Origin: Candidatus Spongiisociaceae bacterium
GTDB lineage: Bacteria > Actinomycetota > Acidimicrobiia > Spongiisociales > Spongiisociaceae
Length of the DNA: 64,000 nt
Assembly (NCBI GenBank): GCA_965262915.1
Contig: OZ253564.1
Coordinates: 2,112,001 to 2,176,000, forward strand
Direction of reading: 5' to 3'
In this document: positions 1 to 64,000 of the stretch, in pieces
How positions within the stretch are numbered: the first letter of the stretch is position 1
Layout: every line of letters starts with the position of its first letter
Position numbers and translations under genes: made by a program
The notes under the pieces: model-generated
What the model was told of the DNA's origin: nothing
Seen by the model: only the letters and a program-made list of their open reading frames with translations
Database searches by the model: none

Positions 1-391
1 CGACGACGAGGATCGCATCCTGATGGTCAAGCGGGGACCCGGATCCTCGCGTCCCGGCCTATGGTCGATCCCGGCCGGTTACATGGACTACGGCGAGGAA
101 GTGCGCGCGGCCGCCGCCCGGGAGTTGATTGAGGAGACCGGCCTGGTCGTCGAGGTCGGGGATCCGGTATTCGTGGCCACCAACTTCCACGACCCGCTCA
201 AGGTCAGCGTGTGCATCTGGTTCTCGGGCACTGTTGTAGGAGGCGATCCCGTCCCCGGATCGGACGCCGTGGATCTCGGGTGGTTCGCCCTGGACGATCT
301 CCCCGAACTTGCTTTCGATACCGACACCGCCCTCATCGAGCGGATGAGAAAAGACAGCATTGTAAGAGAAGAGGAGCGGAACCGGAGGTGA
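1..391 (+). CDS. NUDIX hydrolase (5' truncated by window edge)
   Basis: Nudix box GYMDYGEEVRAAAARELIEETGL; frame is open from the window start (DDEDRILMVKR). Confidence 0.9.
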   Translation, partial: DDEDRILMVKRGPGSSRPGLWSIPAGYMDYGEEVRAAAARELIEETGLVVEVGDPVFVATNFHDPLKVSVCIWFSGTVVGGDPVPGSDAVDLGWFALDDLPELAFDTDTALIERMRKDSIVREEERNRR

Positions 392-434
392 GAAGGCGGA
401 GCCGGAGCTACCTTCGGCTCGGCGGAGGTGATAC

Positions 435-1055
435 GTGCTGAAGGGGAGGGCTTCCCGTCTGGCATGGGGAGCGGTTCTCCTCGCGATCTTCTCATCGTGC
501 CAGGACGTGGAGGGAGCCTATCCTGCCCCGAGGCGCCCCGGGGTCGCCCGTTCTGCTTCCGTCCCGTGCCAAGGCGCGGTCCTCGATGTCTCGGCGGCGC
601 CGGATCACGATCCTTGGGACGTACCCGCCGATCCGGAGTTGCACATCATCGGTGGGATCGCCGCGCTCAGGACCGGCGAGAGCTCCGGCCATGTGCACCA
701 GGTGGCCAGATGGAGTTACGTCGAGGATGGGACGATCGAGTTTCCGGAAGACCCGACGCTGGGCCTCTTCTCGAAGATGCCGCTTTTCGTCCGTAGGGCC
801 GCGGTCTTCGAGCTCCTGGTACCTGAGAGTTTCCGTGATCGGGTCGCCATCGGATTCGGCTCGTCCGGCCCCTCTCTTGCCTTGGCGGTAGGTCCATGTG
901 ACTCCGAGAGGGAGTGGCTCGTATTCACCGGAGGGGTCTGGCTCCCGGAACCAGAGTGCATAACGCTGCAAGCGGTGCTGCAGAACGGCATGACAGAGCC
1001 GATCCACCTGGGCGTCGGCGCGCCCTGCCCCGGACAACAGCCTCCGGTGACCTGA
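435..1055 (+). CDS. Hypothetical lipoprotein
   Basis: Basic N-terminus, hydrophobic stretch and lipobox-like AIFSSC; GGAGG upstream. Confidence 0.6.
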   Translation: MLKGRASRLAWGAVLLAIFSSCQDVEGAYPAPRRPGVARSASVPCQGAVLDVSAAPDHDPWDVPADPELHIIGGIAALRTGESSGHVHQVARWSYVEDGTIEFPEDPTLGLFSKMPLFVRRAAVFELLVPESFRDRVAIGFGSSGPSLALAVGPCDSEREWLVFTGGVWLPEPECITLQAVLQNGMTEPIHLGVGAPCPGQQPPVT

Positions 1056-1135
1056 CCCCGACACATGCGCGGCGGCGCCCTCCACCGGAGCGCCGATCCC
1101 TCCCTACCGACGGGCCCAGTCGGCCACCGGCCGCA

Positions 1136-1741
1136 CTACAGGTTCGGGACGCGACGAGCGCTCTCCATCCAAGGTGTTCCCGGGATCAGGCTGATCACCT
1201 CGCAGTGACGCGGTTTGACCTCATGGAGCCGGTCGAGGGGCTGCCCCGTGAGCGACAGCCGGGCCGCCTGGAGGGGATCCTGGTGGGATACCACCACGAT
1301 CTCAGAACCGAGATGGTGACCGGATAGGGAGGAGATCGCTCCGCTCAGCCGGACGGCGAGGTCCTCGACCGATTCCGGTGCGAAGTCCATCGCCGGCGGG
1401 CGGGTCAGGTAGACGTCGAGTTCGCCCGGATAGTGAGCATCGAGGTCCGACCATCGCAATCCCCTCCACCGTCCCAACAGTGCCCACTCCGTCAGGTCGG
1501 GGACCGTCACCACCCCCGAGTCGTGGTGGGCGGCTATCACCGAAGCCGTTTCCATCGCCCGGTCGAGCGGAGAACTGTAGACCGCCTCGATGGGTCGGGG
1601 GGAGAGGTAGGTCCCCGCCCATCCGGCCTGGCGCCGGCCCCGCCGGCTGAGGTTGAAACCGGGCAGGTCGGCGTAGACGACTTGGTCAGGGTTCTCGACC
1701 TCGCCGTGTCGGACCAGATGCACCACAGAGGCCATGGACAT
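1136..1741 (-). CDS. Histidine phosphatase family protein
   Basis: VHLVRHGE motif, YSSPLDRA, VVVSH; start placed at MSMASVV rather than the long ORF-track start. Confidence 0.9.
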   Translation of the reverse strand: MSMASVVHLVRHGEVENPDQVVYADLPGFNLSRRGRRQAGWAGTYLSPRPIEAVYSSPLDRAMETASVIAAHHDSGVVTVPDLTEWALLGRWRGLRWSDLDAHYPGELDVYLTRPPAMDFAPESVEDLAVRLSGAISSLSGHHLGSEIVVVSHQDPLQAARLSLTGQPLDRLHEVKPRHCEVISLIPGTPWMESARRVPNL

Positions 1742-1879
1742 CGAGGGTAATAGCCGCTGGTCGGTCTGCGAAGCGGAGCTGTCGCTCGGCCGGCCGCGGG
1801 CGGTCTGTCTGTGAACGGCGTGGTGGCAAGCAGGGCACGGCAGGTTGTCCTGCGGACAGACCGCTAGGTTTGGCGGCAC

Positions 1880-3067
1880 ATGGCTGAGCCCCGTATCGCC
1901 GAGCCGATCCTGCATGTGGACATGGATGCGTTCTTCGTTGAGGTCGAGCGCCTCGACGATCCGGGCCTGCGCGGTCGCCCGGTCGTGGTGGGGGGCGAAG
2001 GCCGCCGTGGCGTGGTCGCCTCCGCTTCGTACGAGGCCAGGGCGTCGGGGGTTCACTCGGCCATGCCCATGAGCAGGGCCCGCCGGATGTGTCCGGGTCT
2101 GGTCGTCGTTGCTTCCCGCCACGAACGTTACCGGGAGGTTTCCGAGAGGGTCCTCTCGATCTTCGGCGACTTCACGCCGTTGGTCGAGGGATTGTCCATG
2201 GACGAGGCCTTCCTCGATGTCCGGGGCCTCCGCAGGCACTACCGAGATACCCGGGCGGTGGCGGAGGCCATCCGGGCTCGTATCAGGAACCACTTGAGGT
2301 TGCCGGCTTCGGTAGGGGCCGCCACTTCCCTCTACGTGGCGAAGATGGCCTCCGCCCGCGCCAAACCCGACGGGGTATTCATCGTCACGGCCGGCGCCGA
2401 GATGGCCTTTCTGCACGGTCTGGCCACCGAGGAGCTGTGGGGGGTCGGAAAGGCCACCAGGCGCCGGCTCTCCGATCTGGGGATCGAGACGGTGCGGGAT
2501 CTCGCCCGAGTTCCCGCATCGCTGCTACGCCAGCACCTGGGTGAGGCGGTGGGTAGGCACCTCCACCGCCTGGCGAACGGGATCGATGAGCGGATCGTCA
2601 CCCCTCACGGTTCAGCCAGATCTATATCGGTGGAGCAGACCTACGGGGATGACATCGCGGGGGAAGAAGTTCTGCGTGCCGAGTTGCTCCACCATTCCGA
2701 CCAGGTTGCCTGGCGGCTCAGGCGGGCGAGCCTGGCTGGACGTACGGTGTCGATCAAGCTCCGGTACCCCGATTTCACCACCTTTACCCGCTCCGAGACC
2801 CTGAAGGCCGGCACCGCCGTGACCCGGGATATCTACCAGGCGTGCTGTCGGCTGCTGGAGCGGGCTGGGGTAGGGGATCGTCCGGTCCGGCTTCTGGGTG
2901 TGGCCGTTAGCGGTTTGCAACCCGACGACGCGCCCCGGCAGTTGTTGATCGATCGGGAGGCGCGCTGGGAGGACCTGGCGGAAGCGGTCGATGGCGTGAG
3001 GGCCAGGTTCGGTCGGAGGGCGGTGGAACCCGCCCGGCTCCGGACCCCCAAGTCCGCCGGTGGTTGA
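1880..3067 (+). CDS. dinB: DNA polymerase IV (Y family)
   Basis: ILHVDMDAFF, SYEAR, SMDEAFLD, KPDG motifs. Confidence 0.95.
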   Translation: MAEPRIAEPILHVDMDAFFVEVERLDDPGLRGRPVVVGGEGRRGVVASASYEARASGVHSAMPMSRARRMCPGLVVVASRHERYREVSERVLSIFGDFTPLVEGLSMDEAFLDVRGLRRHYRDTRAVAEAIRARIRNHLRLPASVGAATSLYVAKMASARAKPDGVFIVTAGAEMAFLHGLATEELWGVGKATRRRLSDLGIETVRDLARVPASLLRQHLGEAVGRHLHRLANGIDERIVTPHGSARSISVEQTYGDDIAGEEVLRAELLHHSDQVAWRLRRASLAGRTVSIKLRYPDFTTFTRSETLKAGTAVTRDIYQACCRLLERAGVGDRPVRLLGVAVSGLQPDDAPRQLLIDREARWEDLAEAVDGVRARFGRRAVEPARLRTPKSAGG

Positions 3068-3283
3068 CGGTTGACCTCTCGGCCCAGGCCACCGGCCGCT
3101 TTCGATGCTGTCTACGCTTAGTCGTGGAAGGGCGCCGAAAAACGCGTAAGTGGTTGGCCCGTCGTCCGCTGATGGGGCGTTCTGTCATCGACCGTCGGGC
3201 CGTTGGGGGTTTCCCCACCACCCCCCTAGCCGGTAGGGCGACGTATACTATGGGCGGGCGCACACAAAGTTGGAGCGGCTTCT

Positions 3284-3649
3284 ATGCCATTGAATGAGCG
3301 GGAGCAGCAGATCCTTGAGGAGATCGAGAGGCAGTTCCGCGTCGAGGATCCGGAGTTCACGCGCAAGACATCATCATCCCTTTCTCGTCTCGACCAGCGG
3401 AACCCCCGCGTCCCCGTAGCCGGGGCGGCGGTCGGGATGCTGTTGCTCGCCACTTACTGGGTCGGTACGGTGTGGCCCTCGGTCCCGACGGCGCTGACGG
3501 TTGTGTTGGCGCTGGCTGGGTTCGGCCTCATGGTCCTCTCGGTGAGTGCGCTGGTTCAGGCACGGCGTGGTTCCAGCCAGGATTCGGGCGGTGCTTCCGG
3601 GGATTTCTTGTCGAGCGCGAGAAACTCCCGCTGGCCGTTCCGTCGCTGA
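3284..3649 (+). CDS. DUF3040 family membrane protein
   Basis: MPLNEREQQILEEIERQF..EDP N-terminus plus two TM segments; usual actinobacterial position between dinB and mraZ. Confidence 0.8.
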   Translation: MPLNEREQQILEEIERQFRVEDPEFTRKTSSSLSRLDQRNPRVPVAGAAVGMLLLATYWVGTVWPSVPTALTVVLALAGFGLMVLSVSALVQARRGSSQDSGGASGDFLSSARNSRWPFRR

Positions 3650-3816
3650 GGGCTCGCCTCCGGTAGGATTACGCCGACTCTGAGGCGGAGGGCTCAACCA
3701 TAACGTTCGGTCCTCCCCACGCGGTTGCATGCAACCGTCCGGCGCGGGAGTGCACAACGGCACGAAGAACAAACCGGGGTGCTCCGGCGTACCCCACTGG
3801 TCCGAGGGAGACAGTC

Positions 3817-4308
3817 TTGCAAGAAGGATTCACCGCCGACCAGGCATCCCGGCTGACGGGATGCACCCAGTCCCAACTCCGATACTGGGACAAAGTTCGA
3901 CTGGTCCAGCCATCGATACAGCGAACGGGAGGTCGTGCCGGCGTCCGACGAATCTATTCATTCCGGGATCTGGTGATACTTCGAGTTGTGAGGAGCCTGA
4001 AGGACAACGGAATGTCACTGCAGCGGATCCGGCGTGCATGGAATTACCTGCGCCGCAACGGCGTAGACCCCCGTGGGGTGAAGCTGGTGACCGACGGGGT
4101 TTCAATCTTCCGGATCGCGCACGACGATGACGAATTACTCGATGCGCTCCGTGAAGGTCAGTTGGCGTTCTTCGTGGCGTTGGACGAGATCACCCAGAGC
4201 GTCGAGGAGGATGTCAGCCTGTTCGAATTGGATCGTGACCGGTTCCTTACCTTCCTGCGCGGGAGCCGGGAGGACGTTCGGCGCCGAGTCGAGGGTGGCA
4301 CGGGTTAG
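3817..4308 (+). CDS. MerR-family regulator, Rv1830/McdR-like
   Basis: QLRYWD..LVQPS..RRIYSFRDL..GMSLQRIR MerR HTH; LVTDG..LREGQ C-terminal pattern recalls the Rv1830 family. Confidence 0.8.
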   Translation: MQEGFTADQASRLTGCTQSQLRYWDKVRLVQPSIQRTGGRAGVRRIYSFRDLVILRVVRSLKDNGMSLQRIRRAWNYLRRNGVDPRGVKLVTDGVSIFRIAHDDDELLDALREGQLAFFVALDEITQSVEEDVSLFELDRDRFLTFLRGSREDVRRRVEGGTG

Positions 4309-4429
4309 CCGGTGGTCCGTCTGTAAACCAACTTGCCGTGCCCTGCAGCCGCGACGCTATTTCACAAGTAGACCGTCGCTGGTTGGTGGCTGACGGGAGG
4401 GGGAGCAACTCGGTGGTCGTTGAAGGGCT

Positions 4430-4681
4430 TTGATGGGTGCCTTGGGGAAGGTGTTCCTGGGGGTGGTGGTTCGCCATCCGTCCTTGGCGCCCGAAGCGGT
4501 GCGCTTGGCGCTCGCGACCAGCGCGCCCGGCTGGCTGGGCAAGTTCCCGTTTCTTCCCCGCCCGGAGCCGGTCTACCGGGATTGGCGGTTGGTAACCGCC
4601 TACGGGCGCAGGGACTGCCTCCCGTCGCCGACCGAGATGGAGGAGTTCCTCCGCTGGCGGCGCAGCATGAGAAGGTTGTAG
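4430..4681 (+). CDS. Small hypothetical protein
   Basis: 83-aa ORF with protein-like composition (GWLGKFPFLPRP..YRDWRLVTAYG); no family recognised. Confidence 0.6.
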   Translation: MMGALGKVFLGVVVRHPSLAPEAVRLALATSAPGWLGKFPFLPRPEPVYRDWRLVTAYGRRDCLPSPTEMEEFLRWRRSMRRL

Positions 4682-4717
4682 CGATCAGGTCCACCCGAAA
4701 ACCCACCCGGCCACCGA

Positions 4718-5290
4718 TCAATATGGCTCGTTGCCGGGCCTCCACTTTATCGAGCACCCCATGGAGGGATACTGGTCCTCGGGGACCGGCCGATCACCCA
4801 GGACGGCTTCGACGGCGGCCCTCAAGTCCTTGCCGGTGACGGGTACTCCCGAGTTGGGCCGGGAGCTGTCGAATCTTCCCCGGTACGCGAGGGTCCGGTT
4901 CGGGCCGAACAGGAAGAAGTCCGGAGTGCATGCCGCCGTGTAAGCCTTGGCCACTTCCTGGGTTTCGTCGTAAAGAACCGGAAACCCGTAACCGCGCTCG
5001 CGAGCCACGGCGCCGAGCCGGTCGGGAGCGTCGTCGGGATAGGTTTCGGCGTCGTTGGCGCTGATGCTGACGATGTGCACGTCCGATCCTGCGTAATCGT
5101 TACCCAAATCGACCAGGCCTTGCTGGATATGAACCACATAGGGACAGTGATTGCACAGGAACACGACTACCAGTGCCTTCCGGTCCGCCAGATCGGCGAG
5201 GCGGACGCGATCTCCGCCTACCGTATCGGCCAGGTCGAAGTCGGGAGCGGGAGTCCCGAGTGCCAGCATCGTGGACTTTTCAGCAGACAT
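4718..5290 (-). CDS. Thioredoxin-fold / AhpC-TSA (PRX-like) protein
   Basis: APDF, CNHCPYV, ACTPDFF, YRGRFD, SMGCSIKW. Confidence 0.9.
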   Translation of the reverse strand: MSAEKSTMLALGTPAPDFDLADTVGGDRVRLADLADRKALVVVFLCNHCPYVVHIQQGLVDLGNDYAGSDVHIVSISANDAETYPDDAPDRLGAVARERGYGFPVLYDETQEVAKAYTAACTPDFFLFGPNRTLAYRGRFDSSRPNSGVPVTGKDLRAAVEAVLGDRPVPEDQYPSMGCSIKWRPGNEPY

Positions 5291-5335
5291 TGTCGAACTC
5301 CGGGTCGGGGACAGATCCGGGAGAAGCGTAGCGTC

Positions 5336-5424
5336 GTTGTCGGTTGTCGGTTGTCGGTTGTCGGTTGTCGGTTGTCGGTTGTCGGTTGTCGGTTGTCCGT
5401 TGTCCGTTGTCCGTTGTCCGTTGT
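5336..5424. repeat. Heptamer tandem array (GTTGTCG)x8 + (GTTGTCC)x4 + partial unit
   Basis: Read directly from the sequence; intergenic. Confidence 0.97.
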
Positions 5425-5503
5425 GACTCTTACGGGTATTCGGCTATGAGGTGACTCTTGCTAGCGAGGGCTAGGTGGGGTAGCCGTTGCCTGACACCTG
5501 ATC

Positions 5504-6010
5504 TCAGGCCGGCTCGGCCAGGAGGTAGGGATCCCATCGCGGGTCGCGTGACTTGCCCAGGGCCGCGTACAACCATCCCTGGTAGCTCGGGGTGGCGGGA
5601 GTTCTCTTCAGCTTGAGCCCGGCCTGGTCGGGAAGCCGGCTCCCTTTGCGGATGTTGCATCGACGGCAGCACGCCACCACGTTCTCCCAGGTGTGCTTGC
5701 CTCCGTGAGCCTTCGGCACGACATGGTCCAGGCTCTCGGCCGGTGCCCGGCAGTACTGGCATCGGTGGCTATCGCGGGCGAACACCGCGGTGCGGGTCAG
5801 GGGGACCCGCCGGTGGTAGGGAACCTTGACGTAATCGCGGAGCCGCACCACCGAAGGCACCTCGAAGGTATGTTCGGCGCTGTGCCAGATTTGGTCGGCC
5901 GTCGCCACCGTGTCCGCCTTGGCGCGCAGAACCAGGACCACCGCCCGGCGGGCGCTCACGATGGATAGGGGCTCGTAAGTTGCGTTGAGAACCAATGCTC
6001 GTTCGGTCAA
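5504..6010 (-). CDS. HNH endonuclease (McrA-like)
   Basis: LVLNATYEPL N-terminus, RD..CQYC, DHVVP..GG..WENVVACC..CN; probable TTG start. Confidence 0.9.
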   Translation of the reverse strand: MTERALVLNATYEPLSIVSARRAVVLVLRAKADTVATADQIWHSAEHTFEVPSVVRLRDYVKVPYHRRVPLTRTAVFARDSHRCQYCRAPAESLDHVVPKAHGGKHTWENVVACCRRCNIRKGSRLPDQAGLKLKRTPATPSYQGWLYAALGKSRDPRWDPYLLAEPA

Positions 6011-6155
6011 ACCGATGCTTCTCCGGTGCTGGGTGGCTACCGATCGGGTAGACGATAACAAGCCTCCTGGATGATCCGACCCTCTCCCGGTCGCCGGCTT
6101 CACCTGCGGCGAGGGAGTCGTGAGGGTGCCTGCTCTGTCGCCGCGCGCTCCCGGC

Positions 6156-6596
6156 TCAGCTGCAACCGGAGCAGAGGCCTCCGATCTCGAGGGTGTGACC
6201 GGTGGCGGTGAAGTCCCGCAGACGGGTCGCTCCAGATACCAGAGTGTTGAGGATGGCCTCCGAATCCTCCGAGAGTTCGATGTCGTCGACCGTGCCGCAG
6301 ATGTCGCATACGAGATGGTGGTGGTGACCCATCAGCCACTCGGCGAGCTCGTAGCGCGTGACGCCACCGCCCCCGTGGTGGGGCGCCAGTACGCCGACGC
6401 CGGTCAGGACGGCAAGGGAACGGTACAGTGACGAGAGCGGAACCGCCCGGTCGAGTTGCCTGTGTATGTCCGACGCCGATCGTGGGCCATCCGACCTGGC
6501 CAGAGCTTGTATCACGTACCGTCGTCCCTTCGTGTACCGGATGTCGGACTCGGTAAGGCGCGATACGATCTGCTGCTCTATCTGTGGACTGACCAT
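6156..6596 (-). CDS. Fur/Zur family transcriptional regulator
   Basis: SSLYRSL, HHHHLVCDICG and terminal CSGC. Confidence 0.9.
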   Translation of the reverse strand: MVSPQIEQQIVSRLTESDIRYTKGRRYVIQALARSDGPRSASDIHRQLDRAVPLSSLYRSLAVLTGVGVLAPHHGGGGVTRYELAEWLMGHHHHLVCDICGTVDDIELSEDSEAILNTLVSGATRLRDFTATGHTLEIGGLCSGCS

Positions 6597-6864
6597 GCTT
6601 CTCCCGTTCGTCCTCTTGGTCGGGAATGGCTCGATCGGGAAGGCGCGAACTGCCTCGAGATGGATCGAGTCTCAATAGGTGTTCCCATTGTAGCCGCCGA
6701 ATCGGGAAACCCTGTGCGATGTGACCGCCCTGGCCGGTAGCTGATTCTCCACTACCGGATTGCCACATCTCTCCACCGCTGTCCGTCCGGGTGCCGGCCG
6801 CCAAGCACGGAATCAAACCAGGTTACCCCGCTTGTCCTGCCCGCTGGGGTAGGAAAGTTCTGGT

Positions 6865-6904
6865 AAAGTGGTAGAAAGTGGTATGAAATGGCATAGAATG
6901 GGTG
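6865..6904 (+). promoter_or_regulatory. MraZ-binding direct repeats
   Basis: Four RTGG boxes at 10-bp spacing (AAAGTGG, AAAGTGG, GAAATGG, AGAATGG) just upstream of mraZ. Confidence 0.75.
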
Positions 6905-6961
6905 TAGAATCAGCCTGACCCCACTGCGCCCACCCGGGCGGACGGCAAGAAACGAGACCAG

Positions 6962-7393
6962 GTGTTCCTCAGCCAGTACAGGCACACGGTTGATAAGAAA
7001 GGGCGGGTAGTACTCCCTGCCCGATTCCGGGACAAGTTGATGAAGGGTTGTGTCATCACGAAGGGACAGGAACGTTGCCTCTACGTATTCCCGCTGGACA
7101 GGTGGGAACAAGAGGTGGAGAAATACCGGATGCTGCCCCGGACAGACGCACGTGCCCGCCGCCTCACGAGGGCGTTCTTCGCCGGAGCCATCCACCAGGA
7201 GATGGATGCAGCCGGCCGGGTGCAGATCCCCGTGCGGTTACGGGAGTACGCCGGCCTCATGAGAGAGGTAACGGTTATCGGCGTCGAGGAACGCGCCGAG
7301 ATATGGGACTCGGCTTCCTGGGACCGCTACGACGAGGAGGCTGACAACTACTACTCGAATATCGAGGAGGCACTTTCGGAATTCGGTATCTGA
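6962..7393 (+). CDS. mraZ: Division/cell-wall cluster repressor MraZ
   Basis: Two DxxGR repeats (VDKKGRV, MDAAGRV), EIWD; first gene of the dcw cluster. Confidence 0.97.
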   Translation: MFLSQYRHTVDKKGRVVLPARFRDKLMKGCVITKGQERCLYVFPLDRWEQEVEKYRMLPRTDARARRLTRAFFAGAIHQEMDAAGRVQIPVRLREYAGLMREVTVIGVEERAEIWDSASWDRYDEEADNYYSNIEEALSEFGI

Positions 7394-7418
7394 CAACACC
7401 GCCCGGGCCGGATCGATG

Positions 7419-7518
7419 ACCTGCTCATCGCCAGCCCTCCGGACACCAATGGACTGCCCTTACTCCGCCCGCATTCTACTTGGTACCCAACAACCGGGGG
7501 GCTGGCAATGAGCCAGGT
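7419..7518 (+). ncRNA. Long hairpin between mraZ and rsmH, mraW-RNA-motif-like
   Basis: ACCTG/CAGGT, CTCAT/ATGAG, GCCAGCC/GGCTGGC, CTCCGG/CCGGGG, ACCAA/TTGGT and TGC/GCA pair around a pyrimidine-rich loop CCTTACTCCGCCC. Confidence 0.6.
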
Positions 7519-8446
7519 AATCGATACTGAATATACCGCGTACGGTCATCCTTATCACCGGCCCGTGATGGTCGAGGAAGTAGTGGACCTCTTCCGGCCG
7601 CTGACCGATGGCGTGATCATCGACGCCACCTATGGCGGAGGTGGTCATACCAAAGCCCTGCTCGACCGGCTGGGAGGTGGCATATCCATCCTGGGGATCG
7701 ACCGGGATCCGGAGGCGATCGACCGGGCCCCGGATCGCGATCGGTTGGTTCTGGTTGCCGGGAACTTCCGCGAGCTGGACACGATCATCGAGATGCACGG
7801 GATCGAAGAGATCGCCGGTGTGCTGTTCGACCTCGGTGTGTCCGGTCGCCAGCTGGATGAAGCTCGGCGGGGGTTCTCCTATCGTCAGGACGGGCCGCTC
7901 GACATGCGTATGGGCCCCGATGCCGCCGTTTCCGCCGACGAAGTGGTCAACGGGACGCCGGTCCCGGAACTGACCCGCCTCATCCGGACCCTCGGTGAGG
8001 AGCGGTTTGCCCATCGTGTAGCCCGGGCCATAGCCGCCGCTCGCCCGATCACCACCACCCGGCATCTCGCCTCAGTGGTGAAGGATGCCATCCCGGCGGC
8101 GACGCGCCGCTCGGGGGGTCACCCGGCCCGGCGCACATTCCAGGCCGTGAGGATGGCGGTCAACGACGAGTTGGGAGCGCTGTCATCGGGGCTCGATCGT
8201 GGGATCCGGGTACTGCGTCCCGGTGGCCGGTGTGTGGCCATCGCGTACCACTCTCTCGAGGACCGGGTCGTCAAGCAGAGGTTCCGCCATGGCGAAGGTC
8301 GCACACCCGGTCCTACCCTTCCCGTCCCGCCGCCCATTGAGTTGGTCGTGCTGACCCGGAAGCCCGTACGTCCCCGCCCCGAGGAGGTGGTCGGTAACCG
8401 GAGGGCGCGGAGCTCCCGCCTGCGCGCCGCGGAGAAGGCGGCATGA
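7508..8446 (+). CDS. rsmH: 16S rRNA m4C1402 methyltransferase
   Basis: HRPVM, DATYGGGGH, DLGVS, PLDMRM, FQAVRMAVNDEL, YHSLEDR. Confidence 0.97.
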   Translation: MSQVIDTEYTAYGHPYHRPVMVEEVVDLFRPLTDGVIIDATYGGGGHTKALLDRLGGGISILGIDRDPEAIDRAPDRDRLVLVAGNFRELDTIIEMHGIEEIAGVLFDLGVSGRQLDEARRGFSYRQDGPLDMRMGPDAAVSADEVVNGTPVPELTRLIRTLGEERFAHRVARAIAAARPITTTRHLASVVKDAIPAATRRSGGHPARRTFQAVRMAVNDELGALSSGLDRGIRVLRPGGRCVAIAYHSLEDRVVKQRFRHGEGRTPGPTLPVPPPIELVVLTRKPVRPRPEEVVGNRRARSSRLRAAEKAA

Positions 8447-8895
8447 CGGTCCGATCCCTACCCGACACGGTTGCCACTCCGGCGAGGCTCCGGGTCATTA
8501 CGGGGCATGCGCGATCCCTGTCCCGTGCGCTGGTGTGGTCCTTCTATACGGTGGCCACGGTGGTTGCGTTTCTCACGTTGATCTTCCTTCGTACTGCCGT
8601 CGATGAGTCGGTGTTCGAGATTCGGGAGTTGGAGGGGCGGATAGAGGTCGAGTTGGCGCGACAGCACCGACTCCACCTCCAGAAGATCCGCCTTGAGTCC
8701 CCCGGAGAGATCGTTCCGATCGCCGAGAACATGTTGGGCATGGTGCTGCCGGAAGATGTGATACCGGTCACGGTGGGGGTGCAGGCCGGCGGAGATGCCA
8801 ATGGCGCCGGCTCAACCACCGGAGCCCGTGCTGGCGCGTTACCCGAACCGCCGAGCGTCCCGAGTGCCGGCGACCCGGTCACCTCGAACAAATAG
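8443..8895 (+). CDS. ftsL: FtsL-like cell division protein
   Basis: Single TM, coiled coil, LESPGEI..A..LGM; lies between rsmH and ftsI. Confidence 0.7.
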   Translation: MTVRSLPDTVATPARLRVITGHARSLSRALVWSFYTVATVVAFLTLIFLRTAVDESVFEIRELEGRIEVELARQHRLHLQKIRLESPGEIVPIAENMLGMVLPEDVIPVTVGVQAGGDANGAGSTTGARAGALPEPPSVPSAGDPVTSNK

Positions 8896-9117
8896 CGATG
8901 GGCTGAGAGTATGTCGAAGGGGCGCGAAGCGGGCATGGGGACGCAAGACCGTCCTGGTCGTTCCGGTCGACGGGGCGTTTGTTCTGCTGGAGGCGACACG
9001 GGCCTCGGCCGATCTTCCTACCCGGGTTGTCGCCGGCACAGGGTCGCTTCATGTCCTCGGTACGGATCGGGTGGGTGCCCGACGGCATCCGGCTGCTGTT
9101 CACCGGAGGCGTAGCCT

Positions 9118-10872
9118 ATGGAGAGGAAAAGGACCGGGCGGTTTGTCACGCGCTCCACCGACATCCGTCTTCTGACGATCGCCCTGTTCTTCGTGGCGGC
9201 TTGGGCGACCATCGGCTACCAGCTCTACAAGGTCCAAGTGGTGGATGCGGCAGAGTACACGGCTGCCGCGGAGAGGCAGCGGGTCCGGGTCGAAGAGACC
9301 GCGGCAGCCCGGGGGACGATCTACGACCGCCAGGGTCGGGAACTGGCCATCAGCATCGAGTCACACTCGATCTATGCCAACCCCAAACAGGTGGTCGACC
9401 CGGGTTCCACCGCACTGATACTGAGCAGCCTGCTCGAGTTGGACATCGGCCGGTTGCGGGAGAAGCTCACCTCCGGCGGCACGTTCGTGTTCCTGGCCCG
9501 CCAGGTCGAGCCGGAGCAAGCCGGCGAGGTGGAGGCACTGGACCTTCCCGGTATCCACTTCCTGAAGGAGCCCAAGCGTGTGTACCCTTCCGGTGCCCTA
9601 GCCGCCCATGCGGTGGGCTTCGTCAACATTGACTCGAAAGGCATCGAAGGACTGGAAGCCCAGTACGACGACCTGCTCACCGGCACCCCCGGGCGTGTCC
9701 TGGCCGAGCGGGCGGCAGGCGGCCAGGTGATCCCGCACGGTCGCCACGAGGTACAGCCCGCCGTCCCCGGGGCTGATCTCATAGTATCGATCGATCGCGA
9801 GATCCAGTTCATGGCCCATCGGGCATGTGTGGACACGCTGCTGCGGGCGGATGCCCAGAGATGTACCGTCGTGGCGCTGGATCCGGCGACCTTCGAGATC
9901 CTGGCCATGGCGGTCGTTCCATCGTTCGACCCGTCCCACCGCTCCGATCTGGACATCTCCAGCGGGATACTCACCAACACCGCGGTTCGCTCTCTATACG
10001 AGCCGGGCTCCACCCAGAAAGCCGTCACCGTGTCGGCTGCCCTCGAGGAGGGTGTGGTCGAATGGGATACCCAGTACCTGGTTCAGGACCAGATCGAGGT
10101 GGTGGACGGCGCCTGCGACGACGGGGTGGAGGAGGTCTTCGGGTGCTTCAGCGACTTCAGCCCGCACCCGCCCGAGGTGATGACCGTGAAGGACTGCGTG
10201 CGGTTCTCCTCCAACGTGTGCACGGTAAAGATCGGACAGGATCTGGGGAAGGATGATCTGGCCGTTTACCTGGACGCCTTTGGATACGGGCGGCCCACCG
10301 GTATCGATTACCCGGGAGAAGCCCGGGGAACGGTCAACCTCCCCAAAGGATGCCCCACATGTCCGGCTTCTGCTTCGATCGGCTATTCCCTCTCGGTGTC
10401 TCCGCTACAGATGGCAACGGTGTATGCCACCATCGCCAACGGCGGTGTGCTGATGGAGCCTCGGCTGGTCACCGGGGTCGTGGATGGCAGCGGATTGAAT
10501 CGTCAGCCGCCGACGCCGTCGAAACGGATTCTCTCCGAGGCCACGGCCCGGCAGGTCCGCCTGATGCTGAAGACCGTGGTGGACGGTGGGACCGGGGCGC
10601 GGGCTGCTGTCCCCGGCTACACGGTGGGTGGAAAAACCGGCACCACCCGCAAGTTCGACGACAGCCTGGGGATCTATACGGATGATTACGTAGCCAGTTT
10701 CGTCGGGATGGCGCCCGTCGGCAACCCGCGCCTCGTCATAGCGGTCGTGGTGGACTCGCCCCGGGTAGGTGAGACGGTCTTCGACCGTACGGGTGGCGTG
10801 GTCGCCGCGCCCCTGTTCGCCGAGATCATGGAGGGGTCACTCCACCAGATGGGGGTCAGGCCAGATGTTTGA
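9118..10872 (+). CDS. ftsI: Class B penicillin-binding protein FtsI
   Basis: RGTIYDR, RVYP, EPGSTQK (SxxK), SSN, GKTGT. Confidence 0.95.
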   Translation: MERKRTGRFVTRSTDIRLLTIALFFVAAWATIGYQLYKVQVVDAAEYTAAAERQRVRVEETAAARGTIYDRQGRELAISIESHSIYANPKQVVDPGSTALILSSLLELDIGRLREKLTSGGTFVFLARQVEPEQAGEVEALDLPGIHFLKEPKRVYPSGALAAHAVGFVNIDSKGIEGLEAQYDDLLTGTPGRVLAERAAGGQVIPHGRHEVQPAVPGADLIVSIDREIQFMAHRACVDTLLRADAQRCTVVALDPATFEILAMAVVPSFDPSHRSDLDISSGILTNTAVRSLYEPGSTQKAVTVSAALEEGVVEWDTQYLVQDQIEVVDGACDDGVEEVFGCFSDFSPHPPEVMTVKDCVRFSSNVCTVKIGQDLGKDDLAVYLDAFGYGRPTGIDYPGEARGTVNLPKGCPTCPASASIGYSLSVSPLQMATVYATIANGGVLMEPRLVTGVVDGSGLNRQPPTPSKRILSEATARQVRLMLKTVVDGGTGARAAVPGYTVGGKTGTTRKFDDSLGIYTDDYVASFVGMAPVGNPRLVIAVVVDSPRVGETVFDRTGGVVAAPLFAEIMEGSLHQMGVRPDV

Positions 10873-12322
10873 TGCAACGGTGAAACTGATCGCCGTATCC
10901 GACTGCGTCAACGGCGAACTGCGAGGTGACGGGGCCGTCGAGGTCTCCGACGTTGCTCACGACAGCCGCGAGGTCCGAAGGGACAGCCTGTTCACTGCTA
11001 TCCGGGGTCTGCGGGCCGATGGGCACGCCCACGTCGAGGAGGCAGCCCACCGGGGCGCGGCGGCGGCGCTGGTGGAGGAGTTCGTACCCGTGCCGATATC
11101 GCAGATAAGGGTGCCCGACACGCGTCGGGCGCTCGGCCCGGCGGCGGCGCTCGTGCACGGCGACCCGTCGCGGGATCTGGATGTGATCGGTGTCACCGGT
11201 ACGAACGGAAAGACCACGGTCACCGCGATGATCGAGTCCATCGCCTCCGCGGCCGCCCGGCCCTTCGGAAGGGTGGGCACCCTCGGAGCCGAGATCCTGG
11301 GCGACCACGAGCCGCTTTCTCGCACCACCCCCGAGGGATCCGACCTGCAACGCCTGCTCCGGAGGATGGCCGGCCGGGGCGTCTCGCTGGTCGCAATGGA
11401 GGTCTCGTCCCATGCCCTGGCTCTCAACCGGGTGGACGGGACATCGTTCGCGGTGGCGGCGTTCACCAACCTATCCCAGGATCATCTCGACTTCCATGAC
11501 GACATGGAGGAGTACTTCACCGCCAAGCAGAGGCTCTTCGACGGGCGCGCATCCATTCACGTGATCGATGTCACCGATCCTGCGGGACGTCGGCTGGCGC
11601 GAACGGCGCCGGGCCGTGTCGTTACTGTCGGTGTCGGCGAGGATCATGATGTTCCTGTCCTCACCGCCGATACAGACCTGCAGGGTTCGCGGTTCACTTG
11701 CCGGCTACGTGGCACAGAGACCACGTTGGTGGTCAGGCCCGGCGGTCTCCATAACGTGCGCAACGCCGCGGTGGCGGCCGCCTGTGCCCTGGAGGTGGGA
11801 ATCGGCACAGGTGACGTAGCGGAGGGTCTTGCGGCGGTCGAGCGGATCCGGGGACGACTCGACCCGGTGGAGGTGGGACAGCCGTTCACTGTTCTGGTCG
11901 ACTACGCCCATACGCCGGAGGCGGTCGAATCGGTGGTGGATACGGCGCTCGACCATTGCGGGGGGTCGGTCATCGTAGTGGTCGGGGCAGCCGGCGAGCG
12001 CGATCCTGCCAAGCGACCCCTCCTGGGCGCCGCCGCAGCCCGGGCCAATCTGGCCGTGATCACCTCGGACAATCCCCGCTCGGAGGATCCGGTCACTCTG
12101 GTCGACGAGGTCATGGCCGGGACCTCGGGCGGTCGGGCTGAGGTGACCGGGGTGGTGGACCGGGCATCGGCCATACAACTGGCCCTTCAACGAGCCCGGC
12201 CGGGCGACGCGGTTCTGATACTCGGAAAGGGGCACGAGCAAGAACAGGATCTGGGTGACGAGGTCGTACCGTTCGACGATTGGACGGTGGCGGCTTCCCA
12301 CCTTCGGGCCAGATGGTCATAG
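10865..12322 (+). CDS. murE: UDP-MurNAc-dipeptide:DAP ligase
   Basis: GVTGTNGKTT, TTPE, MEVSSH, DHLDFH, DYAHTP, DNPR (DAP-type), GKGHE. Confidence 0.95.
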   Translation: MFDATVKLIAVSDCVNGELRGDGAVEVSDVAHDSREVRRDSLFTAIRGLRADGHAHVEEAAHRGAAAALVEEFVPVPISQIRVPDTRRALGPAAALVHGDPSRDLDVIGVTGTNGKTTVTAMIESIASAAARPFGRVGTLGAEILGDHEPLSRTTPEGSDLQRLLRRMAGRGVSLVAMEVSSHALALNRVDGTSFAVAAFTNLSQDHLDFHDDMEEYFTAKQRLFDGRASIHVIDVTDPAGRRLARTAPGRVVTVGVGEDHDVPVLTADTDLQGSRFTCRLRGTETTLVVRPGGLHNVRNAAVAAACALEVGIGTGDVAEGLAAVERIRGRLDPVEVGQPFTVLVDYAHTPEAVESVVDTALDHCGGSVIVVVGAAGERDPAKRPLLGAAAARANLAVITSDNPRSEDPVTLVDEVMAGTSGGRAEVTGVVDRASAIQLALQRARPGDAVLILGKGHEQEQDLGDEVVPFDDWTVAASHLRARWS

Positions 12323-12509
12323 AGGGTGCGCGGATAGGTGCTCAATGGGGAGACACAGCATGCGACAGTTCATGAGAGGACATCGATGAACAGGGGTTTC
12401 CCGAGCAGCGGCCGATCAGGGAGTGATCGCACGGGACGATCGCGCTCCGCCTATCCGCGCACCCTCATGGCGCTACGCCGGCGGGAGGCCAGATGAGGGA
12501 GGGATCGCC

Positions 12510-13585
12510 GTGATCACCATGCTCTTCGCGGGGAGCGTGGCCTTCGCGGTCGCCATCTTCGGAACGGCGTACGCCATCCGGCTCTTCCGCGCCTGGAACA
12601 TCGGCCAGTTCATCCAGGAGGAACTCGAGGGTCATATGCACAAGCGGGGGACCCCCACCATGGGAGGGATCGTCATCATCCTGGCGGTGGTAGCCGGATA
12701 CGGTGCATCCCATCTCCGGGTCCGGTTGCAGGACGGCGGGATCGAGTGGGCGGCCAGGGAGTTCTACTCCCCCGGGCTGCTGGCCATCGGGGCGATCGTC
12801 GGAATGGGGATCGTCGGTTTTATCGACGACTACCAGAAACTATCCCGCTTCCGCAACCAGGGCCTGGGCATAGCGGCCAAGTTCATCGGCCAGCTGGCGG
12901 TGGCCGGGTTCTTCGCGTGGGGGGCGGTGGCGTCCGGTACTTCCACCGCCATCGGCTTCACCCGCCCGACCTCGTTGGATCTGGGGGCCGGCCTGTTCGC
13001 GGTGTGGGTGCTGCTGATGCTGACCGGATTCGCCAACGCGGTCAATTTCACCGACGGTCTCGACGGGCTGGCGTCGGGATCGACTGCACTGGTCGCCGCC
13101 GCATACATGATCATCGCCTTCTGGATCTTCCGGCACCCCGACTTCTACCAGGTCGAGGGAAGCCTGGCTCTGGCATCGGTGGCATCCGCCATGCTGGGCG
13201 CGACGCTCGGCTTCCTCTGGTGGAACGCGGCCCCCGCCCGGATCATCATGGGCGATGTGGGCTCCCAGGCGCTCGGCGGGGGATGGCAGCCCTCGCCCTC
13301 CTCACCAACACCCACTTGCTGCTGGTGATCATCGGTGGGCTGTACGTGGTCGAGACGGTCTCGGTGATCGTCCAGGTGGCGGGGTTCAGGTGGTTCGGTG
13401 GCCGGAGGGTCTTCCGTATGGCCCCGATACATCATCACTTCGAGATGAAGGACTGGCCGGAGACCACCATCATCACGCGCTTCTGGATACTGGCCGCGAT
13501 CGGAGTCGCGCTGGGACTCGGACTGTTCTACGGTGACTTCCTGGCCGGTGGCGGTGTGGACGGTGTGGCAGGGGGGATCGGATGA
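12510..13585 (+). CDS. mraY: Phospho-MurNAc-pentapeptide transferase, split by a frameshift at about 13280
   Basis: KRGTPTMGG, GFIDD, NAVNFTDGLDGL, MGDVGS in one frame; FRMAPIHHHFE in the other; break falls in a G5 run at 13278-13282. Confidence 0.9.
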
Positions 13586-14913
13586 GGGCGCTGGTGTTGG
13601 GCGCCGCGGTGTCGGGCCGAGCGGCCTCGAGGCTCCTGGCGCGCATGGATGTGGACCATGCGGTCTACGACCGGCGTCCCGACGCCCTCCGGCCACTGGC
13701 CTCGTCCGGGGTCGAGACGGTCGGGGGTGAGTGGGATGCGTCCCTTCTCGCGGGGATCGACCTGGTGGTCACCAGTCCGGGATTCAGTCCCTCCTCCGTC
13801 CCGGTGAGGGCGGCCGAGGAGGCAGGGATACCCGTATGGAGCGAAGTGGAACTGGGCCTTCGCAGGCTCGAGTCCCCGGTACTGGCGGTGACCGGTACCA
13901 ACGGGAAGACCACCGTGGTGGAGCAGGCAACCGAGATGCTCCGGGCGTCGGGTATCAGGGCGGTTGCGGCGGGCAACATCGGCTTGGCGGTGAGCGACAT
14001 AGCACTCGATGACTGGGAAGTGGTGGTTCTCGAGGTATCCAGCTTCCAACTGGAACATTGCTATTCCCTGGCGCCCGGGGTGGCGGTTCTCGTCAACGTA
14101 GCTGCCGATCACCTCGATTGGCACGGGTCGTTGGCCGCCTACCGGGCGGCCAAGGCCAGGATCTTCCGGCGCCTGGCCGACGATGCCCTGCTCGTATATG
14201 ACGCCGACGACCCGGGCGCCGCGGCTCTGGCCGCCGGTGCTCCCGGACGCAAGGCACCCGTTGCCGGCTCCAACGGCGTTCCGGGACGGGGTTTCGGGGT
14301 GGGGCCGGAAGGCCTGATGCTTCCCGGTGGAACGATACCCCTGGACCGGATGCCCGTCGTGGACCCCGCGTACCGTGTCAACCTGACGGCGGCGGCGGTG
14401 GCCGCGATGGAGATGGGAGCCCGTCTCGGGCCGGTGGGCCGCGTCGTGGCCGGATTCCGGCATCGGGCCCACCGTCGGAAGGTGGTGGCGGAATGGGACG
14501 GTGTGACCTGGGTCGATGACTCCAAGGCCACCAATCCGCATGCCGCGCTGGCGGCGATTCGCTGGTACCCGTCGGTGGTGTTGATCGCGGGAGGGCGTAA
14601 CAAGGGCCTCGATCTGGCGCCCCTGGCGACCGTTCCCAACGTGCGATTCCTGGTCGCCATCGGCGAATCGGGTCCCGAGTTGTTGAGCCGGGTGGCGGGG
14701 CGTCCCGGCTACCTGGCCGGATCCATGGAGGAGGCGGTCGCCGTGGCCGGTGACCGGGCCGTGGCTGGGGATACCGTTCTGCTGTCGCCGGGTTGTTCCA
14801 GCTTCGACATGTTCAGCTCGTATCAGGAACGGGGAGCCGCGTTCGGTCGCTTGGTTCGGGAGCGCATCCGCGAAGCTCGCGGGGTCGGGAGCGGGAGGGA
14901 GGCTTCCGGATGA
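13582..14913 (+). CDS. murD: UDP-MurNAc-L-Ala:D-Glu ligase
   Basis: SPG, GTNGKTT, GNIG, EVSSFQL, DHLDWH, DDSKATN, LLSPGCSSFD. Confidence 0.95.
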   Translation: MRALVLGAAVSGRAASRLLARMDVDHAVYDRRPDALRPLASSGVETVGGEWDASLLAGIDLVVTSPGFSPSSVPVRAAEEAGIPVWSEVELGLRRLESPVLAVTGTNGKTTVVEQATEMLRASGIRAVAAGNIGLAVSDIALDDWEVVVLEVSSFQLEHCYSLAPGVAVLVNVAADHLDWHGSLAAYRAAKARIFRRLADDALLVYDADDPGAAALAAGAPGRKAPVAGSNGVPGRGFGVGPEGLMLPGGTIPLDRMPVVDPAYRVNLTAAAVAAMEMGARLGPVGRVVAGFRHRAHRRKVVAEWDGVTWVDDSKATNPHAALAAIRWYPSVVLIAGGRNKGLDLAPLATVPNVRFLVAIGESGPELLSRVAGRPGYLAGSMEEAVAVAGDRAVAGDTVLLSPGCSSFDMFSSYQERGAAFGRLVRERIREARGVGSGREASG

Positions 14914-16097
14914 CAGCGCGAGTGACCTCCATCACCCACCTGCGGGAGAGGGCACGCCAGCGCGACCAGGTTGCTCTCGCTAGGTCCCGCGTGGTCATCT
15001 TCATACTGGTGCTGGTGGGTCTCCTCCTGGTGGTGGGTCTCGGAGCTACGTTGTCGGCGTCGTCGGTGGAGGGAATACTCGGTCAGTCCGATCGGCTGGC
15101 GGTATTCAAGCGGCAGTCTCGATGGGTGGCGGTCGGGATAGTGGCACTGTTCTTTACGATCCGCACTCCGTACGAGTGGTACCGGCGCGCCGCGGTCTGG
15201 ATACTGGGGATCTCGACCCTCGGCCTGCTCCTGGTTCCGGTGTTCGGGGTAACCCGGGGGGGAGCGCAGCGGTGGCTGCAGGTCGGCTCGGTGACCATGC
15301 AGCCTTCCGAATTCGCCAAGCTGGGCGTCGTGGTGTTCCTGGCATCGTTACTCACGCAGCGAAGGGAGCGCCTGGGGGACTTGCAACACGTGCTGGGTCC
15401 TGTCCTGGCGTCGGTGGGCGTAACGTGTGCGCTGGTAGTCATCCAACCGGATCTCGGTACTGCCATCATCATCGCCGGTGCCGGGGGGGCGCTGGTGCTG
15501 GCTTCCGGCGTTCCCATGAGGTACGTCTTCGCGGGTGGGGCGCTCGCGGGCCTTCTGGCTGCCTTCTCCACCCTTGCCTACTCGTACCGGCGTGAGCGCT
15601 TTGCCTGCTTCCTGGATCCGCTCGCCGACCAACTCGGTAGCTGCTTCCAGCTGGCCCAGAGTCTGATGGCGCTCGGCAGCGGCAACCTAATGGGGGTGGG
15701 TCTGGGCGCGTCGAGGGCTCGGTGGGCCTTCCTTCCCAATGCCCATACCGACTTCATATTCACCATCATCGCCGAGGAAACCGGGTTTGTCGGCGCGATC
15801 GGTCTCCTCATGGCTCTGGCAGGCTTGTCGCTGGCGGGGATATGGATCGCGTACCGGACCACCGACATGTTCGCCCGGTTGCTGGCCAGCGGAATAACGG
15901 CCTGGTTGGGTGTGCAGTCCATCGTCAATGTGGGGGGTGTGGTAGGGGTGATTCCCGTAACCGGGCTGGCTCTTCCCTTCGTCTCGGTCGGGGGTAGCGC
16001 GATGGTGGCTGCCATGGCCGGAGTCGGCATCCTGGTCAACATAGCCCGGACAGCCCCGCATGCATCCGACGAGCGGGAGGAAGGGTCGCCGCGATGA
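14910..16097 (+). CDS. ftsW: SEDS protein FtsW
   Basis: GAQRW, QPSEFAK, QPDLGT, LPNAHTDFIF, LPFVSVGGS. Confidence 0.95.
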   Translation: MTARVTSITHLRERARQRDQVALARSRVVIFILVLVGLLLVVGLGATLSASSVEGILGQSDRLAVFKRQSRWVAVGIVALFFTIRTPYEWYRRAAVWILGISTLGLLLVPVFGVTRGGAQRWLQVGSVTMQPSEFAKLGVVVFLASLLTQRRERLGDLQHVLGPVLASVGVTCALVVIQPDLGTAIIIAGAGGALVLASGVPMRYVFAGGALAGLLAAFSTLAYSYRRERFACFLDPLADQLGSCFQLAQSLMALGSGNLMGVGLGASRARWAFLPNAHTDFIFTIIAEETGFVGAIGLLMALAGLSLAGIWIAYRTTDMFARLLASGITAWLGVQSIVNVGGVVGVIPVTGLALPFVSVGGSAMVAAMAGVGILVNIARTAPHASDEREEGSPR

Positions 16098-17179
16098 CCT
16101 ACGCGATAGCCGCGGCCGGCACGGGTGGACACATCTTCCCCGGATTGGCCGTGGCCGAGCAGTTGGTCGCGGCGGGCGTGGACAAGAGCCGGATCCTCTT
16201 TCTCGGCGGTGACCGGATGGAGGCGGATCTCATTCCACGAGAGGGATTCCCATTCGTCCGGCTCGAGCTCCAGGGTCTGGTGCGGCGCCTCTCGGGCCGC
16301 AACCTCCGGCTGCCCATGGTCGTCTGGAGAGCCGCCCGGAGGGCCGAGCGCGAGTTGAGAGCACGGCGGGTAGGTTCCGTGCTCTGCACGGGGGGCTACG
16401 TCACGGTACCGGTGGCGGTGGCCGCCAAGCGTACGGGAGCGGCCCTCTACCTGCACGAGCAGAACGTCGAGGCGGGCTTGGCCAACCGCCTGGCCGGGCG
16501 GTTGGCGGATTGCTCGTTCGTGTCGTTTCCGGGTACCCGCGGGCTGGACGGGGAGGTGGTCGGCTATCCGATGCGAGCTTCCCTGGCCTCCCTCGACACG
16601 TGCTCCACCCGCCCGGCGGCGCTCGAGCGGTACGGGTTGTCCCATGACCGCCCCACGATCGGGGTCATGGGAGGAAGTCTGGGGGCGAGTGCGATCAACG
16701 GGGCCGTGACCCGGCTCTCCGCCGGTTGGGAGGGCGATCCCGTGCAAATCGTCCATCTGGTTGGCGCCTCCCATCGGAACAGAGTATCGGTGGAGGTGGA
16801 TGCGTCGTCGGTGACCAGGGTGGTGGTGGGGTTCGAGGACCGGATGGACATGTTCTACTCGGCTTGCGATCTGGTGGTCGCCCGAGCAGGAGGTGGCCTC
16901 ATGGAGGCTGCCGCCACCGCTACCCCGACGGTCCTGGTTCCGGGTTCATTCGGAGGTCGTCACCAGCTGGGCAACGCAGAGGCGATGGTGGAGGCCGGGG
17001 CGGCTCTGGTTCTTCAGGAATCCGACCTGGGTTCACTGGGGGAGGTGTTGACCGGTCTCCTGGCCGACGTGGAGCGTCGGCAGCGGATGGGCACTGCCGC
17101 CTTGTCGGCCGTGAAGCCGGGCGCGGCGGCCAAGATTGCTTCCGCGATGCTGGAGAGCACCTATGCGGGTTCTCGATGA
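16094..17179 (+). CDS. murG: Lipid II GlcNAc transferase
   Basis: GTGGHIFP, GGYV, HEQN, GGSLGA, HQLGNA. Confidence 0.95.
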   Translation: MTYAIAAAGTGGHIFPGLAVAEQLVAAGVDKSRILFLGGDRMEADLIPREGFPFVRLELQGLVRRLSGRNLRLPMVVWRAARRAERELRARRVGSVLCTGGYVTVPVAVAAKRTGAALYLHEQNVEAGLANRLAGRLADCSFVSFPGTRGLDGEVVGYPMRASLASLDTCSTRPAALERYGLSHDRPTIGVMGGSLGASAINGAVTRLSAGWEGDPVQIVHLVGASHRNRVSVEVDASSVTRVVVGFEDRMDMFYSACDLVVARAGGGLMEAAATATPTVLVPGSFGGRHQLGNAEAMVEAGAALVLQESDLGSLGEVLTGLLADVERRQRMGTAALSAVKPGAAAKIASAMLESTYAGSR

Positions 17180-18527
17180 GCCGGGCCGTATCCATGTAGT
17201 CGGGGCCGGCGGAGCGGGCATGGGTCCGCTGGCCAAACTACTGGCGGCCATGGGACACGCGGTATCGGGTTCCGATCTGCATTCCGGTCCAGGACTTGCC
17301 GGCTTGGAGAGGCACGGTATCGAGACATGGGAAGGTAGCCGGCCGGCCCGGATGGCCGCCTGTGACCTGGTGGTGACCTCCTCGGCGGTTCCCGCCGGTG
17401 ACCCCGAGCTGGTGGGGGCGGCCCGAGCCGGTGTGACCGTGTGGAAGCGGCCCCGGCTGCTGGAGGAGATAACCGCCCGCACGCCCACCATCGGCGCCAC
17501 CGGCACCCATGGGAAGACGACTTCGACCGCCCTGGCGATAGCCGCAACCAGAACTCTCGGTCTCGATCCTTCTTTCATCGTGGGCGGCGACCTCGTGGAT
17601 CCGCCCACCAACGCCCATCTGGGGACCGACGACCTGCTGGTGCTCGAGGCGGACGAAGCGTTCGGAACCTTCATCCGCCTGACGTACCGTGCTCTGCTGG
17701 TTACGAACGTGGATACCGACCATCTGGATCACTACGGCAGCCGGGAACTCCTCGATCGGGCCTTCGCGGATGTGGTCGAGAGAGTGGAAGGTCCTGTGGT
17801 GGTGGGTATGGACGATCCGGGTGGGCAGGAGTTGGCCCGACGGACCGGGCGTCCCGGATACGGAACGTCGGACGAGGCGGACTGGCGGATTCTCGATGTG
17901 GTTCCCGGTCCCGGGAAGGTGTCTTTCCGGCTCGGTGGAAGGTTCCGTCCCACCGAGGTCACGGTGGGACGTCCGGGCTTGCATACGGCCCGCAACGCCT
18001 GCGGCGTGCTCGCCTTGCTCGCCGAACTGGGATACGACCCTGCCGAGGCGGCCCGGGGACTGGTGTCCTTCGGAGGTGTCAGGCGGAGGCTCGAACGCAG
18101 AGCGACGGTGGCGGGCGTGACCATCATCGACAGCTACGCCCACCACCCGGCGGAGGTTGCCGCCGATCTCGAGGCTCTGGCGCCGAGCGATCGGAACGAG
18201 CTATGGGTGGTTTTCCAGCCCCACCTCTATTCACGGACGCATGCGCTGGCGACCGAGTTCGGCTCGGCTCTGGCCGTCGGCGACCGGGTGGTGGTCACCG
18301 ATGTGTACGGGGCGCGCGAGGCGCCGGTCCCGGGGATCACCGGTGCGCTGGTGGCGGACGCCGCAAGCCTTCACGGAGCGACCGTGGACTACGTTCCGCA
18401 TCTCGGTGACGTGGCCTCCTTCCTAGCCGATCGGGTCGGGCCTGGAGATATGGTCCTGACGCTCGGCGCCGGCGACATCACAACGTTGCCGGACAGCCTG
18501 GCGAGTCTCCTCAGCGAGCGTGCATGA
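17163..18527 (+). CDS. murC: UDP-MurNAc:L-Ala ligase
   Basis: GAGGAGM, GTHGKTT, EADE, DHLDHY, YAHHP, FQPHLYSRT. Confidence 0.95.
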   Translation: MRVLDEPGRIHVVGAGGAGMGPLAKLLAAMGHAVSGSDLHSGPGLAGLERHGIETWEGSRPARMAACDLVVTSSAVPAGDPELVGAARAGVTVWKRPRLLEEITARTPTIGATGTHGKTTSTALAIAATRTLGLDPSFIVGGDLVDPPTNAHLGTDDLLVLEADEAFGTFIRLTYRALLVTNVDTDHLDHYGSRELLDRAFADVVERVEGPVVVGMDDPGGQELARRTGRPGYGTSDEADWRILDVVPGPGKVSFRLGGRFRPTEVTVGRPGLHTARNACGVLALLAELGYDPAEAARGLVSFGGVRRRLERRATVAGVTIIDSYAHHPAEVAADLEALAPSDRNELWVVFQPHLYSRTHALATEFGSALAVGDRVVVTDVYGAREAPVPGITGALVADAASLHGATVDYVPHLGDVASFLADRVGPGDMVLTLGAGDITTLPDSLASLLSERA

Positions 18528-19465
18528 CCAGGTGGAAGGCCCTTCGCGTCGGCGGGTACATCACCACCGGCGTCGATATGGGGAACCTCACCACTTACAA
18601 GCTCGGAGGGCCGGCGCGCTGGTTCTGCGAGGCCCGTTCGACCGAGATGGTTCGAGACGTGGTGAGGGCGGCTCGCGGACGAGGGGTAGACATCCTGGTC
18701 CTGGGGAGGGGGAGCAACCTGGTGATCTCGGATGCGGGTTTTTCGGGTCTCGTGATTCGTCTTGGAGGGCGATTCAGGGATGTGGACATCGATCGCCGGG
18801 CCGGGGTCGTGACCGCGGGGGCGGCGGTGGCGCTCCCGCTCCTGGCCCGCCGGACAGTGAGTGAGGGGCTCAGTGGACTGGAGTTCTATGTCGGTATTCC
18901 CGGTTCGATCGGAGGAGCGGTGGCGATGAACGCCGGGTTCTACGGCACCGAGACCGCCGATGTTCTCGTCTCCGCATCCATCCTGGACATCGGGTCCGGA
19001 TCGGTCGCCGATCGGGGAGCGGCCGATCTCGGATTCGGCTACCGCACCAGCAACGTCACGGATCGAGACCTGGTGCTCGGGGCGTCATTCTCGGTCGAGC
19101 CCGGCGAGGTCGACCGGATGTCGGCCCTCATGCGGGAAGCCATCCGGTGGCGGCGAGACAACCAGCCGGGCGGGACCCTCAACGCCGGAAGCGTATTCCG
19201 CAATCCTCCCGGTGACGCCGCGGGGCGCATCATCGACTCACTCGGTCTCAAGGGCATGCGGCGGGGAGGGGCCCATGTCTCGGTCCGCCATGCCAACTTC
19301 TTCGTCGCCGATCCGGGCGCGACTGCCCAGGATGTCCACGACCTGGTCGATGCGGTACGGGCGCGGGTCCGGGATGAGACCGGGATCCTGCTGGAACCGG
19401 AAGTGAGGTTCGCAGGGCGATTCCGCTCCGGTCCCGCCGGCGGGCGTGATAGGGCTCAACCGTGA
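18524..19465 (+). CDS. murB: UDP-N-acetylenolpyruvoylglucosamine reductase
   Basis: LGRGSN, GIPGSIGGAVAMNAG, GSVFRNP, HANF. Confidence 0.95.
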   Translation: MTRWKALRVGGYITTGVDMGNLTTYKLGGPARWFCEARSTEMVRDVVRAARGRGVDILVLGRGSNLVISDAGFSGLVIRLGGRFRDVDIDRRAGVVTAGAAVALPLLARRTVSEGLSGLEFYVGIPGSIGGAVAMNAGFYGTETADVLVSASILDIGSGSVADRGAADLGFGYRTSNVTDRDLVLGASFSVEPGEVDRMSALMREAIRWRRDNQPGGTLNAGSVFRNPPGDAAGRIIDSLGLKGMRRGGAHVSVRHANFFVADPGATAQDVHDLVDAVRARVRDETGILLEPEVRFAGRFRSGPAGGRDRAQP

Positions 19466-20238
19466 GGGTCGACCCCCGGATTCTCCTGCGACGTCGGCAG
19501 GTAGCCGAGCAGCTGGCCAGATCGCGGGTGCGGCGGTCGCTGGTGGTGCTGGTGGCGCTGGCGGGCGTGGGAGGGGTCGCCTGGTTCCTGACCTCCTCCC
19601 TCGTGAGCGTTCGCAGTGTGGTGGTGGAGGGAGCGAATAACGCGGAGGTGGATGTGATCCTGGCCCGCCACAAGGTTGTCGACGGTAGACCGATGGTGAT
19701 GATCCGGGTCGAGCCGGTGGAGGAGGGACTGATGGCAGATCCGTGGATCCGGTCGGCCTCCGTCAAGTTGGTGTTCCCCACGGAGGTCGAGGTCTACGTG
19801 CAGGAACGGGTAGCCGTGGCCTGGATATGGTTGGAAGACCGATGGGGCTTGCTGGCCGACGATGGGGTGGTGATCGATTATGCCGGCACCCCGACGCCCA
19901 TCCGATCCTTGATCCGGGCCCCCAGCGACGATCCGGGTATCGGGGGCTCGGTGGGCAGCGAGGAGGTTCTCGGTGCACTGCGATTCCTCGATGCCCTTCC
20001 CGACGATCTGTCGGAGCGGAGCATCGTGAACGTCGTCGACGGTGAGCTTTGGGTCTCGGTGGGATTCAGGACGGTCCGTCTCGGTTTCCCGGTCGAGATG
20101 GAGTCCAAGGCCGCTTCGCTGGTAGCCGTTCTGGACTCCGCTCCCGACGGTGTGATCGATGTGACCGCGCCCGCTCGTCCGGCTATCCGGACCTGGGATA
20201 CGATCGGAGCCTCGGTGAAGGACAGAATCGACCTTTAG
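19462..20238 (+). CDS. ftsQ: FtsQ/DivIB POTRA-domain protein
   Basis: TM then POTRA (PWIRSASV..FP..V.VQER); directly before ftsZ. Confidence 0.85.
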   Translation: MRVDPRILLRRRQVAEQLARSRVRRSLVVLVALAGVGGVAWFLTSSLVSVRSVVVEGANNAEVDVILARHKVVDGRPMVMIRVEPVEEGLMADPWIRSASVKLVFPTEVEVYVQERVAVAWIWLEDRWGLLADDGVVIDYAGTPTPIRSLIRAPSDDPGIGGSVGSEEVLGALRFLDALPDDLSERSIVNVVDGELWVSVGFRTVRLGFPVEMESKAASLVAVLDSAPDGVIDVTAPARPAIRTWDTIGASVKDRIDL

Positions 20239-20367
20239 CTTTAACAAGAGGCAAAGATTAATCTAGAAGGTGAACCAAATAGGATGGCGTAAGCTTGAGG
20301 GCTACATGACCCCGGCGACTGTTCGGGGTAGAGGCTCGCATAGGCTGAACCGGGAGGACGAACGCGC

Positions 20368-21447
20368 ATGGCCGTTACAAATGTCGGCGGGTTGCACACC
20401 TACGTAGCGGTTATCAAGGTGGTGGGGGTTGGCGGTGGCGGGATGAACGCCGTCAACCGGATGGTCGAAGCCGGTATCCGTGGAGTCGAGTTCATCGCGG
20501 TCAATACCGATGCCCAGGCGCTGCTGATGTCGGATGCCGACATCAAGCTGGATATCGGTCGCGAGGTGACCCGGGGGCTCGGCGCGGGCGCCAACCCTGA
20601 AGTCGGGAAGGCCGCCGCCGAGGCACACAGGGAGGAACTCGAAGATGTGTTGACGGGTTCGGACCTGGTTTTCGTCACGGTCGGGGAGGGAGGCGGAACC
20701 GGCACCGGTGGCGCCCCGGTGGTGGCGCAGGTAGCCCGTAACCTCGGTGCTCTGACGGTCGGCGTGGTGACCCGCCCGTTCGGCTTCGAGGGGCAACGTC
20801 GCTCCGTCCAAGCCGAGCAGGGAATCGCAGAACTACGGGAGGCGGTGGACGCCTTGATCGTGATCCCCAACGACAACCTGCTGGCGGTGGCCGATCGGTC
20901 GATGTCGATGGTGGACGCTTTCACGCTGGCGGACGAGGTACTGAGGGATGGGGTGACGGGAATCACCGAGATCATCACCAACCCCGGTCTGATCAATGTG
21001 GACTTCGCCGATGTCAAGACCGTGCTGGGCGACGCGGGTACCGCGGTTCTCGGGATAGGGCGGGCATCGGGGGACAGCCGGGCGGCCCAGGCGGCTGAGC
21101 GGGCTATGGCCAGTCCTCTGCTCGAGTCCTCGATGGAGGGAGCGACCGGGGTACTGCTATCTATCTCGGGTCCGCCCGATCTGACCTTGTACGAGGTGAA
21201 CGAAGCTGCGTCCAGCGTCCAGGCACACTGCGAGCCGGACGCCCAGATCATCTTCGGGGCAACGCCGGACGAAACCGTGGGGGAGGAGTTCCGGGTAACG
21301 ATCATCGCCGCGGGCGTCGATCGGTCGCGGCGGGCGCCCCGGCCTGCGGACCCCACGATCCGGTCGCGTCCCCGTCTCGCATCCGAGCGGATCCTTCCCA
21401 TCCCCGAGGACGATCCCTTCGACATCCCTGGCTTCGTCGAAGGATGA
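20368..21447 (+). CDS. ftsZ: Cell division protein FtsZ
   Basis: [29 protein letters not shown]-terminal DIPGF. Confidence 0.98.
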
Positions 21448-21469
21448 CCCGGCACTCTCCACGGGAACC

Positions 21470-22093
21470 GTGATCATCCGCCCGCCCGGGTTCCGCGGAG
21501 CAGCCTTCACGACGGCCCAGGCCGGCGATATGTCGTGCGGTGATCGGTCGGCGCTGTCCGCGCGCATTGGAATCCCTGACGAATGGGCCACCCTGCGCCA
21601 GGTTCACGGCGCCGACATCATCGAGGTGACCCGTCCGGGCCGGGAGGGTGACGGCGATGCCCTGGCCACGGCTTGCCCGGAGTTGCCGCTGTCCGTGTTC
21701 ACGGCCGACTGCGCGGGAGTGGTGCTGGAGACCCGCCGGGCCGTGGCGGTCGTACATGCGGGGTGGCGGGGTGCGGCGGCCGGTGTCGTAGCCGAGACCG
21801 CCCGCTACCTGGAATCGCGTTTCGGTGATCGGGTATCGAGGGCCGCTCTCGGTCCTCTCATCGGATCCTGCTGTTTCGAGGTCGGCGACGAGGTGGCCGT
21901 GCGGTTTCCCGGCCGCGAATCCACGACTCGATGGGGGACGGTATCGGTGGATCTTGCAACAGAGATCCGTTCCCAGGCACCCGGCGCCAGTTGGTGGTCG
22001 GTCGATGCGTGCACGCGTTGCGGGGACGGATGGTTCTCGCACCGGGCGACGGGTACCACTCGGCGGATGGCGGCAATAGGATGGATACCGTGA
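21470..22093 (+). CDS. pgeF: PgeF/YfiH (YlmD) peptidoglycan editing factor
   Basis: QVHG, TADC, HAGWRG, FSHR. Confidence 0.9.
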   Translation: MIIRPPGFRGAAFTTAQAGDMSCGDRSALSARIGIPDEWATLRQVHGADIIEVTRPGREGDGDALATACPELPLSVFTADCAGVVLETRRAVAVVHAGWRGAAAGVVAETARYLESRFGDRVSRAALGPLIGSCCFEVGDEVAVRFPGRESTTRWGTVSVDLATEIRSQAPGASWWSVDACTRCGDGWFSHRATGTTRRMAAIGWIP

Positions 22094-22749
22094 GCGTGGC
22101 AACCCGTCTCGGAGAGGTCGAAGAACGGGTGGCGGCGGCCGCCCGCCGGACCGGACGGCGTCCGGACGAGATCGAGCTAGTCGCGGTCGGCAAGGGTCAC
22201 CCGGCCAGGGTGCTCCGGGAAGCCTTCGATGCCGGGCAGAGCACGTTCGGCGAGAGCCGCGCGCAGGAGTTGATGTCGAAGTTCGGTGATCTTCCGACCG
22301 GCGTGGAGTGGCACTTCATCGGCCCGCTGCAAACCAACAAGGTGCGGATCGTGCGCCCCCGCGTGGCGTTGATCCACTCCTTCGACCGGGACCGGCTGGT
22401 GAAGCCATGGACCAGGGGTGCGGGCGACCCCCCCCCGGCGTTGTTGCAGGTGAACATAGGGATGGAGCCACAGAAGCAGGGGATACCCCCCGATCTGGTC
22501 AACGAGACCTTCGACAGATGGGCAGCGGCGGGCATCCGGTTACACGGAATCATGGCGATACCGCCGATGGGCGGGACGAGCGAGGCTGCCCGGCCCTACT
22601 TCGCCAGGATGAGGGAGATCAGGGATCGCCTGTCCGCCCGGGCCGGTAGGCCGCTGGCGCTGAGCATGGGGATGACGGACGACTTCGAGGTGGCAATCGA
22701 GGAAGGATCCACCATGATTCGGGTTGGACGGGCTATCTTTGGCAACTGA
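22090..22749 (+). CDS. yggS: PLP homeostasis protein (YggS/YlmE)
   Basis: WHFIGPLQTNK, LSMGMTDDFEVAIEEGSTMIRVG. Confidence 0.95.
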   Translation: MSVATRLGEVEERVAAAARRTGRRPDEIELVAVGKGHPARVLREAFDAGQSTFGESRAQELMSKFGDLPTGVEWHFIGPLQTNKVRIVRPRVALIHSFDRDRLVKPWTRGAGDPPPALLQVNIGMEPQKQGIPPDLVNETFDRWAAAGIRLHGIMAIPPMGGTSEAARPYFARMREIRDRLSARAGRPLALSMGMTDDFEVAIEEGSTMIRVGRAIFGN

Positions 22750-22768
22750 CCCCGATAGCGGAATAGGT

Positions 22769-23320
22769 ATGAGTTCCTTCAACAAGTTCTTGGCATGGAT
22801 GGGGCTGGTGGACGAGACCGAGCACTCGGGCGACCAACCCCGGGATTCGCGCTCGCCCGGCGCCGGCCAACGCCGACCGCCACACCGCCCCCAGGTGCGA
22901 CCTGCGGGCGGTCGGCCCACCGGTGCGATGGGAGGTCGCCAGCTTGCCGAGGCGGCGCCCACGTACCGGCGCCCGCAAACAGCAGTGACGCCGGACCTGA
23001 GTGTGGTGGTGCGACCCGGTGAGCAGGCGGGGTCGATGGTCGGCTATACCGAGACCATCGACGTTCGCAGTTTCGAAGACGCCAAGAGGATGGCCGACCT
23101 GATGCGGGAGAGGATTCCGGTGGTCGTGAACCTCAGGGATACCGATCCCACACTGGTACGGCGGCTGGTCGACTTCTCGAGCGGGCTGGTGTACGCGCTG
23201 GACGGATCGATCCGCAAGGTCGCCGAGGGGGTGCTCCTGGTGAGCCCTCCGCGGGTGAGAATCCTCGAACGCGAGCTTCGCCGCCTGGCCGAACTCGGGC
23301 TCTACGACTTGGACGCGTAG
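22769..23320 (+). CDS. sepF: Cell division protein SepF
   Basis: Amphipathic N-terminus MSSFNKFLAWMGL; VVVNL..RLVDFSSGLVYALDG. Confidence 0.92.
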   Translation: MSSFNKFLAWMGLVDETEHSGDQPRDSRSPGAGQRRPPHRPQVRPAGGRPTGAMGGRQLAEAAPTYRRPQTAVTPDLSVVVRPGEQAGSMVGYTETIDVRSFEDAKRMADLMRERIPVVVNLRDTDPTLVRRLVDFSSGLVYALDGSIRKVAEGVLLVSPPRVRILERELRRLAELGLYDLDA

Positions 23321-23324
23321 CTTC

Positions 23325-23588
23325 GTGCGGCTGTTCTTCATCATCTGCACGCTCCTGCAGTTGTACGTGTTCGCCATCATTGCCCGGGTCATCCTGAGCT
23401 GGGTGGCGGTGCCCGGCCACCACCCGGTCGGCCGGATAGTGGCCGTCCTCGCCAGGGTGGTCGATCCCCCGCTCCGGTCGATCAGCCGGGCGCTTCCCGC
23501 AATCCCCCTGGGTTCTGTAAGGCTGGATCTGTCCCCGATCGTGCTTCTCGTCGGGGTGACGTTGGTGACGAGGATCATATGCAGGTAG
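23325..23588 (+). CDS. yggT: YggT/YlmG membrane protein
   Basis: ARVILSW..DPPL..LDLSPIV. Confidence 0.88.
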   Translation: MRLFFIICTLLQLYVFAIIARVILSWVAVPGHHPVGRIVAVLARVVDPPLRSISRALPAIPLGSVRLDLSPIVLLVGVTLVTRIICR

Positions 23589-23592
23589 AGCG

Positions 23593-24132
23593 GTGCGCCT
23601 GAGTTCGCACGAAGTCGAAGGGGTCAAGTTCGCGGTCACCCTCCGCGGTTACGCAGAGGACGAGGTCGACGCCCTCCTTGACCTCGTCGTGGCCACCATC
23701 GGTGAGTACGAGGATCGTGACGCCAAGGCCTGCAGTGAGATTGAACGGCTCCGGTCCGACATCGACGAATGCCGCAAAGCGCGGCTCCTGGAGATCAGAG
23801 GGCCGAGTTCGGACCGTGATGCCCACGTTGACGTCGAGAACCGGGTGGCAGGCATGCTCGAGGAAGCGGTCAGGACCTCGGAACGGGTGGTCGAGGAGGC
23901 CTTGGAGGCGGGCGAGCACATCCTCGACCAGATCCGAACGGCGTTGGAGCCCTCCTTGCCGGGGGCGGAGCGCGGTCGACCCGACCAGCATGCCGAGGTG
24001 GACCAGAACATCCCCCCGGTCGGTGCCGAGGGCGGGCTCGAGGGGATCATGGAGAGAGATCCGCAGCCCGGACCGTCCGGCCTTGCCTCAGGGCCTCTCG
24101 GACCCGAAGGCCTTTTCGATCGCCACTCGTAG
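23593..24132 (+). CDS. divIVA: DivIVA-domain protein
   Basis: F..TLRGYAEDEVDALLD N-terminal motif plus coiled coil; follows yggT. Confidence 0.75.
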   Translation: MRLSSHEVEGVKFAVTLRGYAEDEVDALLDLVVATIGEYEDRDAKACSEIERLRSDIDECRKARLLEIRGPSSDRDAHVDVENRVAGMLEEAVRTSERVVEEALEAGEHILDQIRTALEPSLPGAERGRPDQHAEVDQNIPPVGAEGGLEGIMERDPQPGPSGLASGPLGPEGLFDRHS

Positions 24133-27100
24133 GGCGCCGCCACCGATCTTGTAGACGGTGCCCGAGGTCGCCGGCCCGGGGGTGAGCGAGGCGGCCAGTA
24201 TCTCTCCGGCTACGAACCCGGCGTGGCGCACGATGGCGGTCCGGATATCGTGGTCGTCGGTGTGATAGCTGACCTTGATCCGGTCGCTGACCGCCAACCC
24301 CATGTCACGCCGGGTTCGCTGGATCCGGGACACCACCTCCCGAGCCCGACCCTCCGCCGCCAAGTCATCGCTCAGCGCGGTGTCCAACGCTACCGAGAGC
24401 GCTCCGTCCGAAGCCACCACCATCCCCGGACGGGGTCGGCGGGTTATCACCACGTCATCGGTGGTGAGCCGATGGTCGCCGATCACGATCCCACCGGTCT
24501 CGACGAGGATCGACACCTGCGATCCGGGAAGCGAAGCCAGAGCAGCCGCCACCGCTTTCACTTCGGCCCCGAGGCGGGGGCCGAGCCGCCTGAAGTTCGC
24601 CTTGGCACGTAATTCGACCACCGACTGCTCGTCCTCGGAGGTCTCCACGTTCTTGACGTTGAGTTCCTCGGCGATAATCCGACGGTGGCGATCGACTGCT
24701 CGCGCCAGATCCGGGTCACGGCTGACCACGGTCAGGCGGGACAGGGGTTGGCGAACCCCTACCGCGTTGTCGGACCTCAGGAATCGCCCCAGCGTGACCA
24801 CTTTTCGGGCGACCTCCATCGACTTCTCGAGGTCCTCGTCGATCATCTCGGCGTCGACCGTCGGGTAGTCGGTGTGATGAACACTGGTTGCGTCCGGCAC
24901 CAAGCCCCCGTGTAGCTCCTCGGTGATGAAGGGGAGCACCGGCGCCAGGAGACGGCTGAACACCACCAGCACCTCGTAAAGAGTGGCGAACGCCGCCCGC
25001 TTGTCCTGCTCGTGACCTTCCCGGCTTCTCCAGAACCGGCGGCGGGATCTCCGCACGTACCAGTTCGTGAGGTCGTTGACGAACCCAAGGGCGGGGCTGA
25101 CCACTGCGTACAGGTAGTAGCCCTCCATCAGCCGGTTGGTCTGTCCTATCAGTGACTGGAGGACGCTGAGGATCCAGCGGTCGATCTCGGGCCGCTCGGC
25201 GACCGGGGGCGCTCCCCGCAAGTCCTCGAACCCGATCCCGTCCGCTTCCGCATAGGTGGTGAAGAACGAGTAGGCGTTCCACAATGGGAGGATCACGGTT
25301 CGGACCACATCCCGCACTCCCGCCTCCGAGAACCGGAGTGGCTCGGCCCTCAGCACCGGCGAGTCGATCAGATAGGCGCGCACCGCGTCCCCTCCGTAGC
25401 TGTCCAGCATCAGGGAGGGCTCCGGGTAGTTCTTGAGCCGCTTGGACATCTTGCGCCCGTCCTCGGCCAGGATCATTCCGTTCACCACGCAGTTCTGGAA
25501 CGCCACGTCGTCGAACAGGGCGGTTGCCAGGACGTGGAGGGTGTAGAACCAGCCTCGCGTCTGATCGAGACCTTCGGCTATGAAGTCGGCGGGAAACCTG
25601 GCTGGGAACCGGTCTTCGTTCTCGAAGGGGTAGTGAAGCTGGGCGTAGGGCATCGAGCCCGATTCGAACCAGCAGTCGAGGACTTCGGGAACCCGGACCA
25701 TGACACCCGCTCCACGATCGGTCCCGCCCACCGAGCACGACGAGCAGGGATAGGTGATCTCGTCGACCACGTGCTTGTGGAGGTCATCGAGCCACACTCC
25801 CGAGTGTTCTTCGAGTTCCCTACGGCTGCCGATGCACTCCTGATGACCGCAGGTGTCGCACTCCCATACAGGAATGCAGCTTCCCCAGAACCGGTTGCGG
25901 GAGACCGCCCAATCCCGGGCATCCTCCAGCCAGTTACCGAAGCGGTTGGCGCCCACCCGCTCCGGTACCCAATGGATCGACCCGTTGAGTTCGACCATGC
26001 GGTCGCGTATGGCTTCGACCTTGACGAACCAGGTGGGGATGGCCTTGTAGATGAGCGGCTGGTCGGTGCGGTAGCAAAAGGGGTAGGCGTGGAGGATCCG
26101 CTCGCTCTTCATCAGGACTCCGGATCGGCGGAGGAGCCCGATGATCGTGCTCTCGGCCTCGTGGACGTGGAGACCGGCGAGTTCCGGGATGGCATCGGTG
26201 AACCTGGCCTCGAGGTTGACCGGGTCCACCAGCAGGTCCATACCCTGCACCTGCATGGCGTAGAGGTCCTCCTCGCCGTAGGCCGGTGCCATGTGGACCA
26301 GTCCGGTTCCCTCGTCGGTCTTGACGGCCGGGCTAGGGATCACGCGGAAGCCGCCCCGATCCTGTAGGTCCTCGAAGTAGTCCAGAGGGGGCCGGTAGAC
26401 GACACCCAGCAGGTCACGACCCGTCGTTACGGCTACCGGCCGGCGCGGTTCGCCGAAGACCTCCTCGACCCTTGAGGATGCTACCCAGTAGCGGGCTCCA
26501 CCCTCCTCCACCGCCACGTACTCGACATCCTCGCCAACCGCCACCACCAGGTTTCCGGGAAGGGTCCAGGGGGTGGTGGTCCATATGGTGAGGTAGTCCC
26601 CGGGCCGCGCCGGCCCGGCGTCCTCCGGGACCTCGAGCACCTCGAGACGGAGGGTAACGGCCGGGTCGTCGACGTCCCGGTAGCCGCCCAGGCTGACCTC
26701 GAAGTTGGACAGGGTGGTTCCGGCCGCCCAGGAATAGGGCAGGACCTTGAAGGCCCGGTAGACGAGGCCCCTGTCCCACAGCGAACGGAATACCCACCAG
26801 ACGCTCTCCATGAACTCGGGGTCCATCGTCTTGTAGTCGTTGGCGAAATCCACCCAGCGTCCGATCTTCCGGGTGATGTCCTCCCAATCCGCGGTCGTGA
26901 CCTCGACCATCCTGCGGCAGGCCTGGTTGAACTCGACCACACCGAGTTCCTCGATCTGCCGGGGACCGGAGATGCCCAGACGTTGCTCGACCTCCATCTC
27001 GACCGGGAGGCCGTGGGTGTCCCACCCGAACCGCCGCTCGACCCGGTGACCCCGCATGGTCCAGTAGCGCGGCACGATGTCCTTGATTATCCCGGCCAGT

Positions 27101-27312
27101 ATGTGGCCGTAATGCGGGCTTCCCGAGGCGAACGGGGGACCGTCGTAGAAGGTGTACTCCCGATCTGCGGGGCGCATCTCGATCGAGCGACGGAAGGCGT
27201 CGGTCTCGTCCCATCTTTTCAGGACGCGCGCGTCGAGGGCGGGGAGGTCGAGCTTGGGGGCGACCCGGCGGAAGTCGGTGGTCGGTCTCGAGTCCGGATC
27301 GGCTCCGGGCAT
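24088..27312 (-). CDS. ileS: Isoleucine-tRNA ligase (type 2)
   Basis: FYDGPP, HYGH, GWDTHGLP, WTTTPWTLP, GLDQTRGWFY, KMSKR; no C-terminal Zn finger. Confidence 0.97.
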   Translation of the reverse strand: MPGADPDSRPTTDFRRVAPKLDLPALDARVLKRWDETDAFRRSIEMRPADREYTFYDGPPFASGSPHYGHILAGIIKDIVPRYWTMRGHRVERRFGWDTHGLPVEMEVEQRLGISGPRQIEELGVVEFNQACRRMVEVTTADWEDITRKIGRWVDFANDYKTMDPEFMESVWWVFRSLWDRGLVYRAFKVLPYSWAAGTTLSNFEVSLGGYRDVDDPAVTLRLEVLEVPEDAGPARPGDYLTIWTTTPWTLPGNLVVAVGEDVEYVAVEEGGARYWVASSRVEEVFGEPRRPVAVTTGRDLLGVVYRPPLDYFEDLQDRGGFRVIPSPAVKTDEGTGLVHMAPAYGEEDLYAMQVQGMDLLVDPVNLEARFTDAIPELAGLHVHEAESTIIGLLRRSGVLMKSERILHAYPFCYRTDQPLIYKAIPTWFVKVEAIRDRMVELNGSIHWVPERVGANRFGNWLEDARDWAVSRNRFWGSCIPVWECDTCGHQECIGSRRELEEHSGVWLDDLHKHVVDEITYPCSSCSVGGTDRGAGVMVRVPEVLDCWFESGSMPYAQLHYPFENEDRFPARFPADFIAEGLDQTRGWFYTLHVLATALFDDVAFQNCVVNGMILAEDGRKMSKRLKNYPEPSLMLDSYGGDAVRAYLIDSPVLRAEPLRFSEAGVRDVVRTVILPLWNAYSFFTTYAEADGIGFEDLRGAPPVAERPEIDRWILSVLQSLIGQTNRLMEGYYLYAVVSPALGFVNDLTNWYVRRSRRRFWRSREGHEQDKRAAFATLYEVLVVFSRLLAPVLPFITEELHGGLVPDATSVHHTDYPTVDAEMIDEDLEKSMEVARKVVTLGRFLRSDNAVGVRQPLSRLTVVSRDPDLARAVDRHRRIIAEELNVKNVETSEDEQSVVELRAKANFRRLGPRLGAEVKAVAAALASLPGSQVSILVETGGIVIGDHRLTTDDVVITRRPRPGMVVASDGALSVALDTALSDDLAAEGRAREVVSRIQRTRRDMGLAVSDRIKVSYHTDDHDIRTAIVRHAGFVAGEILAASLTPGPATSGTVYKIGGGALRVAIEKAFGSERP

Positions 27313-27550
27313 GGCTCCTCGGGGGTAGGCGGCAATGGCGCCGGCCCGTGGCCGGCAGTGGGGGATGGTACTAGGAGGGTGGTCAAGAACCCCTGCCGAC
27401 CTTCTGGTCGATGGCAGAATGCCAGGTCAGCGGACGACGGGCCAACCATCTACCCGTCTCGGGGAACCTTCCTGGTGTCCTGATCCGTGAATCCGTCCCG
27501 GATACCCGGGAATGAACCGTCCATCCCACCCGGCAGGCCTGAGGCGGCCG

Positions 27551-27760
27551 AGAACGCGAAAAACACCGGACGAGGCCCCTCCCGACGGGCCCTCCCCCAA
27601 CCGCCACCTCCTCGGCTCCGGCCGCGTTCCTCCCTCCCCGAGAGGGTCGGCTTCGACAACATGATCCCTGCCCCGGTCCGGTCGGTACCGGATACGGACC
27701 GGTGGTGTTTGCGGTTACCTACCAGTATGCAACGGGACTGTGACACGGTCAACCCCCTTG
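27551..27760 (-). ncRNA. Candidate structured sRNA with own promoter, copy A
   Basis: TTGACC-17bp-CATACT (27752-27724), then about 170 nt sharing ordered conserved blocks with 58295-58512. Confidence 0.55.
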
Positions 27761-28074
27761 TGGCAGCGCGGTCGGTCCAGCGGGGGTTCTGGGGGCGGTT
27801 CGGCGTGGCCATCGTTCACCGACGCGGGTCCTGAACACAGCGAACGAGAGACTCGGGACACCAGTAGTCCGTCTGCGAGATGGCGGTGCGGCTCGCGCCG
27901 ACGGCGGCTTCCTCGTCTGGTCCGTCGACGGGGCGGCCGGTACGGACGCGAGGGATCCGGGCGCCCGGTCGGGCCGGACGGCACCATGACCGAGAATCAT
28001 CTCGAGCGCGCTTCCCGGCGGGCTCGCGGTAGCCTGCGATCGTATCGGGGTAGCAGACGGAAGGGGATTGGGGC

Positions 28075-28377
28075 GTGGCCGATCGGATCGAGCAGATGGT
28101 GCGTGACCATCCTCATGGCGTGATCCTCACCGTGCTGGTCACAGCAGGAGCCTCCCGCAGCGAGATCGTAGGTATGCACGGCACCTACCTGCGGGTGCGG
28201 ATAACCGCCCTTCCGCAAGGCGGGCAAGCCAACCGGGCGACCGCCCGGCTGCTGGCGGACGCTTTCGGCTGCCGGGCGGATCTGCTGTCCGGGGCCCGGA
28301 CGCGCATCAAGCGTATGCTGTTGCGGGGCGCCGACCGCACCGCGGTCACTTTGGTCATACGCTCGATGGCCCGCTGA
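28075..28377 (+). CDS. DUF167/YggU family protein
   Basis: V.V.AGASRSEIVG..LRVRITALP..GQAN..LLADAFG. Confidence 0.85.
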   Translation: MADRIEQMVRDHPHGVILTVLVTAGASRSEIVGMHGTYLRVRITALPQGGQANRATARLLADAFGCRADLLSGARTRIKRMLLRGADRTAVTLVIRSMAR

Positions 28378-28451
28378 ACGGTTCGTTGTCCGGGATGAAG
28401 CTCGACGTGCTAGCTTCACTCCTTCCGAAGCAATGCCGGAGGTGGACGAAA

Positions 28452-28829
28452 ATGGCGACTCGTAAGCTGGCCGAGTCGACGCTCGATCGGTTCAAGAGGC
28501 TCCTGTTGGAGAAGGAGCGTCAGTTGGAGGCGGTCATCGCCGACCATGAGGCGGAACGCAGCGAGGTTCGGATGGCGGAGACGGCAGCTGAGCGCAGTCC
28601 GGATCCTGACTCCGCCGATGGTGGTGCCATGGCTTTCGAGTTCGAGAAAGAACTCTCGGTGGACCGTAACACGCGGGACATCCTGGCCCAGGTCCGCCAA
28701 GCGATAATCGCGGTCGAGGATGGAACCTACGGGACGTGTCGGGTCTGCAGCTGTCCCATCCCCGTGGCGCGCCTGAGAGCGCTCCCGCATACGAGCCTAT
28801 GCGTGAAGTGCGCTTCAAGACGGCGCTGA
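28452..28829 (+). CDS. DksA/TraR C4 zinc-finger protein
   Basis: Coiled coil with DSAD tip, GTYGTCRVC..IP..RL.ALP..LCVKC. Confidence 0.9.
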   Translation: MATRKLAESTLDRFKRLLLEKERQLEAVIADHEAERSEVRMAETAAERSPDPDSADGGAMAFEFEKELSVDRNTRDILAQVRQAIIAVEDGTYGTCRVCSCPIPVARLRALPHTSLCVKCASRRR

Positions 28830-29278
28830 GCCCTAGGCGTACCAGAGCCGCCCTCATCGGTGGGGTGGTGCTCCTCACCGACCAGATCACCAAGGTCTGG
28901 GCCCGCACCGCTCTGGCGGACCATGACATCCAACTCGTACCGGGATTCCTGCGTTTCCATGTAGCAGATAACCCGGGAGCTGCCTTCTCGCTCTTCCAAG
29001 GTCTCGGTCCGTGGCTCGGATTGGCCGCCATGGTTGCGTCCGCCGTGATCCTGGTGGTGGTCGAGCGAACCGAGACCCGGTTCGAGTTGGCCGGTCTCTC
29101 CCTGATCCTGGGTGGCGCAGTGGGGAACCTGGCGGATCGGATCACGAACGGACCCTGGCTGACCGGTGCGGTAACCGACTTCATCGACTTCAGCTTCTGG
29201 CCGAACTTCAATGTTGCCGACTCGGCAATCACGATCGGAGTGGGAATTCTGTTATGGGCGGCGAAGCGCAGCAGGTGA
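28799..29278 (+). CDS. lspA: Lipoprotein signal peptidase II (start approximate)
   Basis: DQITK, NPGAAFS, GNLADR, VTDFI, FNVAD. Confidence 0.93.
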   Translation: MREVRFKTALSPRRTRAALIGGVVLLTDQITKVWARTALADHDIQLVPGFLRFHVADNPGAAFSLFQGLGPWLGLAAMVASAVILVVVERTETRFELAGLSLILGGAVGNLADRITNGPWLTGAVTDFIDFSFWPNFNVADSAITIGVGILLWAAKRSR

Positions 29279-30195
29279 CCGTTCCCGGGTCATTGGACGG
29301 AGCGCGGTTCGACGTAGCGCTTGCCTCTCTGGCCGGGGTGAGCCGGACCAGGGCCCGGAGGTTGATCGAGTCGGGACAGGCCGGCCGGTTACCTCCCACG
29401 GGCAAGCCGGGCGTCCGACCGAACACTCGGGTGACGGCGGGGGATCGGGCCTGGTTCCGTCTGGGAGCCAGGGCCATGCTCCGCCCACTTACGGCCTTTC
29501 TCGACATCCGCTACGAGGATCCCTACCTGGCGGTGGTCAACAAGCCGCCGGGGATGGTGACCCATCCGGGTCCGGGGAATCTCGAAGGGACGCTGGTGTC
29601 GGTCCTCCTCGGCCGTTGGCCCGAGGTGGAGGGCGTCGGGGTGTATCCCCGCTGGGGGATCGTTCACCGCCTCGACAAGGACACCTCAGGGGTTCTGGTG
29701 ATCGCTCGACGGGAAGAGACCCACCGGGCCCTGGCCGCGGCGCTCGCTGCCCGGGAGGTCCGGAGGAACTACCTGACCCTGGTGCACGGCCTCTTCCATG
29801 TCAGTACCGGAACGATCGATGCCCCCATCGACCGCCGCCGGGCTCGACGTTTCGTGGGTCCGGGCGGCAAGCGGGCGGTTACCCACTACCGTCGCCTCGC
29901 GTCGTGGGTCCGGCCTGTGATCAGCCTTCTCGAGGTGACCCTGGAGACCGGCCGTACCCATCAGATCCGGGTCCATCTGGAGTCCATAGGGCGACACCTG
30001 GTGGGCGACCCGGTCTACGGAAAGCCGGCGAGCCCCGGGGTGGACCCCGGCAGGGTCTGGCTGCATTCCCACCGGCTGAGGTTTGCGCATCCGGTCACGC
30101 GAGAGGACCTGGACGTGACCGCGGCCCTCCCCCCGGACCTGCGCGCCGGTCTCGATGCCCTGGGCATCCCGAACTCGGGTACGGTGCCCCGGTAA
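29254..30195 (+). CDS. RluA/RluD-family pseudouridine synthase
   Basis: S4-like N-terminus, VNKPPG, HRLDKDTSG, TGRTHQIRVH. Confidence 0.93.
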   Translation: MGGEAQQVTVPGSLDGARFDVALASLAGVSRTRARRLIESGQAGRLPPTGKPGVRPNTRVTAGDRAWFRLGARAMLRPLTAFLDIRYEDPYLAVVNKPPGMVTHPGPGNLEGTLVSVLLGRWPEVEGVGVYPRWGIVHRLDKDTSGVLVIARREETHRALAAALAAREVRRNYLTLVHGLFHVSTGTIDAPIDRRRARRFVGPGGKRAVTHYRRLASWVRPVISLLEVTLETGRTHQIRVHLESIGRHLVGDPVYGKPASPGVDPGRVWLHSHRLRFAHPVTREDLDVTAALPPDLRAGLDALGIPNSGTVPR

Positions 30196-30334
30196 CTCGC
30201 CACCCGGCCTCCGGAAGAGGCGGCGAGAGGCCCCCGATCACTGGCCATCGGCCCTCTGCACGACTAAGGTCATCGGCGACCGGGTGCCCCTGACCGGTGG
30301 CAAAGATCGGCCAAAGGGCAAGGTTCGGGCAAAC

Positions 30335-33300
30335 ATGCCGGACGACGGTTTCGTTCACCTCCACGTTCACAGCGAGTTCTCGATGCTCGACGGCGCCGCA
30401 CGCATCGGCGACGCGGTCCGGGCCGTGGCAGCCGACGGCCAGACGGCTATCGGGCTGACCGACCACGGGGTCCTGTACGGGGCGGTTGACTTCTACAAGA
30501 CCGCCACCGCGGCCGGTATCAAGCCCGTTCTCGGTGTCGAGGGTTACCTAACCCCCGATTCACGGTTCGACCGACCGGTCCGGTCCGAGAACGTGAGGTA
30601 TCACATCACCCTCCTGGCCGAGAACCAGACGGGCTACCGCAACCTGGTCAAGCTGGTGAGCCGGGCCTACCTGGAGGGCTACTACTACAAACCGCGCATG
30701 GACCTCGAGTTGCTTGCCGAGTACGCGGAGGGGATCATCGCCACCTCGGGGTGCCTGGGCGGTCACGTGCCGCAGCTGCTGGATCCGGACGCCTCGCGGG
30801 AGGAGGGCAACACCGGTGGGGCCCGGGATGTGAGGGCGGCGGTCGCCGCGGCCGCCCTCTACCAGGACATCTTCGGTAAGGACCGCTTCTTCATAGAGCT
30901 GCATGACCACGGGTTGGCTGCCCAGCGGAGGATCCTGCCCGACCTGGTGGACATCTCCCGACGGATCGGGGCGCCGCTGCTGGCCACCAACGACGCCCAC
31001 TACACCCGGCGTGAGGAAGCCGAGGCTCACGATATCCTGCTGTGTATCCAGACCGCCTCGGTAATCGACGAACCGGATCGTCTCAAGTTCGAGGGGTCCG
31101 AGTACTACCTCAAGCCGGCGCGGGAGATGCGGGCTCTCTTCCCCCACGAAGAGTTCCCGGGCGCCTGCGACAACACCTTGTGGATCGCCGAACGAGCCCA
31201 GGTGGAACTCGACTTCGACCGGTTGCTGCTGCCCCACTTCCCGGTTCCCGGCGGCCACACCGCCATTTCTTACCTGCGCCGGCTCGTCATTGAGGGCGCA
31301 CGCGAACGCTACGGCGGGGACACCGGCGGATCGGTGGGGGAGCGTATCGAGCACGAGCTGAGGATCATCGAGGATATGGGATTCCCCGACTATTTCCTGA
31401 TCGTGTGGGATCTGATTCGCTATGCCAAGAAGCGCCGCATCCGGACCGGGCCGGGACGGGGGTCCGCGGCTGGTTCCATTGTTTCCTACTCGTTGGGAAT
31501 CACCGACCTCGATCCGCTGCAATACGGCCTGATCTTTGAACGGTTCCTCAATCCGGGCCGCCGGGAGATGCCCGACATCGACATGGACTTCGACGAGCGG
31601 TACCGGGCGGAGGTGATCCGTTACGCGGCGGATAGATACGGGTCCGACCACGTGGCTCAGATCGTCACTTTCTCCACCATCAAAGGCAAGCAGGCCATTC
31701 GCGACTCGGCACGGGTGCGGGGATTGCCCTACTCCCTGGGAGACCGGCTCGCCAAGCTCATGCCTCCCGCCGTACTGGGGAGGGAGGCATCGCTCGACAT
31801 CTGTTTCGAGACCCCCGCCGAGAACGCCGCCCAGGTCGTGAAGGACTGGCACACCAATGCAGCCGGCTTGCGGGACGCCTACCACACCGAGGAAGAGGTT
31901 CGACCGGTACTGGACTCGGCCCGGGATCTGGAGGGTCTGCGCCGACAGGACTCGATCCACGCCGCCGCCGTGGTCATATCTCCCGAGCCCCTCACCGATC
32001 TGGTGCCTGTTCAGCGAAAAGGCGAGGACGCCGAGGTCGTTACGCAGTTCGAGATGCACGCCATCGAAGAACTGGGTCTGCTGAAGGTGGACATACTCGG
32101 CTTGCGCACCCTGTCCACCATCGAGAGAACCCTCGAACTGGTCGAGAGCAAAACGGGTAGGCGTCTCGACATCGACCAAATCGATCTCGAGGACAGGGCA
32201 ACTTACGAGATGCTCTGCCGGGCGGACACGATCGGTGTCTTCCAGCTCGAGGGAACGGCCATGCGTTCGCTGATCCGGAGCCTCGGGCCGGACCGATTCG
32301 AAGACATGATTGCCCTCGTGGCCCTGTACCGGCCCGGTCCGATGTCCAACGACTGGCACAACGCCTACGCCGATCGTAAGAACCGGCGTCAGGCGGTGGA
32401 CTATCCCCATCCGGCCACCGAAGGGGTGTTGGGCGAAACCTACGGTCTGATGATCTACCAGGAGCAGGTGATGCAGATCGCCCGGGACATCGCCGGCTAC
32501 ACGATGGCCGATGCGGACGCCCTCCGTAAGGCGATGGGCAAGAAGATCACGGCGATCATGAAGAGAGAACGGGAGAAGTTCATCTCGGGTGTGGTGGCCG
32601 GCGGCGAGAGCGCCGGCTTCGGTGGGGAGCTCTTCGACTCGATCGAGGGGTTCGCAGGATACGGATTCAACAAGTCCCACAGTGCGGCGTACGGTCTGCT
32701 GGCCTACCAGACCGCCTACTTGAAGGTTCACTTCCCGGCCGAATTCATGGCCGCCCTCCTCACGTCGGTCCGGAGGGACAAGGACAAGACCGCGATCTAC
32801 CTGAACGAGTGCCGGACGATGGGCATAGAGGTGCTGCCGCCGTCGGTGAACATGTCCGAGAGCGACTTCACCGTCCAGGACGCCAAGATCGTATTCGGGC
32901 TGTCAGCGGTACGTAACGTGGGTTCGGGGATGGTGGACAAGATCACCGAAGCCCGAAAGGGGGGAGGTCGGTTCGCTGATTTCCAGGACTTCGCAGACCG
33001 GGTGGACACCTCGGTTCTGAACAAGCGTATCGTGAGCTCTCTCATCAAGGCCGGGGCCTTCGATCAGCTGGGGCATCCCCGCCAGGGCTTGTTCCTGGCC
33101 TACGAGCTGCTAATCGAGCGGACCATCGGGCGCAGGCGTCAGGAGGACCGGGGACAGTTCAGCCTGTTCGGCGAGGACATAGGCATACCCGACTTCGATC
33201 CGGTGGAGATCCCGGACCAGGAATGGCCGAAGAAGCTCCTGCTGTCGTTCGAGAAGGAGATGCTGGGGATGTACGTGTCCGACCATCCTCTACTCGGTCT

Positions 33301-33844
33301 CGACGGGGTGGTGCAGCGGCTCACGACTAGCACGATCTCGGGCTTGAGGGACTATCCCGACGGGTCCGAGGTCACCATCGCCGGGATCGTCAGCGGGATA
33401 ACCCGGAGGTTCACCAAGGGCGGGGATCCGATGGCGTTCTTCAACCTCGAGGATCTGGAGAGCTCGGTGGAGGTGCTGGCCTTCCCCAAGACGATGGCGC
33501 AATCGGGTGCTCTGATACAGGATGATGCGATCCTGGTGGTGAAGGGTCGGTTGAACAATTCGGGTGATGATCTGAAGGTGCGCTCGTTCATGATCGTCGA
33601 ACCGGATCTGACCCCCCGGTCGGAACTACGGCTGACCGTACCTGCCGGGGTCCTGTCGAGGGACACGGTGGGGAAACTCAAGGAGATACTCATCAACCAT
33701 CCGGGCTCCGCACCGGTATTCGTGGAGATGACCTCCGACGGCCGTTTCAAGATACTGCGACTCGACGACCAGTTCCGGGTCGATCGGACCTCGGCCCTGC
33801 TGGCCGAGATCCGGAATCTGCTGGGCGCCACAGCCGTAGCCTGA
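30335..33844 (+). CDS. dnaE: DNA polymerase III alpha subunit
   Basis: HLHVHSEFSMLDG PHP domain, GRGSAAGS, PDIDMDF, YGFNKSH, OB fold. Confidence 0.97.
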   Translation: MPDDGFVHLHVHSEFSMLDGAARIGDAVRAVAADGQTAIGLTDHGVLYGAVDFYKTATAAGIKPVLGVEGYLTPDSRFDRPVRSENVRYHITLLAENQTGYRNLVKLVSRAYLEGYYYKPRMDLELLAEYAEGIIATSGCLGGHVPQLLDPDASREEGNTGGARDVRAAVAAAALYQDIFGKDRFFIELHDHGLAAQRRILPDLVDISRRIGAPLLATNDAHYTRREEAEAHDILLCIQTASVIDEPDRLKFEGSEYYLKPAREMRALFPHEEFPGACDNTLWIAERAQVELDFDRLLLPHFPVPGGHTAISYLRRLVIEGARERYGGDTGGSVGERIEHELRIIEDMGFPDYFLIVWDLIRYAKKRRIRTGPGRGSAAGSIVSYSLGITDLDPLQYGLIFERFLNPGRREMPDIDMDFDERYRAEVIRYAADRYGSDHVAQIVTFSTIKGKQAIRDSARVRGLPYSLGDRLAKLMPPAVLGREASLDICFETPAENAAQVVKDWHTNAAGLRDAYHTEEEVRPVLDSARDLEGLRRQDSIHAAAVVISPEPLTDLVPVQRKGEDAEVVTQFEMHAIEELGLLKVDILGLRTLSTIERTLELVESKTGRRLDIDQIDLEDRATYEMLCRADTIGVFQLEGTAMRSLIRSLGPDRFEDMIALVALYRPGPMSNDWHNAYADRKNRRQAVDYPHPATEGVLGETYGLMIYQEQVMQIARDIAGYTMADADALRKAMGKKITAIMKREREKFISGVVAGGESAGFGGELFDSIEGFAGYGFNKSHSAAYGLLAYQTAYLKVHFPAEFMAALLTSVRRDKDKTAIYLNECRTMGIEVLPPSVNMSESDFTVQDAKIVFGLSAVRNVGSGMVDKITEARKGGGRFADFQDFADRVDTSVLNKRIVSSLIKAGAFDQLGHPRQGLFLAYELLIERTIGRRRQEDRGQFSLFGEDIGIPDFDPVEIPDQEWPKKLLLSFEKEMLGMYVSDHPLLGLDGVVQRLTTSTISGLRDYPDGSEVTIAGIVSGITRRFTKGGDPMAFFNLEDLESSVEVLAFPKTMAQSGALIQDDAILVVKGRLNNSGDDLKVRSFMIVEPDLTPRSELRLTVPAGVLSRDTVGKLKEILINHPGSAPVFVEMTSDGRFKILRLDDQFRVDRTSALLAEIRNLLGATAVA

Positions 33845-33891
33845 ACCGTCCGCCTGTCGGGCTCATCGGCCATCGGGGCTGCTCGCCAGGC

Positions 33892-35031
33892 TTACCCCAG
33901 GCAGGCGGTGACCACTGCATCCCACGAGGGCGACCGGGGGTCGATGAGGTCGAAGTGGTCGGCCTCGGGGAGTTCTACCAGGCGGGCATCGTCACCGGAC
34001 GCGAGAGCTGCTTCGATGAACCGGCGGCTCTGGTCCGGGAGCACGTCATCGTCCCGGTGGCCATGTACCGCCACGATCGGTGCGCCGCACGGGAGCGCCC
34101 GGATCGGGTCCACCCGGTCGAGGCTCGTTTCTGGTTCGTCGCCCAGGAATCCGGCCAGAAGGTCCTCGAAGCCGGACCCGAGCCGGCGGAGGTCGAGCAT
34201 CCCACCAAGGGATACGAGACGGACCGGACGCCTCCGGGCGGCCTTGGTGGCGAAGAAACCGAGGTGACCCCCGGCCGAGTGGCCGACCACGGTCACGTCT
34301 GACGGTTCGATCGGGTAGTTGCCGGCTATCGAATCGAGGGCGTCCACGCCGGCGACGACGTCGGCGATCGTCTTACGCCAGCCGCCGACCGGGGGGATGC
34401 GCCGGTACTCGATACTCCAGGTGGCCAAACCTCGGGCGGCGAGGTCCACCGCAGCGCCGTCCATGGTGTCACGGGTGAAGTAGTCGAGCCAGCCGCCCCC
34501 ATGGATCAGCACGGCCACCGGATGAGGACCCGTCCCGTCGGGGAGCCGGAGGTCCCCAACCTGATCGGGATGCGTCCCGTAGCCGAGCGTCACCGGCGGA
34601 TGTTCGGCCCGGTAGTGAAGGTGGGCGATGGCCGACAGGTAACCTTGGACGCCGCGCCCGAAGATCTGGTAGGCGCAGGCCGGTTCGATCCGCGAGATCC
34701 GCCGCCACGCTTCCCTGCGGCGCACGTTGGAGATGTGGATCTCGACAGTCGGAAGGCCCACGGCTTCGATGGCGTCAGCTAGCGCGTAGCTGGTGTGGGT
34801 GTACGCGCCCGGGTTGAACACGATCGCGTCGGCCGTCTTCCGGGCGGCGTGGATAGCGTCGATGAGGGCGCCCTCGTGATTCGACTGGAAGGCTTCCAAC
34901 CGGTGGCCGTACTCGGCTGCCCCGGCCCGGCACAGTTCCTCCACCTCCGCGAGGGTGGTGGCCCCGTACACCTCGGGTGCTCGGGTTCCGAGCAGGTTGA
35001 GATTGGGCCCGTTGAGAAGCAGGATCCGCAT
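33892..35031 (-). CDS. aroQ: Type II 3-dehydroquinate dehydratase fused to an alpha/beta hydrolase
   Basis: NGPNLNLLG..YG, QSNHEG, NPGAYTHTS, EIHISN; then HGGGW, GHSAG, D..V and DHF in the same ORF. Confidence 0.88.
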   Translation of the reverse strand: MRILLLNGPNLNLLGTRAPEVYGATTLAEVEELCRAGAAEYGHRLEAFQSNHEGALIDAIHAARKTADAIVFNPGAYTHTSYALADAIEAVGLPTVEIHISNVRRREAWRRISRIEPACAYQIFGRGVQGYLSAIAHLHYRAEHPPVTLGYGTHPDQVGDLRLPDGTGPHPVAVLIHGGGWLDYFTRDTMDGAAVDLAARGLATWSIEYRRIPPVGGWRKTIADVVAGVDALDSIAGNYPIEPSDVTVVGHSAGGHLGFFATKAARRRPVRLVSLGGMLDLRRLGSGFEDLLAGFLGDEPETSLDRVDPIRALPCGAPIVAVHGHRDDDVLPDQSRRFIEAALASGDDARLVELPEADHFDLIDPRSPSWDAVVTACLG

Positions 35032-35043
35032 GATCGGCCAGCG

Positions 35044-35092
35044 TAGTCTGTAGTCTCTAGTCTGTAGTTTCCTGTCTGTAGCTTCCAGACTC
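35044..35092. repeat. Degenerate heptamer array (TAGTCTG-like, about 7 units)
   Basis: TAGTCTG TAGTCTC TAGTCTG TAGTTTC CTGTCTG TAGCTTC CAGACTC. Confidence 0.75.
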
Positions 35093-35242
35093 TATTTTTA
35101 TTACTCGTTAGTAAATGTTAACCACCGACCACCGACACATTTGTCGATTTAGCCAGTTGAATATCGAGATTACTGTTGTTCTATAGCCTGTAGTATCTGT
35201 GTTCGTGCATAGTGGGACGATAGCGGCTGGGGAACCGAAAGC

Positions 35243-35431
35243 ATGACGGCGATTACGGAATCCTTGGTGGATGCCAAGGATGACAAGGTGAAGGCACAAC
35301 TGGAGACAGAGGTCGCGAAAGCGGTTGGCAACCTTCAGCGGTCGATGTACCAGACCGCGTTCTGGGTAGCCGGTACCGTTGTGGCGGCTCTCGGGATAGC
35401 CGTTTCCATCCTGTTATCGCAACTCTCGTAG
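35243..35431 (+). CDS. Small coiled-coil plus C-terminal TM protein (DUF1640/CCDC90-like, possibly truncated)
   Basis: KAQLETEVAK..LQR then hydrophobic WVAGTVVAALGIAVSILL. Confidence 0.5.
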   Translation: MTAITESLVDAKDDKVKAQLETEVAKAVGNLQRSMYQTAFWVAGTVVAALGIAVSILLSQLS

Positions 35432-35518
35432 GTTCGCCGCTGGCCCGGCGGTCGATGACAGAAGATGCCTGGTCAGCGGACCGCGGGCCAACCGATCACA
35501 CCGTTTTCCAGCACCCTC

Positions 35519-36343
35519 CTAGTCCAGTTCGTACCACTCCACGGCTTCCGGAGTCAGGAAGTCGCGTATCCCGTTGACTATCCATCGGTGTCCGGTGTCG
35601 AGGAAGGCGAACACGCCGTCGACGCCCGCGCCCAACGGTGTCCCACGGGCGAACATGGTCAGGATCAGGAAGTCGGCGCCGCCCTCGGACCGGGCGGTTT
35701 CCAGCCGCCCGTACAAACGTCCCACGCGCCGGCCGTCGGCGTCCGGAATCACGTACTGGGTGATGATCCGCATCGCCTCGAGGTCCGGGAGGTACGCGCC
35801 CCGGCGCCCGGAGAAGATGCGTGCTACGCGGTCCAAGCCGCCAGGATCGTCCCAGAGGCCCCCTGACTGGAACTGGAACCGGTAGCTGATCTCGCACTGG
35901 AGGGGCTTGAACTCACCGAGATCGGTGTCTTGCGCGAACTCGATCAAGCTGGTGAGGGACTCGGTGAAGTCGGAGCGCACCGAGCCATAGCCCGGGTAGG
36001 GGGGAGGTGTTCCGTTGGCGGTGGCCCGGCCGGTCGCTCGCCAGTTCCGGGCGAACCAGTTGCGTTGGACCTGTATCAACCCGCTTCCGTCTTCGTTGCT
36101 GAACCATCTGCGGATGTTGGTTATGGGGCTGGCAGACGGCAGGGCCGCCAGGCTTCCGTCGGGTTCTTCGATGAACGGCTTGTGAGGAGCTTTCTCCTCG
36201 TCGGTGGGGAACTGCTCGACGTAGCACAGGTCCCGCAGGTCGTCGAGTTCGTACCGCAGCATGCGGTGGAACTCCTCGAAGCCCACACTCAGGGCTACTT
36301 CGACCAGCCCGCCGGTGGACGATGTCTTGAAGTCTTCAGGCAC
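35519..36343 (-). CDS. TIGR04255-like protein
   Basis: LVEVALSVGF, RWF..DG..LIQVQ..F..NWR, YPGY pattern recalled for this family; start approximate. Confidence 0.65.
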   Translation of the reverse strand: MPEDFKTSSTGGLVEVALSVGFEEFHRMLRYELDDLRDLCYVEQFPTDEEKAPHKPFIEEPDGSLAALPSASPITNIRRWFSNEDGSGLIQVQRNWFARNWRATGRATANGTPPPYPGYGSVRSDFTESLTSLIEFAQDTDLGEFKPLQCEISYRFQFQSGGLWDDPGGLDRVARIFSGRRGAYLPDLEAMRIITQYVIPDADGRRVGRLYGRLETARSEGGADFLILTMFARGTPLGAGVDGVFAFLDTGHRWIVNGIRDFLTPEAVEWYELD

Positions 36344-36599
36344 GCGCGCTCCCACCGTGTTGCTACAGGATGATCGCAAAGGATACCAACATAGGCGATG
36401 GGCGAATCTCCGGCGGCGTCTCCGGTTGATTTTGGATGCCGGTGTCACCAGAACCGGTCGCGAGAATCGGCGTCCCACCTGGCGCGGTTAGGCTGGCCAG
36501 GTGTCCGGGGGCCCGGTAAGAGTTGGGTCGATGCATCCTTGCACCCGTTGAGGCCCGGACGATGATGGACTCACAGCAGGACACGTAAGGAGGCCGAGC

Positions 36600-37367
36600 A
36601 TGGGCGTATCCGGCCGCGTGGCGGTCATCACGGGGGCGGCGTCGGGTCAGGGCCGGGCTACGGCCCTGCGGTTGGCCGGAGAAGGCGCCCTGGTGGGTGC
36701 GCTGGACATCGATTCCGCGGGACTCGACAGTCTGGTCGAGGAGATATCCGCGATGGGAAGGCGGTGCCGCGGTCTCCCCGTTGATGTGTCCGACGCGGGA
36801 TCGGTAAAGTCGGCTTTCGAGGAGATCGAGGGCGATTTGGGCCGCGCCTACGTTCTGGCCGCAGCCGCGGCGATCTATCCACAGGCGGCTCTGTCCCACC
36901 AGCGGGATCCGGAAGAGACCGCCCGGGTCTTCGACGTGAACCTCGTGGGGGTGATCCACTGCACGAGTGCTGCCACAGCGCAGATGATCGAGGAAGGCCG
37001 CGGGGGGCGGATCATCCTGTGGTCGTCGATCGGGGCAGGCGCCGCCATAGCGGGCCATGCCGCGTACTGCGCGGGGAAGGCGGCCATCGAAGGACTGGGC
37101 CGGGCGCTGGGTGCCGAACTCGGACCCTACGGCATCACCGTCAACACCATCGCCCCCGGCGCCATCGACACCCCGATGATCGCCGACATACCGCCCGACC
37201 CGGCCTACTTCGAGATCCTGCCCGTCGGCCGGGCGGGGCGGCCCGACGAGGTGGCCCACCTGGTGAGCTACCTGTGCTCGGACGCGTCCGGATTCATGAC
37301 CGGCGCAGTGCTGGCCCTCGACGGGGGCTTGAGCGGTATCAACGGGGCGGTTCGACCGGAAGTGTGA
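36600..37367 (+). CDS. SDR-family oxidoreductase
   Basis: TGAASGQG, YCAGK, VNTIAPG, DGG. Confidence 0.93.
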   Translation: MGVSGRVAVITGAASGQGRATALRLAGEGALVGALDIDSAGLDSLVEEISAMGRRCRGLPVDVSDAGSVKSAFEEIEGDLGRAYVLAAAAAIYPQAALSHQRDPEETARVFDVNLVGVIHCTSAATAQMIEEGRGGRIILWSSIGAGAAIAGHAAYCAGKAAIEGLGRALGAELGPYGITVNTIAPGAIDTPMIADIPPDPAYFEILPVGRAGRPDEVAHLVSYLCSDASGFMTGAVLALDGGLSGINGAVRPEV

Positions 37368-37425
37368 AGGCCGGTGTCCGGCATAGGGTTAGAAACGACG
37401 CCCCATCCAGAACGGAGGTGAACGC

Positions 37426-38445
37426 ATGAAGAACGCGGTTACGGTCACGGGCCTCATCCCCGCGGACCAGATCGGTAGGACGCTTCCCCACGAACACCTC
37501 TTCGCGACCATGACCTATGCGTATCCGGCGAGCAGCGAGGAGGCATACCGGCCCATCACCATCGACCGGCTGGGCGAGATCCGCTCCGACCTCATGACCA
37601 ACGTCAACAACATCCACCTCGACAGCAGTTGCGGCCAGGCGCTGGAACTCAAGAAGGCCGCCGACGCCGGCATCGACACGATTGTCGAGCTGACCACCGG
37701 GCCTATCGGGAGGAACCCCGAGAGGATGGTCGAGGTGTCCGAGTTCACGGGTGTCAACGTAATTTCGGGAACGGGCCAGTACCTGGCTCACCACCAGCGT
37801 CCGTGGGCCCTCGAGGCGTCCAGGGAGCAGCTGGCCGAGGTCATGATCCGCGAGCTGACGGAAGGGATCGGCGACACCGGGATCCGAACCGGTGTGATCG
37901 GGGAGATCGGGCTCTTCGAGCCGGTTCGTCCCGAGGAGCTGAAAGTTCTTGAAGCGGCCGTCCTCGCCCAGCACGCTACGGGCGCTCCTCTGTGGGTGCA
38001 CCTCATGAACGTACCGGTGGCGGCCGATGCCCTGGCGGTGTTCGACGAGTACGAGCCGATCTGGGAACGCACTGCCTTCTGCCACATGGACTTCGACATC
38101 CGCGACCTCACCTGGCACGAACGGGCGATGGAGCGGGGCATCAGTGTGGAGTTCGACTTCTTCGGCTCCGTATGGCTACCCATCGACCACTACATCCACT
38201 GCCCGACCGACCCGCAACGGTTGGCGGTTCTGGCCGACTGGTCTGAGAGAGGCTATGCCGACCGGGTACTCATCAGCCACGACGTCTGCAGCCGGGTGCA
38301 GTTCACCTCGCATGGCGGTTACGGGTATGCCTACATCCCGACGATCGTTCCCCGACTCATGGATCAGATGGGCATCGACAAGGAACTCCTGGACCGCTGG
38401 ATGATCGACACCCCCCGCCGTCTCCTGGCCTGGGCGGACTCGTAG
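37426..38445 (+). CDS. Phosphotriesterase-related (PHP-type) amidohydrolase
   Basis: TLPHEHL, GVIGEIG (Glu bridging type), WVH, FCH, ISHD. Confidence 0.9.
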   Translation: MKNAVTVTGLIPADQIGRTLPHEHLFATMTYAYPASSEEAYRPITIDRLGEIRSDLMTNVNNIHLDSSCGQALELKKAADAGIDTIVELTTGPIGRNPERMVEVSEFTGVNVISGTGQYLAHHQRPWALEASREQLAEVMIRELTEGIGDTGIRTGVIGEIGLFEPVRPEELKVLEAAVLAQHATGAPLWVHLMNVPVAADALAVFDEYEPIWERTAFCHMDFDIRDLTWHERAMERGISVEFDFFGSVWLPIDHYIHCPTDPQRLAVLADWSERGYADRVLISHDVCSRVQFTSHGGYGYAYIPTIVPRLMDQMGIDKELLDRWMIDTPRRLLAWADS

Positions 38446-38517
38446 CCGTGCCATCGTCTGTCCACGCCGATGTCATAGGATGTGGACTATCACCAGAGAC
38501 CTAGGAGGCTTTCCGGC

Positions 38518-38808
38518 ATGTTCAAGCGGGTAGTTCATCCCGGTGAGATCCTCGCGGACGAACTGGCGGAGATGGGTATGACGCCTACGGAGTTCGCTCG
38601 TCAGATCGAAGTACCGCCGAACCGCATCAGCCAGATCATTGCCGGTAGGCGTTCCGTCACGGCCGACACTGCGCTACGGTTCGGACACTGGTTCGGGGTC
38701 GAGCCGCGGTTCTGGCTCAACCTACAGGCGCGGTACGCCCTGGTGATCGCCGATCAACGCGTCGGCGGCATGGTGCGCGCGTTACCGACGGCTGCTCAGA
38801 GTGCGTGA
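38518..38808 (+). CDS. higA: HigA/VapI family antitoxin (orphan)
   Basis: HPGEIL, HTH, TADTALRF, FWLNLQARY. Confidence 0.9.
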   Translation: MFKRVVHPGEILADELAEMGMTPTEFARQIEVPPNRISQIIAGRRSVTADTALRFGHWFGVEPRFWLNLQARYALVIADQRVGGMVRALPTAAQSA

Positions 38809-39136
38809 TGTCGCGAGGAACAGGGAAGACTGGCTCGATGAGATAGTCGTCGAGCAGCGATACAGATGGACCAGGCCCACTCCGACCCTGCTCGAAGGCT
38901 TGCTCCGGCAGGATCTTCCCTGCCGGATAAGACAATCCTACGCAGGCAACCACCCCGTTCTCCATGTAGCGATCGGGACCAACGGTACCCACAACTACTG
39001 GCAATGGGCCACTCTGGATCGGGAGACTTCCGAGCCATTGTCGAAAGAGGAAGCCATAGCCGGTCTCCGGAAAATCATCGAGCTGACAATGATCACGTCC
39101 AGAAGCAGCGTCGTTCCCAAGCTGATGAGCGCATGA
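38801..39136 (+). CDS. Hypothetical protein, possibly 5'-truncated, coupled to the downstream HATPase gene
   Basis: ORF whose stop overlaps the next start (ATGA, 39133-39136); no family securely recognised. Confidence 0.4.
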   Translation: MRDVARNREDWLDEIVVEQRYRWTRPTPTLLEGLLRQDLPCRIRQSYAGNHPVLHVAIGTNGTHNYWQWATLDRETSEPLSKEEAIAGLRKIIELTMITSRSSVVPKLMSA

Positions 39137-39268
39137 CGCTGGTGGATACCATCCCGATAACGTCCCCGAGGGATGTAGCCCGCCGGGCTGTCGCAACAGT
39201 TTCCGCCCCCCACAACGATCTGAAAGCTTTGGAGACCGTTATATGGCTCATCGATGCTCCTATGGTTG

Positions 39269-40499
39269 TCAAGTCGGTGATGTGGCCGGTTCGTGGGTTA
39301 GGAGCCAGGTCTGGTATTGGCTGGCGAGTTGGTGGTTGTGGTCTCGGCCGCGTTCGAGTGCGGAGATGCGGCTGGGGTGGGTTCCGAGCTGTTGGGCGGC
39401 CTGGGTGACGGTGATGTTGGCGTGTTGACGTCGGCGGCGGAGCCGGGCGCAGTTCGGGGTTGGTGGCGGGTTGGTCAGCAGTCGGTAGATCTGTGGGGCG
39501 ATGTGCCGCTTGAGGCAGCGGATGATCTCTTTTCGGTTCTTTCCTTCCCCCTGGCGCCGTGCCACGTATTGGTTGGTGGCTGCGTCGTGGCGTATCCGGG
39601 TGGTAGCGCATCGGCCAGAGCGCGTTGTTGGCTTGGCGGTTACCTCCCCGGTTGAGACGATGCCGGATGGTCTGTCCCGATGATGCCTGGACGGGGCTGG
39701 CGCCACACAGCGCCGCGAAGGACCGTTCTGATTTCATCCGCTGGGGGTTGTCGCCGGCTGCGACTAGCAGGGCGGCTGCTGTGTCAGGGCCCACACCTTT
39801 GGCGGCTAACAGAGCCGGGTTAGCCTCGGCGCAGAGGCGACGGATCTCGATCTTGAGTTCTGCGATTTCTGTGTCGAGGGCTTGGTATCGGCGGGCCAGG
39901 TAGCGTAGAGCCATCTTCGCGTACGCCGCAGTGGTCTGTGCTTGGCCGGGACGCCAGCGGGCACAGACCCGAACCCGGGCCTTGAGCTTGAGACCTCTGA
40001 GCTGGCGTTTTACCTGTTCAGGTGCGGTAACGGTCACAGAATGTATCTGGTTAGCGGCCTGGGTGCGGGCCTTGGTAGCCGAGCGGCGGGCCACCAACAA
40101 CATCCGTATGCACTCAACGGGGCCGTCACCAGATTTGGGAACTGCGGTAGCTTGCCCCGAGGCCGCTGCCCGAGCTGCCGCCTCGGCGTCGACACTGTCG
40201 GTCTTGCCGCCCCGCTGGCGGCGTAGCTGCCGGTTCGGCCGGTTCACTTCTACCACCTCGATGCCCGCCGCCATCAGATAGCGGGCTAGGCCGGCGCCGT
40301 AGCTGCCGGTGCCCTCCACTCCTACCCGGAGCAGGTGCCCGTGGGTTCCGAACCACCTGGTCATCTGCTCATATCCGACCGGATCAGCCCCGAACGGAGC
40401 GGTTCCCAGCACTCGACCGGCGTTGTCGACCACCGCCGCAACATGGGTATCACGATGGGTATCAACCCCACCGAACACAACCCGACCATCTTCTTCCAT
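39269..40499 (-). pseudogene. IS110 DEDD recombinase with C-terminal HTH; frameshift at about 39610-39615
   Basis: GVDTH, GVEGTG, KTDSVDA, PVQASSG, GNRQANNAL; continues in a shifted frame as EGK.RKEIIRCLKRHIA plus HTH. Confidence 0.9.
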
Positions 40500-40543
40500 G
40501 ACGCCTTCCTCCTCTGCGGGATAGAATCACTTCCTAATCCTCG

Positions 40544-40715
40544 GACCCGGAAGGCGGTTGGACAGGCCACTCACGGTGGAGAACTCGAAGGCTCCTATTA
40601 GGTCACATCCGCCCCGGGTCAGGGGGTTACACCCCCAAGCTGGGAACAGGCCGACAGATCGATGAAAAGGCACAAGGCCAGATTTCAGTTGGGTCAGACC
40701 CGTCCCAGCCCAGGA
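40544..40715 (-). ncRNA. IS110 bridge RNA (target-binding and donor-binding loops)
   Basis: Two stem-closed internal loops whose segments match the flanks (ACTGAAAT, TCATCGAT) and the element ends (ATAGGAGC, TGAGTGG). Confidence 0.85.
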
Positions 40716-40737
40716 ACCTTCTAAGTATGAGTGGATT

Positions 40738-42039
40738 TCAGTGGGGAGTGACGGTGGCCAATAGGTCCCAGTTGGGTTTCCCCGCGTAGAGGAGTGCCCG
40801 TATTCGGTAGTTCGCGAAGTTGCGGAACCCGAACGCGATGCGTTTGATCCTCTTGATGAGGTTGTTGAGGGCTTCGGTGGGTCCGTTGGTTACCTTCGAG
40901 ATGTGCCAGTTGGTGATCTGGGGGGTCCAGCGGGCGATGGTACGTCCGAGCTTGTTGATCTCGGGTGGGCAGGATTCGTCCTGGAGGTCGTCTGCGAGCT
41001 GGAGGGTGTATTGGAGAGCGAGGGCGGGACTGTCGACCCCGTAGATGCCTCTCACGGTTTCCTTCGCGTGCCAGGCTGTGCGCACTTCGCCGTGGGGGTC
41101 ACCAGCGTCGAGGAGTCCGCGCAGGCGGGTTTGGCCGCGGTCGCTGATCTTGTCGTGGGCGGCGGTGAGGAGCCGCCGTATCCCATAGAGTGGGTCTCCT
41201 TTCCGGCCTCTGTGTCCGAGGGTTTCGTTTTGGACTCTTCTGCGTACTTCGTCGAGACGCTGGTTGGCGAGGCGGCTGACGTGGAACGGGTCTGCTACTT
41301 GGAGGGCGTGGGGCAGCACCCTGTCATACGCCTTCCGATACGAACCGGACATGACCCGACACCGCCCAGCGGATACCCCCAAGCCAATCCGCCGGTTGTG
41401 ACCGGAACCAGGCTGCGGCGCTTTCTGCCGTTCTACCAGGGACTATGTCGATCAGCTGGTGGCCCCCAACGTCGACGACAGAGGTGCACCAGACTTTGGT
41501 GCGCCACCGGCCTTTCCGCCAGAACAACGCTTCTTGTCGATGCCCACAGCTCCGACCTCGCCTATCCGATCGGTGTCGGCTTCCAACAGGGCTTCGCCCC
41601 AGCGGACGACCTCGTTGTTCACCGTATGCCAATCACAACCCAACTCCGCGGCGACCTCGTCGATCGGACGGCCCCGCCCACCCACCTGGACGGTCACCCA
41701 CCGCGCCGCTCGGGATGTCAACAACGCCCGTTCGGGACCAATCGTGGGGTCTTGCTCGATGAACGACCTGATCCCACAGTCCGGATTCGGACACGTCCAG
41801 CGCCGTTTCCTCCACCGCAGCCGCACAGGCCGACCGAACGCCGGTAAATCCACCAACACCACACTCCGATAGCCCTTCGACCACACCGACCCGCCACATG
41901 CCACACACAACGGGCGGGCCTTGCGGGACCCGATCACCACCTCAAGAGGTGCACCCTCGCCCGGGTCGTTGATCCCCACCAGATCAACCTCGCCTAGGCC
42001 TACCAACTTCTCGCACATGCGCGTAGGATCAGCTTCCAC
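40738..42039 (-). pseudogene. ISL3 transposase with two frameshifts (about 41535 and 41355)
   Basis: Zn finger C..CG / KRRWTC..C, GID, DPFHV, TNGPTEALNNLIKRIKR.AFGFRN. Confidence 0.9.
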
Positions 42040-42576
42040 AGGGGTCCTCCTGCCTCGGATGTCATTACCAACACCCGATTATGGAGGACCCCCCATCACT
42101 TCTGGTGGATTACCACTCCCCCTGGCAGATCCCCTACTCCCCACTCATTTCCGAAGAGCCCGTTATATTCGAGTTGTGCCTGAACGTCAAGCAGTGGGCC
42201 GAAGCAGATGGCAACGTTTTCGTTGAAGAGGAAGAGAGCCGCTTTGTGATCACCGTTCAGGATCATGGAGTGGGTATTCCCGCGACTATGAGAAGGGCTT
42301 TCTCGGGGTTGAGCAACGAGGAAGCCGTCGCTCGCGCCTTGGCAGCAGGCGGTACCTCGTCGGGGCAACAGTGGCGCGGATTCGGGTTGGCGGACGCGAC
42401 AGATATGTCGAACAGGGAAGGTTTCAGCGTCTACCTGGAAACCTAAGATGTGGCGATCTGGTCCGTCGATGGCTCCCTGACCTTCAGCTACAAGAGCGAG
42501 GGTGCTATCGCGGGAACACGGATCCAGATCATCTATTCCGTCCTTTAGTAGGCCTTCGCCGGGTCGTGAATACCGC

Positions 42577-42849
42577 CTATCTCTTCTCGATCAGCCGGCC
42601 GACAAGTACCTGTGGATAACGCTGGACAACAGTGTCTGATAGGGTATCCCTTCATCCATCGCCCGGGAGTGGGCAAGATTGAAGTCGCGCCCGGTTCCTC
42701 GCAGATTCACTCGCTTGGTCTTGTTGAACGTATTGCGAGCTGCCTGACAGGCTATCTCGACTTCGTGTTCAGGGTCAGGTCCAGAGCGCAACGCCGCGTT
42801 CGAATCGGTCGAGAATGTCGCGCTCCTCCGCGCTCATTTCGTCGTTCAC
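42577..42849 (-). pseudogene. BrnA/CopG-like antitoxin remnant
   Basis: EERDILDRFERG / KTKRVNLR..GIPYQTLLSSVIHRY / GRLIEKR spread across frameshifts. Confidence 0.65.
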
Positions 42850-42921
42850 GATGGTTTCGGAAACACGATATGGCGGACGTCGGCTAAGAGTCCAACGTCA
42901 TTCGAACAGCCGACAGAGCTT

Positions 42922-44010
42922 TCAGCGCCAGTCGAGTAGGACGCCGATCATGTCACGGTCCCCGGCATCGAGGTCGGCGAACGCGACATCTATCTCATCG
43001 GATGGATAGGTGTTGGTGTGCATGGCTTCGAGATGGAGCCTTCCCCTCAGGTAGAGCTCGAATAGGTACCTTACGTTCTCGATAGCCGTGAACCGGGTGA
43101 GCCGTCGGGCCGGGTCTTGATAGGGGGCGTTGCTGGTTCCGAGTATGGAGGCTTGTTTGTTGTAGAAGTCTGCTGCCAGCAGCGGCCCGACATCTTCGGG
43201 GTGCAGGGCGATGGCCACCATTCTTCCCTGATCGTCGAGGATACGCATGCCCAAGTCGAGTGGTGCCGACCCCACCGCTGCTTCGATCACTACGTCGATC
43301 CCGAACGGTTGGAACCGGTTCATCAGAGCAGCCTCGAATCCGCTCTCCATAGGGTTCAGGATCAGCGCTCTGGGGAGTGCCGTGGCAGCCCTTTGGCGCC
43401 GGACCGGGTTGATTTCCAGACAAGCAAGGTTGGCCCCGATCGCGTCGGCCACGAGCGCAGCCCCGAACCCGATCAGGCCGAGTCCGATAACCGCCACGTT
43501 GAGACCCGGAGTGAAGCCACCCCGGCGAAGGGCGTGCAGTCCCAAGGTGGGCAGGTAGCCGAATGTGGCGGCTTCGGTAGGAACGCCGTCCGGGACCTTG
43601 ATCGCCTGCCATTCCCGTGTATCGAGGATCGGCTGATGTCTGGCCTGAGCGAAGGCGCGGTCACCTTCGACCAAAGAGCGAACCCCCGCACCGACCTCAA
43701 CCACCTCCCCGATCAGGTTGTAGCCGGAGTTGACCGGGAACTTGGCGCCCGAGGGTTCGTTCCGGCTCGTTACCCGGTAGCTGGGTATGACGCCCATACC
43801 TTCGGTGATAGGGACGTCGATGTCGGCGAAGCAGTCCCATACCTCCTTCACCATGGGATCGCCGCGGTAGAGGCGGAGTTCGGTTCCAGGGCTGATGAGG
43901 CTGACAAGGGTCCTGAGGCGGACCCTTCCCGGTTCAACGGTGTCAGGGATAGTCACATGTGCCCAGTCGAACTTGCCGGGAGCCACGATGAGTGGTCGGT
44001 CCACGTCCAT
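42922..44010 (-). CDS. MDR-family dehydrogenase (YcjQ-like)
   Basis: SLISPGTE, GYN, GLGLIG Rossmann motif; canonical Zn ligands absent. Confidence 0.85.
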   Translation of the reverse strand: MDVDRPLIVAPGKFDWAHVTIPDTVEPGRVRLRTLVSLISPGTELRLYRGDPMVKEVWDCFADIDVPITEGMGVIPSYRVTSRNEPSGAKFPVNSGYNLIGEVVEVGAGVRSLVEGDRAFAQARHQPILDTREWQAIKVPDGVPTEAATFGYLPTLGLHALRRGGFTPGLNVAVIGLGLIGFGAALVADAIGANLACLEINPVRRQRAATALPRALILNPMESGFEAALMNRFQPFGIDVVIEAAVGSAPLDLGMRILDDQGRMVAIALHPEDVGPLLAADFYNKQASILGTSNAPYQDPARRLTRFTAIENVRYLFELYLRGRLHLEAMHTNTYPSDEIDVAFADLDAGDRDMIGVLLDWR

Positions 44011-44030
44011 GTTCTACCCCTTCTCCTCGT

Positions 44031-45044
44031 CTAGGCCGGATTCGGGTCTTCGGGGAAGTAGCAATGCACCGAGTGGCCTTCCACCGGGATGTCGGCGGGG
44101 GGGAACTCACTCGCGCAGACCTCCTCGGTCTTCCAGCAACGGGTCCGGAATGGGCATCCGCTCGGAGGGTTCCGGGGGTTGGGGAGGGTCCCTTCGAGGA
44201 TGATCCGCTCGCTGCTGGTGGTGATCATGGGGCTGGCCGATAGCAGGGCTCGCGTGTAGGGGTGGAGCCGGTGGTCCCTGACTTCGGCGACGGGCCCTTC
44301 CTCGACTTTGTGTCCGAGGTACATGACGGCAACGCGGTCCACGAGCCAGGAGACCGCCTGGATGTTGTGGCTGATGAGGATGACGGAGAGGTTGAGCGCG
44401 TCGCGGAGTTCTGCCACAAGATTGAGGATCTGGTTCTGGACGCTGACGTCGAGGGCCGAGGTGGGTTCGTCGGCTACCAGGAGCGAAGGGTTAAGGGAGA
44501 GGGCTCGGGCGATGGCCACTCGCTGGCGTTGACCTCCGGACAGCTCTTCAGGGCGTTTGTCGGCTGCGTCGCGGGGGAGGTGGACCATGTCCAATAGTTC
44601 TTGGACCCTGGCGTCTCTGGCGGCGCGGTCGCCGATGCCGTGGATTATAAGGGGGTCGGCCAGGGTGTCGCGTACCTTCAGACGGGGGTTGAGGCTGGAG
44701 GTAGGGTCTTGGAAGACGATGGCGACTTGGCGGGCGAAGGTCCGGCGGCGCCACTTGGCTGACTGCTTCCAGATGTCGGTTCCGTCGAAGATGATCTGCC
44801 CTGCGGTAGGGCGGATCAGCCCCACCACGCAGCGGGCCACCGTGGACTTGCCGCAGCCCGATTCGCCTACGAGGCCGAGGGCTTCTCCGGGGGCTACGGT
44901 CAGCGAGAGGTCCTCCACCGCGTGGACTTTCTGTCTTCTTGGAGCGCGGTAGTGATGGGTGAGGTTCTCCAAACGGAGCAGATCTTCCCCACTTGAGCCC
45001 CGACCGACCCCGGCGGTCGTCGCTGCAGCCAACTGGGAGGTCAT
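44031..45044 (-). CDS. Peptide/nickel-type ABC ATPase (OppF-like)
   Basis: GESGCGKS, LSGGQRQR, DEPTSALD, HPYT, GCPFRTRC. Confidence 0.95.
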   Translation of the reverse strand: MTSQLAAATTAGVGRGSSGEDLLRLENLTHHYRAPRRQKVHAVEDLSLTVAPGEALGLVGESGCGKSTVARCVVGLIRPTAGQIIFDGTDIWKQSAKWRRRTFARQVAIVFQDPTSSLNPRLKVRDTLADPLIIHGIGDRAARDARVQELLDMVHLPRDAADKRPEELSGGQRQRVAIARALSLNPSLLVADEPTSALDVSVQNQILNLVAELRDALNLSVILISHNIQAVSWLVDRVAVMYLGHKVEEGPVAEVRDHRLHPYTRALLSASPMITTSSERIILEGTLPNPRNPPSGCPFRTRCWKTEEVCASEFPPADIPVEGHSVHCYFPEDPNPA

Positions 45045-46030
45045 CGTGCCGCTCCGGCCATGGCTTGGCCTACGGGGAAGTAGCAGGCTAGATCGTGGCG
45101 GTCACCGACTTCCTCGAGAAGGGGCGGGATGTCCGCACATGGTTGTCCGGCGTTTTCGCACCTCTCGACGAAGCGGCATCCGGGTGAGAACTCCAGTGGG
45201 CTGGGGACCACACCATCGATGGAGCGGGCGGGTCGTTCTCTTGCTTCGAGGCTGACGATCGAAGCCAACAATCCTGCGGCGTATGGATGCCGCGGGTTGT
45301 GGACGAGTTCTTCGGTGTGTGCTGCTTCCACCAACTGCCCCGCGTACATGACCATGGTGCGTTCGCACAGTTCCTTCACCAGTGCGAGGTTGTGGGTGAT
45401 GAGGATGGTGGTGAAGGACAGTTCGGCCTGCAGTGACCGTAACAGTTCGACGATCTGCGCCTGCACCGTTTCATCCAAGGCGGTGGTGGGCTCGTCGCCG
45501 ATCAGGATCGAGGGGCGGCGAGCCAGCGCCATGGCGATCAGAACCCGCTGGCGTTGCCCTCCGGATAACTGGAAAGGGTAGGCGGCGGCGATAGCCTCGG
45601 GGTTGGGGAGATGGACCAGCTCGAGCAGTTCGTACATGCGCCCAGCCTTGCGATCACCGTCGAGGCGCAGCGCCTGGCGCAACTGGGCCTTGACCGTCAT
45701 CCCGGGGTTGAGGCTCATCAACGGGTCTTGGTAGACCATGCCGATCTCCCGACCCATCAGCTTGCGGCGCTCGGTCGTGGACAACTCAAGTACATCTTGG
45801 CCCTTCCAGCGGATGGACCCTGTCGCTTCGACCAGGCGCGGCAAGAGGCCGATGACGGCCAACCCGGTCAGCGTCTTGCCACACCCCGACTCGCCCACGA
45901 TTCCCAGGTTCTCGCCCTCGATCACCGAGAACGACACGCCCGACACCACCGGAGTATTCCCGTAGGCGTGCCGGATATGGATGCTGAGGTCCTCCACCTC
46001 CAGGATCGGCATACCGGGCGATGAGGTCAT
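45041..46030 (-). CDS. Peptide/nickel-type ABC ATPase (OppD-like)
   Basis: GESGCGKT, LSGGQRQR, DEPTTALD, VMYAG, HPY. Confidence 0.95.
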   Translation of the reverse strand: MTSSPGMPILEVEDLSIHIRHAYGNTPVVSGVSFSVIEGENLGIVGESGCGKTLTGLAVIGLLPRLVEATGSIRWKGQDVLELSTTERRKLMGREIGMVYQDPLMSLNPGMTVKAQLRQALRLDGDRKAGRMYELLELVHLPNPEAIAAAYPFQLSGGQRQRVLIAMALARRPSILIGDEPTTALDETVQAQIVELLRSLQAELSFTTILITHNLALVKELCERTMVMYAGQLVEAAHTEELVHNPRHPYAAGLLASIVSLEARERPARSIDGVVPSPLEFSPGCRFVERCENAGQPCADIPPLLEEVGDRHDLACYFPVGQAMAGAAR

Positions 46031-46977
46031 GACTGGCCCAACAAGTGGCGCCTACCACCGAGACGGTCCGCCATGCTCTCCGCCACCGTATTGAGCGCCA
46101 GTACGGTGAGGAAGATCGCGATACCGGGGAACGTCGTATACCACCAGGTGCCGGCGTACACGAACTGGGCGCCGTCGCGGATCAGGTTCCCCCAAGTGGG
46201 AGTGGGCGGTGGGAGCCCGGCCCCGAGGAAACTGATGGACGCCTCCAGTATCACCGCGTCCGCCGCTACCAGCGTGAAGAACACCAGCAGCGGAGTGGCG
46301 ATGTTAAGGGAAATATGGCGCAGCAGGATACGGAGCTGGGAGCTACCCATTGCCTTCAGGGCGGAGACGTAGTCCTCGGCCATCTGGTCGAGGACCGCGG
46401 CGCGGATGTAACGGGCCATGATGGGCGTGTACACGACGGTGAGGACCAGCAGCAGGGTCCACAAAGACTGGCCGAAGGCCGAGGCAACCACGACAGCCAG
46501 CACTACCGCCGGAAACGCGAACTGGATGTCCATGAGACGCATCAGTACGTCGTTGATCCATCTGCGCCCCCGATTCGGGGCGGTGGAGGCTGCCACCATT
46601 CCGATCGTTCCTCCCAGGATCAGGGCGCAGAGCGGTGTCACCACCGCTACCAGCGCCGACATCCTCGATCCATGAATCACCCGGGATAGGATGTCGCGAG
46701 CTACCTCATCGGAGCCCATGATGTGCTCCGGCCAGTCGGGACCCGTGTTCGGCAGGGTCAGCGCCACCTTATAGGGATCGTAAGGTGACAGCCAGTGGGC
46801 GAAGATGGCCACCAGTATGACGAACACGACCCAGCCCAACCCTAACTTGGCCCGGAATGGAAGCGTTCCGAGCTTCACCGGACCGGCGGGAGTGGCCTTC
46901 ATGGCGGTTTCCACGGATTTCGGGCCGAACCTCATCCATGACCGGTGATCGGTGCGGCGGTCGCGGCCTTCGCTCAT
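46027..46977 (-). CDS. ABC permease (OppC-like)
   Basis: RDILSRVIHG, FP, EASISFLGAG, PTWG. Confidence 0.93.
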   Translation of the reverse strand: MSEGRDRRTDHRSWMRFGPKSVETAMKATPAGPVKLGTLPFRAKLGLGWVVFVILVAIFAHWLSPYDPYKVALTLPNTGPDWPEHIMGSDEVARDILSRVIHGSRMSALVAVVTPLCALILGGTIGMVAASTAPNRGRRWINDVLMRLMDIQFAFPAVVLAVVVASAFGQSLWTLLLVLTVVYTPIMARYIRAAVLDQMAEDYVSALKAMGSSQLRILLRHISLNIATPLLVFFTLVAADAVILEASISFLGAGLPPPTPTWGNLIRDGAQFVYAGTWWYTTFPGIAIFLTVLALNTVAESMADRLGGRRHLLGQS

Positions 46978-46980
46978 GCG

Positions 46981-47961
46981 TTACGAGCTTTCACGGGCAC
47001 TCGGCTTGAAGATGATGAACGCTACGTCGGCGGCCAGGTTGGCGAGGATGAACATCACGGCGGCGATCAGGGCGATTCCGGTGACTATGTTGAAGTCGCC
47101 CGTGGTGGCGGAATTCATCATCTGCCACCCCAGGCCGGGGATGTTGAAGACCCTCTCGACCAGCACCGCACCTCCCAATAGGTAACCGGCCTGCAATCCC
47201 AACACTGTCAGGGGGGCCACCAGCGCGTTGCGGAGCACGTTCTTGCGGACGATCACCCGATCCCGGAGCCCGATTCCACGGGCGGTGCGCACGTAGTCCT
47301 TCTCCAACTCGTCCAGTACCGACGAACGCACCACCCGGGTCAGGAAACCCCCGACAGGGAGAGCTATCGACAGTGTGGGGAGGATGAGGGACTTCAACCA
47401 TGCGACTGGATCTTCGGAGAAGGGAACCCACCCGCCCGCGGGCAGCAGCGGACTCTCAAGGCCCAAGATCGAAGTCAAGTTGAGGGCAAAGATCTGGATA
47501 AGCAGCAGCGCCAGCCAGAACACCGGCATGGAGAGGCCCCCGAACGTGACCGCCCTGACGACCGCATCCCACCAGCTCCCCGCGAAATAGGCGGAGGTCA
47601 CCCCCAGAACGAAGGCTATAAGGGTACCCAGGATCACCGAACTCGCCGCTAGCGTCAGAGTGATACCTACGTGCTGTTGCAGGATATCCAACACCGGCCG
47701 GCTGCCGTAGATGCTCACACCGAAGTCGCCGCCGGCGAGGTCGCGCAAGTACCGCCCGTAACGGATAGGTATCGGATCGTTGAGTCCGAACTCCTCGGCG
47801 AGTTGCTCGCGGGCCTCGTCGCTGGCATACAGTCCCAGACCCGCGTAGCGGGCGTCAATGGGAGAGACCTCCAGCATTACGAACACGTAGAACGTGACGC
47901 CGATCAAGACCGGCAGGGCCTGAATGAGACGCTGCAGGACGACCCTGCCTACTGCTCCCAT
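46981..47961 (-). CDS. ABC permease (OppB-like)
   Basis: GDFGVS, PVFW, DYVRTARGIGL, ERVFNIPGLG. Confidence 0.93.
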   Translation of the reverse strand: MGAVGRVVLQRLIQALPVLIGVTFYVFVMLEVSPIDARYAGLGLYASDEAREQLAEEFGLNDPIPIRYGRYLRDLAGGDFGVSIYGSRPVLDILQQHVGITLTLAASSVILGTLIAFVLGVTSAYFAGSWWDAVVRAVTFGGLSMPVFWLALLLIQIFALNLTSILGLESPLLPAGGWVPFSEDPVAWLKSLILPTLSIALPVGGFLTRVVRSSVLDELEKDYVRTARGIGLRDRVIVRKNVLRNALVAPLTVLGLQAGYLLGGAVLVERVFNIPGLGWQMMNSATTGDFNIVTGIALIAAVMFILANLAADVAFIIFKPSARESS

Positions 47962-48032
47962 CAGACCCTACCGGTCTCAAGCAATATCAATGCGATATCA
48001 GCTCTGTTTCTGTTTCGTATGCCAGAGGCAGA

Positions 48033-49766
48033 TTACTTCCCGGAGGGATGGACGCCGAAGAGCGTCATGCCCAGCGTCTGGGGCATCTGGTAGCCGGCTA
48101 CCGACTTGTTCCATGCATGGGCGATGGGCTGGAACAGGATCGGAACCGCACCCGCCTCCGTGACCAGGACCTCGTTGGCCTGCGCGTACAACTCGTTCTG
48201 CTTGTCGAAGTCCGGCTCCTCGAGCGCCGCGTTGAGGAACTCGTCGAGCTTCGACGGAACGCCGGGCGTGGCGAAGCTGGCGTTATCCGCCCAGCCGCTC
48301 CACCAACCACGGAAGAGACCGTCCGGGTCGTAGCTGAACACTTCGAAGCCGATCGTCGCCACCCACGCGTCGTACCGGGCGGGGCCGCCGTCTTCCGGCT
48401 TCATGATGTCGGACACCCAACGGGCGTCGATCGAGTCCACGAGCAGAAGCGGGTCGAAACCGCCCATCTGCAGCGTCTGGGCAAGCAAGGGCGCCTGGGG
48501 ATAGACATAGGCCCACTCCACCACGCCGAGCTGGAACTGCACGGGCGCATTGTCCGGGTCGTGTCCGGCTTCCCTCAGCAGCGCCTTCGACTTCTCGGGG
48601 TCGAAGTTGTACTGCATCTGGGGCTCGATGTACCTGGGGTCCTCGGGGGGCAGGGGCGAGCGGGCGATCCGACCCTCCCCTTGCAGCCCGATCGAGATCA
48701 ACTGCGGTGTATCGATCGAATACATCACCGCTTGGCGCACCAACTGGTTGTCGAACGGCGGCTTGGTGGTGTTGAACATGATCATTTCGAGGAAAGAGGT
48801 CTCCCGAGCGATGCCCAACTCCAGGTTCGGCGAGTCTTGGATGGCTCGATACAGCTGGGGCGACACACCATCGAGGATCTGGGTCTGGCCCGCCTCGGTC
48901 TGGGCGATCCGCGACGCCAGTTCCGGAATTGCCACATAGGTGATGTCCTTGGCCGCCAGAGGTTGGGGACCCGTGTAGCCGTCGTAACGCTTGAACACGT
49001 TGAGTTCGGTGTCGAACGGAGCCGCAACCATCATCGATCCGGACGAAGGAGTCGGCGCGAACGAGTAGTCCATACCGCCCACGGACTCCACAACCGCCTC
49101 GGGAAACGCCTTGATGGCGGAAATGCGCTGGAACAGGATGTCCGCGGGCACCTTCTGTGCCAGATTGATCTGCAACTCGTCATCCGCCACTATGTCGATC
49201 GACTCAATGAAGGTGATGTACTGGGTGAAAGGAGACCCGAGCTCTCGCTCCGGCTTCAGGCGGTCGTAGCCGTAGACGATGTCCGCGGCGGTGATGGGCG
49301 TACCGTCGGTGAACGTCCGGTCGGTACGTATCTTCACGCTGTAGGTGAGATCGTCCACCTGCTGGGGCATCTCGGCCGCCAGCCCCGGAATCAGCGAGCG
49401 ATCGGGCAGCTTGATGAGCAGACCTTCGAACGTGTGCTGCCCGGTGCTCAGGGCGCCACCGGTGGTCCTGTTGCTGTCGAGCGAGATCCACCCCGCGACC
49501 TGAGCGAGCGTGATGCTCTCGAAGTCCGCCGGAGCCTCGTCCATCATGGCGGTGGTGGTGGTCTCTTCCATGGCCGCGGTGGTTTCTGGGGCTGCCTCCG
49601 CCGGTGCTGCGGTGGTCTCGGGGGCCGCGGCGGCCGGCGCCGCAGTTGTGGTGGCGGGCTCGTCGTCATCACCACAAGCGGCCAGCACGGTCGGCGCAAC
49701 TGCGCCTACCCCGATAATGAGTCCACTTCGCTTGAGGAACTTTCTGCGGTCCATCGGCTCGGTCAC
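48033..49766 (-). CDS. Family 5 solute-binding lipoprotein, Tat-exported, with Ala/Thr-rich linker
   Basis: MDRRKFLK twin-Arg, LAAC lipobox, PETTAA repeats, FTDGTPITAADI, PFDNQLVRQA. Confidence 0.92.
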   Translation of the reverse strand: MTEPMDRRKFLKRSGLIIGVGAVAPTVLAACGDDDEPATTTAAPAAAAPETTAAPAEAAPETTAAMEETTTTAMMDEAPADFESITLAQVAGWISLDSNRTTGGALSTGQHTFEGLLIKLPDRSLIPGLAAEMPQQVDDLTYSVKIRTDRTFTDGTPITAADIVYGYDRLKPERELGSPFTQYITFIESIDIVADDELQINLAQKVPADILFQRISAIKAFPEAVVESVGGMDYSFAPTPSSGSMMVAAPFDTELNVFKRYDGYTGPQPLAAKDITYVAIPELASRIAQTEAGQTQILDGVSPQLYRAIQDSPNLELGIARETSFLEMIMFNTTKPPFDNQLVRQAVMYSIDTPQLISIGLQGEGRIARSPLPPEDPRYIEPQMQYNFDPEKSKALLREAGHDPDNAPVQFQLGVVEWAYVYPQAPLLAQTLQMGGFDPLLLVDSIDARWVSDIMKPEDGGPARYDAWVATIGFEVFSYDPDGLFRGWWSGWADNASFATPGVPSKLDEFLNAALEEPDFDKQNELYAQANEVLVTEAGAVPILFQPIAHAWNKSVAGYQMPQTLGMTLFGVHPSGK

Positions 49767-50036
49767 GGCCTACTCCTCCTCCTGAGTGCGCACATACACA
49801 AATGGCCGCACGCACCAAGCGGGCGACCTAACCCGGACATCTTACGCACCGAGGATGAACCGGGCAAGCCGACCCGCCGCCTGGCCCGCCATCCGGTAGC
49901 CGATGGGGCAGGAGGGAACTGGCAAGATCGTCAGCCGACGATGCTCCGGCGGCGCAGCGGCGTCTGAGGATCCTGTCGCTGTGTGCGGCTCCGACTCGGG
50001 CTGTATTGTCTGGCCGAGAGTAAAGGAGGGTGACTG

Positions 50037-51734
50037 ATGGCGGAGACTGCCTTTCTTCCTGCCGGTATCGACGTGCTCAACAATGTAAGGGTGCCGATGC
50101 GCGATGGCGTCGAGTTGTCCATCGACATCTACTTCCCGGCCAAGGGCGATGGGCCCTTTCCGGTGATCCTGGCGAGGACCCCGTACGACAACATGTCGGA
50201 CACCCTGATCGACGGCGCCATCTTCTTTGCCCAGAACGGCTATGCCTTTGCCGCCCAGGACTGCCGCGGGCGCAACGACTCGGACGGCCGCTTCAACCCG
50301 TGGATCCAGGAGTACGAAGACGGATACGACACGCTCGAGTGGCTCGGTTCGCAGACCTGGTGCGACGGTAACGTCGGCATGCACGGCAGCTCGTACCTGG
50401 GCGGCGTGCAGTGGATGGCGGCCGTCATGGACAGCCCGTATCTCAAGGCGATCGCTCCCCAGGTCATCGGCGACGATCTCCACGGTTCGCTGCACTACCA
50501 GGGAGGGGCGTTCACGTTGCACTTCAACGCCACCTGGTCCTTCCGCATGGGAGGACGCACCTGGCAACTCATCGACCGGTTCGACTGGAAGCGCATATTC
50601 CCGGTCCTGCCCCTCCGAGCCATCCCCGAGTTCGGCGGCAAGGACGTTGACTTCTTCGGGGACTGGTTGGACCATCCCGACTACGACGGCTACTGGAAGT
50701 CGCTAGCCGTCAGGGAGCAGTACGAGAGCGTGAAGATCCCGGTGCTGCAGATCGGCGGCTGGTACGACATCTTCGCCGGTGGAACCATGAACAACTTCGT
50801 CGGTATGCGCGAACGTGGCGGGTCGGAGGTCGCCCGCAACCACCAGCGGGTCGTGATGGGGCCGTGGCATCACCACACCAACACCGAGACCTTCGCCGGG
50901 GAAACCGACTTCGGTAACGCCTCGGTGCTGGATGTCAACCACATCGCGTTGCGGTGGTACGACCATTGGCTGAAAGGCATGGACAACGGCGTCGAGCGGG
51001 ACCCGCCGCTGCGCATCTATACGATGGGCACCGATGAGTGGCGCGACGAGCACGAGTGGCCGCTTGCCAGGACCGAGTTCACTCCTTGGTATTTCCACAG
51101 TGACGGGTCGGCCAACTCGCTCCTGGGCGACGGTACGCTGTCGACCGGGCCACCCACCGACGAGCCCGGCGACGGATTCGTCTACAACCCTGCGTTCCCG
51201 ACCCCCACGGTTGGCGGCGCCACCTGCTGCAGCCCCGAGATCGTCGATTGGGGCTCTTTCGATCAACGACCGGTCGAGTACCGCAACGATGTCCTCGTCT
51301 ACACGTCGGAGCCGCTCGAAGCGGATCTCGAGGTTACCGGGCCGGTGGTTGTCAAGCTGTTCGCCGCCACCGACGGCCGGGACACGGACTTCACCGCAAG
51401 GCTGGTCGATGTCCACCCGGACGGGTATGCCAGGAACCTATGCGACGGCATCATCCGGGGCCGGTATCGGGAGACCCTCGAGCGTCAGGATCTGCTGGAG
51501 CCGGGCGAGGTCTACGAGTTCACCATCGACCTGTGGGTCACGAGCAACGTGTTCGAGAAGGGCCACCGCATCAGGGTTGACATCTCCAGCAGCAACTTCC
51601 CCCGCTTCGACCGCAACCTCAACACGGGCAACCCGAATGCTGACGACACCGAAGTCCGGGTTGCTCGCCAGAGGGTGTATCACGACACGACTCGGCCCTC
51701 CCACATACTGCTGCCCGTGATACCTCCCGGTTGA
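50037..51734 (+). CDS. CocE/NonD family serine hydrolase
   Basis: MRDGV, RTPY, QDCRGR, GSSYLG, GGWYD, GPW, SSSNFPRFDRN. Confidence 0.95.
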   Translation: MAETAFLPAGIDVLNNVRVPMRDGVELSIDIYFPAKGDGPFPVILARTPYDNMSDTLIDGAIFFAQNGYAFAAQDCRGRNDSDGRFNPWIQEYEDGYDTLEWLGSQTWCDGNVGMHGSSYLGGVQWMAAVMDSPYLKAIAPQVIGDDLHGSLHYQGGAFTLHFNATWSFRMGGRTWQLIDRFDWKRIFPVLPLRAIPEFGGKDVDFFGDWLDHPDYDGYWKSLAVREQYESVKIPVLQIGGWYDIFAGGTMNNFVGMRERGGSEVARNHQRVVMGPWHHHTNTETFAGETDFGNASVLDVNHIALRWYDHWLKGMDNGVERDPPLRIYTMGTDEWRDEHEWPLARTEFTPWYFHSDGSANSLLGDGTLSTGPPTDEPGDGFVYNPAFPTPTVGGATCCSPEIVDWGSFDQRPVEYRNDVLVYTSEPLEADLEVTGPVVVKLFAATDGRDTDFTARLVDVHPDGYARNLCDGIIRGRYRETLERQDLLEPGEVYEFTIDLWVTSNVFEKGHRIRVDISSSNFPRFDRNLNTGNPNADDTEVRVARQRVYHDTTRPSHILLPVIPPG

Positions 51735-51829
51735 GCGGCGTTTGGTTCAACGCCCACGCCGGCGAGTCGAGTACCTGTACGGCCTGCTTCATCGTCCGGT
51801 CCCTCGGGCCGACGGTCCGATCGTGATGG

Positions 51830-52055
51830 TTCTACCTGGAGAGGAGCGCCGGGATGAAGTACTACCTCGGGCCCTGCGTGACCGGCGGAGTGATTCAGCT
51901 CGCTATCGAGATCATGGAGGAAAGAGGGACTGGGGGCCGAGGACATCGATGAGATCACAGCCACCATCGCGAGTTGCTACCGGCACCACCGATCGGCCCC
52001 TGACCAAAGAGCAGCTGGAGGGGGTCGACGATCTCAGGGACTTGACGAAGCTCCA
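51830..52055 (+). pseudogene. Probable MmgE/PrpD-family fragment
   Basis: Frameshifted pieces MKYYLGPC..IQLAIEIMEE / GLGAEDIDEIT / RPLTKEQL..VDDLRDLT resemble the PrpD C-terminus. Confidence 0.4.
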
Positions 52056-52305
52056 CGCGCCGTCGGGTGGCTGGGTAGTGGCTCCCTGTGGGGATCAAAA
52101 ACGTCGACGGCGCAAATGCGACCGTCGCCGGCAAGAGTTCGGCGGTATCGAGCCCGGCCGCGATGATCGCCGGGTCGACGCCGGTCGGCACCGGCGCCTC
52201 GATACGCGGCCGACGCAGTGACATCCGACGGCCGGTTTTTCTCGCATCCCATCCGGAACTTGCGTATGCTGGCGCCCGCCGAGAGTGAACTCGTCAAGGC
52301 ATGGG

Positions 52306-54408
52306 ATGGCCGGATCAACTAGCAACGAATTACGAATAGGTGTCGACATCGGGGGTACGTTCACCGATCTGATGATGATCGGCCGCTCGGGCCGGGTCGA
52401 GATCGGCAAGGTTCTCACGACCCCCGACCCGTCACAGGGGGTCGAAGAGGTGCTGGTACAGACCCTCGAGCGTTCGGGCCAATCCGGTGCTTCGGTTCGC
52501 CATTTGGTCCACGGAACCACCCTGGTCACAAATGCCATCATCGAGCGCAAGGGGGCCCTCACCGCACTGCTGACCACCGAGGGATTCCGGGACTCTATCG
52601 AGATCGGCCGCGAACACCGCTACGAGCTGTACGACCTGAATCTGGAACACCCCAAGCCGCTCGTGCCGCGCCATCTCCGCTTCGAGGTCCCCGAGCGGAC
52701 CCTCGCCGATGGGACGCAGGCGATCGAACTCGGCGAAGACCACGTGGCGCGCCTTGTCGGGGAGTTGGCCGCCGCCGGGGTCGAGGCGGTGGCGATCTGC
52801 TTCCTCCACTCGTTCACCAACCCGGACTCCGAAGAGCGCACCCGGGCTGTCGTCAATGGAGAAGCACCGCAGATGCGGGTCTCGATTTCCTCCGAAGTCG
52901 TTCCCGAGATCGGGGAGTTCGAGCGGGCTTCGACCACCATCGCCAATGTATACGTGCAGCCGCTTGTCGAGCGTTACCTGGTCGGACTCCAGCGTCGGCT
53001 GGGAGAGATGGAGTTCGCGGGACAGCTGTTGGTCATGCTGTCCAGCGGCGGTGTGGCGACTCTCGACACCTGTGTCCAGTTTCCGATCCGTCTCCTCGAG
53101 TCGGGTCCCGCCGCGGGTGCGCTCGCCGCAGCCTCGGTGGGCGCCGCCATGGGCCGGGACTCGTTGCTGTCCTTCGACATGGGGGGCACGACCGCCAAGC
53201 TGAGCGTGGTGGACGGCGGAGAGCCGCTGGTGACCCATGACTTCGAGGTGGATCGCCGCTACCGCTTCAAAAAGGGATCCGGCCTTCCGGTCAGGGTGCC
53301 GGTCATCGAGATGATCGAGATCGGCGCCGGCGGGGGATCGATTGCCCGGGTCGACTCGCTGGGGCTTCTCAAGGTCGGGCCCGACTCCGCCGGGGCCGAT
53401 CCGGGACCGGTCTGTTACTCGAGGGGCGGGCGGTCCCCGACCGTAACCGATGCCGATCTGGTCCTCGGGTACCTGGACCCCGACTACTTCCTCGGTGGCG
53501 CTATGAAGCTCGACGTGGCCGCCGCCGGAGCCGCCCTCGCCGAGAGCATCGGCGACCGGCTGGGGATGTCGGTGCCGGAAGCCGCCTGGGGTGTTCACCA
53601 GGTGGTCAACGAGGCCATGGCCAACGCCGCTCGCGTTCACGTCGTGGAGCGGGGAAAGAACCCGAGAGCCCTGCCGGTGGTCGCCTTCGGCGGGGCCGGT
53701 CCGGTTCACGGGTACGGTGTCGCCGAGTTACTCGGCAGCACCGAGTTGGTGTTGCCGTACGGTGCGGGCGTGACCAGCGCGATGGGTCTGCTGGTAGCGC
53801 CGCTCGCCTTCGACTTCGTACGGTCCTATTACGGGAGGCTCGACGAACTGGACTGGAGCGAGGTCAACAGCATCTTCGAGGAGATGGAGCGGGACGGAAC
53901 CGAGCTGCTGGTCGAATCGGGCGCCGGACCCGACGAGATCGTCCACACAAGGACCGCCGACATCCGGTACGTGGGCCAGGGACACGAGATCCGAGTTCCG
54001 ATCCCGGACGGCATCCTGACCATCGCAGAGCGCCAGACGATATACGAGGACTTCGACCGGGTCTACCAGAGCCTCTACGGCAGGGAAGGACCACCGGTCG
54101 GCCTCGAAGCCCTCACCTGGAGGGTGGTGAGCCGGGGACCGCGGCCCGAGCAGGTAGGGGCGGACCCCGACGACGTGAGAGGCGATGCGGAGGCGGCCCG
54201 CAAGGGTGAACGTCCGGCCTACTTCCCGTCTGCGGGAGGATTCGTGCCCACGCCCGTATATGACCGTTACCGGCTGGGTTCCGGTTCCACGATGATGGGA
54301 CCGGCGATCATCGAGGAGCGGGAGTCCACAGCGATCATCGGACCCGGGGGCCGGGTGCACGTGGACGACCGGCTCAACATCGTCGTAGCGGTAGGAGGGG
54401 GAACATGA
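52306..54408 (+). CDS. Hydantoinase A / 5-oxoprolinase subunit
   Basis: GVDIGGTFTD, HGTT, SGPAAG, DMGGTT, IGAGGGS, PTVTDA. Confidence 0.95.
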   Translation: MAGSTSNELRIGVDIGGTFTDLMMIGRSGRVEIGKVLTTPDPSQGVEEVLVQTLERSGQSGASVRHLVHGTTLVTNAIIERKGALTALLTTEGFRDSIEIGREHRYELYDLNLEHPKPLVPRHLRFEVPERTLADGTQAIELGEDHVARLVGELAAAGVEAVAICFLHSFTNPDSEERTRAVVNGEAPQMRVSISSEVVPEIGEFERASTTIANVYVQPLVERYLVGLQRRLGEMEFAGQLLVMLSSGGVATLDTCVQFPIRLLESGPAAGALAAASVGAAMGRDSLLSFDMGGTTAKLSVVDGGEPLVTHDFEVDRRYRFKKGSGLPVRVPVIEMIEIGAGGGSIARVDSLGLLKVGPDSAGADPGPVCYSRGGRSPTVTDADLVLGYLDPDYFLGGAMKLDVAAAGAALAESIGDRLGMSVPEAAWGVHQVVNEAMANAARVHVVERGKNPRALPVVAFGGAGPVHGYGVAELLGSTELVLPYGAGVTSAMGLLVAPLAFDFVRSYYGRLDELDWSEVNSIFEEMERDGTELLVESGAGPDEIVHTRTADIRYVGQGHEIRVPIPDGILTIAERQTIYEDFDRVYQSLYGREGPPVGLEALTWRVVSRGPRPEQVGADPDDVRGDAEAARKGERPAYFPSAGGFVPTPVYDRYRLGSGSTMMGPAIIEERESTAIIGPGGRVHVDDRLNIVVAVGGGT

Positions 54409-56147
54409 CCACGCGACCGAGACTGGATCCGGTCCTCATCGAGGTCTTGTGGAGCCGGGTGTTGTCGGTGGTCAACGAGCAGCAGGTTGCTCTGCAGCGA
54501 ACGGCCTTCAGCACCATCGTGCGGGAGACCCAGGACCTGGCCTGCGGCGTGTTCGACACCAACGGTTGGATGATGGCCCAGTCGATCACCGGAACCCCCG
54601 GGCACATAAACGCGATGGCCACCGGGGTGCGCCATTTTCTCAAGGAATACCCGCCCGGCACGCTCCGACCCGGCGACGTTCTGATCACCAACGACCCTTG
54701 GATGACCGCCGGCCAGATCAACGACATAACGGTGCTGACGCCGGTCTTCAAGAAGGGCGTCGAGGTGGCGTACTTCGCCAACACCTGCCACGCGGCCGAC
54801 ATCGGGGGACGGATCCTCTCCGCGGAGGCTCGCGAGGTGTACGAGGAGGGTCTGCGCATCCCGATTATGAAGCTCTACGACCGGGGGAGGATCAACCAGG
54901 ACCTGATCTCGATCGTCAGGGCCAACGTGCGGACCCCGGACGAAACGGTGGGCGATCTGTACGCACAGACCTCGTGCAACGACGTGGGTGCTCGGGCGCT
55001 GCTGGGTTTCATGGACGAGTTCGACCTCGACACGATCGACCCCCTCTCCTACGAGATCATCACCCGCTCCGAGGAGGCGATGCGGAGATCCATCCGCGAG
55101 ATTCCCAACGGCGTCCACCGGCACGAGACGTGGAGCGACGGTTTCGAGGAGCCGATCCTGATCAAAGCGGCGGTAACGATTGACGACGAGGACATCCTCA
55201 TCGATTTCGCCGGTTCGTCGCCCGAGAGCGTCCGGGGCATAAACGTGGTTTTCAACTACACCCACGCCTACGCCTCGTTCGCCATGAAGGCGGCCATAAG
55301 CCCCGATGTTCCCCACAACGACGGTGCCTTCCGCCCGGTGCACGTGTCGGCGCCTCCCGGGTCGATCCTCAACTGCCTGGAACCGGCGGCGGTGGCCTCC
55401 CGTCACCTGATCGGCCACTTCCTGCCCGGCGTGGTGTTCGGGGCGCTGGCGGAGGCGTTGCCCGACCGGCTCATGGCGCCCGGTTCGGACCCGATCTGGA
55501 TCTCCATCTGGAGGGGGAGAGCGGCGCGATCGGCCGACCGGTTCACGTTCAGCCTGTTCCAATGCGGCGGCGCCGGGGCCCGGGCATCCAAGGACGGGCT
55601 CAACACGACCGGCTTTCCCAGCGGCGTGGCGGGGGTGCCGGCCGAATCCGTGGAGACCCTCACCTCGATGGTCCAGCACCGCCGGGAACTGCGGACCGAC
55701 TCCGGGGGACCGGGCAGGTTCAGGGGAGGGCTCGGGCAGTGGACCGAGATGAGTTGCCGCACCGACGAGGCGTGGACGGTCTCGGCCATGGTCGACCGGA
55801 TCTCCTATCCCGCCGAGGGGTTGCTGGGAGGTGGGTTCGGCGCGTCCGGCGAGTTCCGGATCGACGGGACCCGGGAGGCGGAGCCGAAACGGCTTCTGGT
55901 GCTCGATCCCGACAACCGGGTGCAACTCAACCTTCCGGGCGGCGGCGGTTACGGAGATCCCTTCACCCGGGATCCCGAGGCGGTTCTGTGGGATGTAATC
56001 GAGGGGTATGTCTCGATCGAGGCGGCCAGGCGAGACTATGGGGTGGTAATCGAATACCTCGGCGCCGAGGACCAACTCGTACGCCTCCCGGACGACTACC
56101 GGCTCGATCCGGAGGCAACAGATCGAGCGCGGCAGATAGATTCCTGA
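54405..56147 (+). CDS. Hydantoinase B / 5-oxoprolinase subunit
   Basis: TAFS.IVRE, NDPW, HAADIGG, EEGL.IP, DSGGPGRFRGG, GGGGYGDP. Confidence 0.95.
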   Translation: MTTRPRLDPVLIEVLWSRVLSVVNEQQVALQRTAFSTIVRETQDLACGVFDTNGWMMAQSITGTPGHINAMATGVRHFLKEYPPGTLRPGDVLITNDPWMTAGQINDITVLTPVFKKGVEVAYFANTCHAADIGGRILSAEAREVYEEGLRIPIMKLYDRGRINQDLISIVRANVRTPDETVGDLYAQTSCNDVGARALLGFMDEFDLDTIDPLSYEIITRSEEAMRRSIREIPNGVHRHETWSDGFEEPILIKAAVTIDDEDILIDFAGSSPESVRGINVVFNYTHAYASFAMKAAISPDVPHNDGAFRPVHVSAPPGSILNCLEPAAVASRHLIGHFLPGVVFGALAEALPDRLMAPGSDPIWISIWRGRAARSADRFTFSLFQCGGAGARASKDGLNTTGFPSGVAGVPAESVETLTSMVQHRRELRTDSGGPGRFRGGLGQWTEMSCRTDEAWTVSAMVDRISYPAEGLLGGGFGASGEFRIDGTREAEPKRLLVLDPDNRVQLNLPGGGGYGDPFTRDPEAVLWDVIEGYVSIEAARRDYGVVIEYLGAEDQLVRLPDDYRLDPEATDRARQIDS

Positions 56148-56268
56148 AGTCCACAACAAAAAGCAAGGAACGTTGTATAGCATTGTGTTACTTCGTGTAT
56201 AGTAGTAGCAGCTACGTATGCTGCGACCGACTACTCGTCTGCGAGCCGCTACGACACGAGGGGATCAA

Positions 56269-56730
56269 ATGGAACAGGCAATCGTCAGCATCGTCGGCCT
56301 CATCCTCGCCGTCGTTCTCTACCAGGAACGCACGCGCCGTGCTGATGCCGCTGCCCTCCGCCGAGATATGAACGCCGGGTTCACCGTATTGCGGGACGAG
56401 TTCAAGGGAGAGGTCGCGGGAGTCCGTGATGAGTTGAGGGGGGAGATTTTGGGTGTGCGTGGGGAGGTTGTGGGTGTGCGTGATGAGTTGCGTGGGGAGA
56501 TTGTGGGTGTGCGTGGGGAGATTTTGGGTGTGCGTGGGGAGGTTGTGGGTGTGCGTGATGGGTTCAGGGGGGAGATCGTGGCGGTGCGCGACGAGTTGAA
56601 GGCTGACATGAGTTCGGGGTTCGCACGGATGGACCGGCGGTTCGACAACCTAACCGCCGGCCTCGTCGCTCTGGCCGAGAGTGTTGGTCAGGTCAAGGGC
56701 CGGACCGAAGTCCTCACGACCGCCGACTGA
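56269..56730 (+). CDS. N-terminally anchored coiled-coil repeat protein (DUF1640/apolipoprotein-like)
   Basis: TM helix then RDELRGEIxGV and RGEVVGV repeats; GAGGGG upstream. Confidence 0.7.
   Translation: MEQAIVSIVGLILAVVLYQERTRRADAAALRRDMNAGFTVLRDEFKGEVAGVRDELRGEILGVRGEVVGVRDELRGEIVGVRGEILGVRGEVVGVRDGFRGEIVAVRDELKADMSSGFARMDRRFDNLTAGLVALAESVGQVKGRTEVLTTAD
56392..56600 (+). repeat. Mixed 33-bp and 21-bp coding tandem repeats
   Basis: Recurrent GTGCGTGGGGAG(A/G)TT(G/T)TGGGT and CGTGATGAGTTG units. Confidence 0.85.
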
Positions 56731-56742
56731 CAAGCCGACGAA

Positions 56743-58077
56743 TCAGGAGTCGGTCATCGACGTGACGACGGCCTCCGCGATCCGTCCGGCGACCTCGCTC
56801 GGTCTGAATCTCCGAATACTGCCGTCGGGAAGGCGCGCAATCCACCGATCCACATCTGGCAGTTGGAGAGTGAACTCCTGCAGCCCGGGGGATTCCGACC
56901 CGGCCCGATCCCACGGGCGATAGCCGGTGGGATCCGGGATCGACCAGAAGATAGACGGCCCTGGGCCGATATCCTGCCAGTTCTTCATCTGAGGGCTGCG
57001 GTATCCGCTCCAGGCCAGCCAGCGTCGATCTCGGAGGGCGGGGACCTTCACATCCATGCGATACAGCCAGGAGTTCCCCGCCGGATCGCCCCTAACGAGC
57101 GCTGCGTAGTCATCCAAGAGCAGTTCGTCGTGGTAGCGGCGCGTCGAGACCTCGCCGACGCTGCCCAATGCGGCTTCGAGGGCGTCATCCACTAGCGAGA
57201 ACAGCAGGCGTACCGCGTCATTCCAGATCGCGACCTGGCGCTCCTGAGCCCTGCGTAGCTCGGCTTGGGCACGGTCATAGCCCTCGATCGCGGTTGCCTT
57301 ACGCTCCAAGTCCCGCAAGGCGTCCTCCGCGCGGGCGAGGATCAGTTCCGAGATGGGTCCGAGGTCACCCCCGAGGTCGGACTCGGCTAAGGCCTCGAGG
57401 TACCTGGGACGGTCCTTGCGCCGGATGATGATGCTCGGTAGACCCGCCCTGATCAGTTCGAGGTTCATCACCGCTCGAGAAGTGCGTCCGTTGCCGTCCG
57501 AGAACGGGTGTATGTGGGCTATCCAGGTCTTCAACACGATTGCTCGAAGAAGAGCCTGTCCGCCATCGTTGGACAGGGACCAGCCCTGCCACTCCTCCAT
57601 CGCGGACATGACTTCGTTCCAGGATGCTGGGGGACGATGTCCCGATCCCCCGATCCTGACCTCCTGGGTGCGAAAGAGGCCTGCTCCCGGCCTATCGCCA
57701 AGGATCAGAGCATGCAGCTCCTTGACCTGATCGAGACCGGTGGGGGATCTGTCTTTGGCGAGGTCGACCATCCGTTCCAAGGCCTTCGAGAGGTTGACGG
57801 CATCCTTCGAGTAGGCGGGATCGTGTCCTGTGATCGTTATGCCCTTCGACACTGCCAACTCGGTCTCGCCCACGCTCAAGGTACTGCCTTCGATGGCATT
57901 GGACTCTGCGATCTGCCGGAAGCGGGTATCGCCGAAGTATGCCCGCAGCGTCTGTTCGGAGAGATCTCCCCGTTCCCTGAGCAGGTCCACACGTTTCTGG
58001 AGTTTGTTGGCTTTGTCGAAGACCCACTTGCCTGTGTCTTCGAGGCTGTAGGGACTGCCGTCCAGACTGACTGTCAT
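56743..58077 (-). CDS. Fic-domain protein (class II-like) with extra C-terminal domain
   Basis: HPFSDGNGRTSR catalytic motif; N-terminal SNAIEG inhibitory motif. Confidence 0.92.
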   Translation of the reverse strand: MTVSLDGSPYSLEDTGKWVFDKANKLQKRVDLLRERGDLSEQTLRAYFGDTRFRQIAESNAIEGSTLSVGETELAVSKGITITGHDPAYSKDAVNLSKALERMVDLAKDRSPTGLDQVKELHALILGDRPGAGLFRTQEVRIGGSGHRPPASWNEVMSAMEEWQGWSLSNDGGQALLRAIVLKTWIAHIHPFSDGNGRTSRAVMNLELIRAGLPSIIIRRKDRPRYLEALAESDLGGDLGPISELILARAEDALRDLERKATAIEGYDRAQAELRRAQERQVAIWNDAVRLLFSLVDDALEAALGSVGEVSTRRYHDELLLDDYAALVRGDPAGNSWLYRMDVKVPALRDRRWLAWSGYRSPQMKNWQDIGPGPSIFWSIPDPTGYRPWDRAGSESPGLQEFTLQLPDVDRWIARLPDGSIRRFRPSEVAGRIAEAVVTSMTDS

Positions 58078-58294
58078 CGTCGGTGCTCCCGTATCGGATA
58101 GAGCCCGCCGGATACTACCGACATGCCGACCGTCGATTTCGTTGTGGATGCACAGTCGGCGAGCAACCGGCCTTGACCCGTGCGGATGGCCCGCGACCGG
58201 GAGCGAGCAAGCCTTACGAACCGGTTCGCCCGCGGATCTATGTCCTCAGAACCTACCCGGGTAGGTGGAAAGCCGGCTCGCGAAAACTTTCCTG

Positions 58295-58512
58295 CGCGAG
58301 GGGATTGAACCTGTCACACCGGTGTTGCACCATGAGTGTTACCAAACACCCGCGCGGTCTCGAACCGGACGTCATTCGGCCGCCCGATGGGTCATCGATG
58401 TCGGAACCCGGTCGCCCAGGACGGGTAGGGGAGAACGCGCTCCGATCCCAGGCAAGGTGGTGGAGGGGGAGGGCCCGGTGGAAAGAACTCTGCGGGCGGT
58501 TTTCGCGGTCTT
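58295..58512 (+). ncRNA. Candidate structured sRNA with own promoter, copy B
   Basis: TTGAAC-17bp-CACCAT (58305-58333), then about 170 nt homologous to the reverse complement of 27551-27760. Confidence 0.55.
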
Positions 58513-58626
58513 TCGATAGTGAGAACCAGAGCAACTAACTTACGAGCCGTCACGAAGCAGCTGTTGACGATGGCTCGGATCTCCCCGGCCGGCGCCTGTC
58601 CGCGCATGTTCTCGGAACGACTGATA

Positions 58627-59997
58627 TCAGGTGGCTATGTAGACATTCTTGAGTTCGGTGTAGTAATCGAGGGCGTCGGGGCCCAGGGCCCGGCCGACTC
58701 CGGATTGCTTGAATCCCCCGTAGGGCGTTGCGATACGCACCGACCAGTTGGAATTGACCGACAGGGTGCCGGCCTCCAGTGCCCGGGCGACCCGGAGTGC
58801 CTTGGAGCCGTTCTCCGTCCAAACCGAACCGGACAGGCCGTAGATGGTGTCGTTGGCGATGGAGATGGCCTCCTCCTCGTCTCCGAACGGCATGACGCAG
58901 GCGACTGGACCGAAGATCTCGTCCGTCACGACGCGGGCGTCGGGAGAGTTCGGGGTTACAACGGTGGGGGCGAACCAGAATCCCGGTCCGTCCGGCGCGG
59001 TGCCCCGGGCCACGACCGTGGTGTCCTCATCGAGGAACGAGGCGACCTTGGCCCGATGCCGGGCCGTGATCAGGGGTCCCATCTCGGTGCTCTCGTCCAT
59101 GGGGTCACCCACCCGCATGGCGGCGACGTTGGCGGAGAGCAGGTCCAGGAAGCTATCCATGGCGGTTCGCTCGACAAGGATCCGCGAGCGGGCGCAGCAG
59201 TCCTGACCGGCGTTGCCGAACACGGCGCCCGGAGCGGCGGCGGCCGCCCGCTCGAGGTCGGCGTCGGCGAACACGATGTTGGCCGACTTGCCGCCGAGTT
59301 CGAGGGTCACCCGCTTGATGGTCTCGGAAGCCCGTGCGCTGATGCGCTTGCCGACCTCGGTGGAGCCGGTGAAGGTGATCTTGGCCACATCGGGGTGGTC
59401 GACGAGACGCTCGCCGACCACGCTTCCCGGTCCCGCGACCACGTTGAACACACCTTCGGGCAGTCCCGCTTCCAGCGCGATGCGTTCCAGCTCCAGGGCG
59501 GTCAGCGGGGTGAGCTGCGCCGGCTTCAGGACCACCGTGTTGCCGGCGGCCAGCGCGGGGGCCGCTCCCCAGGAGGCGATGGCGAGGGGGAAGTTCCAAG
59601 GGGTGATCATGCCCACCACGCCCATCGGTTCCTTGAACGTCATGTTGATGCCACCGGGGACGGGGATGGTCCTTCCGGACAGGCGCTCGGCGGATCCGGC
59701 ATAGTAGGCGAAGGTGGCCGCCACCACCCCTATCTCGCCCAGCGCGTCGTTGATCGGTTTGCCCACGTTGCGGGACTCCGTCCGGGCCAAGGACATGGCC
59801 TGCTCCTCAACCGCCACGGCGATCCGCCGGAGCAGGGTGGCCCGATCTCCGGCCGAGACGTTCCGCCACGTTTCGAAGGCCAGCTTCGCCCGGGCCACGG
59901 CCCGGTCGGTCTCTTCCAGGCCCGCCGAGGGAAGCCGGGCCATGACTTGGCCGGTCGCCGGCTCGATGACGTCTATGGAATCTCCCACCGTGCTCAT
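58627..59997 (-). CDS. Aldehyde dehydrogenase (aminoaldehyde type)
   Basis: PWNFP, FTGS, LELGGKS, NAGQDC, EIFGP, PYGGFKQSG. Confidence 0.95.
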   Translation of the reverse strand: MSTVGDSIDVIEPATGQVMARLPSAGLEETDRAVARAKLAFETWRNVSAGDRATLLRRIAVAVEEQAMSLARTESRNVGKPINDALGEIGVVAATFAYYAGSAERLSGRTIPVPGGINMTFKEPMGVVGMITPWNFPLAIASWGAAPALAAGNTVVLKPAQLTPLTALELERIALEAGLPEGVFNVVAGPGSVVGERLVDHPDVAKITFTGSTEVGKRISARASETIKRVTLELGGKSANIVFADADLERAAAAAPGAVFGNAGQDCCARSRILVERTAMDSFLDLLSANVAAMRVGDPMDESTEMGPLITARHRAKVASFLDEDTTVVARGTAPDGPGFWFAPTVVTPNSPDARVVTDEIFGPVACVMPFGDEEEAISIANDTIYGLSGSVWTENGSKALRVARALEAGTLSVNSNWSVRIATPYGGFKQSGVGRALGPDALDYYTELKNVYIAT

Positions 59998-60214
59998 CCC
60001 CAACTCCGTTCTTACTCGGTTCGCGCTTTCCGGCATTCGTTCAGACCGCGCGTCAGGATGGTCCCGATTTGTTTCGAACCGACCGGCCGCGGGGTTGGTA
60101 GTCTGCCCTCGCAGTCGGCGCGCAACCTGGCGGATGGCCCGGACGGCCCTAGGGTACAACCGGATCCTGAGCACCCCATCCACGCCGGCCGCCGATCAGC
60201 GAGTGGAGGTTCAA

Positions 60215-62311
60215 GTGCAGCTGAAAGCACCGTTGGTAGAGCCCGGCGCCAGTTCCGTTCTCCAACTGGAGGTGGTAAAGCCGTACCGCGTGATCGTTTC
60301 GGGTGACGGTGCGTGGGTGGAGGACTCCAGCGGCAAGCGATACCTCGACGCCATGAGCGGTGGCTCGATGGCGGCCACCCTCGGCCACGGTCGAAGCGAC
60401 CTGATCGAGGTGGCCTGGGAACAGTCCCGCCGGGCCGGCTACCTCGACAACAACCGTCTGACCAACCCCTGGCAGGAAGCCCTGGCCGCAGAGTTGGTAG
60501 AACTGGGACCGCCCGGGTTCTCGAGGGCGCGATTCGTCACGGGCGGGTCGGAGGCCAACGAAGCCGCCATCCGCGCCGCCCGCATGTACCACGTCACCCG
60601 GGGCGAGCCGCAGCGGTGGCAGATCATCTCGCCGGCCCAGTCCTATCACGGCCCCACGATGCAGACCCTCGCCCTCACCGGCCGGCCCGGACTGCACGGC
60701 GCCTTCGGTCCCTACCTGAGCCGCCACCGGCACATCCCGCCCGCCACCCGGCGCTTCGACCCTACGGGACAGCAGGCCCTCGATGCGCTGGACGAGGCAT
60801 TGGAGCAAGTCGGCCCCGAGAACGTATCGACCTACTTCTGCGAGCCGATCAGCGCCGCTTCGCTACCTGCGTACTCGCCCCCCGCGCGGTTCTGGGAGGG
60901 TCTGGCGGAGCGGCGCGAGCGGTACGGGTTCCTCGTCTGCTTCGACGAGGTGGTCACGGGAGTGGGGAGGACCGGTAACTGGTTCGCCGCCAACGACCTC
61001 CCCATCGTTCCCGACATGATCGCCACGGCCAAGGGGCTGGGAGCCGGCTACACGGCCATCGGGGCGGTCCTCTATGCGGCTCATGTCTACGAAGCCATCG
61101 CCGCCGGGACGGACTCCTTCAGCCTGGGTCACACATGGGACGGCTCTCCGCTGCCCTGCGCCGTGGGTCTGGCGGTGCTCGGAGTCCTCAAATCGGAAGG
61201 CTGGATCGACCATGTGGCGAGTCGGGGCCCGTCGCTGCGTCGGGAGTTGGAGGCGGCCTTGGAGGGGAACGATCTCGTGGGAGAGGTGCGGGGACGGGGC
61301 TACCTGCTGGGCATCGACTTCGTGGACCCCCGAGACGGTCAATCCTTCCTTCCCCCCGAGCTGGGAGTGGCGGGCCGGATCGAGCGAGCCGCGGCTCGCA
61401 ACGGTCTGCTGGTGCTCGGCACCCAACCCACCCGGGACGGCTTCGCGGGCGACCAGCACCTCTTCGCGCCGCCCTTCCCCACCCCGGATGCGGACCTGGC
61501 GGGGATGGTGGAGCGCATGGCGACCGCTGTGGGCGAGGTGGCTGCCGAGGTGAGGGACGAACTCGGTGGGACCCTGTCGCCCGGGGGCGGTCCTTCCGAT
61601 TCGCCCTCACGGCTGCGCGTGCTGATCGTCCAGCACGAGGAGCCCACCCCGGCCGGGTTCGTCCATGAGTGGTTGGTGGACCAGGGCGCCGACGTGGAGA
61701 TCTACCGCATCGACCTCGAGCAACGCCGTGTCGATCCCACTCGCTACGACCTCATCGTCTCGCTCGGGTCGGAATTCGCCGCATTCGACGATTCGATCCC
61801 CTGGATCGACCGGGAGAAGGACCTATTGGTGGAAGCCTACGGGGCCGATGTTCCGATCCTGGGCCTCTGCTTCGGTGGCCAGCTACTCGCCAGGGTCCTT
61901 GGTGGCGATTCCTATCGGGGAGAGCTATCGGAAGTCGGTTGGTTACCGGTTCGGACCCTTGATGAGGATCTCGTGCCCCGAGGTCCCTGGTTCCAGTGGC
62001 ACTTCGACACCTTCTCCGTACCGCCGGGCGGCGAACTCGTAGCCGACAGCGAGGCCGGTCCCCAGGCGTTCGTGATGGGCCGCAGTCTCGGGGTCCAGTT
62101 CCACCCGGAGATCACCAACGAGATCATGGACGATTGGGTTGCGGTCTACCGCCACGAACTCGACGATGAAGGAGTGGATCCCGACGCCCTGCTGGAGGAG
62201 ACCAGGCAGCTGGCCGCCGAATCGCGGGCCGTCGCTGCACAGATGCTGGAGCGATTCGCCGAGGACATAGCCGGCTTGGCTCTCCCGATACGAGGCGAGT
62301 GCGGATCATGA
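60215..62311 (+). CDS. Class III aminotransferase fused to a type 1 glutamine amidotransferase-like domain
   Basis: GGSEANE, SYHG, DEVVTGVGRTG, AKGLG; then GLCFGGQ, WHFD, QFHPE; GTG start after GGAGG. Confidence 0.9.
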   Translation: MQLKAPLVEPGASSVLQLEVVKPYRVIVSGDGAWVEDSSGKRYLDAMSGGSMAATLGHGRSDLIEVAWEQSRRAGYLDNNRLTNPWQEALAAELVELGPPGFSRARFVTGGSEANEAAIRAARMYHVTRGEPQRWQIISPAQSYHGPTMQTLALTGRPGLHGAFGPYLSRHRHIPPATRRFDPTGQQALDALDEALEQVGPENVSTYFCEPISAASLPAYSPPARFWEGLAERRERYGFLVCFDEVVTGVGRTGNWFAANDLPIVPDMIATAKGLGAGYTAIGAVLYAAHVYEAIAAGTDSFSLGHTWDGSPLPCAVGLAVLGVLKSEGWIDHVASRGPSLRRELEAALEGNDLVGEVRGRGYLLGIDFVDPRDGQSFLPPELGVAGRIERAAARNGLLVLGTQPTRDGFAGDQHLFAPPFPTPDADLAGMVERMATAVGEVAAEVRDELGGTLSPGGGPSDSPSRLRVLIVQHEEPTPAGFVHEWLVDQGADVEIYRIDLEQRRVDPTRYDLIVSLGSEFAAFDDSIPWIDREKDLLVEAYGADVPILGLCFGGQLLARVLGGDSYRGELSEVGWLPVRTLDEDLVPRGPWFQWHFDTFSVPPGGELVADSEAGPQAFVMGRSLGVQFHPEITNEIMDDWVAVYRHELDDEGVDPDALLEETRQLAAESRAVAAQMLERFAEDIAGLALPIRGECGS

Positions 62312-62337
62312 GTTCATCGACCGGAGGGAGTAACCGG

Positions 62338-63690
62338 ATGACCATCGACGCGGCATCCACCAGCGTATTCCCGAAGTACCTGGATAGGGGCTACCCGAGC
62401 ATCCAACGTGCCCGCGGTGTCTGGCTTCACACGACCGGCGGGAGGAGGATCCTCGACGCCTGCTCGGGAGGTACGATGGCGGGAGGCCTCGGCCACGGGG
62501 TCGAGGAGATCGTGGACGCCGCCGCCGCCGGGCTGGGTGACATCGTCTACTACTACGCCCATCACTTCACCAACCTGCCGCAGGAGCGGCTGGCGGCCCG
62601 TCTCGTGGAGCTAGCGCCGGAGATGGCCAGGGTCCGCTTCCTGAGCGGAGGTTCGGAAGCCAATGAGACCGCGCTGCGTCTGGCCCGCCAGTACCACGTG
62701 GATCGTGGCGAGAGCGGGCGATGGCGGGTCATCTCACCGGCCCAGGCCTACCACGGCGCCACGATGGCCACCCTCGCCCTGGTCGGTCGCCCGGGCATGC
62801 AGGCGCCCTTCGGTCCCTACCTGTCCGAGCACCTCCACATCCCACCCTGTACGGAGCGCTTCGACCCGACCGGCGAGGCAGCCCTGGACGCTCTGGACGA
62901 GGCGTTGGAGCAGGCCGGTCCCGAGAACGTGTCTGCATTCTTCTGCGAGCCGGTCAGCGCGGCTTCCCTACCCGGCTACTCGCCCCCGACCCGTTTCTGG
63001 GAGGGGCTGGCCGAGCGGCGGGACCGGTACGGCTTCCTGGTCTGCTTCGACGAGGTGGTTACCGGCGTCGGGCGCACAGGACGCTGGTTTGCCTACCAGG
63101 GCTTGCCGATCACCCCCGACATAGTGACCATCGGCAAGATGCTGGGAGGCGGCTACTTCCCGCTTGCCGCCACCATGTGCCGTGAACCGGTGTATGACGC
63201 CCTGGCGTCCGGTTCGAAGGACTTCGACCTGGGGCACACGTGGGACGGTGCCCCGCTCGGCTGTGCGGTCGGCCTCGCGGTGCTCGACTACATCGAAGCA
63301 CATGGTCTGGTCGAGCGGGTGGCCGAGAGGGGTCCGTCGGTGCTCGAACAGTTGCGGTCGGCCCTCGAGGGCTACGCGATCGTGGGCGAGGTCCGGGGCC
63401 GCGGGTTCCTGATGGGTGTCGAATATGTGGATCCGCGGGACGGTTCCTCCATCCCGCCCGAATCGCTGGAAATAGCCGGACGGATCGACACCTGTTCGAT
63501 GGACAACGATCTCGTCGTGATGTCTACGCATCCCAACGCCGATGGCTACGCGGGGGACCAGACGGTCTTTGCGCCCGCGCTCACTGCCACGGACGAGGAG
63601 CTGGCCGAGATGATCGAGCGGTTCGCTCGCGTGGTGGGGGAGGTCGACAGGACGGTGAGAGACCGCGTGGCGAACGGAGGAACGATATGA
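62338..63690 (+). CDS. Class III aminotransferase (paralogue)
   Basis: GGSEANE, AYHG, DEVVTGVGRTG, GKMLGGG, GHTW. Confidence 0.93.
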   Translation: MTIDAASTSVFPKYLDRGYPSIQRARGVWLHTTGGRRILDACSGGTMAGGLGHGVEEIVDAAAAGLGDIVYYYAHHFTNLPQERLAARLVELAPEMARVRFLSGGSEANETALRLARQYHVDRGESGRWRVISPAQAYHGATMATLALVGRPGMQAPFGPYLSEHLHIPPCTERFDPTGEAALDALDEALEQAGPENVSAFFCEPVSAASLPGYSPPTRFWEGLAERRDRYGFLVCFDEVVTGVGRTGRWFAYQGLPITPDIVTIGKMLGGGYFPLAATMCREPVYDALASGSKDFDLGHTWDGAPLGCAVGLAVLDYIEAHGLVERVAERGPSVLEQLRSALEGYAIVGEVRGRGFLMGVEYVDPRDGSSIPPESLEIAGRIDTCSMDNDLVVMSTHPNADGYAGDQTVFAPALTATDEELAEMIERFARVVGEVDRTVRDRVANGGTI

Positions 63691-64000
63691 CCTGGACGCC
63701 TTCCGACGACGGCTTCGTACTGCTCGGCATGCCTGATGTGCATGGCTCCATCCGGGGCAAGGCGCACCGACCCGGTGCCTTCCGGTCGGCGGTCGAGAAG
63801 GGCACGGTGATGACCGACCTGTGGCTGGGCCTGGATCCGGTCGACATGCCGATCACCGACTACCAGGACTACGGGATCAACACGGGCGCCCCTGACCTCC
63901 TGCTGGCGCCGGACCCCGACACGCTCCGCCCGCTGGCGTGGAGACCGGGGTGGGGGATCTGCCTGGCCGACCCGAGCTGGCCGGACGGTTCCAGATGCAG
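63687..64000 (+). CDS. Glutamine synthetase-like (gamma-glutamyl-amine ligase) protein, 3' truncated
   Basis: Translated by hand: MPDVHGSIRGK..GAPDLLLAPDPDTLRPLAW; ATGA overlap with the previous stop. Confidence 0.8.
   Translation, partial: MTWTPSDDGFVLLGMPDVHGSIRGKAHRPGAFRSAVEKGTVMTDLWLGLDPVDMPITDYQDYGINTGAPDLLLAPDPDTLRPLAWRPGWGICLADPSWPDGSRC

Follow-up and report, generated by a model that had tools for sequence, protein, structure and literature searches.

Comparable known systems

The described systems closest to the family reported here are QMITE1 and QMITE2 of Coxiella burnetii, the source of the small RNAs CbsR3, CbsR13 and CbsR16 (PMC5896051, PMC10969869). They are non-autonomous repeats of ~150–400 bp, present in about 50 copies per genome and bearing sigma-70 promoters, as our family does, and one of the two is also the target of an IS110/IS1111-family element, as our family is in one related genome (G015). 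The QMITEs give rise to small RNAs, whereas the RNA of the present family is predicted from sequence. Unlike the QMITEs as these papers portray them, the family conserves a promoter-RNA-terminator unit, and not transposon ends, across three genera; its predicted RNA has a palindromic loop and a fold of several helices that covariation supports; and its units occur both as cargo of IS630-type MITEs and free-standing. The Correia repeats of Neisseria and other promoter-bearing MITEs resemble the family in being intergenic and high in copy number, with terminal inverted repeats, TA-type targets and strong internal promoters (PMC10969869). In that account the Correia promoters fire outward into neighbouring genes, whereas the units described here mostly face away from theirs and have a hairpin and U-run of their own. 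The ssr9 small-RNA genes of Pseudomonas putida, linked to the IS110-family element ISPpu9, also exist in several copies, some attached to the insertion sequence and some free-standing (PMC12288879). The family differs from ssr9 as presented there in its link to IS630, in its far higher copy number and in having no sequence or model likeness to the IS110 ends of its own genome.

Loop-to-loop pairing is known among natural RNA homodimers and oligomers, which include OLE, ROOL, GOLLD and HYER1 (PMC12990946). Like our family, the kissing-loop elements of such dimers carry a self-complementary hexamer in a hairpin loop, and the hexamer varies between lineages by paired substitutions. The RNAs known to carry such elements, those of retroviruses included, are single-copy genes or viral genomes, whereas the family comprises a predicted ~170-nt RNA in dozens of mobile copies.

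Since promoter-bearing MITEs and MITE-derived small RNAs are on record in the sources just cited (Correia, QMITE1/2; PMC10969869, PMC5896051), elements of this kind have precedents. The novelty lies in the conservation of a whole transcription unit, its fold supported by covariation, across three genera of sponge-associated Acidimicrobiia, with 20 to more than 110 copies in each genome. New, too, are a loop palindrome that evolves by paired substitution and the occurrence of free-standing forms beside IS630-MITE cargo. No description of the family was found in the literature on MITEs and small RNAs, on repeats of sponge-symbiont Acidimicrobiia or on palindromic kissing loops. Judged from its sequence, it is a new and mobile family of structured RNAs that is probably transcribed.

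Family size and distribution

The window is a 64,000-nt stretch of a Candidatus Spongiisociaceae genome (contig OZ253564.1, positions 2,112,001–2,176,000). An earlier note on this DNA had paired two of its gene-free stretches, the reverse complement of positions 27551–27760 (copy A) and positions 58295–58512 (copy B), through a series of ordered blocks. Re-reading the sequence confirms that TTGAMC, TGTCACA, GTTGCA, CAAACACC, GAACGCG, GGTGGYGG, GGGGGAGGGCCCG and TTTTCGCG are present in order in both. Compared directly by BLAST, copies A and B are only marginally alike (E 9.9e-4 over 90 nt). An nhmmer profile seeded with copy A and nothing else picks up copy B at E 2.5e-48, as well as 60 other places; this is far more likeness than chance would give. 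The two copies had been taken for a diverged pair of twins, which they are not: the genome (5.05 Mb in one contig, 64% G+C) has 62 profile matches, only two of them in the window, and there are hundreds across relatives. Fifty-six of the 62 span more than 190 of the 279 profile positions. Over the element, DNA sequencing runs rise in depth and have loose ends, which is what a repeat should give.

All-against-all comparison sorts the copies into subfamilies, with a few intermediates. Subfamily A is a young group of 15 copies, copy A among them, that are 80–93% alike over about 395–400 bp. Subfamily C, likewise young and of about the same length (395–400 bp), has four copies that are 91–99% alike. 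The B-type comprises 27 copies including copy B, pairwise only 70–83% alike, and their common part is the ~230-bp core alone.

A covariance model, R1, was built from the B-type RNAs. It scores the RNA stretch of copy A at 62.3 bits (E 2e-17) and that of copy B at 173.2 bits. The covariance-model search of related genomes that had been proposed for the original pair detects it in 23 of the 29 genomes that belong to this bacterial family, with every genome positive in three genera (g1, 7/7; g4, 3/3; g7, 12/12). There are 13 to at least 95 R1 matches per genome when no more than 95 candidates are scored in each, and with more candidates admitted G015 (3.0 Mb) has 111 family matches. R1 finds no match in the six genomes of g2, g3, g5 and g6 (completeness 72–96%). 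Named public genomes were also scanned for the G-rich motif of the unit, and 80 of the 120 reported loci were examined against R1, with 35 matching at E up to 0.001. The 28 matches above 35 bits all lie in metagenome-assembled genomes titled Acidimicrobiia, Acidimicrobiaceae, Candidatus Spongiisociaceae, Spongiisocius or simply 'bacterium' bins; the seven weaker ones (16–24 bits; Streptomyces, Polyangiaceae and others) are short matches on the motif itself. As found so far, the family is confined to sponge-associated Acidimicrobiia, a lineage of symbionts not yet in culture.

Rfam 15 gives no match anywhere in the window at gathering score. At E up to 10, copies A and B return noise only (MIR1883, tRNA-Sec and Six3os1, 12.8–16.7 bits), and fourteen diverse members from three genera return nothing at E up to 1. 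The comparison took in T-box, 6C, Ms1, 6S, ydaO, HEARO and raiA, and these covariance-model searches agree with the first impression, which had seen no match to T-box, 6C, Ms1, 6S or c-di-AMP RNAs.

Anatomy of a unit

Read from alignments, a unit is about 230 bp long and its predicted RNA ~165–175 nt. B-type units open with the 5' end word CTCGCGAAAAC, followed by GGGGG, TTGAC/A, a 17-nt spacer containing TGTCACA, and a -10 element of the form (C/T)A(T/C)(A/G)NT. Of the 129 distinct copies compared, drawn from three genera, 118 have the TGTC anchor; in these, T, T, G and A of the -35 are kept in 88, 95, 96 and 78 copies, and the -10 A in 108 of 116. The arrangement is promoter-like, near-consensus and of sigma-70 type, with a fixed 17-nt spacer. 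The -35/17-nt/-10 layout already reported for the first two copies holds in both: copy A has it at 27724–27752 on the minus strand (TTGACC 27752–27747, 17 nt with TGTCACA, CATACT 27729–27724), and copy B at 58305–58333 on the plus strand (TTGAAC 58305–58310, 17 nt with TGTCACA, CACCAT 58328–58333).

The predicted RNA starts ~5 nt past the -10 with (A/G)CC(A/G) AAA CACC. Hairpin P2 follows, with 7–11 bp and a loop of 7–14 nt; hairpin P3 carries GGGAUCA in its loop; and P4 is a two-part hairpin of very variable sequence. On the 3' side of P4 stand ACGCG and the conserved linker CUCCGANCCCAGG, then GGUGGYGG, which pairs back to the 5' end of the RNA as helix P1. Directly after GGUGGYGG comes GGGGGNGGGCCC, then a variable stretch of ~22 nt that is usually a weak hairpin, and the unit ends in a U-run and CGCG(A/U)(U/C)CU; the 3' side thus reads as a G-rich block, a weak hairpin and TTTTTCGCG. 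The predicted RNA of copy A runs on the minus strand over 27550–27719; it opens just past the -10 and extends beyond the T-run (27563–27559) as far as CGCGTTCTC. Copy B occupies 58277–58512 on the plus strand, with limits read from an alignment of the 27 B-type copies and their flanks: CTCGCGAAAAC stands at 58277–58287, the predicted RNA at 58338–58512, and the 3' end is GGTTTTCGCGGTCT. Its internal ACGCG lies at 58435–58439 (+), and at 58456–58476 (+) it has GGTGGTGGAGGGGGAGGGCCC, whose first nine letters are the 3' strand of P1 and whose remainder is the family's most conserved block.

The GGGGGNGGGCCC motif and the end word of the unit are specific to the family. Forty-three of the 47 genome occurrences of GGGGGNGGGCCC and 20 of the 22 of the end word TTTTCGCGTTCT fall inside family copies; plain TTTTCGCG is as frequent as base composition predicts. 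The B-type copies, diverged to 70–83% identity, keep the blocks, the -35, the -10 and the spacer, and in this they are unlike decaying transposon copies.

Support for the fold

RNAalifold on MAFFT alignments gave structure fragments only, because the variable helices were misaligned; the structure was therefore written by hand and the sequences refitted with a covariance model. The fold test used 100 sequences from three genera, aligned to R1. Standard pairs fill 81.2% of cells versus 69.0% in partner shuffles, with none of 500 shuffles as high. Both sides have changed in 24 of the 28 pairs, and double-change cells number 361 versus 151 expected. The covariation score is 0.297 versus 0.132 in shuffles (0/500) and at most 0.064 with partners slid by 1–3 columns; on all five measures of the test, 0 of 500 shuffles were as high. 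The strongest single case is pair 8:220 of P1, which is A-U in 39 sequences and G-C in 38 and joins segments about 120 nt apart. Double changes are present in all nine P2 pairs and all five P3 pairs. P4, folded alone, pairs in most copies through stems that differ widely (e.g. CCCUC/GAGGG and CCCGCC/GGCGGG). The hairpins of differing sequence that had been seen at equivalent places of copies A and B are real.

The 100-sequence alignment was fitted to the model's structure, a bias in that structure's favour, and the P1 tally was for this reason repeated from raw sequences with simple anchors and no model. Among 113 parsed sequences, G:C makes up the inner pair in 55 and A:T in 28, with the other 30 discordant; for the outer pair the tally is A:T 46, G:T 28, G:C 21 and A:C 10. 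These counts support a fold, including the long-range closing helix P1, that is kept by compensatory substitution. In a plain MAFFT alignment of B-type copies alone the signal is weak (79.5% versus 78.3% paired, 10/500; score 0.116 versus 0.097, 3/500).

Two features of the helices lean the other way. Folding energy is no lower than in dinucleotide shuffles, with a mean z of +0.78 for the sense and +0.11 for the antisense strand (52 copies, 30 shuffles each); the sense strand is more stable than the antisense in 44 of the 52. Among non-standard cells, G·U is no commoner than A·C overall (139 versus 156), so the usual RNA-strand signature of helices is absent; by helix the counts are 36 versus 31 in P1, 42 versus 45 in P2 and 40 versus 18 in P3. 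This parity counts against the RNA reading and is not decisive; many copies may be under weak individual constraint.

The 3' end of the RNA is uncertain. A terminator-like hairpin within 3 nt of the U-run (dG at most -8) is present in only 69 of 120 parsed copies, mean dG is -15.0 versus -13.4 for shuffles, and the conserved CGCG past the U-run can pair internally. This last pairing had been suggested for GAACGCG and the 3' CGCG of the first two copies, and it carries over to the wider family: as helix P6, CGCG(A/U)YCU after the U-run can pair with the internal (G/A)ACGCG, 78.1% of cells of the 100 sequences being paired, many of them as G-U. P6 crosses P1, so it would be a pseudoknot, an alternative fold or an end repeat at the level of DNA. 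Assembled RNA contigs from a metatranscriptome and from a possible RNA run, the only such data with sequence of the copy-B region, lie, at depth 2–3, only on the aldehyde dehydrogenase and Fic genes that flank copy B, which makes them uninformative on the element; contigs of this kind cannot show absence.

A palindromic word in the P2 loop

At the tip of P2, the apical loop presents a word of six letters that equals its own reverse complement and varies by paired substitutions only. In copy A it is GGTACC (27684–27689, minus strand); in copy B it is GACGTC (58368–58373, plus strand), within a 10-nt loop. Among 129 distinct copies the words are GACGTC (64), GGTACC (19), GGCGCC (7), GCCGGC (6), GTCGAC (5) and GGGCCC (2). 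The remaining copies have other palindromes, apart from 13 with none or with no flanking stem of at least 3 bp, most of which a single substitution would turn into a palindrome; four A-type copies that also carry GGTACC were counted as ACCGGT. A palindromic hexamer lies in the P2 window of 122 of the 129 RNAs, versus about 44% expected from the background rate. Hexamer positions 1 and 6 are G-C in 88 of 88; positions 2 and 5 are A-U in 68, G-U in 8, G-C in 7, C-G in 3 and other in 2; and positions 3 and 4 are C-G in 81, U-A in 4, U-G in 2 and other in 1. In G015, near-identical copies carry four different loop words within one genome.

Three aspects of this word bear on how it is read. First, letters 3 and 4 are adjacent and so cannot pair with each other within one hairpin. 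Second, the symmetry axes of word and stem lie one nucleotide apart (loop ccg-GACGUC-a), so the stem does not simply continue into the word. Third, five different words cannot all be the site of one DNA-binding protein. The dimerisation initiation site of retroviruses is a palindromic kissing-loop element. The simplest and most likely reading of the sequence pattern here is that two RNA molecules pair loop to loop, as a kissing dimer, through the P2 word.

Mobility of the units

Copy A lies inside a 387-bp element (27475–27861, minus strand). The ends of this element are the terminal inverted repeats GTGTCCCGAGTC (27861–27850) and GGATCAGGACAC (27486–27475), and all 15 copies of subfamily A can be aligned from one end to the other. 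TAGTGTCCYGARTC and its inverted copy bound both subfamily A and subfamily C. The same repeats stand exactly 1176 bp apart in twelve elements that encode a 364-residue IS630-family transposase (NF033545, 268.5 bits against a cut-off of 100; Pfam DDE_3 and HTH_32), and the first ~30 and last ~35 nt of the MITEs resemble the ends of the 1176-bp element. From these shared repeats, copy A is the cargo of a 387-bp IS630 MITE. IS630 elements duplicate TA within CTAG. All 12 of the IS copies and the intact MITE copies are flanked by C-TA-G on both sides, and the flanks of copy A are degenerate (CTGG and CCAG). The earlier note had seen no terminal inverted repeats and had held that MITE-borne copies would tell against its reading. 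Repeats do exist, outside the limits it had drawn: copy A stands between IS630-type repeats at 27861 and 27475 and is such a MITE-borne case, and in copy B CTCGCGAAAAC at 58277–58287 faces GGTTTTCGCGGTC at 58498–58510.

Copy B and the other B-type copies carry no IS630 repeats. Their ends, CTCGCGAAAAC and GTTTTTCGCGAYCTG, form a ~11-bp inverted repeat (written as a pair, CTCGCGAAAAC / GTTTTTCGCGA) that is kept in roughly 50–70% of the 27 copies; in other genera this word is found in different orientations. No transposase or recurrent partner gene lies beside the copies, and the genes that do recur near them belong to generic families only, SDRs and ABC transporters for example.

Both copies are absent from the corresponding loci of congeners. 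The right junction of copy A, CTAG|TACCAT, lies just upstream of ileS (isoleucyl-tRNA synthetase, 24088–27312, minus strand; Pfam tRNA-synt_1, Anticodon_1 and DUF5915) and is uninterrupted in G007 and G002. The two genes that flank it here at a distance of 694 nt are 110–161 nt apart in G007, G002 and G004. A second, unrelated and degenerate MITE of ~104 bp (27371–27474, unstranded; ends CTAGGAGGGTGG.. and ..ACCACCCTCCTAG) abuts the copy-A MITE at CTAG and has about 59 BLAST matches in the genome. Copy B has a Fic-domain gene on one side and an aldehyde dehydrogenase gene on the other. In G001 these genes are 73 nt apart by BLAST coordinates, versus 499 nt here, and the element is absent; that locus differs on both sides of copy B, so no exact boundary or target duplication can be read from it.

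RNA gene or selfish repeat

In our reading, the members of the family are mobile genes, each complete in itself, whose product is a structured non-coding RNA; this RNA probably dimerises by way of its P2 loop, and IS630 spreads some lineages. We put the probability of this reading at roughly 0.6. Each unit would be a self-contained transcription unit in which a strong housekeeping-type promoter drives a structured RNA of ~165–175 nt. P1 would join the 5' end of this RNA to GGUGGYGG and enclose P2, P3 and P4, followed by the G-rich tail, the weak hairpin and the U-run, and the self-complementary P2 word would let two RNAs pair loop to loop. The units would spread as DNA, those of subfamilies A and C inside MITEs moved in trans by the 1176-bp IS630 element to CTAG/TA sites, and the B-type units would be older, with only their ~11-bp end repeats. 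The data show the size of the family, its conserved anatomy, the covariation, the link to IS630, the insertion polymorphism and the confinement to one lineage; transcription, the start and end of the RNA, its dimerisation and any role in the cell are what we infer. The original proposal of a ~170-nt multicopy RNA under structural selection keeps its core in this reading, namely a unit of ~170 nt with its own conserved promoter and compensatory changes, and loses the twin and the lack of terminal repeats.

The main rival holds that the family is purely a selfish DNA repeat, MITE- or REP-like, whose blocks serve DNA recognition, whose promoter likeness is incidental and which makes no functional RNA. 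It accounts well for the copy number, the dispersal and the insertion polymorphism, for the IS630 terminal repeats on subfamilies A and C, for the lack of a folding-stability signal and the near-equality of G·U and A·C, and for the landing of IS110 in the family in G015, as happens with REP-type repeats. The ends, however, are all that a MITE requires, and in this family it is the interior that three genera conserve, the ends being different from subfamily to subfamily. P1 pairs segments ~120 nt apart and switches between G:C and A:T, for which there is no known requirement at the level of DNA; most copies retain the -35 and -10 hexamers at their fixed distance; and the five loop palindromes could not all serve a single DNA-binding protein as its site. 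We regard the selfish repeat as unlikely, though it deserves to be taken seriously.

A bolder form of the RNA-gene reading makes the RNA itself the working part: made from dozens of insulated promoters, it would dimerise with itself and form an RNA-only or RNA-protein particle, or aid the copying of B-type units, and the loop words would be self-recognition groups, comparable to the plasmid incompatibility groups that are defined by loop changes. This is speculative, and we would be surprised to see it hold.

Other readings

Correia-like repeats offer another model, in which the units supply promoters, terminators or RNase-processing hairpins to their neighbours and no RNA acts independently. 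Sigma-70-type promoters within MITEs that act on neighbouring genes are documented, for Correia, QMITE1 and MITEAba12 among others (PMC10969869), and copy A shares its strand with ileS, 238 nt ahead of that gene. Against this, by rough gene calls the next downstream gene is on the opposite strand in 43 of the 62 copies. Such a bias misfits a leader or a promoter donor and fits a free-standing unit in which read-through is selected against. The unit ends, moreover, in its own hairpin and U-run, the neighbours are unrelated housekeeping and metabolic genes, and the ileS of congeners does without the element. A purely regulatory repeat is thus very doubtful.

The RNA might instead be a guide or bridge-type RNA used by an IS110-family recombinase, with ACGCG and the 3' tail pairing with the DNA ends of the unit. 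The IS110 'RNA-guided transposase' model matches the window's genome at 51 places, and the internal GAACGCG covaries with CGCGTTC at the 3' end of the unit. One IS110 type begins CTGCGCGAAAAC, and its resemblance to the B-type 5' end led us to test the reading. R1 has no match in the non-coding ends of IS110 (at most 11.5 bits), and a by-eye comparison of coordinates puts every listed IS110 place of this genome more than about 4.8 kb from the nearest family copy. The phyletic patterns differ as well: six genomes with 13–75 family matches have no IS110 match (G003, G004, G017, G019, G023 and G041), and four genera have IS110 and not the RNA family. G015 has four IS110 copies that interrupt family copies, all at one point directly 5' of GGTGGYGGTGGGGG, and weak matches to the family's 5' half lie on the far side of two of the four. 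These insertions explain the short matches of ~90 nt in that genome and make the family a landing site there, a target and not a partner. REP-like repeats serve as landing sites for other IS110/IS1111 elements in the cases that PMC5896051 presents. We rejected membership in the IS110 bridge/seek RNAs on these three grounds (no adjacency, no model match in the ends, phyletic mismatch), which leave it highly improbable.

Least probable of all is a cis-acting leader of riboswitch or T-box type or a small protein gene: copy A does precede ileS, a gene of a class that often has T-box leaders, and A-type copies show AGGAGGTG followed by TTG or GTG, but the T-box reading was rejected because neither a T-box nor any other Rfam model matches, most copies face away from the next gene and the ileS of congeners lacks the element, and the coding reading because ATG is not conserved and the spacings between anchors shift by 1–2 nt and fall in all classes mod 3, in keeping with the earlier note's finding of no shared reading frame.

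Significance for the Spongiisociaceae

For annotation, the family accounts for about 60 'gene-free' intergenic stretches in the genome, which its covariance model can serve to mask or label. Its copies are, besides, preferred landing sites of IS110-family elements in this lineage. The mover of the older B-type units is a question that the family raises, as is the spread of an RNA gene as the cargo of an IS630 MITE. A further question is whether a bacterial RNA forms dimers by means of a palindromic kissing loop, the word of which evolves by paired substitution. If transcribed, the units would be among the most highly repeated structured-RNA gene families in a bacterium, with 20 to more than 110 promoter-bearing copies in genomes of 2.3–5 Mb.

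IS110 elements and the family repeat

Family copies serve as a target for IS110 insertion in G015, a relative's 3.0-Mb genome with 111 family matches. Four IS110 copies (L350-L353, on C1 near 1073400, 1461600, 1269900 and 1031600) have inserted into family copies there, all at an identical position just 5' of GGTGGYGGTGGGGG, and the family repeat is therefore a specific landing site. The end of IS110 at its junction with the family copy looks like the displaced 5' strand of P1, the closing helix of the predicted RNA.

In G000, the genome of the window, the load of IS110-family 'RNA-guided transposase' genes is very high, with 51 matches of several types, one of which lies in the window at about 39618-40472 on the minus strand. 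At one locus (L344, C1:541931-546205), two inverted 1483-bp IS110 copies that are 100% identical (L344:132-1614 and 2924-4406) flank an ISL3-family transposase gene in a composite-transposon-like layout. The same genome also holds short solo sequences in which the last 8 nt of the right end of this IS110 are joined to the first 11 nt of its own left end (L347, L348 and L349, on C1 near 67889, 689277 and 3670472). On the displayed strand the junction runs from ..AACCCACG directly into TTTTCGCGCAG.. and sits within a ~60-nt repeat. These solo junctions may represent vacant targets for that IS110 or scars left by its excision.

IS630 element and its MITEs

An IS630-family insertion sequence of 1176 bp is present in twelve copies across G000 (for example, C1:481213-482388); its 14-bp terminal repeats are perfect, and its flanks read C-TA-G. 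This element is likely what moves subfamilies A and C, the family copies carried in IS630-type MITEs. A second MITE of ~104 bp, bounded by CTAGGAGGGTGGT and ACCACCCTCCTAG, occupies 27371-27474 of the window and recurs at ~59 more places in G000; it too occupies CTAG sites. Frequently this smaller MITE directly adjoins copies of the IS630 element or of the IS630 MITEs, or lies between them.

Divergence and inheritance of family copies

Four divergent long variants of the family, 233-241 nt in length, were found in G000 (c759371m, c603892m, c3025220m and c215362p; L073-L076), each with an extra insert of ~60 nt between the region of P2, the first hairpin, and the G-rich block, a conserved segment near the 3' end; they were excluded from the covariance model of the family and from the counts. 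Some copies in genus g4 (L189, L097 and others in G018 and G010) have GAGAACGCGAAAAT at their end where TTTTCGCGTTCTC, its reverse complement, is usual, and the end word can therefore take either orientation.

Several species of genus g7 carry one family copy at the same locus, adjoining the same upstream gene (L135, L136, L138 and L164). The -35 element of this shared copy is degenerate, and its 5' side bears the TTTTTTCGCGTTCTCGGGG word in direct orientation. The shared g7 locus is evidence for long-term vertical inheritance of some family copies.

What the first reader, a model, noticed from the sequence alone, without database searches (positions are those of the whole stretch)
40544..40715. 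Fully readable IS110 bridge RNA: four guide segments match target and donor
Seen on the minus strand: the non-coding end upstream of the recombinase folds into stem GCTGGGACGGGT/GCCTGTTCCCAGC, a small GGGGG/CCCCC hairpin, and stem GACCCGGGGCGG/CCGCCTTCCGGGTC. Loop 1 holds ACUGAAAU (40689-40682, equal to the left flank plus core, 40742-40735) and UCAUCGAU (40665-40658, complementary to core plus right flank, 39255-39248). Loop 2 holds AUAGGAGC (40598-40591, equal to the right element end, 39263-39256) and UGAGUGG (40573-40567, complementary to the left element end, 40734-40728). Established: this LTG/RTG/LDG/RDG layout is the IS110 bridge-RNA architecture. Inferred: a programmable recombinase with target ACTGAA-AT-CGATGA and an AT core. 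The donor guides stop short of the core while the target guides include it.
Basis: partly seen in the sequence, partly recalled or inferred. Interest (0 to 1): 0.9.

Follow-up and report, generated by a model that had tools for sequence, protein, structure and literature searches.

The report
Bridge RNA of a nested IS110
A mobile element of the IS110 family carries a readable guide RNA whose four short segments match its insertion site and its own ends; the mechanism is already known, but here it occurs in a new lineage with about thirty copies aimed at seven different sites.

Summary
All four short matches are at the stated coordinates, and 0 of 5000 shuffles of the non-coding stretch reproduce all four. 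The element is an IS110-group insertion sequence on the minus strand, nested in the terminal repeat of an ISL3 element. Its 5' non-coding end has the published bridge-RNA layout. The same genome holds 31 related copies with seven target-loop types. In 24 of 25 complete copies the target-loop guides match the copy's own flanks at 12-14 of 14 positions, and only 1 of 5040 permutations (the true pairing) reaches the observed total. Eight loci from other genomes behave alike.

Three details need correcting. Empty sites show the target is 15 nt (ACTGAAAT-CC-GATGA), not the inferred 14 nt. The only base shared at the crossover is a single C, not AT. The net insert is 40732-39253. The right donor guide does reach that C, and the left one could.

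The recombinase of this copy is frameshifted; 11 of 17 close paralogs are intact (409 aa). One copy, c02, has the same loops but sits in an unrelated site.

Verdict: a new member of a known kind, of moderate interest.

The parts
40733..40741 (-). Left half of the target kept at the left junction. Seven bases of left target (CTGAAAT, 40741-40735) plus the target's own dinucleotide CC (40734-40733). 40733 is the shared crossover C. This lies in the right terminal repeat of the host ISL3 element.
   Evidence: Empty ISL3 ends compared with occupied ones. Contigs of other samples leave the window exactly at 40733 and continue as an empty ISL3 end (table 7).
39253..40732 (-). Net inserted block of the IS110-group element (1480 bp), running from ACTCAT... 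to ...GGAGCATC. There is a one-base ambiguity (40733-39254 is equally possible).
   Evidence: All 25 complete copies share these ends.
40724..40729 (-). -10-like hexamer CATACT in the left end. It becomes a promoter only when joined to the -35 of the right end.
   Evidence: TTGACA-17 nt-CATACT/CATAAT scores 10-11 of 12 in 11 of 14 distinct joined ends; no such site on the minus strand in situ.
40544..40718 (-). Predicted bridge RNA of about 175 nt: target loop, small linker hairpin, donor loop.
   Evidence: Folds, covariation with flanks, and contigs of RNA libraries covering 40554-40718, 40559-40741 and 40569-40731 (weak evidence).
40637..40711 (-). Target-binding stem-loop. Outer stem 40711-40693 with 40655-40637; apical hairpin 40679-40669.
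   Evidence: 90.6% of cells paired, against 42-56% with slid partners.
40680..40689 (-). Left target guide. The 9-mer ACUGAAAUC (40689-40681) equals the top strand of the left flank. U40680 could wobble-pair with the G opposite the crossover C.
   Evidence: The long register is supported by empty sites of types A, c20 and c26 and by relatives that carry C in place of this U.
40657..40665 (-). Right target guide. UCAUC (40665-40661) pairs with GATGA (39252-39248). G40660-A40659 pair with the C and T of the right-junction dinucleotide. U40658 could pair with the last base of the element's right arm (handshake-like).
   Evidence: The handshake concept comes from passages of PMC11208158.
40622..40636 (-). 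Small linker hairpin (GGGGG/CCCCC).
   Evidence: In one search it is the weakest helix, with 82% of cells paired.
40544..40620 (-). Donor-binding stem-loop. Outer stem 40620-40609 with 40557-40544; closing GAC/GUC at 40604-40602 and 40563-40561.
   Evidence: Independent folds of 9 of 9 subfamily representatives give an outer stem here with different sequences. No formal pair count was made.
40588..40598 (-). Left donor guide. AUAGGAGC (40598-40591) equals the right end 39263-39256. After one mismatch, UU (40589-40588) could pair opposite TC.
   Evidence: The first base is G instead of A in types c17 and c20, both in the loop and in their right ends.
40567..40573 (-). Right donor guide. UGAGU pairs with ACTCA (40732-40728), G40568 with the crossover C, and G40567 with the target-derived C40734.
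   Evidence: The last base is G in types A and c26 (left junction CC) and U in five other types (left junction AC in three of them).
39093..40499 (-). Recombinase gene of this copy. It is frameshifted by one extra base at about 39609, so the frame runs on past the element's end.
   Evidence: The intact paralog is 409 aa.
39267..39272 (-). -35 hexamer TTGACA in the right end, overlapping the stop codon of the intact reading frame.
39253..39263 (-). Right arm of the element (left donor ATAGGAGCA, 39263-39255) plus the dinucleotide TC (39254-39253) present at every right junction.
   Evidence: every copy aligned at the right end, except c16, ends ...GGAGCATC. One search confirms this.
39245..39252 (-). 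Right half of the target (GATGA, 39252-39248) and the last bases of the ISL3 terminal repeat (GCC).
40738..42039 (-). Host ISL3 transposase gene, broken by stops near residue 196.

Best explanation
The locus is the left non-coding end of an IS110-group insertion sequence. The element lies on the minus strand (net insert 40732-39253) inside the right terminal repeat of an ISL3 element. The left end encodes a bridge RNA of about 175 nt (about 40718-40544).

Shown here: the sequence, the fold, the family of the protein, the covariation with flanks, and the empty sites.

Inferred by analogy with IS621 and CazIS110-1, in four steps.
(1) When the element's ends are joined in a circle, TTGACA of the right end and CATACT of the left end form a promoter that drives the RNA and the recombinase.
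(2) The first loop reads the target. [quoted passage not shown]
(3) The second loop reads the joined ends. AUAGGAGC pairs with the right arm and UGAGUGG with the left arm.
(4) A recombinase tetramer with a DEDD plus serine active site exchanges strands just after the shared C.

The base before that C stays target-derived at the left junction and is always T at the right junction.

This copy cannot make its own full-length enzyme. Its RNA and ends are intact, so it could be moved by the intact paralogs in the same cell, which are 93-98% identical in DNA.
For: The four matches are verified and exceed chance: 0 of 5000 shuffles reproduce all four.

Protein. The window ORF carries DEDD_Tnp_IS110 (1.3e-24) and Transposase_20 (1.6e-15). 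The intact paralog P0001 scores 200 bits on NCBIfam NF033542 'IS110 family RNA-guided transposase' (cut-off 140). It matches the solved bridge recombinases ISCro4 (2.4e-13) and IS621 (1.5e-10). IS621 D11, E60, D102, D105 and S241 align with D13, E62, D101, D104 and S274 (residue names from passages of PMC11208158).

Layout. The strand polarity is as published (passages of PMC11208160).

Covariation in this genome. There are 31 copies, of which 25 have both end landmarks, falling into seven target-loop types. 24 of 25 match their own flanks at 12-14 of 14 positions. The cognate total is 95 of 98, the non-cognate mean is 6.2 and maximum 10, and 1 of 5040 permutations reaches the total.

Covariation in other genomes. 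Of 30 loci, 10 carry the loop anchors and 8 have both flanks. These score 11-14 of 14, and 4 of 720 permutations reach the total.

Empty sites exist for five types and fit one rule.

Folds. 9 of 9 representatives fold independently into the same two stem-loops, with different stem sequences. In the target stem-loop 90.6% of cells are paired, against 42-56% when partners are slid.

Junction promoter.

RNA-library contigs cover the RNA region in two metatranscriptome runs and one run guessed to be RNA.

The same frameshift base is present in c00, c01 and c03 at different loci. This fits spread of a defective copy in trans.
Against: One copy, c02 (98% identical, same loops), sits in an unrelated site and scores only 6 of 14.

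The recombinase of this copy is frameshifted, and no promoter-like site precedes the RNA in situ.

The RNA evidence consists of contigs only. There is no strand, no ends and no level, and DNA may be present in those libraries.

No Rfam family matches at E <= 1.

The donor loop and the element ends hardly vary. Donor-side covariation rests on one A/G position and one G/U position.

Stem covariation in the target stem-loop is modest. Four pairs change on both sides, a number reached by 42 of 500 shuffles. The donor stem was not formally counted.

Pairing at the crossover is imperfect. The left target guide reaches the C only through a U-G wobble in types A, c20 and c26. The left donor guide needs one mismatch.
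Confidence: 0.9

Rival explanations
1. Fossil copy. The RNA is still readable only because the element is young. This copy is inert and its RNA is neither made nor used.
For: The recombinase is frameshifted. The host ISL3 is also broken. No promoter-like site lies upstream in the integrated state.
Against: All four guides and both ends are identical to those of copies with intact enzyme. The same extra base occurs in c00, c01 and c03 at three loci, so the defective form was copied after it broke. RNA-library contigs cover the region, one with 1 difference in 163 nt (weak evidence).
Confidence: 0.2
2. The internal matches are protein-binding sub-terminal repeats read as DNA, not RNA guides.
For: The donor-side motifs are nearly invariant, as protein sites would be.
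Against: The target-side segments match sequence outside the element and change with the insertion site in seven types. The protein belongs to the family shown to use the RNA.
Confidence: 0.03
3. An ordinary structured 5' leader that regulates recombinase translation, with the four matches arising by chance.
For: The fold is only mildly better than shuffles (z = -2.2). The RNA runs straight into the ribosome-binding site.
Against: 0 of 5000 shuffles give all four matches. Covariation with flanks is seen in two data sets.
Confidence: 0.02

Closest known systems
IS621 of Escherichia coli (IS110 group; Durrant et al. 2024, PMC11208160; Hiraizumi et al. 2024, PMC11208158; passages read)
   Same: The RNA lies in the left end, upstream of the recombinase. 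There are two stem-loops with internal loops, target loop first and donor loop second. [quoted passage not shown] A promoter is rebuilt across the joined ends. The second base of the core is invariant and the first is variable. The catalytic residues are conserved.
   Different: The shared base is C, preceded by a base that differs between donor (T) and target (A or C); IS621 has a CT core on both partners. The left target guide is used in two registers, ending on the C or one base before it. The window copy has no evident 5' stem-loop. There is a small hairpin between the loops. The recombinase has an extra C-terminal helix-turn-helix. Protein similarity is remote (E 1.5e-10).
ISCro4 transposase (PDB 9t56)
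   Same: It is the best solved-structure match to the intact paralog (E 2.4e-13) and has the same two domains.
   Different: It is only distantly related, and I read no paper on it. Its RNA was not compared.
CazIS110-1 of Caloranaerobacter azorensis (Sun et al., bioRxiv 10.1101/2025.10.25.684509; abstract and passages read)
   Same: That work reports copy-out and insertion of the top strand only. The fixed junction asymmetry here (left = target base, right = donor T) is what such a mechanism would leave behind.
   Different: Nothing was measured here. The asymmetry could equally mean that this base lies outside the exchanged overlap.
IS1111 group elements (as described in PMC11208160)
   Same: Same recombinase family and the same principle of RNA-guided site choice.
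   Different: Their RNA lies in the right end and they have long sub-terminal inverted repeats. Here the RNA is in the left end, so this is an IS110-group element.

Membership tests
IS110 family recombinase | N-terminal DEDD (RuvC-like) domain plus C-terminal Tnp domain | tested here: met
   Window ORF: PF01548 1.3e-24 and PF02371 1.6e-15, the latter cut at profile position 69 of 87 by the frameshift. Intact paralog: 2e-24 and 3.8e-19.
IS110 family recombinase | Curated family model above its cut-off | tested here: met
   NF033542 scores 200.2 bits against a cut-off of 140, for the paralog P0001. The window copy itself was not scanned against NCBIfam.
IS110 family recombinase | Catalytic D, E, D, D and S residues | tested here: met
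   The alignment to IS621 chain 8wt6_A places D13, E62, D101, D104 and S274 opposite its catalytic residues (residue names). The same motifs lie before the frameshift in the window ORF.
IS110 family recombinase | Uninterrupted reading frame in this copy | tested here: not met
   There is one extra base at about 39609. The ORF is 464 aa and runs out of the element, against 409 aa in 11 of 17 close copies.
IS110-group bridge RNA | Encoded in the left non-coding end, upstream of the recombinase | tested here: met
   The RNA region is 40718-40544 and the start codon is at 40499.
IS110-group bridge RNA | Two stem-loops with large internal loops | tested here: met
   9 of 9 representatives; target stem-loop only. 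The donor stem rests on independent folds, not on a pair count.
IS110-group bridge RNA | A 5' stem-loop before the two loops (consensus of 103 orthologues) | tested here: inconclusive
   The window copy has only about 7 nt before the first stem. Types c17, c20 and c21 carry about 50 extra nt there, which I did not fold.
IS110-group bridge RNA | [quoted passage not shown] | tested here: met
   Match lengths are 9(+1), 5(+2), 8(+2) and 5(+2) nt.
IS110-group bridge RNA | The target loop covaries with the insertion site across relatives | tested here: met
   1 of 5040 permutations; 4 of 720. The exception is c02.
IS110-group bridge RNA | The donor loop matches the joined ends | tested here: met
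   Exact matches of 8 nt and 7 nt. One A/G change is shared by the loop and the right end in c17 and c20. There is little variation to test.
IS110-group bridge RNA | The core is included in all four pairings | tested here: inconclusive
   The right target guide and right donor guide pair with the shared C by G. The left target guide reaches it by a U-G wobble in this type. The left donor guide reaches it only after one mismatch.
IS110-group bridge RNA | A promoter rebuilt across the joined ends | tested here: met
   By sequence only: TTGACA-17-CATACT, and none in situ.
IS110-group bridge RNA | The RNA is made, binds the recombinase and directs recombination | not testable with these tools
   The only data are contigs of RNA libraries over the region.
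Rfam families | A match to a curated covariance model | tested here: not met
   0 matches at E <= 1 in 38500-42500. I do not know whether Rfam 15 holds a bridge-RNA family.

The most novel reading that the evidence does not exclude
This genome is a natural reprogramming series. At least seven target-loop specificities share one donor code, so any of the RNAs could move any copy.

That would explain c02. It has type-A loops, but its site fits the type-c21 loop at 12 of 14 positions if a one-base offset is allowed. It would also explain the spread of a frameshifted copy to at least three loci.

In addition, the base before the crossover C is always target-derived on the left and always T on the right. 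It is informative in 23 of 25 copies and is never reversed. This would be a footprint, in wild genomes, of insertion by the top strand alone.
Probability: 0.35. Interest if true: 0.6.

Novelty: new member of a known kind. Interest (0 to 1): 0.4.

Why it matters
The mechanism itself was published in 2024, so finding one more bridge RNA is not a discovery.

The value here is the setting. One closed genome holds 31 related copies with seven target specificities. Filled and empty sites can be compared for five of the types.

That gives a hand-checkable, natural data set on three questions. How do target loops get re-aimed? How much register slip is tolerated at the crossover (9-mer ending on the C, or one base before it)? 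Which strand's sequence survives at each junction? The last point bears on the current dispute between dual-strand and top-strand-only insertion.

It also shows insertion sequences using the ends of other insertion sequences as landing pads. Of the 32 ISL3 right ends found by one pattern, 15 are filled.

Tried and rejected
Rfam search of 38500-42500 found nothing at E <= 1.

Sixteen empty ISL3 ends here and two in a second genome have the 15-nt form.

I considered a second model in which type-A elements begin one base earlier (with a C) and use 14-nt targets. It would make c02 a clean 14-nt site of type c21, and one unoccupied 14-nt ISL3 end does exist. I rejected it for three reasons. Nine empty sites of type c26 and the empty sites of type c20 also have the extra base. 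Types c17 and c20 have identical donor loops yet would then need different left ends. The ISL3 left repeat also carries CC.

I considered a 'half-match' off-target event for c02 (abstract of 10.64898/2026.08.31.748434). I saw no half of its own loop that fits (5 of 9 and 1 of 5), but I did not read that paper's definitions in full.

RNAalifold on the MAFFT alignment A1 recovered the target stem-loop but mis-paired the donor loop, because the 3' strand is badly aligned. I did not use that part.

Folding from the very first base of the element pairs the left end with the right donor guide. This is expected from the design and is irrelevant if transcription starts after the -10.

Twenty of the 30 loci from other genomes lacked my loop anchors and were not analysed. 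Most are 50-56% identical proteins.

Parts of the element without cover in RNA-library contigs: no conclusion was drawn.

Supplements of the papers were not available. Durrant et al.'s tables of predicted bridge RNAs may already list relatives of this element.

Two literature searches found no paper on this element family. That is all the claim 'not in print' rests on.

Full report
WHAT IS THERE. On the minus strand the window holds an ISL3-family element. Its transposase gene is at 42039-40738. Pfam finds Zn_ribbon_ISL3, HTH_Tnp_ISL3 and DDE_Tnp_ISL3, and the frame is broken by stops near residue 196.

Immediately after the stop codon of that gene, inside the ISL3 terminal repeat, sits a second element. 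It ends eleven bases before the ISL3 tip (GGCTCATCGAT on the plus strand at 39245). Its long ORF (40499-39093) carries DEDD_Tnp_IS110 (1.3e-24) and Transposase_20 (1.6e-15). The second match is cut at profile position 69 of 87. The rest of the protein lies in another frame (39706-39269), which also holds a helix-turn-helix (HTH_31, 3e-8).

THE OBSERVATION. The stretch folds into the three stems named (-81.9 kcal/mol, z = -2.23, 4 of 200 shuffles as good). In 5000 dinucleotide-preserving shuffles of 40535-40718, the four matches were reached 34, 24, 9 and 645 times (the last scored as a 6-mer). Two occurred together 5 times, and all four never.

RELATIVES IN THE SAME GENOME. The window lies in a single 5.06-Mb contig. 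A blastn search with the element finds 31 copies longer than 1100 nt, at 70-98% identity. Alignment of their ends shows that every copy with a left end starts ACTCAT.... Every copy aligned at the right end, except c16, ends ...GGAGCATC.

Twenty-five copies have both landmarks. The six dropped are c16, c18, c19, c24, c29 and c30.

Both loops are framed by conserved motifs. UGACC(C/U)A precedes the left guides and CUGUC follows the right guides. The GAC of the first motif pairs with the GUC of the second. Between these frames the first loop differs among seven types, and the second loop barely differs.

COVARIATION WITH THE FLANKS. For each copy I compared two things. The 9-mer on the 5' side of loop 1 was compared with the nine bases ending at, or one base before, the junction. 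The five variable bases on the 3' side were compared with the five bases after ...GGAGCATC.

Twenty-four of 25 copies score 12-14 of 14. With one representative per loop type, the cognate total is 95 of 98. Non-cognate pairs average 6.2 (maximum 10). Of all 5040 permutations, only the true one reaches 95.

On the donor side, the first base of the left donor guide is G instead of A in types c17 and c20, and so is the matching base of their right ends.

In other genomes, a protein-based scan returned 30 loci, all in MAG records and most of them titled Acidimicrobiia or Acidimicrobiales. Ten carry the loop anchors and eight have both flanks. Those score 11-14 of 14. Their six loop types total 72 of 84, reached by 4 of 720 permutations; three of the types have near-identical targets.

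THE STRUCTURE. Nine representatives of the subfamilies were folded one by one. Each gives a long outer stem, an internal loop with the guides on its two sides, and an apical hairpin. This holds for both stem-loops, and the stem sequences differ.

On alignment A1 (17 distinct sequences) the first stem-loop plus linker hairpin has 90.6% of cells paired, against 42-56% when partners are slid by 1-3 columns. Covariation proper is modest: four pairs change on both sides, a number reached by 42 of 500 shuffles.

The donor stem-loop was not counted formally.

WHERE THE CROSSOVER IS. Empty sites settle this.

Of the ISL3 right ends found by one pattern, 15 are filled, 16 are empty with ...ACTGAAATCCGA[T/A]GAGCC, and one is empty with one C fewer. 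A sixteenth filled end, c13, has a variant flank. A second genome has two filled and two empty ends of the same 15-nt form. Contigs from other samples leave the window exactly at 40733 and continue as an empty ISL3 end (table 7).

Filled sites read ...AAATCC|ACTCAT......GGAGCATC|GATGA.... The insert is therefore ACTCAT...GGAGCAT plus one C, and only that C is shared by the two junctions.

The same rule holds for the other types that have empty paralogs.
- c25: ...GTAAC|ATGAC.
- c27 and c28: ...AAAAC|GTGGG.
- c17: ...AAATC|CTTGG.
- c26: nine empty sites, ...GAAAC-C-CGGGG.
- c20...AAATT-C-CCCAC.

The right target guide keeps one register throughout: five variable bases, then G opposite the C. 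The left target guide has two registers. In c17, c21, c25 and c27 its ninth base is the C. In types A, c20 and c26 the 9-mer ends one base earlier, and the next RNA base, a U, faces the G opposite the C. Relatives in other genomes carry C at that RNA position (L031, L034), which supports the longer register.

The remark that the donor guides stop short of the core falls with them.

A FIXED ASYMMETRY. The base before the shared C is C or A at the left junction, the same as in the empty sites. It is T at every right junction. It is informative in 23 of 25 complete copies, all but c17 and c20, where the target also has T. The reverse arrangement is never seen.

The RNA follows the products, not the substrates. 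The bases after the right target guide (G-A-U) pair with the right junction ...A-T-C. The last base of the right donor guide is G where the left junction has CC, and U in the three types where it has AC. This resembles the handshake pairing described for IS621 (passages of PMC11208158).

The pattern is what insertion of the top strand alone would leave. That mechanism is reported for CazIS110-1 (10.1101/2025.10.25.684509; abstract and passages). The pattern would also arise if that base simply lies outside the exchanged overlap. I cannot tell these two readings apart.

EXPRESSION. Joining the right end to the left end brings TTGACA (39272-39267) 17 nt from CATACT (40729-40724). Eleven of 14 distinct joined ends score 10-11 of 12 against the consensus, and the other three score 8-9. 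The integrated state scores 7-9. The tool's scan finds no site on the minus strand in situ. This matches the published rebuilding of a promoter across the core, and the published RNA of about 177 nt (passages of PMC11208160).

Of 24 public runs listed, two are on record as RNA and two more are guessed to be RNA. Their contigs cover 40554-40718 and 40559-40741 (X18), 40588-40790 (X20) and 40569-40731 with one difference (X17, guessed RNA). Contigs show neither strand nor ends, and DNA may be present in those libraries. This is weak support only.

THE ENZYME. Eleven of the 17 closest copies have an intact 409-aa frame. The window copy has one extra base at about 39609. That base is shared by c01 and c03, and c06 has the same 464-aa read-through length.

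The intact paralog P0001 passes NCBIfam NF033542 (200 bits, cut-off 140). It aligns with the solved IS621 and ISCro4 proteins with all five catalytic residues in place. It has a C-terminal helix-turn-helix (residues 351-386) beyond the end of those proteins. The relatives of 50-56% identity align only up to about residue 350.

THE EXCEPTION. Copy c02 (L004) has the same loops as the window copy. It lies just after the stop codon of another transposase gene, and its flanks score 6 of 14. Among the seven loop types of this genome, the best fit to its site is type c21: 8 of 9 at a one-base offset plus 4 of 5. All types share the donor code, so a type-c21 RNA could have placed a type-A element there. 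That is an inference, not a result. An off-target event is the alternative.

VERDICT. This is a correct first-stage call of a known system in an undescribed lineage, with the core and target mis-set by one base. Two literature searches found nothing on this element family. Supplements, which might list it among predicted bridge RNAs, were closed. Novelty: new member of a known kind. Interest: 0.4, earned by the within-genome series of loop types and by the junction asymmetry rather than by the RNA itself.

Noticed in passing
It is unoccupied. In the short register it would match both target guides perfectly. Its origin is unknown: a point deletion, or some imprecise event.
   Followed up: partly
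L004 (G000:C1:3663635-3665111, minus strand): Copy c02 has the same loops as the window copy and an intact 409-aa recombinase. It is inserted after the stop of another transposase gene, at a site that fits the type-c21 loop better than its own (12 against 6 of 14).
   Followed up: partly
window 39269-39706 (minus strand); P0001 residues 351-386: The recombinase clade carries a C-terminal XRE-type helix-turn-helix (HTH_31, 2.8e-7). It is absent from the solved IS621 and ISCro4 proteins and apparently from relatives of 50-56% identity. Its function is unknown.
   Followed up: partly
window 40738-42039 (minus strand): The host ISL3 transposase gene is itself broken, with two stops and an out-of-frame stretch near residue 196.
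   Followed up: no
L001, L002, L003 (and probably L007): The same extra base that breaks the recombinase frame occurs in copies at different loci. The defective form was therefore copied after it broke.
   Followed up: partly
L025, L030 and G000:C1:3640028-3641339: Three copies (c24, c29, c30) lack the target loop. Unrelated sequence runs up to the left-donor-guide motif itself, as if that DNA, which mimics the element's right arm, had served as a recombination site. The same unrelated sequence, ending in a right-arm-like motif, abuts a type-c25 target elsewhere.
   Followed up: no
G000:C1 near 67,890, 3,670,480 and other places: A dispersed repeat carries the type-c27 target and, about 10 bases further on, the type-c17 target. 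One repeat is thus a landing pad for two loop types. The type-c25 target is the end of a second ISL3-like transposase gene.
   Followed up: no
L017 (G000:C1:4175385-4176831): Copy c16 is cut short near its right end by an inverted ISL3 end. ISL3 therefore also inserts into the IS110 element, and the nesting goes both ways. L008/L019 hold a nested or tandem array of two types.
   Followed up: no
alignment A1, columns 3-56 (L018, L021, L022): Types c17, c20 and c21 have about 50 extra bases between the -10 and the first stem. This may be the 5' stem-loop of the published consensus, which the window copy lacks.
   Followed up: no
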